From the NCBI GenBank assembly GCA_004022145.1, contig RCNU01000002.1: a stretch of DNA of 64,000 bases. One strand, written 5' to 3'. Both the position numbers and the translations under genes were made by a program. How positions within the stretch are numbered: position 1 is the first letter of the stretch; each line of letters begins with the position of its first letter. Shown here piece by piece: positions 1 through 64,000 of this stretch. The notes beneath the pieces were generated by a model. That model saw only the letters and a program-made list of their open reading frames with translations, searched no databases and was not told the origin of the DNA. Origin of the DNA: Paecilomyces variotii (Eukaryota).

Positions 1-660
1 TAAAAGGGAAGTCTGAAAGGTGGCCGGTATGGTTTCAATTGCAGATGTAGGAACGAGTGAAGTAATGGCACTCGGAGAAGTGGCTCTAGTTGGACTTGGA
101 TGGACGGTAGGATAACGGGATGTCGATAGAGAGGGTATGACGGACATCGATGTCTTCTCAGATGGAGAGATGACAGAATGTGAAGAACTCGATGCTGGAG
201 AAGTATGAGGTATACTGCTCACAGACTCCGTATGCCAGTAAGAAGTAGAAGTCGTTTCCTGATAAATTCTATAGTCAGAGCCAACTAATCCAGCCAGGCT
301 ACGTGAGATGGATCGCTTCCTACCGTCGATAGTTCAGAAGAGATTGGCAAAGTTGTTGCAGTCTAATATATACCTAATTATTAGCTACAGTACCTCTAGA
401 ATGAGGCCCTTCTGGAATCGGGAATTGACAAGGGCATCACTTACCGACCAACTGCTGGTATAGGAGTGTGTGCTTGTACTAGCAGATTCAGTACAACTAC
501 AAGGCGCTGTAAATGTGTCCGTCTCCCAAATTGTTGTCACAGATTCTTCTCCCGTCTCATACAAAATATTTTCAAACAATAAATCATCTAACTGCGAAAC
601 TGTGTATTGTGCGCACACAACTGGCACAAGGAAAAGGCCCAGAAACAAAATGTGCCGCAT
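1..660 (-). CDS. Secreted Ser/Thr-rich (mucin-like/cell-surface) protein, multi-exon, runs off the left window edge
   Basis: Signal-peptide-like start MRHILFLGLFLVPVVCAQ at 660. GTAAGT donor at 444 and a second GTAGGA...CTGAC...TAG intron near 270-322. The downstream frame is S/T/P-rich (TSPASSSSHSVISPSEKTS...) and open to position 1. Confidence 0.6.
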
Positions 661-2381
661 CCTTGTGATGGATGATCAAAGAATACCGCTCAACTCAATT
701 CGAATACTTTTAAACGAGTGGCACTGAGCGGTGAGCAAACGAATGTAGGACTCAAGATGAAAGATCAATGTCTAAGAAACCGAAAGGAGAATCTTGATAG
801 ATTAGGGAGACACAAAATCTACTCAGGCTGATCAGGTTGGCATGTTTTTATTCCAGTATTGGAACTATAAAAAGAAACCGAATGCGAAAAGTGCAATTAC
901 TCTGAAGCAAACATAATCAACTTGAGAATCTTAGCAAGGCCATCCATGCTGATGATCTGCCCAAGTATCTCCTGGTGGAGTTGTGAGCACGCAGGTGGCC
1001 CGTTCATATCAAAATTTGTATTTGATTATTTTTTCCAACACACAACTGAAGACGACCGTTTACCTCTACCTGAATCATCCGGCATTCCATAGTGCTACTA
1101 TTTCAGTAACTTGTGGCTTGCTAGCTAGTTATTTAGACGATCTACCGCGAGGATTATCTGCAGGAATTTTCCGTGCGATTCGAAGCATGGCTAGATTTCC
1201 TTGAACTCTGTATATGTACTTAGCTCTATATGGAGTAAGTATGGTGAATTGAGACGGGAAGATCAAACAAGTTGTGTTCCTTTCAGACTTCTGGAACTAA
1301 TATAATCCCTGTCGAGTCTAATTTCCCTTTTGCCTTGACGTGTTCCCGTGAGGCAGTGACCTATCGACGGCTTCAACGCTGATCCCTGTGCTGAAAGAAA
1401 CATTCGAGCCACTAACCATTATGGCAGCGCAACTCGATGGTACAGTACTTCCGTAGCACGACGAGATACCATTTTCGGATACACCACTCGAATAACACTA
1501 TTATAGCGTCAAGCGGTCAGTCGAGACCTTTACGATTAGCGAAGCGCACTGAAAATTGAAGACTCGAAGATAGAGTGATCACCATGCCAGGAGCGAGAGA
1601 GAGAAAAAAAAGCCATAAGGTGAAGTTACCTCTGTAGACAAAGACATCTGGCTCTAGATCCACACTACCAGCGCCTCGATCGCAAATTCAGGGGAGTTCC
1701 CTTTGACCAAAGGAACTCAGCAAGGGTCCATCATTACAATGGAGATCCACACAGGCCGTCCCGGCCAGGCTGGATGGATGGCCGCATCGAATATTGCGTA
1801 TGGCCAAAGCTAGCAATATCTTTGTACTACCACGGAACCTGGGATGTATACGTTGTATTCTCCTGCACGAGTCCTTGTATTTCCCGTGCCTAGCAGTACC
1901 TTTCCGAGACATGCACTCGAGTGAATGTACCGCAGAGTTCTCGCCACAGATGACAGGTCCACAGTGGCTCGGTCAGTATCTCTGATTTTGCCTATGACTC
2001 TCCAGCATCTCCTGGGCAAGTGCATTGGATCAGCAATGGTCTGTCTCCTTGAAAAGGAAGTAAGGTATGTAGTTGTGCCACTGTATCTCCAGGACAATCC
2101 GTTGTGGCAGACAGTCTCGCTGAGAGATCGGCAACGTAGCCCGTTCAGCCTCGACGACATTCTTAACTGATGGTCTGACTTGGTCTATCAGAATTATTCT
2201 TCCTTTTCCGCTGATTCTGCCTGGATATCGCATACTGCAGGTTGGTGGCATCGAGTGTATGCAGAAAGACATTCCAAAGTCGTGAATCAAAGGTATTGTT
2301 AGACCCCATCTTCTTCTGGGGCTCACCAATTGTCTGAAGTGCCTTGTGAAACACTTTCACCATAGTGGTTGATCCGATCAC

Positions 2382-5075
2382 ATGGTAGAAAAGATGCTGT
2401 TTTTACTTGCAAGTATAGCTCTTATGCTATGCGACAAGGGCGTTGCCGTGGGCTGGGAAAACAATGTCAATATCTCCATATGTAACTGGCAGCAACTTAG
2501 AGGTGGGTACACTCTTTGGCTTTCATAAAAACTCACAACTTCCAATTTTTCACTAGAATCTGGGGTGCCGCTGACAAGCTTTGTATCTCAGCGAACATAA
2601 TTCGAGATACGATATACCTGGATGGAGGGTCTACGTGGTATCGCTAGTACGTTGGGAAGAGTTCACAGCTTGTTCGAAACAACGCTAACATACCGAAGCG
2701 GAGAATCTGACGGACAATGGGGACAACTGGTCAACGACGGTAGCCATCTTCATCTCATCAAATCTTTCTTTGGGACAGATATTGATCTGACATTAGGAAA
2801 TGTACACGGACTGCTCTACACTCTCAATCTCGGGCTACCATTTGACAACACAACGAACCAAACCGGTCTTTTACAGAGCATGGAAAAAGCAGGCAGTTCA
2901 GCGAGCAACAACATTGCTCCCAATTACAAGGACGGTGTCATGTTTGCAAACGATGATGAGTTCATTCTTTATGGGTAATTCAGACAACGGGTCTATACAC
3001 AAAGGTTATTGCTGACAAACGAAAGGGGACTCGCTCTTTTTGAAGGTTTCGAGAACGCACAGTTGCCAAATCAGATACTAGGATACGAAGCAGATCAATG
3101 GGGCCCATACAGGGAGTCCTGGAGTCCAGGCTTTCTACAGAAAACACTGCCAAATGGTGCCACTCGGTTCGTGACTAACGGCGCTGGAGTTTCAGTTCCC
3201 AGTGAGAACCTCGGCTTCTATTTCAGCGGCATGAGAAGCGAGGACTGGGGGCTTATTGCAGAAGGAGGCTTCCCAAATATTACCGCAAATGTCACCGCGA
3301 ATACTCTAATTTCAGTTAATATGACCACGATGAGAGATGAGAAGTGGGAGAATGATACCTTGCCAGATAATATCCCAGCCAGAGCCAACGCGGAGCTTGT
3401 ATGGATTCCAGTTTCTGAATCTGGGGCCTTAATCGCCATGGGAGGCGTTACTGACCCGGAGGTCCTCAATCCCTCTCGCAGCCTTACGGAGGAACAAATG
3501 ATAGCTGCCGTATGTTGAATCCCTTGGACTCCAGACTATATTCTCACCAGCGAGTAGAACAGTTCCAGTCGAACCTTTATGACTAGCCTTCCAGTTTATG
3601 ATATTGCGAACAAGAAATGGTAAGAGCTTCTTGTATACGAAAGGAACAGTTACTAACCAGGCCTAGGTATTTGCAAAATACAACAGGCGATATTCCACCT
3701 CAGACAGCATCCTTTTGTTCCGTGGTTGCCGCAGCGCCAGACAACAGTTCTTACAATATTTACATATACGGAGGGTACAATGGTGTATATGCAGAGGATC
3801 CCCCTTACGATGACGTATACGTCTTGTCAGTGCCATCTTTTACTTGGATTAAGGTGTATTCCGGCCAGCAAAAACATGCTCGAAGTGGACACAAGTGCAT
3901 AAAAACATATCCAGACCAAATGTTTGTCCTTGGTGGTATATTTGAAGGGGACTCCACTATTTGTCTAGATGGTGGTTTTATCCAGGTCTTCAATCTGAAT
4001 ACGCTCCGGTTCCAAGACTCATACAGCCCCGAGCAGTGGAATGAGTATCAAGTGCCGTCTATTATCACTGATAAGATCGGAGGAAAGTAAGTACTTTCAC
4101 ATTGTATCTATCTGGATTGCAACTGACTTCGCAAGTGCCAATGGAGCGGCTACAAAGACGGCCCCGGCGGCTTGGGCTGACGACAGCCTTGCCACGCTAT
4201 TCTCGTCCAAGTACACAAAGACTATGCCCACCTATTATCCTTATGCTTTGGTCTCAAACACATCAACACCGACTGCTACTTCAGTCACTCCCACAAAGGT
4301 GCCATCTCCTTCAAATTCCCACAATCCATTGCCTGTCTGGGTCGGCCCTGTCCTTGGGGTCGTTCTCGGATTCATTGTCATAGCTGTCCTTGTCGTCTGC
4401 TTACTCGTCTATCGATGGCGACAGTATAAGAGGGCTCTTGAGTCCGGAGACGCCAGTCACGGAAGTACCCATTCCCACGTCCTCAACTGGATGAAGCACG
4501 GAATGCATATGCGGCATTCGAAATCCTCCGTACCTGCTGTTTCTGAAGTCGAAGCGAACGAGAAACATACATCCTATGGATTTTCTGCTGGAACCCCTGC
4601 TCATTATGCAGTGTCCCCAGTCGCAACAGAGGCGAGTGGTCTGCCTATACATGAGTTAGACGGTAAGTGTCGGTATTATTCCTATATACTCTAACTCAGG
4701 ACCCTATACTTACGGTGGTCCTCCACAGCTGCTCCCCAAGGACGATTTGAGCTCGAGACTCCGCACAACAGTCCTATAGAGAGTTATTTTACGTCTGGTC
4801 GTCACTATAGTTCATCTCTCGACAGCGTCGTCATGTCAGGTCAACACGACAATAAAAGTCCTACGGAGTCATTTCACTCTTCTGAAGGGAACTCACCGAC
4901 AGTGAGAAGCGGCATTCAGCGCCAGACGAGTGATCTAAGCTCACCCCTCTCGGATATCTCTGAACATCAATCGGAGAGCCGACCTCACTCCCGAGACTCG
5001 TCTGATCACTCAAATGAACTGGTCAGTCCGCTAGCGGTTATTCCACGGCTTCGAATTAGTCGACAGCAAAGGTAG
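2382..5075 (+). CDS. Kelch-repeat, single-pass transmembrane cell-surface ('cell wall anchored') protein, multi-exon
   Basis: Signal peptide MVEKMLFLLASIALML at 2382. Kelch motifs (IYIYGGY, DDVYVLSVPSFTW, ARSGHKC, MFVLGG) across ORFs 2622-4090. S/T stalk, TM helix VGPVLGVVLGFIVIAVLVVCLLVY followed by RWRQYKR, then a Ser-rich cytoplasmic tail ending at 5075. Confidence 0.8.
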
Positions 5076-5747
5076 TATCGCAAGTACAACATACAAAGCA
5101 AGCGTGATAAATATCATGCAATATTTACCCATTTTAGATATATAAATGGGTCACATGCGACTGTAAGGATCAGATCTGATTTGGACTCCGGTTGTTAGAG
5201 AACAGCCAGAACACAGTGAGATCTTTATTCACATTATTGGATTATTTCTAGTAACGATTTTGTGATATCATTTTTTTTATGTTAGTTACATGTATAGATC
5301 GAAAAAAAAGGAATGTATCTCCATGTCAAGTGATTCAGATCTCGGTGATAATTCTATTGGGTTTGTTATATAAATACTGCGAACTTAAATACAAGCGCTG
5401 CAGAAGTGCGTCTTACTGGCCTCCGAACTATAAAATCGAAGCTGTTACCTCTATCCCCCGGCCATTGAAATTATCATTTTTTTTCTCTCTTTTCTTTCCG
5501 TGACCGATAGAGACACTGTTCTGGGTATTATTATTCTCGAACGCAGGCGATCATTATTACCCCGAGCCGGGAGACCCACATGTAAGTAACTAATCCGCGG
5601 AGCTTATGTACTGCTTCCCCTCCAATTATCCCAAGAACTTCAGAACTCAAACTCTTAATGATTCTTGTCAGCATCACCGGCGCGATTTCTCGACGATATT
5701 TACTAGCCTCAGTCTCACTCCAAGGATAAAAGGAGATAAGAGCCAAG

Positions 5748-7256
5748 ATGTTGATTCAGGAATCCTACCATGATGTTCCCACGAAAGCTGATGGGGAGGG
5801 GACTATGCGTGAGTAACCACCGATTCTATTGATACCAAGACCTCTTGTTTGGGTACTGCGGCGATATTATACATGCGTGATGTTTAATGTCGCTGTGGGT
5901 GTTTTTATTTTATTCTTAATTGAAGTTCGACGTCATTTTGGATGAAATGGTAGGGAAGGAAGGGTTCATTATCTGAAATCCCACGACTGAAACTACCACA
6001 AAGGGCTGTTTTCATCAGATCATAATTCTCTGCTTTTCGAAGCGATTTCTGTATTTCCAATTTTGGACAATCGAACCAATCAATGCATGGTGGCAGCTTG
6101 TCCAATTGCGCAAAATGTTTGCTTGCTATATTGGATCATGGCCAGAACTGTTGCAGGGGTAATCATCAGTTTATTGACTGTGTCTTTACTTGCTTGCAGG
6201 GATCTATGTTTTCCATCCCACCATCCCCGGATACCCCAAGGCCCGATTTCCTGGTGTGGTGGTATTCAGCGAAATCTATCAGGGTAAGTTCGATTCTTAT
6301 GTTGGAGCTAATACCATGACAGCAGCTGATTCATGCACAGTGACGGGTCCTGTCTCTCGCTTTGCGCGCCAAATTGCTGGCCAAGGCTACATTTGTGCGG
6401 CGCCGTCGAGCTACCACGAGTTCACAGGACCGGAACCCTTGAAGTATGACGCTGAAGACACCGATAAGGGAAATCAGTGGAAGATTTCCAAGGTACGTGG
6501 CGGAATCATGGTGCCATTCAATTCTTCTCTGAGCAGTAAACGGCGTTAAGAGCTGGGTATATAGATCATACTTTCCTTTACTGATGTGGAAGTAGAAAAT
6601 CACGGCTTACGATGAGGACGCTTCTCTCACTGTGGACTATCTCTTGTCGCTTCCGACATGCAATGGCCGTGTAGGCGCAACTGGAATGTGCCTGGGAGGC
6701 CATCTAGCTTACCGGTGCGCCCTTGACCAGCGAGTCAAAGCTGCCGTCTGCTACTTTGCGACAGACATCCATAGCAAGACTCTTGGCCAGGGGAAGAATG
6801 ATGATAGTTTGGAAAGGGCGGGAGATATAAAGGGAGAACTGGTCATGGTGAGTATTCTTGCTGTTGACACTCACAATGGCATCAAATCAAGATCGTGGCG
6901 GATGATCGATCTAACCGTACTATGCAGATCTTCGGAAAGAACGACAACCACGTTCCTCCCGAGGGGCGTGACCTCATCCGAAAGGTGCTGCATGAGAAGG
7001 GTGTGCTGTTCAGCTTCTATGAAGTGGCATGGGCACAGCGTAAGTTATACTATACCCAGCCACATACTAGTTGCGTGATGCAGAACAACTGACTTGAATA
7101 GATGCGTTTATTCGGGACGAACTCAGCAAGGGCCGCTACGACCCAGCCATCAGCAAGGTGTGCTTCGAGATGCTGCTGGAGCTCTTTGGCCGTACCTTGA
7201 AGCTGGATCTTGGTGATCATGACGGGAAGGAGCTCAAGATTGAAGATGTCTGCTAG
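5748..7256 (+). CDS. Dienelactone hydrolase family protein (6 exons)
   Basis: Spliced reading MLIQESYHDVPTKADGEGTMR/IYVFHP...FSEIYQ, nucleophile motif GMCLGG, AQ/HAFIRDE His, ending KIEDVC*. Canonical introns at 5809-6199, 6284-6340, 6493-6595, 6848-6927 and 7040-7101. Confidence 0.9.
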
Positions 7257-8423
7257 TTCGTCCATTATTTTCAGGCCAACAGTTGTTGGACCCATGGTTC
7301 ACGGGCGTAGTCGGTATGCCATAAGACGACGTTTCAAGTGGGCGGAAGGGATAAAGTGACCTGAAACGAAACGATTCCTCACACCAGGAGGCAAAATATC
7401 GGGACCCGTTCCGTAGATGGGCGGTGAATAGAGTATGATCCTTCATCAGAAGCACAAACGCCGGCAGCATCATCCCTTACATGGGTCACTGTTCTCGAAG
7501 CCAGCATCGAACAATACTGTGGCTGGGGACTGAGAAAGTATGTACATACTGTATGGTAGACTAAACCGACAGAGTGTTTATCGTATCCATCACGTAGCCA
7601 TAGGTAATAGCCAGTCTACTGCAGTCTGCTGTATGTATGCCATGCAGGATCTGAGCGCAGGGATGCACTACACTATACCATAGACCAATGGAGATTATCT
7701 ACTTCGTAACTTCGTAGACTCCTGGATTAACCATCTTTGGGTCTCCATATTCGATCGAGTACACGGGCCGGTGGAGACCCAGCCTCCGTCGCCAATTTCA
7801 CCGCTCCCGCGCTATGTCGGCCATCTCGCTGGTTGCAACAACAACATCATCATCTTAGGTCCCTATCAATCTGTCAGAAAATCCTGAGAGTCTTGCGACC
7901 CACGATTGTTTTGTCGGTTTCCCGCGATTTCTGTGCTCACTGCTCACAAACAAGACGTTCTGCGGCTTTCAGGGTTGTTGGGGAGCGTAGAGCAAGAGCC
8001 GGTTTTGGGCCGAGTGATCTACAGATTCTGGCATCATAGCGTCCCCCTTTGATATCCGGCAAAGAAGACAGTTGTGGCTGTCAAACGTCCACTGGGAAGA
8101 GTACTCGATCTAGTAATTAGTATGGAGGCAAAGACGAACAATTCAACTCAACTCACCGCTGGCCAGAGGAGCGATGTGGGTCTGCCCTGCAAGGTGGCAA
8201 GCTGTGGGTGACAGAGAGCACGGCCAGAGGAATTGATAGAAAATATTGGGGCAGTTAGTGTGAATAATGATGTTGTTTTCAAACGAGGACCCCATCACCG
8301 GCCATCCTGCTGGTTATTGCAGCGGGCCGCGAAGGAGGAATTCTCCAGATTCTGGCGGAGAGAGTCTGGTCGAGTGCCATGCTGTGGCTGGCCCCTTGGC
8401 GGGAGATGAAAAGAGAGATTCTC

Positions 8424-8438
8424 ATTATTATTATTATT
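8424..8438. repeat. (ATT)5 microsatellite
   Basis: attattattattatt in intergenic DNA upstream of the Chs7-family gene. Confidence 0.8.
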
Positions 8439-8742
8439 CTCCTGGGCTAACCAGCAAATCCCATCCGATTTCTCGACGCCAGAACGGGCTGCTACCCCGG
8501 GCCGTTTTAGGGCCGTGATATGTGAGCGACCAGCGAGTGACGCAGAGAATTGGTTGGTTGACCTGAGGGGATCCCGGCCAGACTTCAATTTCCCCTTGTA
8601 CATGTAGTACATAAGTACATACAACTGATGCTTTGGCGGCTAGTCTAGTCAGATTACTGGGATTCCGCTGGCGGCAGAGTTGAATAATAATGAGTGATTC
8701 GAGGGCCTTTACGGATTCTGTGCCTGGCGCCCGCATAGGCTG

Positions 8743-8776
8743 TTATTATTATTATTATTTTTGTTGTTATTATTAT
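8743..8776. repeat. Imperfect (TTA/TTG)n microsatellite
   Basis: ttattattattattatttttgttgttattattat. Confidence 0.75.
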
Positions 8777-9726
8777 GATCGTGACCTTTTTTTAGAGTGG
8801 AGAGAGCTTGATCGGACATGGCAGACCATGGAACCGACGAGACAGTATATCCACAATCCCCAGCTGGCACATAGACAGTAGAAAATAATTTAATTCAAGC
8901 CCGTACTGTCCACTAAAACTCCTTGGTCCACTCTCTCCAGGACGAGAGCCTCTTGTCCGCTGCGCCTCATCCGGCAATTGTATTGTATTTGTCTCAGTTG
9001 CAAGCAGCACCACTTTCGTTTTGATCGCAGACCCAGCCTTGCCCTCACTCTACTCATGAGCCGGACGATTCAATTCAGGTCTTATCTGGGCCGTTCAAGG
9101 GACTTCCTCATGGTCATATAGAAGTGATAGACCAGAATTGAACTGCACAGACTGATTAACTTGGCCTTAGCCCAGCCCCCTGGCGATCCCGCGGCATTCT
9201 TGCGACGTCTGGTCCATGGACCGAGCCCTCTCTAGCAACAGTCTTAAGCCGAGCCTAAGATAGCACCGCTAAGCCAGGGCCACCTCCCCGCCTGATTTGC
9301 CAGCCTTCGCCAGGGCGTTCTGCTGCTGTTCTCTCGTTTCCTGTTTGTTTAACAGGGCCGTGCTGCTAAAGTTGGAATTGGCTTGTTCGGACTGTCGTGG
9401 TCGCCGTTCGTTTCTTTCAACGTCGACCAGCGTCGGCCGTCGTCTCTGGACCCCCTCAGGCCTTCATCCCAAACGTCCAATTCCCTCAGCGCTGCGCAAA
9501 GTCGCTCTTTCGCGTCATTCGTTTCCTAGAACCTCTCGTGCGATAAGAGGTCCTGAACTAGTAGCACTGGAGGTGTGGGAAGTCCTGCTACTCGGTATAC
9601 CCGCGACGGGGGGTTGATCGTCGTCCCAGCGGATCAAAGGAGAGCGGCGACCGCCCATCATCTACGGACATCGCGACCACAATATATCATCGCCGGAGTT
9701 AATAGTCTTTCTTTACAATAATAATC

Positions 9727-11134
9727 ATGGGTTCGACCCAATTCGGCAATTTCCATGTGAGTCGCGACTCGAGGACCGCAGAACTAGTCCGATTATTCAA
9801 GTGATAGGGCTGACCGCAGTTCCCTTTTGTTGACAGGACTTTTGTCGGGATTCTACGTTACCAATATGCAATGTACGTTGACCTCTTCTCATGAACATAC
9901 GAAACAATGCGAATTCTCGCATGTACAAAGGAAATTGGAGGTATCCGATATTGATATGTGGGAAATAGATATTTGTTGCGAATAATCAACCGCCTAACCG
10001 TGCATATGGTGGCTGTGCTCTGACGGGAATCGATCTCAGCGGAGGTCGCTATCTGGGTAATCTGGGTATGGTGCAAGGTCTCGCGGCTTTCGAAATGGAC
10101 AACGGGAAACTGATATCGCGCAGGGTCAATTATTCTGGCATTCATCTCGATACTAGCCTCCATCTTTCTATTATGGCGATCAGAGCGGAAAAAGGCAGCG
10201 GTGGGCAGAAGGTACAAATATCGACGCCACACCGATCGACCATGGCGCGCACACTGACGGTTACACCCTTACAGGGAAATGCAAATATTTTTAATCGGCT
10301 ACATAGTAATTGAGATTTGTGAGATCTTCACGGTGGGAGCTTTTCCACTTGATTCTGCTGTCCGAAAGGTCAGTGATCTCGCCAACTTTCGATGAGTCTT
10401 TCTTTGTTTATTGACATTCTCCAGGGCTTCACCGCGGTTCACGTGGCAGCGATCACAGCAACGTGCTGGATTCTTCTGCTTAACGCCTTGGTCGGCTTCC
10501 AATTCCTTGATGATGGTACACCGGCTTCTATCGGTTTATTCCTAGCTTCAGCCGGCGTTCTCTTCATCGGCACCGGTTACATTACGCTTGATACTGCCTT
10601 CAGCTGGACAGGTCATTTTGATTCGAGTTACCATGGACATAACCGCAATATCGCGCTTTACGTGCTCTATCAGTTATTCCCGCTGGTTTGCCTCGTGTTC
10701 TTCTATGTTCTCGAGTCTGTACTTGTTCTCCGAGTCCTTGGGGAGACTAAGCCTATGAGTATGTGCACCATCCCGACCAATTCTGATCTTGGACATGATT
10801 TGATGCGCATGCTTTTTCGCGCACAGTCGCTCTGCTCGCGTGAACCTGTCTGACCCATTGTTCCTATCGATGCGCTGGACTTAATAAGAAGCTTGCTAAC
10901 GTTCAATGCTTCATAGTATACCTATCTCTCGCTGGTCTCCTATTTGCCATCGGCCAAATCTTCGAATACGTGATCAGCACTCATCTCTGTCAGGCATCTC
11001 ACGGGAAAATTAATGGTGCATTGTTCGAGACTTTCTTCACGTTACTTGGCGTCGTGACTGTCTGGATCTTCTGGAGCAGTATCACGGAAGACGACTGGCC
11101 GATGCCTATCACCGCTGGGGGCGGATACACCTGA
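9727..11134 (+). CDS. Chs7-family chitin synthase ER export chaperone (CHS7-like paralog), multi-exon multi-pass membrane protein
   Basis: Spliced N-terminus MGSTQFGNFH/DFCRDSTLPICN. Motifs KKAAVGRR, LLNALVGFQFLDDGTP, HLCQASHGKINGALFETFFTLLGV, FWSSITEDDWP. Stop TGA at 11132-11134. Confidence 0.85.
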
Positions 11135-13038
11135 TCGAGCCAACCCACGTAGAGGGAGGAAGCGATCAGGTTAATATTTTGATTGGGGGAGAAAATCGAT
11201 ACCATATTCTGCCCGGGTTTGCGTTGTTTTTGATTTTTGGCTTTTATTCAGCAAGTTTCGATTCTGCCGGCTTTCTGCGGAAATGCCTTCCATTTGATGC
11301 TCGACGCTCTCGTTTTCTGGCCTTAGATGTCAGATGCATGATTTTCTGACTTATAGTCATCTTACGTCTACGCAGGAGACCTTCAAAGAGGACCTCCTGT
11401 AACTGCGATTATGCTGCGATATGATACCAACTACCTACTCACGTTGTCACGTTATTACGCCTCACTCACGAGAGCTATCTTCACCACTTTACCATTCATG
11501 CCTCTCCAACGTCATGTTATACCCTACATGTCATCACTGTCATAACAGTTTTCTGTCACATACTTATCATCAATATCCAGAGACTCTCGAGGAGAGAGAA
11601 TTAATCAACAGAAATTGGAATCCATTACGATTCAGCATCTTTTCCATCCTTGTTATTATCCTATGCGGGCAAACCAATTCCTCATTCATGTAATATAAGA
11701 AGCTGATGATCCAGGTGAGGTATGATCTATGTGCAGATCAGGTCCTGTGATAATTGGTAGTATAAAAGCACAGGCTAGATTGTCTAGACTGTCTAGACCA
11801 TCAACAGTCAACGCCCGGATGGACTCCCTAGTTGAATTGTAACAATGAATGACAAGTCTCAAGATTGAGCTAGCCTGATCCGGGATACGAAGTGTGAGTG
11901 TCCAATGGCTAAACAACGTCGTACCATCAACCGGATCAAGGCACTGCTACAGAGCAGCGGGTATGTCCTACAATGTCTGGGCCTCGGCTTAAAAATCTTG
12001 CAGAGGTTAAATATCTGCCACAATTGATACCTGCGCTTGCTGGAAAATCTACCAATGAGACCCAGAATTGTGATCAATTGAAGTGTCACCCAGTTTCAGC
12101 TGTAAAGATGGATGCACCTGGGCAATGTCACCTGGATGGCTCATGCTCTTATCCGCCGCCACACATATTGGACATGAGCTTGGCATACTTTATTTTGTAA
12201 TCTCATTATTTGCCACAGTACTCCGAGGGAGTACGTGGAAAGTGGTTGTGCAAGGCAGATAATGTTCACCATTCAACGATGTCTTGCTGTCTGCATTGCA
12301 GACCCCTGAGGAGCCGGGGTTCTATGCGTTGATGAAGGCAAATAGTCCCATCGAGTCTTCCGGTTCCCCTGGATCTTGTTGAAATATCTTCCTCTCATGG
12401 ATAAATCGGCACCTGAGATCTCTTGATTAAGTCTTTTTTGGAATAGCAGCGTCTTAGTTATACAACCATTATGGGATGTTTCACTGTCATCCCGATACCC
12501 TCAAGGGTACGTGTTTCTTGACCAATCTTTCTTCAACAAACCAACTGCTATCATAATAGATGCTGCTCGGCTTCTTACGGGGATGGCTGAGTGATCATTA
12601 GTCTTCTAGTATATTTCACGTGAAAATGTCGCGCAGAAGAGGCCTCAGATGTACACTGCCCAGACGATAGGGATGCAGACATCCAATTGGGTTTATGGAT
12701 GGTTCCCATATCTTGGTTTCCTCGACGTCCTTGTGCATCGCAGGCTTCAGAATCCAACCTCGCCACTTCCTTGGTATTTATCAGATGGTTTCACGCTGGT
12801 CCACCTCTGGGAGGACAAGTAACTGTAGAATTTGCCATGTGGTTACACTTTCCAACCAGAGCAGATGTCTTCAGGAGAGGCACCTTCCCGATATACAACG
12901 GCCGTGTCTATATAGACCTGCCCAACGACCTCCTCTTGTCCTCTTCCATCTCTCTTTCCCATCGACTTCACTGAGAACACAAGTCACTAGAACAGTCAAA
13001 TACACCTCGTTTAACAATTGAATCTACCACCGGGGGAG

Positions 13039-13533
13039 ATGTATCTGAACCTCTCCAAGCTCGCCCTCGTGGCGCTAGCTGGGACCTCCGTCACTGCTGC
13101 ACCGAGTTCAATCTCTGCTCGTGCTCCACCCCAAGGTAAGAGATGATGCCTTTTCCAAAAGCAATAACACCTAAAACTCTAAAAACCGATCATGCACACT
13201 GTACTAACCTCTCGTACTTTGATTCTAGGAGCGGATGTCGTCGCAAAGGCGATTATCCACGCTACTCAGCAGAGTCAATGTAACGTGATCAACTGCGCAT
13301 CTGTCATTGCTGGGGCCGCTTGCATTGGACTCGATATAGCAAATGAGGACGCAGCAGGTGCTGTGGGATGTGTGGTTGGAGGAGCCCAGGCAGTATGTCC
13401 TTTGCTGTCTTTTGGAGTGGGACTCAGAGAACCAGATAAGCTAAACATTGATGAACCATAGATGTGTTCGTGCATGGACTGTATCGACTTTCTGGCGAAT
13501 TTCCTCACTAGCCACAACATGTGCCCTGGATAA
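13039..13533 (+). CDS. Small secreted 8-Cys protein, fungal calcium-binding-protein (Cbp1)-like, 110 aa, 3 exons
   Basis: Exons 13039-13135, 13229-13392 and 13462-13533 with canonical, phase-consistent GT-AG introns. Signal peptide MYLNLSKLALVALAGTSVTA. Mature region QCNVINCASVIAGAACIGLDIANEDAAGAVGCVVGGAQAMCSCMDCIDFLANFLTSHNMCPG*. Confidence 0.75.
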
Positions 13534-14262
13534 GCCGAGTTAAGGACTGCGTATACCTTCTCTTCGAACGGAGATAGTACGCGCCGGTAGAAGGGATGGA
13601 GGAAACCAAGGTCTCAAGTATGGCAGGAAGTTTTATTATAGTACTTGCAGTCATTTATTCATGAGCCCGTCAGCCATCAAACACGAAACCAGAATGGAGC
13701 TTTGTACTTCCGCAATAATCGATTTATCTTTGTGGTGTCCTGCCATACCTTCAATGTCCCTAGCACGTAACTAAATCACGTAGTTGCCAGCAAAGTCCGA
13801 CTCCTGCGTAAAGTCTCAAAGATCTAGAGGAATCTCATTATCAAGCATAAGGTGGAGAACACGTTCCAAGATGTTATATGGTAAGACATACTTCTTAAGA
13901 GGCCTATTGTGAAAGCGATTAGGCTGATACTTCGGCTGTCTTTGTTGGTGTATTTCATGAGAATTACCTTCGTAAAGCGAAACTATGATATGATATCCAG
14001 ATGCTTTCCCAGCCTTGCAGCTGCTGTAGTGAATTATATACATGAAAACGAGTCCAGTTCCCAGGGCAAATACCACTGTCTTATATGCGTCGCAATGGTG
14101 ATAGAGTACCGTTGAAGTGCCACAGCCACGAGTGCCGAAGGAGAAGCTCGCAAACATACTAATGCCAATTTAAAATATCAATGCACTGATGACAACGCAA
14201 AGTGGCTATCCTGAACCTACAGCGCTAAATCAACGATCGAAAAAGCCCCAATACTTTGCCCC

Positions 14263-14825
14263 TTATAGTCGCACTTTAACGTCCACACAGGGCAAGGTCC
14301 ACTCGCGCCGTCCCAGTAAACTCCGCAACCACTCCAGCCCCATGCCTGTCCATTCTTCCTGCCTGGTCTCCACGGTACCGTTGGTGAATCCTTTTCTCGC
14401 TTCCTCCAAGGCCGCACCAGCAAGCGCCTTTGTTGTAGTGTTTACTGCCTCTATGACATAGCGCGCAAAGCTCTCGTTTCCAAACTCCACCTTGTCCGCT
14501 GCTATCGACGCATTGCTCGGTACCGTGTACGTAACCGGAGAAGAAGCGAAGCGCGGAGAGAACCAGTCGCCCCGGAAATCGAAGAAGCAATGGTCAGACC
14601 AATGACATGATGAGAGGAACAGTATCAGCAGGAGAGCGGAGCAGTAGATGCAAGGTCGGTGGAGGATATATGTGACCGTGACAAAGGAGATGATGAAGAG
14701 CGGAGAGGCGTTGGTCGGGATGAAGAGGAGGGGTAGCCAGCTGGAATCGGTTGTTGTTAGATTTCTTTCAAAGATAGTTAACCTGCTGCGTTTGTCATCG
14801 GGACATACCTCCTGAGACAGAACAT
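14263..14825 (-). CDS. BC10/BLCAP (bladder cancer-associated protein) family small membrane protein, 164 aa
   Basis: A 17-nt exon 1 (14825-14809), intron 14808-14741 and exon 2 give MFCLRSWLPLLFIP...HRPCIYCSALLLILFLSSCHWSDHCFF. This matches the BLCAP pattern MYCLQWLLPVLLIP...KPCTIC...CWGNCF. Confidence 0.8.
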
Positions 14826-15423
14826 GCTGGTCTGGATTATGTGGATAGGAGATTATGTAGGTGTCTGGCGAAGCAGTCGGCGGAAACTTGCGCAAACAGG
14901 CAAGACCAAGTATGGCTTCTTCCGAGAAGAGAGATTACCCGTTGGGTTGGGGCCAGATGTTTCTTCAAGAGAAGAAGAATGATCTCCTTAGTGTAGAATT
15001 AACTAGTAGATGATTAATCATGAGATGCAGAATCCGTTCTGTTCTCGTTTTAGTAATGACGACGATCGGCTTTCAGATGAACGCAGTGAAGGCGGAACGG
15101 CGCACCCGCAGCCACACTCACAGGCGCAAGCGCCCGCCGTAGCCCAGCCACTTTCTCTCTGCCGTCACTGCAACCCACCGCGAGATTTCCTCTGTCTCGT
15201 CTTTGCCAACTATCAACATCAGTCTGATTGCCACATCTGACCAGCCGTAGGCTGCTTCTTCCTTTCCTTTTCTTATTGCATTTGCTTTGTATGAGCTGAT
15301 TGGGCTCTGTCCTGCTTCCTTACTGTCGCATTTTCTCTAGAGATTGCTCTCGAAAGAGAGCTACAGATTGAGTCTGAGCTTGGATATCATTTCACGGGCG
15401 CCCCTACAAGGCGAGTGACAGAA

Positions 15424-18400
15424 ATGTCCACCCCAAGTGATCTCCAAGCTCTGTTTGCGAGCATCAAGCCGCGTCCATCGCCTTCTCCTGCGGTTCAGGG
15501 TGCACACCCATCGCAATTCCAGCAACCGCAGGGCTTGCGTCCGCAACCTTACGATGGACAGAGCTTGCCGCATCCGCGCACTCAGCAGCATGGATATCAC
15601 CACCCTTCGGTGTCTTCACCTCTCTACAGTCCCGTGCCTGGCAATCATACTCCTCCCCACAATGGCTCGGATATAATCAGTCCTGTTGCAGCTACACCAA
15701 GAAGTCAACAGCAGCAACAGAACGCAGACCGTACAGCTAGTCTTTTGAATTTGCTCAAGTTCGGACAGAACGCTCCCCAAGGCGCGCAGCAACAAGCTCC
15801 TGCGATGGGTTCTTTTCTATCTGGTCCTCAGCAGCCCCAGGAAACTGGGCCTGCAGAGCCGCCCAAGAGAGGCCATACGAGAGCTATCTCTGCTTCTGAC
15901 TTGGTGGCGTCGTTCATGGCAAAGCCGGGACCTGCTCCCGAAACTCCTGCCCCTCCCCCAGAGGCTGGTCCCAGCTTCACTGGGCCTGCAGTCACTGAGG
16001 AGAAGCCTGAGACTCCGGCTGCGCCCGCTGAAACCACGCAGGACATATTACTCCGATTGCTCAACCGGCCCAAGCCTTCACAGGGTTCTGAGGGGGGGTC
16101 AGTGAAAGAGACCCAGCAGTCACCGGCTGCTTCCACCCCTCTCAGATCACCGCGCATTGAGACCCCTCCTGCTGAGGAGACAGCTCAGCCCAGCAAGCCG
16201 TCTGAAGAACCAACTCCGGATAATAAGGACGCGCGTATGCACGTCTTTGGTTCAGGTGAAAGCTCTGAAAATATTCCTTTTGACGTGCCAAAGCCATCTG
16301 TCCCAAGCAAAGATACTATTTTCACCTACGTCAATCCCTTCGACCAACTCGCTGCTGCCTCTCCCAAGAAGACCACCCCACAGCCGAAGTCTCGTTCTCG
16401 CAGTGGAAGCCCTGCCGTTGACTCCATGAGGTCCAAGAGAGATACCTCACGTACCAAGGCTAGTCCAGCTACTACTGAGAATGTTACCGACCAGTCGGCT
16501 ACTGGTACTGACGAGAACGTGACAATTCCCGCTCAGAACCAACCTACGGTCTCGGAGGCACTTGGCGAAGTTGCAGAGCAGGTGGAACGGGAGGTTGAGG
16601 ATGCTCTTGCCAGAGCTTCCAACGGAGAGCCTCAAGCAAAGAAGGATATCGAAGATGAACCGAAAGCCGCTCTCTCTACGCTTGCCAGTGAACTGCAGGA
16701 TGCAGCCAAGGATGTCAAGGAAGAGGTTGGCACGGATGCTCTCAAAGATAGCCTGCCGGAACCTGTTGCGGAAACCGTGCAACAGACGATCAATGAGGTA
16801 GCTGATGGCGCGCTCGCTGACAGCTGGGAGAGCGTCGAGGAGAGTCCAGAGAAGGAGGAAGAGCGTGTTGTTGAGGTCTACAACTTCCCTCTCAAGCCGT
16901 TCATCTCTATCGCTGTCAAACCTCGTGATAAGAAGCTGGCACGTCTCCGTGACGATGGTATCATGGACGTTGCTCGCCTGAAGAAAGATTTCGACCAACT
17001 CGACCGCTCTCTTACTTCGGCAACATCGGAGTATATCGTCTATGCGCTAGCTAAGAATGGAGGATTGAGAATAATTCGTCAGGATGATGGAAGCGACAAG
17101 CAAATTTTCCGCTCCACCCGGGACCGCGTCTTCAACGTTGCTCTTTGTACCACTGCGGCGAATGCGGCTCCCTCAAAGGAGCAGGCCGTTCTCGCAATTG
17201 GGGTGAGTGGCACTGTCTATTGGTCTACAATCTCGACAGAGGACAAGGACCTTTTTGAGTTGGATGCTCTGGAAAGTGAGAGTCTTATTTTCCCGCCGTA
17301 TCCGGCGTCTGACGAGAATACCTCTGGCGGCCAGCTGAAAACGCGTGCCAAACGGAGCTCTCGTCACCCGGCGCTCTTTGGAATCGGTCGTGGTAAAAAC
17401 ATCTATGTCATTAAGCCTCGGGCGGCAATGATAGCCGAATATGGAGTGTCAGGAAACCAGCGTGTTGTGGACACTGAAAAGTTCTTCAAGGAACGCGCTC
17501 TGAAGATCTCTACTGGTAAGGCAGGAAAGGATTTCGTATTCAGCGAGGACGATACCGTCATAGCGTCTCTCGACAAGACCGGAAGACTCAGATTCTGGGA
17601 TATCCGTGACATGCTCGACAGAGAACCTCACGCTGCTGCTCCTGCCGAAGTTCGCGTTCCTCTCAACACGTTCGTCACTGGATCTCCGGCTGAGAAGTCT
17701 TGGCCGACATCTGTGCTTTTTATTGATAAGCTGCGTCCCTACGTCAAGTCCACTGCTCTCCGCTACGTCCTTGTTGGATTGAAGCAGAACCATACGTTGC
17801 AGCTCTGGGATATTGGCCTTGGGAAGGCTGTACAGGAGATCAACTTCCCTCACGAGAACGAATCAGATGCTATTTGCAGTGTGGCTTACCACCCTCCCTC
17901 TGGCATCATTGTTGTTGGACATCCAACCAGGAATTCGATCTATTTCGTTCACTTGTCGGCTCCCCGCTACAATTTGCAGCCTATGTCTCAGGCTTCGTTT
18001 GTGAAGCGTTCCAACGAAAAGGACGGCCAGTTGCCCAAGCCTGAATCAACTGCTTGCTTGAGCGGCATCCGCGAGATCTCGTTCGCGTCTAAGGGTCAGC
18101 TCAGAAGCTTAGATCTTCTCTCAATCAACAAGACCCCTGGAACCCCTCGCGGCCCTGAAGATAACGGGCTGTTCGAGTTGTACGTGATGCATTCGCGGGG
18201 TGTGACCTGCATCAATATCAAGAAGGAAGACCTTGGCTGGACTAATGACAACAAAATCGTTCGTCCAGTGGATGCTTTGGAGGAAGGCCTCATTGAGATA
18301 TCAGACCTCCAGACTTTCCCCAGCTACGTCGCGGATGAGCCTTCAGTTAACGGAGATGCCACTGCCACCCCTAAGATCTCCGCCAGGGATGTCCCTAAGA

Positions 18401-20090
18401 AGACGGCTGAAGGCCTCCTTGGCGAGCCTACAGCGCCGTCTCGCAACGAGTCCCCTGCTAAGGCTGCGTCCAAGAAGAAGTCTATTGAAGAATCTGAGAC
18501 GACAGCAAATGGTGTCGAGAAGGCTGAAAAGAAGAAAAGAAAGAAGGCTGCTGCTAGTGAAGCAGCTGGTAAAGTGAAGGAGACCAACACAAAGGTTGCG
18601 CCATCCCAGATCCTAAGCGAGCCTGGCCTGGAGCGCCGCGCTATTTCTCCACAGAAAGCAACGAAGGACTCGGGCATTGTCCAGAGTCCCTTGAACGGTG
18701 CTGAACCTGTTATGTCTCCGGCCACGATGGCTACTATTCCATCTGCAAGCGCTGACTCTGCAACTTCGGGCGGATCGATCACTGTCGGCATCTCTAGTGA
18801 TTTCCTCAACAAGGAAATGAAGAAGCTTGAGAAGACTGTGTCAACCGAGTTCTCAAAGAGCCTTAGGCACGAACTCGAGGATCTTTACAAGCGTTTCGAT
18901 GACGACAAACGTGCGTGGGATGCGACTGCTACTGCCAAGCAGGACCAGCTGTTGCAGATTGTCTCGAGCACACTTTCTGACAAGATCGAAAAGAATCTTG
19001 GACGCATCATCTCGAACAGCATTCAGTCTGAGGTCATCCCTGCCATCGTTAACGTCACGTCTGCCACTCTGGGCAAGCAAGTTAACGAGACGCTTGGCCA
19101 TGCCATCCCTCGTGAAGTCCGTCAAGTCCTCCCAGACTCAGTCGCCCGTGCTGTCCAGAAATTCGACATCACGAAAGTCGTTTCCGACGTCGTTTCAAAG
19201 AAGCTCTCTTCCCAGGTTGAAGGAGAGTTCTCTCGAGCTGTCCAGGGCAGCATCAAAAAGATGGGAAGTGATATGGAACGCCAGATGCAAGCCCAGATGA
19301 AGCATTATGAGATCCAGCGTCAGAGCGACTCTGCCAAGATTGAGCAACTAACCGCGCTTGTCCGGGGCTTGTCTGACACTGTCGCATCGATGGCTGCCGC
19401 TCAGAACAGTTTCCAGAACGAGATTCTCAGGCTTAATCGTCACATTGCTTCTCGTGACACCGAGGAGAATAAGCACCGCTCCCGCCATGTCTCGTCTGCC
19501 TACTCCGCTGCTTCAAACGACATTCCCTCCGCCAGGACTCCGGAGGAGATCGAGCTGGCTGAAATTGCGCAGCTCATGAACGAGGGAAGATACGAAGAGG
19601 GATCAGTGAAGGTGAGTTCCCAGTATTTTTGTGGCTTTAATAATGGATTTTGGGTCAGTTGCTGACAGAGTGTGTTTGATGCAGTGGCTGCAATCTTCGC
19701 AGCAAGCGGACCTGTTCGATAACCTCTTCGTTCGCTTGAACCCTGCTTACCTGACGGGACTTTCTCCGATCGTATCATTGTCGGTTGGCGTCGCGGTTAC
19801 ATCTTCGCTGGAGACGAATCTGCCGGAACGCCTCTCTTGGCTCGAAGTTGTCTTGCAGACTGTCAATCTTCATGTATGGCTTATCATCTTTATTTCATCT
19901 CATTATTCGGTTACTGATTCTTCTGTAGGACCCGGATATTCGTGAAGTCGCTCCGAAGATCATGGATATCCTTATCCAACGTCTTGAGAGCTTGTACATG
20001 GCGATTGCGGAGAACGACCCGCACAATCCTATTCTACGCAAGATTCCACCGCTCTCTCGTCGTGCTCGGGAGCTTCGTGGTGCCCACTGA
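15424..20090 (+). CDS. EDC4/Pdc1-like mRNA decapping scaffold (WD40 propeller plus C-terminal helical region)
   Basis: 1416-aa ORF with a P/Q-rich N-terminus carrying short LL-LL helical motifs (LLNLLK, ILLRLL), WD40-like segments (LRFWDIRD, TLQLWDIG, AICSVAYHP) and a helical C-terminus. Two 3' introns lead to ...RARELRGAH* at 20090. Confidence 0.8.
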
Positions 20091-21215
20091 AGCCCTAGGC
20101 CGACCTGAGAAGCGGTTGAATAGTTCCAGATCCCTATTTCAGGGGCTGGTTAAAACATCTTTGGCCTGTATTTGATGTGTCACGATACGGATGCGAAGAC
20201 GAGATTCGGAAAGCTACGTCTGATAAACTGACCCGGTATGATCTTCCGGTGTCATATTCGGTGGAGATGATATGTACCCTTATTTGCTTTCGTGCCTTCT
20301 AGTTATGGGACTTTCTAGGTCCTGATAAACGTCTTGTACTATGTCAGTCACGATCTTTCGGGCTGTATTTCTGTCAGCGATGGATTCGTTCCGGTCACTG
20401 CTTTTGCCTCTTTTCCAACTTGCCTTGAAACAGGAGAGTTGGATGAAAAGGGTATCAGCAAGACACCGTTTAGTCCTGAACTGCTTGCGACACAGTGTGA
20501 CGCCTCAGTTTCTCGGGCACGATCCAGACGCCTTTTTATTAGTTACTACTTGAATTCACATATGTTTCAGCAATAATAATGTTCGTCCTCTGTCAATGAC
20601 GATACTGTAACCGTTGATCTAGGACTGGGTCTTGACTTGAAGAAGTTCGTGTAGAATTTGATGTTTCTGCCGTGCATGTAACCAAGTGTATTCTATGGAT
20701 TTTCCCTCAAAGCATTTTGCGTTTCCCAGAGTGCACTTCGCTTCTTCATTTTGATGTACGTTAACAGTTCTGCCTTCAATGCGCAGTAGTAATCATCGAG
20801 ATCCAGGTATATTTGAAGCGCTATCCCACGTCAGTTTGCGTATGCTGTGGCGATTTCCCTTTGGAAGCGTAAAGCACATGATTGATGGTATGGGTTGGAA
20901 GCAATGTCTGAGCGCATGGCACAGCCTCTATCTGTCAGCATTTAATAGGCTTTATAAACAGTACATTCTTCTATGACACACTACTGTAGGGATGACTGGA
21001 TATGGTATCCTGTCATGCGTAAGCTTACCTGGGCGAGCCATACCTATCAGGGACCCCGATGCGGCAAACAATTGTAACCTACCTAGGTAACTAGTTATAT
21101 CTCTACCATACTTCCATCGCTTCTTCCAGTTATTATCAAAATTAAATCCTCCTCCCAATCTAGGACTTTTCCCATCTGCTTCCTATTTCTCAATACATTC
21201 TACACAAAACCAAAA

Positions 21216-21932
21216 ATGCCACGCCTCTCCGACTACCGTCTCCTCTCCTTCGACGTCTACGGCACCCTCGTCGACTGGGAAGCCGGAATCCTATCCGCGC
21301 TCCAACCAGCCCTCTCGCAAGCCAACGCGAACTACACCCCCGAACAAATCCTCACCATGTACCAAGCCCTAGAAAGCGAACAGCAAACAATCACGCCCGA
21401 AATGCCATACTCCCAACTCCTAGCTACGATCTATCCCCTCCTTGCGCAGAACCTCAACCTACCCCCCGCAACCGAAGCCGACTGTCGCCAATTCAGCAAT
21501 TCAATAGCCCACTGGCCCGTCTTCCCAGATACCGTAGACGCCCTGAAACGACTCTCGAAACAATATAAACTCGTCGTCCTTTCCAACGTCGACCGCGATT
21601 CATTCGCCAGGACCAATGCGGGGAGTTTACAGAATTTCCCGTTCGATATGGTCATCACCGCGCAGGATGTGGGGGGTTATAAGCCTGATTTGCGCAATTT
21701 CGAATACATGCTTGATGCTGTCAAGAGGGAGTTTGGGGTTGAGAGAGAGCAAGTACTTCAGACGGCGCAGAGCCAGTTTCATGATCATCAGCCTGCGAAG
21801 AAGGTGGGGGTGAAGTCGGTGTGGATCGTGCGGCCGGGGGCGATTATGGGGAATGTAGGGGAGGAGATTTATGATTGGAAGTTTGATACGTTGGGGGATA
21901 TGGCGGATGCTGTGGAGAAGGAGAATAAATGA
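21216..21932 (+). CDS. Haloacid dehalogenase type II-like HAD hydrolase
   Basis: Motif I FDVYGTLVDWE, motif II LSNVD, YKPD and AQSQFHDHQPA. Intronless, 238 aa. Confidence 0.92.
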   Translation: MPRLSDYRLLSFDVYGTLVDWEAGILSALQPALSQANANYTPEQILTMYQALESEQQTITPEMPYSQLLATIYPLLAQNLNLPPATEADCRQFSNSIAHWPVFPDTVDALKRLSKQYKLVVLSNVDRDSFARTNAGSLQNFPFDMVITAQDVGGYKPDLRNFEYMLDAVKREFGVEREQVLQTAQSQFHDHQPAKKVGVKSVWIVRPGAIMGNVGEEIYDWKFDTLGDMADAVEKENK

Positions 21933-22424
21933 AATAGATGAGATTGTTGTTGTGGTTTGAGTGCTTCTTCTTCTTCTCGTGTTGTTGTGAGTAGATAGTA
22001 TTAAGTAGTTGAGATCCACTTTCCTGTTCAGGTGGTTGTAAGTGTCAGATAGCAAGATGAGCTTCTCCGCTACTATTATATCCAGGCTACGTCTAACTAC
22101 CCTGAGCCAGTAAATATGGCAACGCAAAACTCCGCATTTCGAGAACAATTGGATCTTGCCATCCAGTTCCAATTCCAATTACCTTTTATTTTTACACGTA
22201 CTTGAATCCACAATCGACTTCATTGGCAGTAGACGGACGCATGGTTGATACAGTTTTCGAGCTACAGGTGTATGGAAGAACTTTCTCGATGTAGATTCCT
22301 TATGCGCCGCTATCTGGCGGCCAAACACTCTAACAGATGAATGATTAATGTACAGTACATCAATACTTTTTCCCATATCGAACAATCACTTTCACCAACG
22401 CCGATTTATGCCAGTGGTATCTAA

Positions 22425-24123
22425 TCAAGCATGAAAGTCAACCTGCTTCTCCGGGCTAACAGTTTCTTCGGAGTCCTCGTGGGTATCATTTTCTATGAAC
22501 TCAAAGCCCAACGCGCGCCAGTTTAGTTCTTTGCGCCAGTGAAGCCCATAGTAATTCCTCTCTTGTTTGGCTTCTTTATTCTTATTTTCTCCGTGACCTG
22601 GTGATTGCTCGGCGCCAGGGCTGTCCAAGACTGGACTGACAACAGGTTCGGATGCTAAACCGCCGACTGCCATTCTTCCACTCCGGGGAAAGACAGTAAG
22701 TCTGAATCGTGAAAGGAGCATTCCCATGCAGCAAGAAAGACATGGTTCATGTGTAATGTAGAGATCAAGTCCCGTGCAAAGGTAGCCTCCAAGAGAACGA
22801 GGGCGAATGCGGGATTTGGCTGGTTCGCCCGTGGTGGGGTCTGCTGAGAATGGCGACGGAGAGTACAGGATAGCTTTCTCGAGCGGCGTCAACGCGACTT
22901 TGTCCGACGCTGGTGTAGCTGCTGCGTTTTTAGATGGAGGCTCGTCCTCCTCGCGTGGTCTCTTCCCGGCCTTCCCTGACGCCGGAATAGCTGATGAGTC
23001 CCTAGGAGACTCTTGTTCCTCGCGTCGTCTCTTCGCAATCATCTCTGCGACACGCATCAGAGCGTGAAGTTCAGGTCCGCCCTCAAGATCAGGATTGTAA
23101 GTCTTGCTGGCTGGATTCGGCCCACCTTGACTGCATTGGGACTCCTGGAGAGATGGTTGTCCTCCTTCTGGCCTTGAATATCGTGCATCTCCAGCGACGG
23201 CAACAATGGCCTTTGTCCACCCAAGTTCATCATTCTCATCAATTTCAATCTCCGGGTCGACCACGACAGCTCCCACTCCACGACCTCGTCCAGACTTTTC
23301 TGCCTCAGCAGCTACCATTCTCGCCAGCGCAAGGTAGTGGCCTGTTTTAGATTGTATAGATGCACGCGTCTTGTTAAGTATCGGTGGTGGCGGCGCGACC
23401 AACGCTCTTTGTGCCGCAGGGTTGAATGTCACTGGCCAAAGGGTTCGCGACCATTGTTCTGCCTGGCGCTGATTGAGAGGCGGCTGAAGTGGGATGCATG
23501 TTGATCTGATCGGAACTGTAGGAGGAGTAGATTTAACATCAGACGAAAGAGACAAAGGTGCATAAGGCGCTAGTAAAGCTTGGACGGTTTCAATCTCAGG
23601 CAATGGGCCTGGGATGATCACATAGATCGTCTGCGGCGGAGTTTGCTGCACAGCATCCCCTTCGCTGGCAATAACAGACGCTTTGAGATGCTCAGGCAGA
23701 TTAGCCCGCTTTACGAATCGACGCAGATGTTGCAGTGGCAGCGAAGGATCTTTAGGGAAAGCAGCGTCAAGGACTCTGTAGATGTGCGCGGATTTATCAA
23801 GTCAGCCTGATGGATTGCGGAAGCTCCCAGAAAAGGAAAGATGATCAGGATCAACACGAACTTGGTAACAGCAGAAGCACTCTTCACGTTGACTTCTGCG
23901 ACATACGCGTCTCCTAAAATGACACGAGATCGAATCAGCGATCTAATGTTTCCCGAATGTACATTGCGCTCTGTTTGGTAGACTGAAAACGTGAGAACGA
24001 ACACTTACCATATTCCTCGTTGGGCCGTGTTTCCTGAACAGTCTTGATATGTACCACCTGGCCCTTCAGAGGTTGGATACCCTCCAGCACTTTCAAGACG
24101 TCCGTATCCATTGCGCTGGCCAT
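22425..24123 (-). CDS. TAD3: tRNA-specific adenosine-34 deaminase non-catalytic subunit Tad3
   Basis: Three exons (introns 24008-23914 and 23861-23776). Motifs LQHLRRFVK, WSRTLWPVTF, HALM (catalytic Glu absent), YLCTGLDLYITHEPCLSCCMG and GLHWRKELNW. Confidence 0.88.
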
Positions 24124-25519
24124 CGATATCGAGAGGGGTACAGATAACTAACTTGGCGGGGGAAGGAGAGGAAGAAGACAAGTCCGACACGGGTACACGC
24201 AACGTCAAGACATGGTTTCGATTCTTTCCTCAAAATAATGGATCCCAATGTCACAACAAAAGAAAATAAAAAGCTTAGCGTCTCCAAACGGCAGATAGCA
24301 TGGTCAAGTGGTCGGAGTATAACTTTCTGAACGGTGACGTCCCTCCGATTTTGCTGCTAGCCCTAAGACGTAGACCCTAACTTTCCTATTTCGGCTAACC
24401 TTGAGGAAAAGTGAGCCAATGCCATTCGAGCACCGATTGAGTTGAGCTTTAACAGAATCACTGCGACAGTAATGCCTATAGTTCAAGGGTGAGTGCTGGG
24501 TAGTATTAGTACTCGACAATCTGATTGTGACCGCTTTATACAATTTAAATAGTTAATTGAGCTACAGTTAACTATACGATCCACCTATTTCTTCTATTTA
24601 TGCTAAATCGGTCAAAACAGACGATTAAGACTGAGTCAAAGTAAAACTGAATCGCCTACATTATCATGCTTCAGCCAAGTGTACAACAAAGCACGATAGC
24701 TTCAAAGATTCTCGAACATAATAGACAACAAGTCTAAGGGCTAGTACAATCTTAGTTCATCAGGGAATTGGAAACAAAAGATATCTTAGAAAAGCAATAA
24801 TTCATAGTTGTTGGTTTGTTGTGGCATTTTACGCACTACAGTTGGTACGATTGGGCGCACAGGCTTGGACTAGGGTTGACTGGTGGCGATGATAGGGCGT
24901 AAAATAGTCTCAATAGCAGATATTTTCCAGCATGAAACCCCCACAGATTCTTACACTTTGTATGCGGTGTGGCTTTTCGACTCTTTGAAATGATGTAATG
25001 CGCGGCTTATGGGGTCGATTGTTTCCGACAGTACTGCTGCTCTGGATATAGTTACAGAAACAACTTTATTGATCAGAAATTATGCATAAGAGTGCAGAAT
25101 TGTAAATCGAAAACGTATAAATACTCCATGGAAGATTGACCAGAAAACGCCTCGTATGTACACATAAACAGAAACCCACATGACCCTCGCAGAGCCACGA
25201 AGGGAAATCCAAACACCGTCTCCGTCCCCAGGTCCTCTGAATGCTTCGTATGTTAGATAGAGACCAAAGAAATATTGCAGAACAAGAAGATGAAAATGGG
25301 AGGACGCGGACGAAAGCTCATGATCCCTGCATAGATGGCTGACTAGCCACCAGATAATATAGCGAAGAAATGAGAATAGGAAAAGACATATAGTTGGCGT
25401 ATCCCATGACGCTCGCCCCGAAGGTACAGAAACCCACACTGTTTGGGCAGTTAAAAGACCCACGACGATTCAGAGAACCAAGAAACCAGAGCTACCCGCG
25501 GGCCAGGGGTTTCTGGTCG

Positions 25520-26632
25520 TTATACGTCCCGTAGTTCATCTTCTTCTTCCGATTCGATTTCATACCCATCGCATCTCTCAACAAGACTTCGGTAATAATC
25601 GACCAGCACCTCCGGTTGTGGGACGATCCTCCATTCCACGCGCCATAGGAACTCCAACTCTAAGAGCGCCAGTTCCGCAATACTGATACCACCCACACGT
25701 GCATACGTCTTGTTCGTCCAGAAACTATCGCTCAAGCCCTTGCTGGCGACAGTCGCGCTAGCAATCAAAAACCGATGGATGGTCAGGCTAGAGACGGTAA
25801 ACGCGGGATAGAGCGCGCAGAGTCTATCGATATAGTAGACCATACTCAACAGGATAGGGGGAGAGAGAGTGGCATGAGTCGTCAGTCGCTGCAGGTAGTC
25901 ATGGACAGAGATGCGGGGAGGAGACCGGGAATGGAATCGGGTCAGTCGACCCTCGTTCAGTGGAATCTTGTCGTTGAAACGGATGAGCTCCATCAGCATG
26001 CTCGAGATCAGCACGACAATATCACGAGGATCGGCCAGCTCGTAGCGCCGTGGCAAGCGTTTCACAGCGGGTTTGTCTGGCCGCGGCCGTTTGGGATTAG
26101 ATCCTTCGAGCTCAGCAGCCGGCTGCTGAGCCCGAGACGCGCTGGAGGCGACAGTGGCATCGTCCGGGGTACTGCGTTTGGCGCCTGCACTGGCGGATGG
26201 CATCTGTGATGAGCCTGGGGCAGATGAGGGAACGTCGGCGGTGAGAATTTCTCGGGGATGCGATGCGTCCGGAGGATGAGTTCCGCCCCCAAGGGTGTTC
26301 ACCCCAGCGGACATCGGACCGCGAGGTCGATCCCCTGAGGGCCCTGGCGGGGAATTGTGCGAGGGAGCGTCAACTGTATGGCGCTTGAGAGCCGATCGGA
26401 TCTCCTCTATGCCCTGCGACAGTCGCAAGCGAGCGGACACACGATGGCCTGCTGCAGAAGCAGCAGCGCGGGGCGGAACTGCAGGAGCACTGGACGAGAG
26501 ACGACTGATACCGTGAGAGACCTGAGAAAAGGAGGTCTCATGATGAGGGCGGACAGGACATGAAGGGCGTGGTGAAGGAGAGCAATGGGTTCCCGACTGG
26601 AGAGCTGCGGAGGTGGGCGAGGAGACTATCAT
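25520..26632 (-). CDS. PHO80: Pho80/PREG-type cyclin (phosphate regulation)
   Basis: C-terminal cyclin box LTRFHSRSPPRISVHDYLQRL...LTIHRFLIASATVASKGLSDSFWTNKTYARVGG...ELEFLWRVEW, preceded by a disordered N-terminus. Confidence 0.88.
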   Translation of the reverse strand: MIVSSPTSAALQSGTHCSPSPRPSCPVRPHHETSFSQVSHGISRLSSSAPAVPPRAAASAAGHRVSARLRLSQGIEEIRSALKRHTVDAPSHNSPPGPSGDRPRGPMSAGVNTLGGGTHPPDASHPREILTADVPSSAPGSSQMPSASAGAKRSTPDDATVASSASRAQQPAAELEGSNPKRPRPDKPAVKRLPRRYELADPRDIVVLISSMLMELIRFNDKIPLNEGRLTRFHSRSPPRISVHDYLQRLTTHATLSPPILLSMVYYIDRLCALYPAFTVSSLTIHRFLIASATVASKGLSDSFWTNKTYARVGGISIAELALLELEFLWRVEWRIVPQPEVLVDYYRSLVERCDGYEIESEEEDELRDV

Positions 26633-26678
26633 GGCCGCAAAGTGAAGAGGGCGCTGGATCGACCCGCCCTAGACAAAC

Positions 26679-26686
26679 CACGTGGG
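26679..26686. promoter_or_regulatory. E-box CACGTG(GG), candidate Pho4/NUC-1/PalcA site
   Basis: Exact CACGTGGG 47 bp upstream of the Pho80-like ATG. Confidence 0.35.
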
Positions 26687-27169
26687 TGGACGAGTGAACG
26701 TCGACGAAAGATGCGAGACTGGGCAAAACTCTCCAAGGAGGACGACTGCGTGCACAGACGCATCTTGGGATCTCAAAAGTCCCAGGTTCTTCCCACCAGA
26801 GACAGGAATGTCAGATATGCAAGAGAAGAGAAGAAACAAAAAACAGTCAGGAGGCAAGGGACGGCAAAGAGCCTGCACCACGCCAAATAGAGCGCAAAAC
26901 TAGTTAACGTTAACTGGGCACCAAACCGGGCAGCGTCACTGAGTCTTATTCTTCCTCCATTAGCTTTGCCAGTTTCTGTCGGCACAACATTCCGGCCTCA
27001 GCCTGGCTGCATTAACTATGATTGTAATTGTAATTATTATTATTATTGACAAGGCTGGACTACTTGGAATAATGTAGCTGGTTATGTAACTTCAACTATC
27101 TACATAACTCCAACGAATAATTATTATCCGATATTGTATACTAACCAGCTTCAACGCTGTTCGTGCGGT

Positions 27170-27176
27170 CACGTGC
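27170..27176. promoter_or_regulatory. E-box CACGTG(C), candidate Pho4/NUC-1/PalcA site
   Basis: Exact CACGTGC in the divergent promoter between the Pho80-like and ARMC8-like genes. Confidence 0.35.
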
Positions 27177-27267
27177 ATCCCCGTGACCATGACAGCAGAT
27201 GGCGCTAAGGCCCGACTGGGATTCGCAATGGAGACAAGCTCGAGGGCCGAGAGCGTCAGTGACCCCA

Positions 27268-27298
27268 GACTGACTGACTGACTGACTGACTGACTGAC
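27268..27298. repeat. (GACT)7.75 tetranucleotide microsatellite
   Basis: gactgactgactgactgactgactgactgac. Confidence 0.9.
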
Positions 27299-27601
27299 AG
27301 CATCTGCTACCAACGCTGAGGATAGCATAGCACCCGTTGCCAGTCTGGTCTCCTCTGCATCCTATTAGAGGAGCGTTTGTCTACATTGTCCCTTCCTCTG
27401 TACAGCAGCAGCAGCTGTCCCTCGTCGCCTCCGACGGGAGCGTCCAACCTCTCCGCAATTCCATTCCATATCTATCCCTGGAGAGGAGCACGGCTTGGTG
27501 ACGACGCGCAACTGTACTGCAGAACATCCTGCATTCCTGGACTGACGGATAGGGGTTGCTGCCAGACAGCGCGTTGAGAGGCGCAACCTCCTCTTCTCAC
27601 G

Positions 27602-30600
27602 ATGACGCGAGCGGCGGCACCCCCGACGCTGGTCGAGCTTCAGAATCCCGAGTCCCTGGGTGCGCAGACGGCCGCATTGCGACGGCTGAAGAACGAGCTG
27701 ATCGGCCATGACCAGCGGAAGGAAGCTTGGATCGGCTGGGGTATCATTCCCGTCCTGTCGAGGGTTCTGTCGATAAAGAGAGGAAGCGGGAAGCGTGCCA
27801 CGGCTGGGGAGCTCAACGGAGCAGGCGAGCACAGCGATAAGGCTGGCAGAACCGAGGAAGAAGAGGCATGTATACAGGCGGTCATTATCCTCGGAAGTTT
27901 GGCACAAGGTGAGTAAAAAGAAAAGAAAAGAAAAAAAAGGAAGGATAAGAAACACAGTATCGAAGACAGAGAGGCTGACAAACGCTAGGTGGACCTGCTT
28001 TCATCTCTCCAATCCTCTCCAGCGAGGTTCCCTCACACCTGCTGGCCATCATCGCAGCACCTGACTGTCCGCAGTCATTAGCCCTCGCCATTCTCAAGAC
28101 CCTGAATGCGATAGCCGATAGACTGCCGTTGCAGAGCCAGCAGCAATGGCCCAAGGACACGCGGTTGGCGGACCTGGCATTTTCGAAGGAATATATTGGC
28201 TGTCTTCCTCGGATCATAGGACAGAACTCTAGCTCCTCGACCACGCAGTCGTGCATTGCGTTGGCTGCCAGTTTGATCGCGAAACTCTGTACGGAAGAGC
28301 GCCATAAGACGGCACTGGCTGATGCTGGGGTGCTAGATGCCCTAGCAGTCAGGGTGGCATCCGTTGTGGTGGCTCAGGGCTTCGTACTTCCAGGTGCTGA
28401 AGAGCATGTCCGCGACCCAGGAGCCCTGGGGGCGCTGCCAGCTCCTGCGCCGCCCGGCGCCAAACTTGGCTCGATCCTGCGAGCAGTGTCCGCCATCATA
28501 GAGCACTCTAAGTGGCGAGCGGAGCATTTCCTATCCTCGCCAGGTATTGTGACCGTGTTCCCCAAGCAATTGCCTGAGTTCGCCCCGAACGACATCAAGA
28601 AAGCTCCGTGGGGCTCTACGTACCTGTCCGGATTTGCTGTGCCGCGTCATATCTCGCTACATCCAATCGATAGCATCCTTCCATCTGTACCGGTTGGTCA
28701 TGCAAAGAGTTCGAGCAACTTTCCGCCCCTGGGCCCCCAGGGCTCTTATGGCAAACACAGCCACTTCTACAACTCCACATTCTCATTCTTGGAGTCAGCC
28801 ACGTCTGATGATGATGAGAATGCAATCGTGCCCTGGCTGTTATATCTAGTCCGCCAGGAGAGCGGTATTGTACGGCTGATGGCAGCACGTCTGGTGACCG
28901 TTCTGTTCCGACTGGGACTCGCCAAGAGACATCGCATCTCCATGTTCGGCTACCTCTTGATTCCCATCCTCATTCGCATGCTAGACAAGGATTACGAGCT
29001 GCCGCACGGATATGATTCTGAGCAGGATGGTCTCATCCCTACCACGCTACGATTGAAGGAAGAGGCTCCGTCCATTCTAGCCATGCTCGTGATGGATGAA
29101 GATGAACTGCAAAGGGCGGCTGTGGAAGGTGGTGCAATAAAAAGACTCTCCCAGATGCTGAAGGAAACGTACAATCCAGTCCAGGATAATACGAAGGCTA
29201 TGTGGAGTGCTGAAAATGGATCTCCGGAGCCTCGTCATGATGTCAGTCCGGAACTTCAGCTGGGGCCTCCTGGTTACTCTCCGATGGTTTGTCATATCAT
29301 GCGCTATCGGGAAGGGATCCTTAAAGCCTTGGCTTCTCTTGCTCCCTCCAAAGACGAATATCGCAAGGCTGTCTGCGACAATGGTGTGGTGCCGTACATC
29401 ATCGATTCGCTAAAGCCGCGTCTTACGGAGGCTCCCGACACAGCTTCCGCTGCGAGAAACACGGCGGCTGATGGAAACCCGACCCCGACACTGCTTGCTG
29501 CTTGTGGTGCTGCCCGTATGCTCACGCGATCCGTCAGTGTGTTGAGGACTAGCCTCATTGACGCGGGTGTTGCGACCCCCCTCTTCGAGCTGATAAAGCA
29601 CCGTGATATTGACGTGCAGATCGCAGCCACGTCCGTCATCTGCAATCTAGCACTTGACTTCAGCCCAATGAAGGAGGTCAGTCCTCCATATTTTCACAAC
29701 CTTTCGGCTTCACAATCACTGACTTTACCAGGCTATCATCTCTGCAGATATCCTCCCAATCCTCATCGACCATGCGCACTCATCCAACGTGAAGCTGCGG
29801 ATGGAATCCTTGTGGGCTCTCAAGCACGTGGCGTATAACTCAGCCAACGATCTGAAGATAAAAATCATAGAGTCATTGGGGCCTGGTTGGATCAAACAGA
29901 TTATCTCTCAGGACCCGACTCATTTACTCAACAAGCAAAACATCGACGAGGAGATAGGCAATGGATCCCCTCTGGGAATGGGTACATCTAATTCTGCCGG
30001 TGAGCGTGTGGACCTGCTGAATCCCATCGACAACGAGGAGGATGAAGACCTGAAGATGACGGACAGCATCCCGACGTCTAAGATGAGCCTCGAAATGTTC
30101 CTACCAGACCCTGCGAGGCGGAGGAAGCTCGCATTGAGTGGTGATCTTGATCAGAGGACGCAGGCCCGCCAGGATGACATTGCTGTTCAAGAACAGACTT
30201 TCGACCTCCTGCGGAACATCATCTGCGGATCAGGCGCTTCGGAAATGATTGATTATCTTTTCAAGGAGATCGGCCAAAATGACTTGTTCGACGCCATTGC
30301 GGACAAATTGCGGCCTCGCACCGTTCAAGTTTCTGGCCGTCGGGACTCGACGACCAACAAGAGCGTGCCTGTTCCAACCGAGATCATTATCGCAGTAACG
30401 TACGTGATCATCCATCTCGCTGCTGGTCTTCCGCGGCATCGACAGCTTCTCGCCTTGCATCCTGACATACTGCGATTCCTCATGGGATTTTTCAATCACT
30501 CGAACCCTAAGGTCCGCGTTAACTGCGTGTGGATCGTGATCAACCTGACCTACCTCGACAATGAGAGCGACCGCCAGACTTGCCGCGAGCGTGCCGTCAA

Positions 30601-30718
30601 GCTGAAGTATCTCGGCGTGACGGACCGGTTAGCAAGTCTGGAGGACGATCCCGATCTGGACGTGAGAGAACGCACGAAGACAGCTTTACATCTGATGGAT
30701 TCTCTCGTTTCTGTATGA
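27602..30718 (+). CDS. Armadillo repeat protein ARMC8/Vid28 (Gid5) of the GID/CTLH E3 ligase
   Basis: AALRRLKNELIGHDQRK N-terminus. LTRSVSVLRTSLIDAGVA, ICNLALDFSPMKE, LWALKHV and QEQTFDLLRN armadillo motifs. Two introns (about 27909-27988 and 29677-29731). Confidence 0.85.
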
Positions 30719-31399
30719 TCTCATTTCTGTATGACATAGTCCTCTCTCTGGACATGTCGATAATGTGTATTGGCAATGCATGCCCGGATGTGTAGATACA
30801 AAATCGGTTTCGGATGGGGCGCTCCGGGTACATAGTGGCGTTGATCTTGCATTTAGCGAGCATTTAATGATCTTGTTACGTCTGAGTTATACACGAAATT
30901 TGCACATCGTCTCCGCCCTCTACTTGTACTTCGATCGGTCAATGCTATTCAATGATCATTTACCTTTCTTTAGACTTCCAGTCACTCCCCGCATCGCTCC
31001 TTCGCCGGTCATATATCTTATAGAGTTAAACAGATATATGCATTTACATGCTATATTCACTGTATGAGTTTGGGATTCCCATAATGTGTCTATGCTTCGA
31101 ACTAATAATAATGCCCCCTCGAAGTGTGGAAATGGATATTCTTTGTCTTATCTTATCGATAAGCCGGCGGGGTCGACCAACCGACGTCATCTGAAATGCG
31201 CGACCTGACCGGATGTTTTGAATCTCCTTTTTTATTCTCAGCTATCGCTCCTGTTTTCCTTTCTGCTATAATCCCTTGGGCCTATCAAGATCTAAGACAT
31301 TATTCACCAATTGTATCATCAGGCTTGATCTCTGCTACATGCTGACCGCTTTAAGCGGATTTCGGATGTTGTTGACTTTCTCTCTCCTCGAACCTCAAA

Positions 31400-32560
31400 A
31401 TGCCTCCTCTTCCGGAATCCATTGCTCGTGCTCTCTCCCTTACTCCAGATAAGGCTACTGTTTCCTCCGCTGGGTTCGGTTCTGGCTTCACTACGACCGG
31501 CAAGATCAGCGCATCAGTGCCTGCCCCTGATGGCAACGGTGAAGAGCAACGATTATTCTTCCTAAAGACTTCCGGCGATGGCAAAGCCGCTGAGGAGATG
31601 TTCCGTGGAGAATACGAGTCACTCAATGCAATCGCTTCTGCCGTTCCGGGCTTATGCCCTCGAGCTCTCGCATGGGGCCCGGTTCAGGAAGGCGGAGGGA
31701 AGAGCTATTTCCTGGCGACGGAGTTCCTAGAACTTGGTGGTGGGCGCTCAGGCTCTTCACTGGCGAAGAGATTGGGAAAGCTACATAGTACACCAGCTCC
31801 TCCAGATCCAGAGACTGGCAAGCGCATGTTTGGGTTCCCGGTCCCGACGTTCTGCGGTGATACAAGGCAACCGAACCGGTTCCGCGAGTCGTGGGCGGAC
31901 TTCTATGCCAATGAGAGGCTCATGACTATCCTGGATGAATCAGAGAAGCGAAACGGGAAGGACTCAGAGCTCCGGGAATTGGTAGAGAAGACAGCCACAA
32001 AAGTCGTTCCCGCACTACTTGCAGATGGTCATTTGGGATACGACAAGAATGGTCAAGGCAAGGGTATCGTTCCTGTCGTTATCCACGGAGACCTGTGGAG
32101 TGGCAATGCAGGCCGTGGGCGAATTGTTGGAAGTGGACGAAAGGAAGATGAGGAGACGGGTGATGTGCTCTATGACCCATCCGCTTGCTATGCTCATAAT
32201 GAATACGAACTGGGAATTATGAAGATGTTTGGTGGCTTCGGATCTGCCTTCTTTAATGAGTATCATCGCATTGTCCCCAAGACGGAGCCGGTCGAGGAGT
32301 ATGAGGACCGGGTGAGGCTGTACGAATTGTAAGTGTCTACCATCCTCTCTTGTGAATTTTTCTTTTTCTCTCTCTTTCGCTTCCTGGGACCGTCCTCTCT
32401 GCTGGTTTGAACTTTCGTTCATTTCTTTGTCTGCTGACAAGACCACGTCTCCAGGTACCATCATCTTAACCACCACGCTATCTTTGGGGGCGGATATCGC
32501 TCAGGCGCAGTGTCTATAATGTCGAAGTTGATCAGAAAGTACGGAAGTAGCAAGGTGTGA
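31400..32560 (+). CDS. Fructosamine-3-kinase / protein-ribulosamine 3-kinase family
   Basis: FGFPVPTFCGDTRQPN, IHGDLWSGN, YDPSACYAHNEYELGIMKMFGGF and, after the intron, YHHLNHHAIFGGGY. Stop at 32558-32560. Confidence 0.92.
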
Positions 32561-32874
32561 TTTTGTCCCATTGATAGATACCTATTTGTATACTACCTTT
32601 TATCGTATTTTCCTTAGCGATATGCCAATTAGCGATAGTTTTCTGCATCTTGACTTCTGTATTTGGCAGTATTCCTATTATGGAACAGCAAGTTAATCTG
32701 TTTACATTTCGTTTAATACTAGCTATCTAGTAACTGGCCAACGGTACAGCGTTGGTGCAAGAGGCCATCCTCGGTCATCAAAAACCATGTTAGAGGTCCA
32801 GGTAGAGTCTCGCCAACTAGGAGTTCTCCTTTTTGGTCGAGTGGCAGAAAGCCGATAAAACGTAGCAGCACTCC

Positions 32875-33708
32875 TCAGCTGTCAAAAAACACAGCAGCAC
32901 CAAACTCCAACAAACTCTGGTGGTCGATAGAGATCTCTCCAGCGGGCAGATTAGGAGGTACCGAATCAAAGAGTAAATCGGCAGGGTTAACGAGAGGTGC
33001 ACCAGTCAAGTGGGTCCCGTTATGATGGTACTCCAGCTGTTGGACATTGGCTGGTGAATCTTGCCATCTTTCGAATCGGAGAATTTTTCGATGGACATCG
33101 ACTGAGATTAGAAGAACAATCTTGGTACGACCGTTTGTATTGACAAGCCACAAACGAGCGTCTTGACGAAGTTGGCGAATGGTTTCCGATACCCCAACTT
33201 CAATGACAAAAGTTGGATAGTCATGCAGATTGTTTCTGGAGGCCGGTTTTATTTGCTCATCGGGCTCCTTGTGTAGACCGTTCGGAAAGCTCATTCTGCC
33301 ACTTCCAGACATCACTATCTGGCGCCTCATGCCAAGTCTCTCAATACGGGAAAGGATGTTGTAAAAAAGAGTCCGGGATATTCTGTCGTGAAGCACTCCT
33401 GGCATGAACTTTACAATCATTGTCTCACTGTTGTCATCCACAAGGGCCGTGAACTTCGGCAAGCTATCCCTGAGGCCTCTTCTTTCCAGCTCCAGCAAGT
33501 TTTCGGAGTTGAATCCTATGATCGCAATGTAGCGCAGTCGATTATTAGGAAGATCAGCCCATATGCGGGCGAAGATATCCCTCAGAGATTCAAAGCCATT
33601 GTATCTGTATCGATAGGTAGCTGGTATAGAATATGCCTGAACGATGGTTTCAGGCGAGGGACCTAATGACAAGGTCGAACCCCTTCCAGCGGCGCTTGTC
33701 TGAAGCAT
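32875..33708 (-). CDS. Fungal Uma2-like PD-(D/E)XK restriction-endonuclease-fold protein (start uncertain)
   Basis: MPGVLHD, KEPDEQIKP and PTFVIEVGVSETIRQLRQDARLWL match the PD...(V)EV(G/A)xSE pattern of this family. Confidence 0.7.
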   Translation of the reverse strand: MLQTSAAGRGSTLSLGPSPETIVQAYSIPATYRYRYNGFESLRDIFARIWADLPNNRLRYIAIIGFNSENLLELERRGLRDSLPKFTALVDDNSETMIVKFMPGVLHDRISRTLFYNILSRIERLGMRRQIVMSGSGRMSFPNGLHKEPDEQIKPASRNNLHDYPTFVIEVGVSETIRQLRQDARLWLVNTNGRTKIVLLISVDVHRKILRFERWQDSPANVQQLEYHHNGTHLTGAPLVNPADLLFDSVPPNLPAGEISIDHQSLLEFGAAVFFDS

Positions 33709-33922
33709 ATTGTGAAATAGAATCAAGTTTTCAGGTTTATCACCTCACAGTGATGCCGAGACAAACCCTCTTCGCGTCGTGGATGCGCATGACGGGGCTG
33801 AGAGCATTGAGAAGCAACTGTAGAGCAGTATAAACCAATACGACCTAGCAAAGTCTCAGCCGATCACGATCCCTACTCCCATTACCGAGGAGCCAACCTG
33901 GCCGTCGCTTGAGAAAACCAGC

Positions 33923-34421
33923 ATGGGAACGAAACCAAACTTGAAGCTTGAAAAGGAGATAGACTACATGAAGAGAATGAGAACTGACCTGAATTCGTTC
34001 CTTTTGAGCTTGGCACCCCCCGTGGCCTGGACCGACCCGTGTTTCCGATCTAGACAGTACCAAGAAAGCCTCTCAAGCTCTTAATGCGGATATTGTCGTC
34101 AACGTTCCAAGCAGACAGAGACACACTCATACTTGTCCCTCTTGCAACAAATCCTTCTCTACAACAAGAGCTCTCAAGAACCACAAGTTCACACGTGGAC
34201 ATTTTCGTCCTTCGACGCCCCGTGTCGTCAATGTGAATACTTGTACATCCCGTACCAATGTCCCAAAGATCGAGTGTCCGTTATGTCTGCTTGGTTTTTC
34301 TGATGATCACTCGTGTCTGGCCCACCAAGAGAAAGAAAAACATGCCTATTGTAGGGCTTGCAAAAGGGCTTTCACTACCGTTCAGGGGGCCCTAATGCAT
34401 GATCTTTCTTTCCACAGGTGA
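33923..34421 (+). pseudogene. Three-finger C2H2 zinc-finger gene with a 1-nt frameshift at a C6 run (pseudogene or assembly error)
   Basis: Fingers CPSCNKSFSTTRALKNHKFTRGH, CPLCLLGFSDDHSCLAHQEKEKH and CRACKRAFTTVQGALMHDLSFH share one stop-free frame (34008-34421). The ATG at 33923 joins that frame if one C is removed at 34016-34021. Confidence 0.55.
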
Positions 34422-35035
34422 AATAGGTCAGCAGTCATTCTTTATGAGAGCTTCTAGGTGCTTGAGTATTGGGTCAATACTTCGTCGATTTGAATCCCAT
34501 TCATGAGATTATGTATGTTAGTTACACTTTGGACCAGTCTCGATAGCTTCATGGTGTTCACAATTGTGGATCTTTTTCTTGCTGTAACTAATTGGACCCT
34601 ATCTTGAGAGGAAGCTCGGAATAATAAATATTTCCCAGGTATAGCATAGCATCAGTCAATATAGGAAGATAGGTCAAGATACTAGTAGCTGAGATCTTCA
34701 GTTATATTTCACGATATATTAGGTATCTTGGGCTGGTTGAAGCAGCCTGGTGCTTAGGTTCTTCAGCAAACCCAAGCTATTTATGTCCTTGGGTAAAGAT
34801 CCAGGTTATAATTCACTCCATCAAAAAGGGACAAGACGGTACATGCCGTTTGTACTGTGTTTGTGAATGTGCCCGCGGTTGCATTCACTTTGTAGTTGAC
34901 GCTTTCTACCTCCTACTTCTATGCACGGACCATAATTTCCTGAAACAGTATCGGAACAACGTTACCCCGAGAAGCTCACCCAACATGGCTCACTTCTTTA
35001 GCAGCGTCAACTCGATACCTTTGGGGACCAACAGG

Positions 35036-36418
35036 ATGGCCCCCGAAAAGAAGGATTCGGTGCGTCCGGACGCGGAGGCGGCACCTCCAGAGACTCCCAT
35101 GCCGCATCCTTCATTCATCCAGGTTGCCAAGCCGTATGTCTTCGAGCAGACTATCCAAGACTGCATCACCGCTCTTGGTGTTGACCCACTGCGCGAGGAG
35201 GGCCTCCGTCTCCAGGGCGTCGCGTGGATCGACAGTGTACGCAGAGCCCTCCATCTGTATGTTTGGATCCATTCTGTGACAGTTCTAGAGCTTCAATTTT
35301 TCATTTTGAATTCAGACTAACAATTTCAAAGGCCTGTTCGTACTTTCAACACAGCGGTCGTGTACTATCATAAGTTCAGACTTGTCCATGCGGACAATGA
35401 GTACAATTACATGGTAAGCTTAACTGTGTTCTTCTATAAAGGAATGCGTTTAACGAGGTGCTAGGACGCTGCTGCTGCGGCATTGTTTACTGCTTGCAAG
35501 ATTGAAGACACGCTGAAGAAGTCTCGCGAGATTGTATGCACTGCCTTCAATCTCAAGCTCCCTCCGGCAGAGCACCTTTCTCCGGATGACCCGGTCAGTA
35601 GACTTTGTTCAAATACCTGCAGCTGTATTTGTGCCACTAACATTTTACCAGCTCTTCGAGGTTCATGCCAGGGGTATCATTGGGCTGGAGCGGTTGATGC
35701 TTGAGGCGAATGGTTTCGACTTCAGAAGCCGTCACCCGCAGAACAGGCTCGTCAAGCTTGCCAAGAGCTACGGTGTTCAGAAGGACTCAGAGGTAGCCAG
35801 CATATCTTACCGCATCTCTATCGATCTTTACAGGACCTTTGCGCCAATCAAGCAGACTACGACAACCATGGCCTTTGCCTCTCTTGAACTGGCAGGCCGC
35901 CTTCTCGACGACCGTCTTGAGGATGTTGAGTCTGGAAGGGATTATGAAAAGTGGAAGACCAGCCGTGAAGAAGTCATGGGTAAGTATCTGATTTCTACTC
36001 CCTCCCATATCACATCTATAGGTCACTAACAAAGCTACCAGAAACTCTTCTCGACCTACTTGAGCTCTACACTCACCACCGTGGCTCTACCTCTGTGGGA
36101 CCTAGCTTCCCTGTCGACAAGTTTCTAACTATCCGTATCCCCCTCAATCAGGAAGTGGATGCCAAGAAGCTTCCTCGCTACACCAACTGGAGGAATGGGG
36201 AAACCAACGGCTCAAGAGATGGAAAGGACCCTGCCGCGAAAAACGTACCTACTCAGAACCCTCTCACCCCCATATCCGCAACCGGAGAGAGGCCCAAGCC
36301 AGGTGGTCGCGACGGAACTGTGCGCTTCATGCTCGACCCTGAACGTGCGCAAGATGAAAAGGCCATTGTTTCTGAATATTTCAAGAACGAGATGGAGGAA
36401 TACGAAATCGAGGAGTGA
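35036..36418 (+). CDS. CTK2: CTD kinase subunit beta cyclin (Ctk2/cyclin K-like), multi-exon; alternative in-frame ATG at 34985
   Basis: PHPSFIQVAKPYVFEQ, LRLQGVAWIDSVR, LFTACKIEDTLKKSREI, LERLMLEANGFDFRSRHPQ and RDGTVRFMLDPERA. Confidence 0.85.
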
Positions 36419-38060
36419 ACTGCATTCGATCACGAATTCTGATTACACCCGATATCACGCATTGTCAGGCCTTAGGAGCCTGGGATTTACGACCTTATGA
36501 CTTTTGCACGAAAGAAAAGGGCCAAATGGCTCCGTCCATACTACACGAAATTAGAAAAAACACCTAACAAAAGTCTTTCCGATCTCACCGCAACCAAGCA
36601 AGGACTGGGCATCTGTACCAACGGAAGCCAGGCGATGGCCTCATCAGGCACTATCGCATGTATCCAAGCATGGGCAAATGGCTCTGCGCTCTTGCTTCAA
36701 AGGAGAAAAGAAGCGCTGACCACGCGCGTGACGAGGCATCTTGTAACAACAACACCAAACAACAAATCTTTTTTTCTTATAATGTGTATTAATGGACTAT
36801 CAAATCAAGACCCAAAAAAATTAAATCAGCAGATCGGTGACTATCACTCCTACTGGAGAAATCTGGTATCTATGAAAAGGTAATCGTCAACTTGTGCTCA
36901 AGAGTAATGCGTAAAAATACAATAATTCAATGCATACCCGCAATTAGTATAGTGCATATGTATTCTCAAAAGGCAAAGCAACCTTAAGACTTGTCAGCCT
37001 CCTTATTGGCATTAGTCTTAATATAGCTCCCCTAATACACCGTCTCATAACTTTCGCCGCCTGTCTATGGAATCTGAGATACGACATGCAAAGAAACTTT
37101 GGGGTGGAAATCTTGCAGTTCTACAAAAACTTCTATGGTAAACTAGATAAGATCGCACATTGGAATATTTACACAGTAACTCGCCGCAGGGGCACCAAGT
37201 AGAAACATCCCCATAAAAAGGTTCAGTAGCAGTTATCAGCCTTGATTTCAGAGATGCTTACATTCTACGTGCAACTGGAATAGCAAAAGAACAAAAACTA
37301 CAAATCTCAATATATATTGAGCACGGCCGATTAACAAAGGACATTCTCTCTCACCAGCACACACTTAAGTATCCTTATTTTCCAAGAATAAATTGCAGCA
37401 TAGAGGTCGAACAGCATGCCTCTTTTCCTGCCTCCCAAGGTCAGTTTCCATAACCAACTATACATTAATTAAAACTTTCACTATCATGATATAGCCACTT
37501 CTATCCGTGTAGCTTATATCATATGAGACTCAAGAAACCCCACAAGCAGATTGCGGAATCAAAGAAGAAAAGAAAGGTACAATTGGCATCCACAACACTT
37601 GGGAGTGCCAAGGAGTCAAACAGGCAAAGAAACCGGGTAAGGGTAAAAGTGCATAAAAATAGGAAATACAGTCCATTTTTAATTGTTATGATATATAAAT
37701 TTTACACCATGGGTTCCGCTCGACAATAGACCGAATACGCCAATCGTGGAAGCAGAAGTGAGCAGGGCAGAGCGGAAGGGTAGAAAGCGTCCAAAAAGAA
37801 AGACCGTGCTATCAAATACCACCATACCTGATCGTTGATATAGCAAAATCGGGGTCATAGCTTAGGTGTACTGGTGTCCTTCAAGGCGGTACTGCAACCT
37901 TACTCGCAAAAGGTGCATAAAGGACATGGAGATCGTGAATTGAGAGAGGTCCCTCGGTCAGTTGGAAAATGACCTAGGAAATAGTTTTGCTCCAGCAGTC
38001 CGTTGCTTGGGGAAACGAGTCGATGTCATGTTCGAAATGACGTCCTTGGCGGCAAGGATC

Positions 38061-39618
38061 TTACCGGCGTCTCAGTTCGGTATTCAGACATTCGACAATC
38101 TATGAGTGGGAATTAGTAAATGAGACCCTTCTAAAACCACCCAATGCTGAGAATGGCCTTACCTTCTCTGAGACAGCCCCCTGGTTGTACAAGTACTTGC
38201 CCAAGCCTTTGACGACTTCCAATTGTTCATCAACAGTCAGGCCATTAATCGCGCTCTCGATGATGTCTCCAACGCTAGCCTTGTACACGGCGATGAAGCT
38301 GTGGTAATACATGTACGCAAAGAAACCCATAATGAACTGGCAGTCCATGCGGTCTGTGATGCCTCCATGGCCAGGAATCGACTCTCCAAAGTCCTTAATC
38401 TTGAACGTACGCTTCAATCCCGAGGCGAAGAAACCACCGAACGGAGCGATCAGGGAGGCGAAGGTCGCAAACACAAGGATATGGAACTGCATCGGTGCGA
38501 CATGGAAGGTCTTATCAATTCCAGTCCAGTGCGGGAGAGTATACGGCTGAGGAGTAAACACGGGGTTCGGGGTGCATTCCAGGCCAGTGAGAACGTTGGC
38601 ACCAAGGTCGTTGACGGGGCAGATGAAGTACTTGTAGCGCATGAGGATATTCGTCATGAAGTAACCGAAGCCAATCGTACAGATCCAGGCACCGATGAAT
38701 CCCTCCACCGTCTTCTTCGGGGAGAGCTTGATGAGCTGCGTTCGGCCAAAGGTGATACCACAGACGTAGGCGAAGATGTCATTGGTGATGACGAGCGAGG
38801 CTGGCAAGAAGAACCAGATCATGCCTTCGAACACATTGTTCATGATGAAATGGGCCTGTACGACGATCAAATAGAGAGCCATGTGGGTCCAGGCAAACTG
38901 TGTAAACTGGAACTTATAGTGTCCTTTCTGCAAGGATGCCACGAAGAACACAAATCCTGGAGAAGATCAGCAATGATATTCGGTGTGCAGAGTCCACAGT
39001 GTGATCTTTTTTTTCTGGAGATACTCACCCATGATGTAGAGCGTAAAGCTGATGAAGCGGTGATGGGTCGCAAATGGAAGCAAGACCCTATCCACCAGAA
39101 GGACGTGTTTGAAGTAGTAAATGACGCTTTCTCCATAGAGGAAATACATAGTCGTCGCTAAGAAGTACCAGTTGAGAGACTTGGTAAACCGGAGATTCTT
39201 CTCTTTGCTGGGGATATTGGCAATCGCGATAACTTCTTTGAAGGAGACAATTTGGACTGCTGTCACAATGATAATGATATAGATGTGGCCCGAGAACATG
39301 GCAATAAAGAAACCGGCGATCATAACAAAGGTCCATATTGTCCGCGTGATAAAGGTCTGCTTCTTCTTCTCGTAGTCCGACACCTGCTTCTCCTGGGGTT
39401 TCTAGGGCCACGTGTGAAAATTAGCACGCGCAACAAAACCAGGGATACCAAGAGGGCAGTCTTACCTCTTCTTGACTGGGCTCTGATTTGGCTACACTTC
39501 CATTCTTGCCCGGGCTCCCCGGCTCGGAGGCAGCTTCGCTGACGTCTGAAATGCTGGGGCGCCGCTCAGCACCATTGCTGCGATGCTGGAACCGGACATT
39601 TCTCCGTGACTTGGCCAT
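38061..39618 (-). CDS. CDS1: Phosphatidate cytidylyltransferase (CDP-DAG synthase)
   Basis: LSPKKTVEGFIG and signature SGLKRTFKIKDFGESIPGHGGITDRMDCQ. Start MAKSRRNVRF at 39618; last exon IVECLNTELRRR* ends at 38061. Confidence 0.95.
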
Positions 39619-39812
39619 TTTCGATCTGAAGAAGACAGACTCATGCACTGGAGCGCGATGAGTGGTGCTTCAAGGATGAAGAAGAGAGGGCAGCGTGGCA
39701 GGTTGAGTGAGGAGAAGAAATGTTGAGGAAGCCGTGGATTTTCATGTGAAGTAGCGACCGCAAGCGGCTGGGCGGAGACAGACAGTAAGTTACGCTGCCT
39801 GAGGGAACAAAC

Positions 39813-39818
39813 ACGCGT
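39813..39818. promoter_or_regulatory. MCB element (ACGCGT), candidate MBF site
   Basis: A single ACGCGT in the divergent CDS1/ATRIP promoter, about 300 bp upstream of a DNA-damage checkpoint gene. Confidence 0.25.
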
Positions 39819-40116
39819 CAAGCTGCTGAGCAACTGAAGGAGGACAATCAGGTTATTCTTGTCTTCTTATATATCATGCAGACCATGCCAAGCTGATCGC
39901 CTGTCTGTTCTTCCCAGAAGTGCCAGTCTGATCAGGGAGAGCTCAGCCCATCGACTTCGACGTCAGCTGTGGCTTCGCCCGGCCAAACAATCGCCCGCCG
40001 TATCCCATTGCGGGGAACATCTTCTCCGGTCCAGAGTTGAAGAAGAAAAAAAATATATCACAGAGGACAATCCAATATACGGGCGTCCAGAGCGCCTCCA
40101 TGGCAGCAATTGGGGC

Positions 40117-42540
40117 ATGGACGACAGCGACGATGATTTCTTCTCTGATGATGGCTTCGAATCGATCCCGACCAGCACACTACTGCAGCTCGAACAGAGC
40201 GCCTACCAAGCCTCACAGGCGCAGAAAGCTCGACAGGCCCCAGATGAGCCCGTGAAATCCTTGCGGAATCAGTCTACAAATGCCGTTCAGTCGCGCGTGT
40301 CCACCTCGAGGCTGCCCAGCCAGGGTGGCCCTTCCTTGAGACCGCCGTCATTGCCCACCGGCCTGTCGAACGAATATGGGGATATTAATGCGGGGGAGGA
40401 ATTGGAGGCAGAGGTGTTCGACAATGCCCAGGGTCATATAGCAGAACTCCAACAGGAGCATGTCTATATGCAGGAGCTTCAACATGGCCAAGATATCCAT
40501 ACGGCAGGGTTACAGCACCTTCATGGACCTGTCATGCAGAGTGCTACCGACGGGATGGAAGTTGAAGAATATGTACAGGACGATACGGAGGTCAACGACA
40601 CGTTTTATTACGAGCAGCATGGGATGTCTGCGCAAATGGAGGAATTAACGGCTCGTATAGAGGAGGTGAGACACAGACACCTGTATCCGATAACTAGAAT
40701 CGCATGCTGAAACCCCGAACAGCTTACGCGCCAAAACAAAGAGATGATGCAAGAGTTGGAAATGGCCAAATCCAATGCTTTGACAAAATCTGGAGAGATC
40801 TCCATTATACGTGCGAACCAGGCAAAGCTCGCTGAACGCTATGATCAGCAGCTGTCGTCGTTGCGCAAATCGCTGGCAGACGAGGCTGCAAAACACAAAG
40901 CTGAACTAGAAGCCGCCCGAGCACAGAGTAAGACACTCGCTACCGAAAATGCGTTTCTCAAACAGGATCTGGCGGAAGAGGCCCTTAGGGCCAATAATTT
41001 CAAAGCAAAGAGCAGAATAGACGAAAAAACACAGCCGGTGACACCAAGGAAAACCAGGATATTGCCATTCCGAGATGGCTTCGACGACGATGAGATCGCT
41101 GTCCTCTCGCCAACCAAGTCATCCGGTGGCAGAACAAAATTGGGAAGCCCAGCAGTACCCGGAAAAAGGAAAAGAAAGGCAAGTCAGGACGGTCCTATAC
41201 CAATAGGCCCTCTGGAGCTAAGCCCGTCACGACATTTCCCTCCTCCGGAACCAGAACGAGAAATGGAACCAGACACAGATGATCAAAACAGGGACCAGCC
41301 AGTTCCCCATAAGGATGACCAGAATTTACGGTACATGAAGTTAATACTGAATCATCGCACTCCGCCCAACACGGAGCGAGACCTAGAGGTCATGGCTAGG
41401 ATTGCCTTCCCCTCCAAACCAGACCGCACGTTTTCCACCATTGTGATCGAAGCCACGGCCTCTTTCCACTCTGGAAATTATGCTGTACAATTCGCTCGGT
41501 GCATTATCTCGTTGTGGTCGCAGGCTCTGAAGGAGAAATTCTACGAGCCTATCTACATGCTCATGGGGATTACAAAGTTTATACTCCTCTTAGACACTCC
41601 TTATGTGGCGCCCGACTTCATCGAAGAGCTTCTTCCAGTAATCCAGGAGTCTGTTGCGATCAATGGGGTTCCCAGGTTCCACCATTCACCCGCATCAAGA
41701 AAGAACTGGGGCCAGGTGAGGCAGACACCTCAGTCACAGCTCAACGAGGACGTCGACTCCACGGAAGCTCTGAGCATTCTCTATCTCACAGCCACTGGAT
41801 GTCTCAGTGACGAGAAGGCAAAAGAGGCTTTTTGGAGATGCATTCGTTACGACTTCATTTTGATGATGCTCCATACGTCGCAACCGATCAGCGACATTGC
41901 TCTTACCTTGAACCTCCTCACATGTAGCCTCCGCCGTGATTCATTCGGTCCACTTCTGGAAACAGAACAGGACCAGCTCTCCAACGAGAATTACATCGTC
42001 GACCGTGTCGCGAATCTCTTCTACGAGAAACCCCAAGTCGATGAAGGTCGGACGCCCTACACTGGGCATCAGATCTGCCGTATGCGCCTCGAGGCCCTAT
42101 CATTCCTCAATGCAGTTGCCTTCTCTGCGCCAGGCACAGCCCATAACCACGGCTGTTCCGTTATTGCTACGCATCCGACGGCTCTGGCCCGACTCATCCG
42201 CTCCATGCACGACGAAGTTGATGCCCTCTACGATTATAGACCGGAGCATGACCTGCACAACTCCCTAGTAAACGGCTTAATGGGTCTCATCTACGGTGTG
42301 ACCCGCAAGCACAAAGAGATCGACCTCCAGTCAAAGCTCCATCTCGTAGCGGGTGGGAAGCAAAAATATCTTATCGTTCTCACCAGGCTAGCTTTCAGCG
42401 AGAACCCGTTCCTCGAAGCTGGAATCACAGACGAGACAGTAGAAATGGCCCACGAGATGCTAGAGGAGGCAGTAAACCCGCAGGAAGCAGAAGCTTTGGT
42501 CGAAGCTTTTCCAAGCGCATCCCGAAGAGAGGATTCATGA
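40117..42540 (+). CDS. uvsD: ATRIP/Rad26 DNA damage checkpoint protein
   Basis: Acidic N-terminus MDDSDDDFFSDDGF, coiled coil with KSGEISIIRAN, PFRDGFDDDEI, and helical C-terminus FWRCIRYDFILMML...LTRLAFSE...AHEMLEEAVNPQEAEAL. Intron at about 40666-40722. Confidence 0.82.
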
Positions 42541-43121
42541 TCCGCGATTTTCAGGACACGGGAGATTTCCCCTTCCACTCAGATTTTCTTTCTCTATCTT
42601 CACGATTACTATTCTAATATATTTCAACGATGTTACGCTGTCTATGAATGGACACGCACATGACTGGCGCTCTGGATTTGTGGCATATGGAATCGAACTT
42701 CATGCGGCGCCGTAACAAGGTTTTTAGGAGGCTATTTTGCCAGTTATGGGGCACATTACGCGTGCTAAATATGCATTTATCTTTTGAGGAATAAAACAAC
42801 AAGTGAATTATCAATTTTTACACCTCTCGATTGGCTGAGAAAGATGGTAGATTCTGCCCGAGTGTAGCCATAAGTTCTTTTTTTTCTCTCTTTCTTTTTG
42901 GTTCTAAATCAGAAGTAAATAATACACTTCTAGATTCGAAGAACGGTATAACTGAACATACAAAATAGAAGCAGCAAGCACCGTAAGCAAACCCATTAAA
43001 GCATTACACTTGCAACCACCTCCAGCGAAAATACAGCGTCTCTGTCACATAACGGATTTTTGCCGTCGTTGATTCAACAAAAGAAAGGACTCCCAGCCAT
43101 TTTGGCGAAACCTGTGCGTCA

Positions 43122-44688
43122 CTACCAGTCAGAATCCTCAACGCTAGAATCTGAGAGAAAGCTAGAACCAGAACCGGAACTAGATTCTGAGTCGAGGCCA
43201 GAATCGGAAGATTCGTCCGAGTTTTCGTCTTCAGTATCCATATCCGACTCGTACTCTTCACGAGGCTCCGTATTCTCACGATGCGGCTGTCTGTACCTGG
43301 GGTCATCCTTGCCGTCTATATCAGTGCTTTCGAAGTCTCTCTCGCAGAAACCAGAGCGGCGCCAGAAGGGCAAATATGGCGCGAAGGCGGAACCGATAGT
43401 CGAATCTTTCGGAAGTATATAGCACATATGTCTATTGACTGCGGAGACTTCGCATTTGAGCTTATACACGCCGCAGAATGAGTGATCTTCCTCCCCCTCA
43501 TTCTCAACGACGATTGGAAGGGGCTCATAGAGCAAATTAAGGATCGTCGATCTGACATCTTCGGGGCAAAGACAGGTTGTATTTGGGTCCACTGGCCATC
43601 CTCCAAGACGTTCAAGTCCTGTAAGTAAGTAACCAGTTGTAAGCATATGGCACTGTTCTTCGTGGGACTCTTCAAGGCAACAGTTGCCTCTGAGAACATC
43701 CTCGCAGGCCCGTGTCAACTCCTGCAGGGCAACCACTCGTTTCCAAGCAACTTCATGCACTATTTCAACATGTTAGAATGTTTGTCAAATACGTGTTGGG
43801 GACTATAGAGCCCTGGCTCGATTATGCCGCGAGCAGACGTTCGATGAACATACAGATATCATCCCGGCAGTAATCCGGCAATAGATCAGCCACCTTGCGA
43901 CCACCGTAACTGAGATCACCATTGATTTCTTTTCTTGCGTTCCAAGAAACGTGGCTCAACCATGAGTTGAGCATATAGTCGATATCCCAGACTGCTGCAA
44001 TGAAAATCCACTCTGTCCGTTCTGGATTCAGGTTATCCCGAATGAAGGGGGCAAACCATCTGGGTACGAAAGGTAAGAACAGGTGTCTGACTTGATATCT
44101 ATCGCAGAAACGAGTCAGGGAATACAATTGATCGAAAGGGATTTTTTTCGGCAATTCTGAGAAGAGAAGATGAATGATTTTGAGAAATAGAAGCATAGTC
44201 TTCGGGTCGTCATTCGGGAGGCGCAAGGACCTCGAGCCTTGATTCTTGGCTAAAGCGACTCGATCTTTCCAGACGGGGCTTGTGGACGCCAGCAGACTAG
44301 AAATTGTTTTGAACGTTCTGATCTTGTTGCTACCTACGACCAGCATCAGATCGCCCTCGGGGAAACTGGCCTTTCTATATTTTCCCAAGGCGGCCTCAGT
44401 CATGATAGACTCGAGGTCCATGGATGGTTCGGTGGTCATTTCGATGTCCTCATTGCGTGACATGTCTGCTCCTGAGGATAGAATGTCAGCTTGTACTACA
44501 TATGCTGAAGACTCCGCATACGTACCGGGTCCTCCCAGAGTAGTAGTGTGGCCTGTCGATCCTGGTGCCGTGTTGGCCATATGGTCGCTATTTTGATCAC
44601 GCTGTGAGAGGCTAGAGCTGTCTGAACTAGGGGTGCAACAAGCTCTCTCGGTATCGCTGTCGTTCGAGGTGTATATTACGCTGGACAT
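43122..44688 (-). CDS. BTB/POZ-like domain protein with acidic Ser-rich tail, about 490 aa, 2 exons
   Basis: FPEGDLMLVVG...LASTSPVWK...LRLPNDDPKTMLLFLKIIH...LTRFCDRYQV is a fungal BTB-like pattern. Intron 43853-43760 joins the two ORFs in phase. Confidence 0.72.
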
Positions 44689-45720
44689 GGTGTCTGTCTG
44701 TATTCACGATTTGCTCAGAAATGCAGAAAGAATTTTTCATCTATAAGCAGTAGCAAGTATAAGCGTCAGACTTCGCAGTCATGAGGTGGAGTGCGCGTAA
44801 TGATTTGGAGATTGGGGCGTCTTTATGTGGTTGCCCTCACTGCTGCCTTCAAAGCTTCTCGTAAGGAACCATGGACGAATCGGCTCCTCAAATGGTGTAG
44901 CAACTTGCCTAGAAACCTTAAGACTACAAGGTAGATAGCAAATATGTGCTGGGTTCAAGTTTCGAATCCTGGTTCGGCGATCGACTGCTAACGCAACGAT
45001 ATACCCTACGGCGGCGCGGGCAAAGCTGTAGGAAAGGCGCTGAACGCGAAATTATTGTATAGGAGATCAGGGGGAGTTTGTTGTGTTATCTACCAGAAGA
45101 GGAAGGCGGTAAATCTCACGTACCGTAACTAGCCACTGGGTTTTCGTAGCATCCTGTCCCCATTTGCACCTCTAGAGTGCATACTCTGGCAGAGACAATA
45201 CATTGCCAAATATGGTTGTAGTCTAAATCCTCAGGGATGATGGGATCCGGCAGGATTAGTGACCTCAACTTCATCTTCGGGAAGGTTTCGTTCTTCCAAG
45301 ATCCCAATCAAAGTTATACGAGGCTGGCCCAAACGCGACTACTTAACATACATATTCTCATGAATGATATCTGGAAATGACTAAACAGCTCTTATCTCAA
45401 TACTCAACTATATCCGGAACTTTCAGGGAAGGGCCTACTAAATTCTTTGTCTGAATGAATAACCTGGACTGGATGGCTATACCTACTCATTATCTAATCT
45501 AATAACACTTTCTTTATCCCTATTCAGTTAACAATAGATAATGCGCCCCCATTGTGCCCGCAGACATTCACAGACCATGAATAAATACTATTAAGAATCC
45601 AATCTAAATAACCCATTGGTGTCCACCACTACTAATATAAGACCAAGATCTCATCCGGAATATCCCTCTCTAGTATTTCTCAACACCAAAGAAAGGACTC
45701 TGTACGAAGAAGACGAATGA

Positions 45721-45744
45721 GAAGCAGAAGCAGAAGCAGAAGCA
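45721..45744. repeat. (GAAGCA)4 hexanucleotide repeat
   Basis: gaagcagaagcagaagcagaagca upstream of the 45797 ORF. Confidence 0.8.
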
Positions 45745-45796
45745 GGACTTTTGCCTTTTTCTCTTTCTTCTCGATTTCTCCTTCATAAATCCCATC

Positions 45797-46843
45797 ATGG
45801 ATACCGCAGTATCTGCCCCCGGGGCAGGCCTCGAAGAAGCCAGACGCACTCCAGAACCATCACCCCCTCCACCACCAAGTTCTCCCATACTCAAGCATCC
45901 AAATGACCCGCGCGCATTTCTACCACAGGGAGCTCAGAGGCGGAAAGTCCGCCACCTCAGGCGCCTCGCGAAGCCTCCGGAACCAGAGCTCCTCCACGCG
46001 GGCTGGCTCCCGCGCGAACTACGAGGGAAATCTGAAGTCGAGGCGCGAGAGAAGCTAGAGAGAAAAGTGAATCAGCGGAAGAACGCGAAGAAGTTTCTAC
46101 AGAAACAGTTGCAGAATTTTGAAGAGAAGGAGCAGCAGAAGGAATTACAACAGAAGAGACAAAAGGAATTGGAGGAGTGGATTGCGAAAAGTGGATGGGA
46201 GGAAAAATATGCCCAAGAGGAACTGATGGAAGAAGAGAAGCAGCAGATGGAGCTGAGCGAGGATGAGATACAGTTACATGCTGAGTTGGAGATGCATGTG
46301 CAAGAGTGGGAGCAGCATGAAGTACAGATATATCTCGAGCTGCGGTTCTATTTAGACCAGTTGGGACAAGAGACGGAGGAGAGTGAGCTGCAGCTCTGTT
46401 GGGAAGAGACACGGAGATCTATTGAGGAACTGCCGTGGTTCGTCTCTGTGGAGAATTGGGTCGAGTTCGTCGTTTCCAAACTGCGTCAGTTCAGAGATAT
46501 CGTCCTCCAAGGACTTCATTGCCTTCAAAATATTCGCATCACTTACCACGGGGCCAGTCGTGGGAAACAGGATCTCAAAGACAGAACGTCGAGGATACAA
46601 TTCACTTTTGCTGGACCTACAACCACGGATGAAGACATGCAAGACAGAGATTCTGATGAAAACGCATACCAATACGAAGGGACTATGAGATTTCTGCCGA
46701 TTATGACAGGTGCAGACCAGCAACTTCAGCCAGCTCCACGGAAGCGGGACTTTCAGGACCTGGAGACAGAAGATTCGAATGCATCAGAGGCGGACGAACA
46801 CCATCCGAGGCAGAAGAGGAGATGCGGTTGTATCGCAATCTAG
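45797..46843 (+). CDS. Hypothetical Glu/Gln-rich coiled-coil protein with C-terminal CaaX motif
   Basis: Intronless 348-aa ORF in good start context (ATCATGG), with an E/Q/K-rich helical core, ending RQKRRCGCIAI*. Confidence 0.6.
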   Translation: MDTAVSAPGAGLEEARRTPEPSPPPPPSSPILKHPNDPRAFLPQGAQRRKVRHLRRLAKPPEPELLHAGWLPRELRGKSEVEAREKLERKVNQRKNAKKFLQKQLQNFEEKEQQKELQQKRQKELEEWIAKSGWEEKYAQEELMEEEKQQMELSEDEIQLHAELEMHVQEWEQHEVQIYLELRFYLDQLGQETEESELQLCWEETRRSIEELPWFVSVENWVEFVVSKLRQFRDIVLQGLHCLQNIRITYHGASRGKQDLKDRTSRIQFTFAGPTTTDEDMQDRDSDENAYQYEGTMRFLPIMTGADQQLQPAPRKRDFQDLETEDSNASEADEHHPRQKRRCGCIAI

Positions 46844-47239
46844 GTTTCTAAATGTTTGTACTGGTCACCTTGGAAAGGTTACCACGGTTCGTTACCACAG
46901 AGTAAATATTGGGCAAGAGCCAGGTTATTCTTGGCTTCTAAGGGGTAGTTTATATTTCTCTACAACTTCTGGAGGCCTCATGTGGCATCGTATTATGGAT
47001 GGTGAATGTTCCAATATGAAAGAGCGACAATTCTTCGTTGACAACCCACAGTAATTTACAGGACAAAGCTAATCAATGACCCTTAGCTATATACACAATG
47101 CCAAAAGTAAAACTATCTTTCCCGAATAATGGGTCCTTTGACCCAGCGCCAAATAGCGAGATAAGAATAATGCACAAAACAATTACCAGTGAGTAAGGTC
47201 CTCGGATCCTAGGTTCAGAGACAATGAAGGATTGACAAA

Positions 47240-49180
47240 TTATTGCGAGTTCTCGCGCTGCCCAGCTCCGGCTTTGGTCGTCGCTTTGTCCGACTGATCA
47301 GATCCTCGATCCGAACTGCGCTTCCACCTCTCTTCCACATTGAACAGCAGATCACGGACACTCTTTCGACGCTTGTGAAGTCCTTCTGTCTGGATCGTCA
47401 CAGTCGGTGTCTTTATTCCCTCACTCGTTTTAGATCTCTCTACCGTCTCTGTATGTTTGGTTTGATCCGCCGTCTCCGACTGTCTCTGCGTGGCCACCCG
47501 CCGAAGAGCGGGAGGTGGAAGAGCAGGAGGTGCTGTTTGCTGTTGACTCTCGCCAGGAGACTCTACGGGCCCTGACGAATCCAAATTCGTCAGTCGGTGC
47601 CACACTTTTTTCAATGTCATTCGTCTTTCAAGCTGCCCTGATCGAGCCTTCCAGACGGAACCCATCCTGAAAGTGTCCTGGGGTTGCTGGGTTAGGGGCT
47701 CAAATTCCTTGCCATCTTCATCAAAAGAGCTGCTACCTCCACAAAGCTCAAACACAATGCTAGGTAGCTGTAGTTGCTTTGGGAGCGACTTCTCGAAGAT
47801 TTCACTGCTGACTGTCAGGCTGTGGGAACGATGTGGGGGAGTCACAGGGAGGCCGTTGCCAGGCGTTTGTGGTTCTTCCTGAGAGCTCCTGTCATACTCC
47901 GCACACCTTCTCATAAAGCAGCTAAAGTTGGCTGCCAAAGTGACAGCGCAAAGAGGCAGGAACCCGAGGCTTTGGAAGCTTTTCGGAGCGTTGCCATTTT
48001 TCATCTTCCCTGACGACTCGACCGGGGAATTGAGATTTACTTTGGCGCAAAGAGCCCACAGGTCCCCGTACATGCGACACACAACGAATACATCCCCGTG
48101 TACAAAGTCGAATTGGTCCGGTCGCTTGGCTTGGAAATTGGAATCATCTGTATACTTGTGGTCCAAACAAATGACCAAGGATCCTTCCCGTATAACCCAG
48201 TTCTCATCCGGTCCCAGTCGGATATCCCTGTACGATTGTAAACGAGCGCAATCGTTCGACATTATTTGAGAAAATGTGCGCGCTATTTCTGCACCGTTCT
48301 CGTCCCCTTGGGTAGTCATGGTCGGTTGATTCTGTGACTTCGGTTGGTCTTGGCTGCCTGGGCCAGCAGCCTTCATTGTCGTCGCACTACTCTCTCCCCC
48401 ACTGTTCTGTTTTGCCATGAAGTTGGGCCAGTCTTGTTCCGTGCGAATCTCCTTTAGATTTGTTAGAGTATAGCTGGATGACTCCCATGACGAATGTACA
48501 ACTAACCGGTAGCGTCTCCTCGAGAGTTCCCTGAGGATGATCCCCATCTTGATTATCTTCGACATTGGCCATAGCCACAATGAACGGCTCTTCAACCCAG
48601 TTGGTATCGAGACACTTCAATTGTTCCTCATAGCCCCCAATACCAATCTCTGAGATACTACGTGGAAGGTGGTAAGTGTCGACATTCGCGGATAAGTCTC
48701 TGTTCTCGGGACATTTGCCACAGAACGGCTCCTTTATGGACCGGGACTGGCAACATCCACAGCAGTCTCTATCCTTCAGGTTTTGGATCAAGTGAGATCC
48801 TACGTTTCCCTTCGTGGGGAATGTATTGGCATCAGGTCGCTGTAAAGGAACATAGACAGGAGGCCGATGGAAATACACGGCATGTCGGCGCCGCTGAGTG
48901 AAAGACCCATGAAGTGATTGAGTGTCCGACTGGTCACTACCGTCGTCAAGAAGACTTGACAACTCACAAGTATTGGGAGACCCGAGGGGCCGATACTATT
49001 AGTCCCACATTGCCTCAGTAACTTCTCATGATTTACTATGGTCTCAAGAGTCATCCTTACCGGTACGATGGGGGCACTGTGAACAGAAGAAGGGGGACAT
49101 CTTGTGGAGGATGATCCTGAAGTGCGATTGCTTTTTCTATCCTTGTCGGTACGACTGTTTGATCTGTCTGAGAGTGTCAT
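47240..49180 (-). CDS. Hypothetical protein with a divergent SH3-like domain, about 585 aa, 3 exons
   Basis: Phase-consistent exons 49180-48968, 48839-48507 and 48451-47240. FQAKRPDQFDFVHGDVFVVCRMYGDLWALC...LGFLPLCAV fits an SH3 pattern. Confidence 0.62.
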
Positions 49181-49742
49181 GATTGCAAAAGAAAAGTTGT
49201 TTTCTGTTTATATCCTGGCTTTCATATAGGATGGAACGAATGCGGTTGTAAATTTGCAAGTTATATTATTCCAGAAATACAACTTGAAGCCAACAGACAT
49301 GAAGGGTTGAAAGCGTCTCGTTGTTTACGAGACCTCGAGAAGTTTGACAGGCAGTCTCCCGTTGCTGCTTCCATGTCTGGCACACAAGGATTGCCCCATA
49401 CGGAAGGTAGATATGTGCACACGGCGAACCAGCACGGGTAAGCTCTACCACAGAAGCGTCTATTGGATTCAATTAGTGGAATCGGTTTGATGTGTTGTGC
49501 GATATTAGAGGGCGACGGATAGTCTGCAGTAAAGTATCTGTTCTCGAAAGGATCGGGAGACATGAATTCAATTAGGTATCATATCGATCTTCATAAGACC
49601 TAATGGGGCTGTTTCCACATATTATACGAGTCACCCGTCAAGGGAATCATATGCGATCTAAACAAAAGAGTCATCGCAACTCCATTGGTCCATCAACATC
49701 CAAACCATCCGTGGTATCTCATCCATTCGACAGATAGGGTAT

Positions 49743-50148
49743 CTAGTTCTTATCGGGGACAGGGAAGTCCTTTCCAGCGGTACTCTTGTACTGTGCACGG
49801 ATGAAGTCAGAGATCTGCTCATCCTTGGCCTGCTCAATGGCGCTCTCGTTATCCTGAGGGCCCTGGTGAAGGACCTTCTCCTGGACGAAGTCGACGCCTG
49901 AATAATCCACCGTTAGTTTCTCTGGTTTGCCAGCAAACACGCTAAAGCTGATCGAGAGTCGACGAACCCTTGTCGAGATAGTCCTCGTTCTTCTCACTCT
50001 CTGGGCCGCCGCCGGCCGCGGAATTGATCTTGTTGCCAATGTTGCTGAGGAAGCCACCACCGCCCTGGTTGCTGTCACTGCTGCTCTCGTTCTGGTTCTG
50101 ATTCTGGCCACCACCAAGGCCGCCGGCAAAGTTCTTAAGGGCGTCCAT
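49743..50148 (-). CDS. Small hydrophilic conserved fungal protein (often labelled DNA damage-responsive protein 48-like), 111 aa
   Basis: Intron 49967-49898. AAGGGPESEKNEDYLDK/GVDFVQEKVLHQGPQDNESAIEQAKDEQISDFIRAQYKS is a conserved family motif. Confidence 0.75.
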
Positions 50149-51207
50149 CTTCTAAGGTTGTAAGCAGGATAAAAGGGTGAAGAGCTGTAAGGTTTATAGT
50201 ATGGAAAACTTGATTGGTGGGCACTCGACGATATACCACACACACAAGGGCAATGGAAAAAAGGTTGAAACAGCATCCAAGGTAGCCGGACAAGCGAGGA
50301 CTATAAATACAAAGGACCAAATGCGGCTAAATCCATCTCGAGTCGATTAAGTCAACGAAGGCCATTCGGATTGGAGCATATGACGTCGGCGAATGTGACC
50401 GGCTCCATCAAGCTCCAGACGGAAACGTACATTGAGCTCATCTCTGGCTGCTGGGCTTGACATTGCAGCTCCTCACGAAGATATATATCCCTAGCTCTAG
50501 ATGTATCCCGTAGCAGTGAAAGAGTACCGCCGTCTGTTGATGTAGTTGAGTTATTATTACCAACTAACTAGGGGTCGGCCGAACGCAAGTACGTTGGCCT
50601 AGATCATGTGACCTGGTCAACAGATTTGCATTCCTCCACAATTCTCTTGGCTCGATATTTTCCTCCTCAGACTACTTAGTGGCATTTATTCTATTCGGTT
50701 TCAAAGACGTCCACCCGCGGACGGGGGTTCCGTTGGCCATTCAGGGATAGGTCGGGACGTTGTACCTACATACAAACTATAGCTTCAGTTCAGCTGAATT
50801 AGGAAATAGTGTTAGTTCTTACATCGTCCCCGTGGTGCTAGCCTAGCTGTTTAGGCAACACGTAGCAGCCTTGGCTCATAACCTATATTGCGGATTTCAG
50901 GAGAAGAAGGGGTGGACGAAGTGATATCGACTACACACATGCAGCCTGCCAAGGATAGGCTATCTGCAATGATACACTTCTCAACTCAATTGATTCTCTC
51001 TTTCCACCAATGTGCTGTGCTGCGGAGCCCCATCATGCGCTTACATTATCTCAGCCTCACTATTATACCTCCTGACCACAGTATAATTAAGAAGCTGACT
51101 TTTCAACCCGGAGGAACCGTCGGCAGCAGGCCAGATGGTATAACTAATGCATTGTTTAGCATCACTTTCATGTTATGTCACTTTTGTAATTGAACGGTTC
51201 TGGAAAT

Positions 51208-54035
51208 TCACTGCTTGAATAGTTGGACAAAGCGCTTATATTGGCCAAAGACATCATAGTTTGGCAATTTGAAAACTGACGGCTTTGAATTTGGGTCAAT
51301 GGGCTTTCCGAAAACGACGGCACCTCCCATTGGGGGATTTGTTGGGACTGCTGTTCCGTTGCTCATGCCGGCACTTTCTGGTATATTGCTGGTCACACGT
51401 TGGAAATTTTCGATTTGGTACCAATAGCCAGCGCTCCCACCTGGGAGGTGGCGACGGGCCTGAAAGGGTCTGCTAGAGATAGCCCAGTATGTGCTGTTTC
51501 CCAGTTTCCTGAAGAGGACATTCGTTTCGCCATGATCTGATGCCAACCTTTCTAAACATGTCACCGGCGCAACGACATAATCGTAGCCAGATGGGACAGT
51601 GCAGCATGCGCAGGAATCTTGAAAGGTTCTCGGTTGGATAATTTTCCCAAGGTTATCGCCAATCACAACAGCATCCACAATGCCCGCGATACGAAGCAGA
51701 TCACGGGCGTTGCGTTTAACACGGACCTGTTTCATCCATGCTCCTCTTTCTGGGGGTAGCACAATGTCCAGAAACTCATGACCATAAAATGTCCTGGACG
51801 TTGACTCATCGGTTCTCTCGGCGGAACTGAGCATGTTGGTATTCAACCTTAGCATCAGATCTTGGAATAGAGTTTGGGATTCCTCTCTCCCGAATAGAAC
51901 CAGATTACCCTGATTTTCCAATCTTCTGATGATGTCCTCTGTATCTATATGGTCCGGCAAAAAAGGGACATTGCTTGACCCAGTAAGTTTCTTTAGGTAA
52001 ATATGAGACATGTGGACAAGCAAGCTTAATTTCGGTAATAGCCATCCTATCCTTGATCCAGAGTCGTATAATAAAACGAGATTGCGGCTCGTATCTCTCA
52101 GTAGTTCGGAATAAATTCGACTAGTGTCAAACTGGACCCTATTGACGACGAATTTACCAGTAATTCCGAGGTTCAGTCCGGCTTGGAAAGGGGACGCTGT
52201 AGTTGCCTGAATACCAGCAGCGATGCTATCCACATGAAGCGACTTCTTCTTAGGACGTGTTCGAGAAAGATACGGTAGTGGGCCTGTCACTAGGCCTTCG
52301 GTCCCAGCTCGGATACTGGCCTCGGTACACCACCCAATATAGCAATGCCGCCGCTCAAGCTCGGAGATGCTCTTCACTGATGCAGCAACCTTGAGGTCGA
52401 GACAATATGGGTTTATCTGACCACGTTCACTGACTTCTGCATGATACTGGACATAATCCTCGTGTATCTCTGTCGCAATGAGAGCCGTACGATATCCCAG
52501 AAGAATTATGGTATCATGGATTCTCACGGAGTATCTAACCGACGAGATCATGACCATATGATCGTAAGAGACTCGTAAACCCTTCCCTTTAGATCGTGCT
52601 TCTGTTGCAATGATTTCATCTTTCGCAATCACTCCTCGAATAAACAGATGTTGCCAACAGTCTGATGTTTTATTTTGAAAGGGTTCCTCTTTTAAGCATA
52701 GCTTGAGAACGAGGGAACGATCAATATTTGTGAGATCCTCAAGATCTACCTCAAGTCGGGGCTCCATAGACGTGAGAGCGAACTTTTCTGGGGTTCTCGA
52801 GGTCCTGATAGCTTTCCCGACGAAAGAGACTACTCCTGAAATTATTCCTAGAGACTTCTTTGTGATCCCAGGATCTAGCCAAAGTTTGAAACAACTGTGG
52901 TCGACGCTAAGGCTATGAATATAGTAACAAGAACGTGTATCGAGATGAGCAGCAAGAACTATCTCGACAACTAATGGACCCATTAGTTCAGGTTTAGTTT
53001 TGACATTGTGTTGAGGTAAAACTCACCCTCACCTGGAGCTCGACATGCCAGATGAATGTTGTCTACAAGACACTGTAGAATGTCATATCCATCTTTGCCC
53101 CATCGTCTGGACACAAATTCGGAGCAACTTGTCCCAGATATTTCAAGTGCGTTTGCCACTAGCACAAACTGCTCCTTCCAGTGTTGAGAAAGAATATCTT
53201 CTCCAGAATCGCTATCTTCTCTCGAGGAAACACTGTGGTAGGCTTTCAGTAATTTAGGGATTTCCCAGTCCATCTGTATTACTCGCACAACATCCAATGC
53301 CAAACTTGCACCCACAATGCTGGTAAAAGCTTCATCCAGGGTCCTGTAAGGTTGGTGACGGTTAAGATGTAGCCAGAAACTTGGCAATGGCTCTGCTCTG
53401 CAGCGCTGCCAAGTCCTAGCAGCAGTCATGACATTTGCTCCTCTAGCTATGAGGATCGGAGCGAATTCAAGACGGCGTGATTCAAAAACATCATCGAGAG
53501 GGGTTGTTCCATGGCTGTCTTTCCCATTCACATCTCCTCCGTGGCGCAGCAGTAGCTGAACTTTTTTGAGAGGATCAATGCTCGATAAAATTGCACGGCT
53601 AAGGGCAGTTTTACCAGCACCTGGAGCTGCATTGGCATTGGCACCAGCATCAAGAAGCAGTTCCATTGTTTCGTAATCACCAGTATCTGCTGCCCTTTGA
53701 AGGGCAGTACCAGACAACCCATATTGTTGGTCAACTTCTGCACCAGCGTCAATAAGTAGCCGGGTCAGTTTCGCTCCCTTAACTGCGGCATGATAGATTG
53801 GGGGTCCTGCTACCATCTCTGCCAGAGGTTCTCTTCCCGCGAATGGCTGATTTATATCCACTCCTGCGTCGATAAGGGACTTCACTCGTTCAAACGATCC
53901 ACGAAGGATACTCTCATATAATTGGTATTTATAGGAGTCCATTTCATCATGCGTTCTTGGACTGGGTAGGGGAGACTCTGGGCGCAGGTCTCCCTTCCCA
54001 GAAGAATCTTCCTCAGAACCTTCTGAGCTGCCCAT
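51208..54035 (-). CDS. Ankyrin-repeat protein with large uncharacterised C-terminal domain, about 923 aa
   Basis: Ankyrin repeats (GTALQRAADTGDYETMELLLDAGANAN, GKTALSRA, GTTPLD). Intron 53026-52971 (GTGAGT...CTAAT...TAG) fuses the 350-aa and 591-aa ORFs in phase. Confidence 0.72.
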
Positions 54036-55381
54036 GGTGTCTGGGTCGTAAGTATTCTTGGCAGCGGTAAGGGGATTGAAGAAACTAAATCAGGATTGAC
54101 CTGTGGTTGTAAGTATTCCTAGCAGTATTGAGTGAGAGAAAAGAAAAAAAAAACAGAAGAAATTAGGCCAGGATTGACAGGCCCGTCTTCCACTTATATA
54201 CCATTTCAGAAGGCCCTGGCGCTTGCAATTTGGACCAAAGCCGTCCAATAGGCCAGAACCTGTGCATGCACAAGAGAAGATTTAGCTTTCAGGGGTCACC
54301 AAGCGTTGCAGCGTATTGGAGGTTTTGCTACGCTTCCTTCAGCGTGCGGAGAAGTAGCAACAGCTGTCTAGGGTTTAGTTTGTCGGATGAGTATGGTAGT
54401 AGTCCTATCACCATCCTAAGAATGCGACACATGATAACAGAGAAATGATGGAGTGGCGTGTAGACACACATATCGAGTTGTCATTGCAGTGCCAATACTT
54501 ACTGACAGCCAATTATAAAGGCAGACTGCTGCTACAGCCTTGTCTTACAACAGAGAATAGCAAGGGCTCTGAATCAATAGATAGGCAGCTTGGCCGCTTG
54601 GGACCCAATCTATCGCTGATAAACCACATAGGTTTTTAGCCTTGATGTGTTTCGGGCGAATCCAGCCGGCTTCTTGATAATTATAGCAAAAGATCCAAGA
54701 AGCCCTTCTGATGAGCTGCTGACGAGTGCCTTGCCCCTTCACTGCAAAGTTTGAAACTAGGTGGCCGCGACAGCGCTTTGAAGCAGCCCGGAGAAACTGC
54801 AAATACCATACCATCATAAGTGACAAAGTCTGTACTGTCACAAGGGTCGTAGTGCAGAGGAGGAGCTGGTTAGGTATGTCTGGTTGGAACAGAGAGGTCA
54901 ATGTCAATCGCATGGAAAGAATGGAAGAACAACACAGGAGAATGAACAAAACCGCCTGAGGCACAAAATAAGATATAATAAATGAGTATATGCTCTTGGC
55001 AGGAAAGTGAACAGAGCTTGCGTTTGATGGCTTCGACTGTTGCTGTAATAATAATGTTGTTGTCAAGTAATTAAGTACGGTCTAGGGCGGTGGATCGGGA
55101 CACCAGGCTCTCACCCCGCCTGCCCCTCCACGCTGTAGATTGACATTCATTCTCTGGCCTCATCCCGCTAGACTCTACTGTTCAGTATAGATTTCCTGAC
55201 ATTTACCTTGCAGTGTGTATACATATATTTACTTCGTTTCTCCCTTGTCTTTTTGTCCCCATTCCCTATTTCTTTATCTATATATTCTGCTAGAGAGAGA
55301 TTTTGCAGACTGAGAGATCATTTCGATCTATGAGACAATAACGCAGCATTGAACTATCTCACGACACCAAAGACACCAGAT

Positions 55382-56509
55382 ATGCCCGGAATCCCCGTCA
55401 CGATTATCACCGGCTTCCTCGGATCCGGAAAGACCACCATCCTCCTGAACCTGATACCCCAACTCCCGCCAAGCTACAAGCTTGCCCTCCTAAAAAACGA
55501 ATTCGGTGACGTCGCCATCGACTCCCAACTTGCCTCAACACAATCCATCTCCGGCGTACGCGAACTCCTAAACGGCTGCATCTGCTGCAATCTTGTTGGA
55601 CAACTGAGCGATGCGCTCAACCAGCTCCGGGATGAAGTGCAGCCGGATCGGATCGTGATCGAGACGAGCGGTAGCGCATTCCCCGCCACGTTGGCAATGG
55701 AAGTGAACCGACTCTCGAGGGAGCAAGGGGGAACTTTCGTGCTCGATGGGGTTATCAGTGTGATCGATGTAGAGAACTGGCAGGGATATGATGATACATC
55801 GTATACGGCGAAGCTGCAGGCCAAGTATACGGATTTGATCATCTTCAATAAGTGGGAGAACGTGCCGGAGCAGCGGTTCGATATCTGTCTGGATCGACTG
55901 GGAGATTTGGAACTGCAGACACCATGGGTGAAGTCCGATAAAGGGAAAGTGGATAAGGATCTTCTACTGGGCATTGATGGAGCTTTGCTTGCGAAAGATC
56001 CGAACATTGACCCAGAACATCTGGTGGATGGACATGATCATGACCATGACCACGGCAAGAATGGACACCAGTCCGAAGTCGAAGTGCTCACCGTCAGCCT
56101 CAAGTCGACGACCTCATCGTCCGACCGACCGACCGTCAACCTCACCTCTCTCGAGACGTTCCTCCTTGCTGCCCCTAAAGATGAAGTGTATCGAATCAAG
56201 GGTGTCATCCGATGCTCCACCACAAATCCGCCAGCAGACTCATCGGGTGAGAAGAAGGAACCGACTGCTACCTCCCCCGAGTCTAGCGGAACTCAATACT
56301 ACCTCTTGAACTGGGCCTTCGGGCGATGGACATTCACTCCATCTTCAGGGCTCGCAGATAATGTAGACCCCTCGACTGTTGCTCGCATCACGGTGATCCT
56401 CGCGCGGTATGAGTCCGCCAAGTGGAAGAAGAAGCTCGAAGATGGCGGACTGGTCGAAGTCGACGGCGATGCTGCCATTGGACAGTTAACAGTCGAAAGG
56501 ATAATCTAA
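55382..56509 (+). CDS. CobW/COG0523 (G3E) metallochaperone GTPase
   Basis: Walker A GFLGSGKT, NEFGD, GCICC metal motif, IVIETSG, NKW, His-rich HDHDHDH linker and YRIKG in the CobW_C region. Confidence 0.92.
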   Translation: MPGIPVTIITGFLGSGKTTILLNLIPQLPPSYKLALLKNEFGDVAIDSQLASTQSISGVRELLNGCICCNLVGQLSDALNQLRDEVQPDRIVIETSGSAFPATLAMEVNRLSREQGGTFVLDGVISVIDVENWQGYDDTSYTAKLQAKYTDLIIFNKWENVPEQRFDICLDRLGDLELQTPWVKSDKGKVDKDLLLGIDGALLAKDPNIDPEHLVDGHDHDHDHGKNGHQSEVEVLTVSLKSTTSSSDRPTVNLTSLETFLLAAPKDEVYRIKGVIRCSTTNPPADSSGEKKEPTATSPESSGTQYYLLNWAFGRWTFTPSSGLADNVDPSTVARITVILARYESAKWKKKLEDGGLVEVDGDAAIGQLTVERII

Positions 56510-56983
56510 GAGCCCATCTTCTGCACAAATAGAAATACGAATGACTGAACGAGTTGATTGTCGACATACATTGTACATTTGGATAGATACCCTTACACTC
56601 TAATTGTCCTACTTTACTCGGGATGAGCAATGGGAAGGAAAACAAATTAAGGAGAGAATTAAGAGTTGGACTGTATTATCTTCCATATGCTTGAAATTAC
56701 CGGAATATAAAGCACCAAAACCATTAGGCAAAGATGTCCTTCCATCAATAACCCAATTCTAGCCTTTTTTTTTCTTTCTCTATCGCTGCCGTGAGGGTCG
56801 CTGCGGCAAGCTCTATCGGGTCTTCTGAAAACGGACAAGGCAAGAAGCACAAAACAACACTCGAACAAAAATCACGTATTATCTTCACTCCAAATGAATA
56901 GTGGGCCAAGAGAAAGAGCGAACGGAAGATCGGATGAGCGGGCTCTCCGAACACTCTTTTCTTGTTTGACAACCACATCACTC

Positions 56984-58423
56984 TTAGTAATTGAGCAGGG
57001 CAGAGGCGCCGTTCTCACTGGAGATGTAGATAACTTCGTGGTTATCGGGAAACCCGTTGAAGCGGGTGGCACTACATCTAGTGTAGGCACCCATGTTCTC
57101 AAAGTAAAGCCAGTCTCCAACGTCCAGGAGACCGGGCAGAGTGATGCGCTCCGAGATGATGTCAATGCCATCGCAAGTCGGGCCCCAGATGGAGTAATCG
57201 ATGCCCTTTTGCTCAGGAACGCTAGATTCGGACGAGCCCGGAGTGGATGGAACGGAAGAGTCCATGCATGTCAGGATCTGGGCGACAGGGTGCTGGTGGT
57301 CAAAGATGATGTTGGAGAAGTTGCCATAGACACCATCATTGAGGTACAGCATGTACGCATCCCGGGACGGGTCCAGCGGATCGGGCACGTCGCGACGAGC
57401 AATGACATTCGCGGCCAGGGTAAATGCGCTCGCGACATAGTAACGACCGGGTTCCGCGATGATACGGATGTTCGGTGGAAAAAGGTTGTCCAGTGCTTCA
57501 CCAAGAACACCTGCAAATTGTTCAAAGGTGTCCTCACAGAAGCCACCACCGACGTCGAGCGTGTGGAGCTCGTGGCCCAATTCCGCAGCTTGGTCGAACA
57601 CGGCACGAGCATCCCGGACGGCCTTGAGGAATGCGTTCGGGTCTTCGGCTCCAGAGCCAACGTGGAAGCTCACACCAACAACCTTTAGCTCCAGCTCGCG
57701 GGCAAGCTCCAGAAGAGGGCGGGCAATGTCCAAAGAGGCGCCAAATTTCATGCTGAGACGACAAAGACTAGTCGAATCGTCCGTCAAGATACGCAGGTAC
57801 AGTTCTGCTTCGGGGAAATTGGCCTTAATCTTGTACAGTTCATCGGCATTGTCAAAAGTCATCTGCTTGACCCCCATCTGGGCCGCGTAGCGGAGGTAGG
57901 ACTTGGTCTTGCAGGGCTGGGCATAGATGATGCGGCTGGGGTCGATACCAGTGTTCAGCGCGAGATCGATCTCAGCCTTGGATGCGCAGTCGAAACCATT
58001 TCCCAGCTGGGCCATGAGGCGAAGAATCTCCGGATCGGGGTTGCACTTGACCGCTGTGTATTGTTTCAAGTCAGTTATCCGCGTCACAATTTAACAGACT
58101 CAAGACTCAAGGCGAGACCTACCGTAAAAGGGCTTCACGCGACCCAAGTTCATCTTCCAGCGGAGATGCTGGCGGTAGATCTCGCCCATGTCCGCGACGT
58201 AGAACGCATCTTCCTCTCCCGCGCGACACTCGTCGACATCGATGCTCTGGACACGTTTCTTCAAGATCTCAAAGACTAGGTCCCTAGCAGCCAACTTGGC
58301 CTGATTCAATTCATGTGCGCCATGATTATGGTTGAGATTGCTCTCATGTATATTATTATTGTCGTGATACTGTTTAGTCACGTATACTTCAGGGGGCGCG
58401 AGGACTGAAGGTGCCATAACCAT
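56984..58423 (-). CDS. spe1: Ornithine decarboxylase, 456 aa, 2 coding exons
   Basis: PLP-lysine motif PFY/AVKCN across intron 58122-58054. FDCASKAE, GVSFHVGSG, LDVGGGF, AEPGRYY, WGPTCDGID and GAYT...FNGF. Start MVMAPSV at 58423. Confidence 0.96.
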
Positions 58424-58510
58424 GCGGCTGAATTCAGGCACGGAGCTCTTTTCGGCTAGAAAAAAGAGAGAGACGAAAGCGAATAGTCCTTTTCTTTACG
58501 CAAAAGCGCG

Positions 58511-58744
58511 TTAGGGAGGACGGAACGTTTCGCAACCGAAGTTGACTGGACCTAGCCTCCTCGACCCTTCCTCCGAAAGAGGAAGAACCTTAAGAGTAGT
58601 CCTATGCGGCAGCTGGGTGGTTTGGGACGACGGGGACGCCGGCGGTTGGAAGTTCAGAGGCGCACCGAACGGAGACTCGTGGACGGTCAGCAAGAGGAGG
58701 TGGAATGTTGTTAAGCGTGTGTCGCAAACGCCTGGGGGAGACAA
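58511..58744 (-). promoter_or_regulatory. Non-AUG (UUG) upstream ORF of ODC (uCC-type), 77 codons ending FRPP*
   Basis: TCAAG-TTG-TCT start context and open frame to TAA at 58513-58511, 87 nt before the ODC ATG. The surrounding leader has no AUG. Confidence 0.75.
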
Positions 58745-58856
58745 CTTGACGAGAGAGCAGAGATGAGGCTACGAGAGCCGTGTTGGGATGGCGCCTTTGG
58801 GGATTCCAAAGGCTGACAGAGGGCAGGAAAAGGCGAAGATATAGCTTTCGCCGTCA

Positions 58857-59054
58857 CTGAAGCGCAGCCACGTCAGTTAGTCTGGCTCAGCTGGGGAGGA
58901 CACGGGGATGTTGGAGGTGGGTGCAGAGATTTCAGGATTTGAGAGCTCCGTGAATTTAGGGCAAAGGGCACGGCGTTTGAGACGGGGATCTAAGTACCGA
59001 GGCTGGTGGAAACCAGCCAGGCCGACTGCAGAAATGGGAAAATCGCGCACTCAC
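58857..59054 (-). other. Predicted 198-nt intron in the ODC 5' leader
   Basis: Donor GTGAGT at 59054, branch CTAAC at 58880-58876, acceptor CTTCAG ending at 58857. Confidence 0.55.
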
Positions 59055-60729
59055 CAAGATCACGAAAGTTGATGCGTCAATTGCTGGAGCAAATGGTGAG
59101 GTGAAAAGGTGGGAAGAGAGAAGAGCGAGTTGAAGTACTCTACGGACGAGGGCGGTGATGGCGGGGGTTCCAATTTTGTCACCGAAGCGGTCTGTGGGGG
59201 AACATGAGCGAAATTTGGGCAACGCGGGATTCGACTTGACTCTACTCTTCTCTACTTTACTCTACTCTACTCCCCGGCATCTAGCCTGGTCTCTTTTCTT
59301 CCTGTCGCCGGGATATTATTATTATTATGTATTCCCTATAGTCTGCCAACCCCTCTACTCAGCCACCCGGCAAAAAAGTTTTGACTTCAGTAATCTAGAA
59401 AGATCCGCCTTACACCAGATGGTGATTTCTCATGCGCCTTTTTCTCGGACCAACCGACGTATCCTAGATATGGACTGCGAGGCTTCTTTACAAAAGAGAC
59501 GCTCGATACGATAATGGGTCAATTTTTCCCTCAGTCAATCTATCTATTGTCTTTTCACTTGACGCTTTTCCCAGCCTATTTCAGCCGTGCTTCGCCACGC
59601 GCGCGGAAATACCGCTGTTGCATAAGATTCCTTAATAATATTGCTCTTAGTTCAATTAGACTACCTTTTTCATTGTAATTCAGCTATCACTATTCTGGTC
59701 TTGATACGAAAAGGAGATATTAATTCCTTTCAGCGCCTCTTGCCCCAACCTCTCTATATATATAACGCATACATCTTTCACCAGGCTAGCCCCCTACGCT
59801 AGCTAGAAGAAAGCCCAGTATTCTTCATCAAACTCACCATCCTCCTCGTTCAGAATCAAATCAAACATGTGACCCTTTCCGTAGTGCGAGTCCTCCGCCT
59901 CCGGAGTGTCCCATGACTGCCATCTTCTTTGTATTCACTCGATACCTTGTGCCGGCAGCCTCTTCCTGCAGCAATGAATTTGCATTCTTTCATCCAGATA
60001 AGGCAGTCTCGCGAATCAGTGATTGGTCTCTCAAAAACTGAGACCTGCGGACATAACTGATAGTTGTGTATAAAGACAAGGAATCCTGCTTTCGTTAAAT
60101 AAGATATCTGGAACCGACCCAAGAATGAGGCCGTCACCGTGTAGGTCCTAGGATGGGCACTTTCTACGATTAGAATACAGGACAGAAACTATGATTATTT
60201 ATGTGGTCGTTAGAGACTCCTTCAACTACTTTATACGTCAACATCCTGGTCTTCATTTCTATTCATTTGTGTCTGAAACTGTTCAAGGCCGTTCTGTGGT
60301 ATAATATGGAAAGCTTTTACGTTATGGGACTGTCCATGGGGAATCTGTTTTTAATTACATTGTACCATCATCCATTTTCATTTTGATCTTGGCTCCTTAC
60401 TGTCAGGGCCTTGGATGAGTGTATGAGGGTTTTGATATGGTGTTGCTCGAGATCCCGATACTCCCCACTATGCGGTGTGGGTAACTATATGGGCCAGTAC
60501 ATTATATACGAGCCACTAACAGACAGAAGCGGCCCGGAACAGAAAGACCATTAAAACGGCTCGCGTTTTCCCCCGATGACACACCTCTTCTTGTTTCCAC
60601 ATCTACCCGGAACGGGCGAGTCAACCCCGCGGATCTTGCCCTCAAGAGCCGCGGGATAGAAAAAGGACCCGTGTCGTTATTATTTCGAGCACGCGGAATT
60701 TCCGCAATAGTTGGTCTCCAATGCGGAGT

Positions 60730-61863
60730 TTATTCGTGGTTCCGCCCGTAGCAGTGGAGTTCAATGTTGTCGACGTGCCCATCTTCCCCGAAACCGAATG
60801 ATGGCAACGCGATCTTGTCATGGTCCAAGGTCGCAAATCCGGCACCTTGCATTAGATCAAAGAAAATGGCTTCACTGTCGTGTCGTCTCTTCAAAGCCAC
60901 AAGCACAAGGGCTTCAGGAGATGTCTGAACCAGAGCATCCAGCACGTGAACCAATGAAGGTAAGCTATCTGCGTTATACGTGCAGTCTGAAACCAGGATG
61001 AAGTCAATCCCCGCGTTCCTCAGCTCATCAGGAGGCTGCTCGTCCCAGTCCAAGGTCTGGAAAGCAAGTGCTGATTTAGGGGCGAGCTGCGCAACTGCCA
61101 TATTGCGCGTTACAATGTCGTTCACCTCAGCCAAGTCGGTGAGCATCACTGAACATTCAGGCAATAGCTCTGCCAGTGCGATCCCGACAATTCCACAGCC
61201 GGATCCCAGCTCGACCACCCGCAGCGGACTGCGCGTTTTGCGGAGGCGTTGTTCAAGAGAAGGCATCCGTCCAGCTTGGCCTTCAATGGCCCGCTGGAGG
61301 TAGATAATCGACGCCAGAGCGGCATCCCTGTGGGTGAGGGCATTTAGATTTTAGACTGCAGCTGGAGACGGTCTATCTTACCAAATATGTCTCGCGATGC
61401 TATTGCCCGTCTCTTCCCAGATACTTAAATTATGTTTCCCCTGCAGATGGAAGCGTCTCTCGACCAGTCTCTCTGTTTGAAGATCTTTGGGTCCTCCGAA
61501 CGGAGTACTCCATCCTGATATGACCAATGGCACCGTGGACTCGTGCGACATCTGGTCCCGTTGACACTGTCCTGAATCAACGGCGCCGATGCCTAGGACC
61601 ACAGGTTGATTATTGCAGATATTTCGGTCAAAGGGCCCCAGAGATACCCAAAGCTGTCGACTGCCAGCCTGCCATGAGATCGATTTCCCTAATAAGGGAA
61701 CATTGGAGTTATGGTTGGTCAATGTCACTCTTAACTCTACATCGTCTGGCAGGAAGGAATCCCCCAGGTCTGTCGTGACGCATATCAGGGCGGAAACTGA
61801 TAACGAGGAGCGACTGGACTTCTCCGTCTTGGGGGGCTTCAAGAAACGAACGTAGTATACCAT
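60730..61863 (-). CDS. Protein-lysine N-methyltransferase, Methyltransf_16 (METTL21-like) family
   Basis: EETGNSIARHIW/DAALAS across intron 61381-61328, SAM motif VVELGSGCGIVG, LTDL, LDW and SDCTYN. Confidence 0.88.
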
Positions 61864-62501
61864 CTTGGCAGCTCACCAGACGGGAGCCTCTGGTGGTTTA
61901 TCAATTAAACATTATTAAATATTCAATATTACCGAGCTACGAAGGTTTCGCAGAGACTGCGGAGGTCCACGGTTTTCCCCCCAGGCTGTGGCGATGATTG
62001 GTAGAGGATCGTATCTCACGTGTGTGCTGATTCATGATGGTTTCTCGCTGGAGGCCTGAGGCGCCACTGGCCCGGTTCTGGTTTTTCTTCGATTCCAGAG
62101 AGTTGGGTTAATTATTAGTCGGAGAGCAGCTGGTAGAGAAGAAGAAACTTGCTAGGTTCGTAGACAGGCAGGGAAAGTCCCCATGGGTTTAGTTAGAATG
62201 TTAGATAGTCCGTAATTAAGGTCACCCTCCGCTGCGGTTCCTTTGCCCGCCAGAATAACATCATCTCCCCTGGTACGGACCATGTCTCGAGCCCTCCACC
62301 GCCCGACATCGACTTTGCACATCTCACCGCTGCAGCGAACTCCATCCATTCAGTAATACGCTCATTTCCAATGCGTCTTGCGTCTGAGAGATCTCACTCG
62401 TGCAGTGGATCGTTGCGCCTCTCTGCCCCTCAGACTACTGTTTCATCAATACCAACAACATCATTATCAGCATTGCGGCCGCGACCGCATTGCCATCCAG
62501 G

Positions 62502-63917
62502 ATGATGCGCGCAAACGATCCTCGAATTCGCCAGACGATCAACCAGATCTCGCAGAACATCGAGTCGGCTAATGAAACGGCACAAGAAAGCGTCTACACC
62601 TTCACGCAGAATTATCTATCGCCCTGCTTCTCTGCGATCGGCAATTGTCTTCACACGTGCACGGCACCGTGCTTCCCGAGCCGGGAGGACCAGCTGCGTC
62701 GTCGACGAAGAGGTCGCGCGGAACTCAACTTTGATTTCTACGATGACTGGGATAACGACGATGCAGGAGATGCCCTGCTGGGTTGGGGGAATGACGAGTT
62801 GGATCGTCTCCTCGCGGGGAGTGGGAGCGGTCGCGGCAGCGCAGAGCAGCCGCGCCGACAACGAACAATGAGCTATGGAGCTCGTCGGACAAGACGGCGA
62901 AGCACGGTACTTCCGGACGAGAGATCAGACCCAACGGTTATTCCGAAATCTTCATTCTTAGGTTTCCTCGAACGCTTTCCATGGAAGATTGGTGCGAGAG
63001 GTATTAAATACAGACCATCCGCCGCGGACCTGCAAGAGAACCCGGGCGGATTAAGGCGCCACATACACGAAGATGAGCCGTTGATGGAGGCTGCTGAAGA
63101 GAACGAAGACGGACTTGATCGTGGTAAGCAGACCAGACAGCGAAGCGGAACACACTCTTCTCGGGAGACTACAAATTCACTCAGTTCGCGAGGCGATCTG
63201 ATACCGAGCGACGAGGAGGAAGATGCCGTCCCGTTGGATGACGAATTTGCTTTAGCCCTAGGGCGCCGCGGAACTGGTCTCAGCTTGGAAGAGCCCTTCG
63301 GGAAGCCTAGTTTCTCTAGAAGGTCTACTGGTACACATACTTCAAAGGATTCCAGGAGAAAGAGCAAGAGCGACAGCAGAGGGAGATCTTCACTCAAGTC
63401 AGATTATGAAGTGGTCTATGACGGAGACGTCCCTGCTATGGTGGATTTGAAGAAGGAAGAGGAACAAGCCAGGTTGGAAGAGGAGGCGGAAATTGCGCGG
63501 AAGCGCCTTGCTGCTCATAAGCTGGCTATAAGCCGAGGGCTAGAGCACACTGAAGACGATGTATGCGCATGAAAACAAGAATCTTTATGTTTTCAGATTC
63601 AAGCTAACGCAGGAGTTGATTAGTCTACGCCTTCAATGCCGCCTTCTCGATCTTCGACTACGTCGAATATTGGACGTGCATCGCTGACTGTTGACGAAGC
63701 TACCACTCAAGGCGGCACAGCGGTTGCATCTATACATAATTCCCCTGGGGAGCAGACAGCAGCTAATGAGCTACACACGGAGCCATTCCCTCCTCTATCA
63801 CCATCATCGCCAGGCGCTGCATATATGCAAGAGATGGCGCCGTCCGCAACAGAAGTAGACGAGCCAAAACCGGTGGAGCAGAAACCGCGGTCAAACTCTG
63901 ATATGGATGAGAGTTGA
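62502..63917 (+). CDS. Conserved hypothetical protein (largely disordered, S/R/E-rich), 2 exons
   Basis: MMRANDPRIRQTINQISQNIESANE..., FDFYDDWD, YRPSAADLQE and SRGDLIPSDEEEDAVPLDDEF. Intron about 63561-63624 joins the 63636-63917 frame. Confidence 0.72.
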
Positions 63918-64000
63918 GTTATTCACATCTTCGAATATCATACGGCCAATAATGAGGAAGACTGATGTGTCTCTTCCACAAACCTTTCCCGTCGAAGAGC

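Follow-up and report, generated by a model that had tools for sequence, protein, structure and literature searches.

A conserved non-AUG upstream coding region in the ODC leader of Paecilomyces variotii: a probable polyamine-feedback switch with additional constraint at the RNA level

Polyamine synthesis begins with ODC, its rate-limiting enzyme. Upstream of the ODC gene in Paecilomyces variotii, in the window analysed here (64,000 nt of contig RCNU01000002.1, assembly GCA_004022145.1), lies a long open frame that begins with TTG and ends with two proline codons directly before the stop. The first-pass annotation, made from the letters of the DNA alone, took this frame for a polyamine-sensing translational switch. 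Is it such a switch, or is it an accident of composition, an untranslated element or a uORF of some other kind?

Elements of the proposed type, non-AUG upstream conserved coding regions (uCCs), were described in the ODC leaders of Pezizomycotina by Ivanov et al. (2008), with Neurospora crassa and Aspergillus nidulans named among the hosts. According to the section of a review that treats them (PMC2811004), they reach about 100 codons in length, carry two adjacent prolines near the C-terminus, are conserved mostly at that end, and have putative AUU, UUG or ACG starts in good context. The same section reports that the leader region of N. crassa that contains the uCC represses ODC about 30-fold, that translation accounts for about 3-fold of this repression, a component which polyamine depletion relieves in part, and that this leader region is the sole test of its kind, direct polyamine-dependent repression being shown for no fungal uCC (PMC2811004). 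In the parts of the literature on which we draw, the stall mechanism itself is known for AZIN1 and yeast HOL1 only. In AZIN1 an AUU start, located about 30 codons before the stall motif, is combined with a PPW stall, a role for eIF5A and ribosome queuing (as summarised from Ivanov et al. 2018), and the HOL1 uORF of Saccharomyces cerevisiae is polyamine-dependent and has a Pro-Ser-stop end (as summarised from Vindu et al. 2021).

The uCC is thus a textbook-grade case of a non-AUG uORF that senses a small molecule, and its confirmation in P. variotii adds, in itself, little new biology. In our opinion the interest lies in the comparative set, which holds 27 distinct sequences from two classes and sharpens the uCC model in two ways. 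The N-terminal 44 codons appear to behave as a translated spacer of fixed length, which matches the prediction of ribosome queuing, and within the C-terminal block there is a portion on which RNA-level constraint is tighter than anywhere in ODC itself. The second observation provides a testable lead on how fungal uCCs work and, possibly, on the non-translational repression in Neurospora.

The upstream frame and its transcript

The uCC occupies positions 58511..58744 of the minus strand, as do, on the same strand, all the features described below unless stated otherwise. It consists of TTG, 76 further codons and TAA. The putative UUG initiation codon (58742..58744) has the context gtcAag UUG u, with A at -3, and an in-frame TAG eight codons 5' of it (58769..58771) bounds the frame. 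The encoded peptide ends with ...GPVNFGCETFRPP (FRPP), followed by the TAA at 58513-58511; the Pro-Pro-stop (CCT CCC TAA, 58511..58519) is the presumed stall site. A poorly conserved spacer of 87 nt (58424..58510) leads from the uCC stop to the ODC ATG at 58423. The first-pass annotation had described the TTG with its A at -3, the TAG upstream, the 77 sense codons ending with Pro-Pro-TAA and the distance of 87 nt in the same way, and the minus-strand sequence agrees with it to the base. Only one other in-frame near-cognate codon with a purine at -3 occurs in the window's uCC, namely an ACG five codons before the stop.

The ODC gene itself (56984..58423) is composed of a coding exon at 58423-58123, an intron of 69 nt at 58122-58054 and a second exon at 58053-56984. 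Its product carries the Pfam domains PF02784 (E 1.6e-76) and PF00278 (E 5.7e-26), and the part encoded by exon 2 is 100% identical over 355 aa to a 456-aa protein of Paecilomyces variotii, a fungus of the Eurotiales, Pezizomycotina. The domains and the protein match bear out the earlier identification of the downstream gene as ODC. Next to the 3' end of ODC, on the plus strand (55349-56509), an ORF encodes a product of 386 aa that has a GxxGxGKT nucleotide-binding motif and a stretch rich in His and Asp.

An open frame of this size is, as far as the window sequence alone is concerned, not beyond chance. The leader exon is C-rich, and when its 433 nt are shuffled with dinucleotide frequencies preserved, an open frame of at least 85 codons appears in 1279 of 2000 shuffles. 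The complete absence of ATG from the 779 nt 5' of the ODC ATG is modestly unusual, being matched by 22 of 2000 shuffles. The case for a uCC beyond chance is therefore made by comparative and RNA evidence, and not by the sequence of the window.

With regard to RNA, contigs from three runs, belonging to three studies, skip the 69-nt coding intron (58054-58122). Spliced contigs from two of the studies connect the ODC coding sequence without interruption to the uCC, its TTG included, one of them (X12) reaching 58809 and the other (X11) 58856. A transcription start downstream of 58744, which the first-pass annotation had named as fatal to its reading, is thus contradicted by these contigs. Two records of X11 carry the leader further: record 6 links 58856 with 59055, and the same joint recurs in record 7. 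The joint defines a 5' leader intron of 198 nt (58857..59054; GTGAGT...CTAAC...CAG) that lies 5' of the uCC; given that the short sides of the joint measure only 19 and 11 nt, the support for this intron is moderate. Of the first, non-coding leader exon (59055..59099) the 3' part alone is seen, from 59099 to 59055. It follows from the joint that the spliced leader is at least 478 nt long and that, for at least some transcripts, transcription starts upstream of 59099; the RNA contigs are unable to map the start itself. Another contig (X10 record 5) extends into the leader intron, and hence unspliced or alternative transcripts also exist.

One more contig from an RNA library, X2, was rejected as evidence of transcription. 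It is unspliced and differs from the window by 12 letters and 7 gaps over 1501 nt (58000-59500), and it was treated as DNA of another strain. Viewed as a strain variant, it has none of its 17 listed differences inside the uCC (58511-58744). Further upstream, in the region 59258-59500, the X11 and X12 contigs begin or end with loose ends near 59258 and 59313, a pattern suggestive of a transcript of its own 5' of the ODC leader.

Conservation among relatives and the evidence for translation

A metagenome scan with the ODC protein yielded 68 loci for comparison. In 31 of them tblastn with the 77-aa uCC peptide finds a match with E of 0.003 or better, always just 5' of ODC. A motif search combined with inspection of contig ends adds two further copies (L032 and L011), in which the C-terminus of the uCC is present and the end of the contig cuts off the rest. 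The peptide conservation across ODC leaders that the first-pass annotation expected is therefore found. Among the 46 loci with ODC identity of at least 59%, the uCC is present in 33, the upstream sequence is missing in 11, one is ambiguous (L049, where just four residues, AEPP-stop, stand at the extreme end) and one is degenerate (L017). With the 11 loci that lack upstream sequence and the ambiguous one left out, the uCC is present in 33 of 34 assessable loci, and at this comparative level the uCC reading of the ODC leader is supported.

The degenerate copy deserves a short description. In L017 (66% ODC identity, 1150-1370) the uCC has decayed through a 2-nt insertion that shifts the frame, a change of RPP to RPS and the loss of the stop, and in the invariant stretch that is discussed below AGG has become TGG. 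This may be a lineage-specific loss or an error in the contig. Among the 22 loci with ODC identity below 59%, a motif search found no match to this uCC motif. One of these, L038 (400-900; 53% ODC identity), has an upstream frame that ends with ...LEALSRPTRESPPFP-stop, and this frame may represent a divergent or an independent type of proline-rich uCC. A regular-expression match to the motif in L051 was dropped, its position being downstream of the ODC match.

How does the uCC appear in protein databases? A word-indexed search with the 77-aa peptide returned no match. An exhaustive HMMER search of 1.84 billion proteins returned 10 matches, every one of them at the C-terminus of the protein. Four of the 10 carry the annotation 'hypothetical protein'; they come from Aspergillus versicolor, A. 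varians, Emmonsia crescens and Thermomyces lanuginosus. The hypothetical proteins with the uCC tail (P0001, P0002, P0005 and P0008) begin at an upstream ATG, and these models are probably artefacts of gene prediction. For both Aspergillus species and for Thermomyces, the DNA record of the uCC protein and that of ODC are equally long, and in Thermomyces the locus tags of the two are adjacent. Genome annotation, then, may overlook the uCC or, as in the four named genomes, mis-call it as the tail of a hypothetical protein. The taxonomic range is broader than one class. L023 has an ODC with 94% identity to the one from a Hyaloscypha species (Helotiales, Leotiomycetes), so the uCC spans at least two classes, Eurotiomycetes and Leotiomycetes.

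The aligned sequences allow us to ask whether the frame is translated from a near-cognate codon. At the alignment position of the window's TTG, a near-cognate codon with A at -3 stands in 26 of the 28 rows (TTG in 11, ATT in 10, CTG in 4 and ATC in 1). L018 and L048, the remaining rows, carry instead an ACG that lies 85-86 codons from the stop and likewise has A at -3. The near-cognate start, the conservation of which had been expected, is thus kept at its aligned position in these 26 rows, in each of them with A at -3. An in-frame stop occurs 4-12 codons 5' of the aligned start in 14 of the 26 near-cognate rows, and the length of the uCC, counted from the aligned start, is 75-83 codons. At the other end of the frame, RPP-stop is found in 27 of 27 distinct sequences. 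The stop codon is TAA in 26 of the 27, and 22 of the 27 have C immediately after it; C in this position is reportedly the weakest termination context in eukaryotes.

All this has to be weighed against a reading in which the conserved sequence is an untranslated RNA or DNA element, be it a protein-binding site or a structure acting at the mRNA level, and the open frame is a by-product. Several patterns in the uCC speak against this. Indels within it are multiples of three in 27 of 27 cases, and the same holds for only 8 of 25 indels in the spacer and for 16 of 64 in the 200 nt that lie upstream (counts from 21 pairwise nucleotide alignments, the pairs of which are not independent). The uCC frame is open in 22 of 22 distinct sequences, whereas the other two frames contain stops in 17 and 19 of the 22. 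The RPP-stop is retained despite synonymous variation in its Arg and Pro codons. In the 33 codons of the C-terminal conserved block (58511..58612), which can be written as LPHRT.L.VLPL.EE.S...RPP plus stop, third codon positions vary most (23 of 33, against 13 of 33 first and 17 of 33 second positions), and the pN/pS of 0.48 in the uCC frame is lower than the 0.83 and 1.09 obtained after shifting the frame. The bias towards synonymous change that the first-pass annotation predicted is thus seen in this block. Pairwise identity is 0.62-0.97 in the uCC as a whole and 0.40-0.94 in the spacer.

The remaining, N-terminal 44 codons are different in this respect. Their pN/pS is 0.75 in frame and 0.99 and 0.67 out of frame, and there is no clear selection at the peptide level. 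Judging by these sequence patterns, a translated spacer of fixed length would make up the first part of the uCC and a conserved nascent peptide the second, and this is the picture that a stall-and-queue mechanism predicts.

An invariant stretch and a predicted stem-loop inside the uCC

Codon-level selection does not account for everything that is conserved. The 15-nt stretch AGCUGCCGCAUAGGA (58600..58614; read in the sense direction from 58614 to 58600) is invariant in 23 of 23 loci compared, synonymous sites included, and this holds across both fungal classes. ODC exon 2 was compared over the same loci (24 sequences, 1200 aligned nt); there, unchanged runs extend to 5 nt at most, and of 122 degenerate codons for invariant residues not one keeps a single codon. 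Within the stretch, an in-frame CUG (58612-58610), 33 codons before the stop, sits exactly where the conservation of the peptide begins. The stretch encodes a Leu-Pro pair as CUG-CCG, one of the 17 inhibitory codon pairs of S. cerevisiae, a classification that may not apply in these fungi. It also contains an out-of-frame UAG. An antizyme-like +1 frameshift by way of this UAG was considered and rejected: the frame that ends at it stays open over just 3-208 codons, lacks any ATG and shows no conservation. A search for a pairing partner of the 15-mer, from -700 to +500 around the uCC stop, found no other 7-9-mer present in at least 80% of the sequences.

Directly 3' of the invariant stretch, RNAalifold predicts a stem-loop of three tiers within the uCC (58548..58602), with an inner hairpin at 58563-58589. 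Of 486 cells in the alignment of its pairs, 96.3% are paired, as compared with 92.5 +/- 0.6 after column shuffling and 40-64% when the partners are slid. The same three-tier fold is obtained when each of the 27 distinct sequences is folded singly (27 of 27, -18.4 to -28.6 kcal/mol). In all 27 the native stem-loop surpasses the average stability of 300 synonymous recodings, with a mean z of -1.9, and in 13 of the 27 no more than 5% of the recodings are as stable as the native sequence. The structure includes G-U pairs that are possible on the sense RNA only, and in three loci a U-to-C change, synonymous in a Pro codon, is paired with an A-to-G change that replaces Glu by Gly.

The prediction has to be read together with several results of the opposite tendency. 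Compared with dinucleotide shuffles, the stem-loop of the window is not significantly stable, with z of -0.71 locally and 0.07 for the whole leader. Pairs changed on both sides number three, a figure reached by 206 of 500 column shuffles, and the support from strict covariation is therefore weak. The register of the middle helix differs between clades. Besides, a pyrimidine-rich Leu-Pro-Leu stretch beside a purine-rich Glu-Glu-Gly stretch will tend to pair anyway. No Rfam family matches the region 58300-59300, and the lone match elsewhere is a sub-threshold one attributable to chance (10.8 bits against a cut-off of 50).

Taken together, the invariance at synonymous sites and the conserved stem-loop imply that a part of the conservation is at the RNA level. 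This inflates the apparent conservation of the peptide, and it could point to a different or an additional mechanism. Indeed the untranslated element introduced above draws its main strength from here: an invariant run of 15 nt with synonymous sites included, against at most 5 nt in ODC exon 2, and a conserved stem-loop with sense-only G-U pairs. It may further appeal to the N. crassa leader, the 30-fold repression of which is, according to the review section, mostly not translational (PMC2811004). However, the stem-loop is no more stable than dinucleotide shuffles of the window, and the in-frame indels, the open frame, the variable third positions and the retained RPP-stop described in the preceding section all argue for translation. 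We therefore regard a purely untranslated element, with the frame as its by-product, as very improbable.

A second reading leaves the frame translated and moves its start. The functional initiation codon could be the invariant in-frame CUG at 58612-58610, assisted by the stem-loop, with the UUG 77 codons before the stop being secondary or serving to feed the queue. The coincidence of the CUG with the first conserved residue of the peptide and its invariant surroundings, synonymous sites included, fit this idea well. The middle helix of the stem-loop begins about 13 nt after the CUG, and a hairpin about 14 nt downstream is reportedly favourable to weak start codons. The distance of the CUG from the Pro-Pro-stop is, moreover, similar to that between the AUU of AZIN1 and its stall motif, which is given as about 30 codons. 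The context of the CUG, on the other hand, is poor: of 27 distinct sequences, 25 have C at -3 and two have G. If initiation took place here, there would be no need for the frame 5' of the CUG to stay open in all 22 sequences, to keep a total length of 75-83 codons and to accept indels in multiples of three only, nor for 26 of 28 rows to have a near-cognate codon with A at -3 at the position of the UUG. In our opinion it is unlikely that the CUG is the functional start, and we retain the UUG as the putative initiation codon of the uCC.

What the RNA-level constraint does can be stated in tentative terms only. That the last third of the fungal ODC uCC is an RNA element as well as a peptide-coding stretch is a possibility we take seriously, though we would stop short of calling it probable. 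The invariant stretch and the stem-loop could form a second, structure-assisted site of initiation or pausing; they could be a roadblock, stabilised by polyamines, that tunes the queue; or they could be responsible for the non-translational part, about 10-fold, of the repression by the N. crassa leader. The invariance at the nucleotide level and the stem-loop are not mentioned in the texts consulted here, among them the section of PMC2811004 on which we rely; as far as these sources go, the RNA-level invariance of the uCC may be new.

Proposed mechanism and comparison with known systems

The sequence comparison and the RNA contigs establish the anatomy of the locus, the conservation of the frame and of its near-cognate start, and the presence of the uCC on a spliced mRNA. 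By analogy, and by analogy only, initiation at the UUG, a stall, a role for eIF5A and a response to polyamines may be added. On this basis we consider it likely that the P. variotii copy of the Pezizomycotina ODC uCC acts as a polyamine-feedback switch, and it would work as follows. On a long leader free of AUG, most scanning ribosomes would bypass the UUG, a weak start codon in a good context, and would start at the ODC AUG. The minority that start at the UUG would translate 77 codons, of which the first 44 or so would need only to stay open and fixed in length, while the last 33 would provide the conserved nascent peptide, the Arg-Pro-Pro of which abuts UAA-C. High polyamine levels would slow eIF5A-dependent release or peptide-bond formation at the Pro-Pro-stop; ribosomes following the stalled one would queue back towards the UUG, and initiation there would rise. 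Fewer ribosomes would then reach the ODC AUG, and the result would be negative feedback on polyamine synthesis. Since Pro-Pro lies directly at the stop codon, a stall of the termination type is to be expected, and by comparison with the known cases a stall at termination, as in HOL1, seems more likely than one at an elongation step, as at the PPW of AZIN1.

The same frame could be translated and lower ODC translation, or trigger decay of the mRNA, as a constitutive repressor that does not sense polyamines at all. Any translated uORF of 77 codons followed by a spacer of 87 nt would cut downstream initiation, and a simple repressor would explain this much. It would leave aside the combination of a Pro-Pro-stop end with a near-cognate start, features which, in the accounts available to us, confer polyamine dependence in AZIN1 and HOL1, as well as the position of the uCC on the first enzyme of the polyamine pathway. 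The translational repression by the N. crassa leader is, moreover, reported in the review section to be partly relieved when polyamines are depleted (PMC2811004). Constitutive repression of this kind appears to us highly unlikely, and the polyamine-feedback switch remains our preferred reading.

How does the proposed switch compare with the systems already described? It resembles most closely the ODC uCCs of Pezizomycotina. The domains of the product and the continuous spliced contigs place the P. variotii uCC in the 5' leader of an ODC mRNA, and the protein identity and lineage place its host in the same subphylum, and in the same order as A. nidulans. The region is free of AUG and contains a conserved in-frame near-cognate codon in good context; the length of the frame is within the range of tens to about 100 codons known for the family; adjacent prolines stand at its very end in the window and in the 27 distinct sequences; and conservation is concentrated C-terminally, with an N-terminal part that is open and weakly constrained. 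Every sequence-level defining feature that we tested is thus present, and for this reason we assign the uCC to the Pezizomycotina ODC uCC family. No tested feature sets it apart from the features listed in the review section (PMC2811004), in which P. variotii is not among the species named. The family has been known since 2008, and the P. variotii member alone is new.

The likeness to AZIN1 is one of design. In both cases a non-AUG uORF with Pro-Pro near its end precedes the main frame of an mRNA of the ODC family, and the logic would be expected to be the same, namely leaky scanning at low polyamines and a stall with a queue at high polyamines. The animal and fungal elements are thought to have independent origins, in the sources cited here, and no sequence similarity between them is claimed. 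They also differ in detail: the start codon is UUG in the P. variotii uCC and AUU in AZIN1; the distance from start to stall is 77 codons in the former, whereas it is about 30 in the latter; and Pro-Pro is followed by the stop in P. variotii and by Trp in AZIN1.

In the last of these features the P. variotii uCC is closer to HOL1. The HOL1 uORF is short and is initiated at AUG. Both elements belong to fungal mRNAs of the polyamine pathway and carry a conserved motif with proline directly at the stop, and a stall at release would accordingly be expected in both. HOL1 regulates a transporter and its uORF ends with PS-stop, whereas the uCC of P. variotii precedes ODC and ends with PP-stop.
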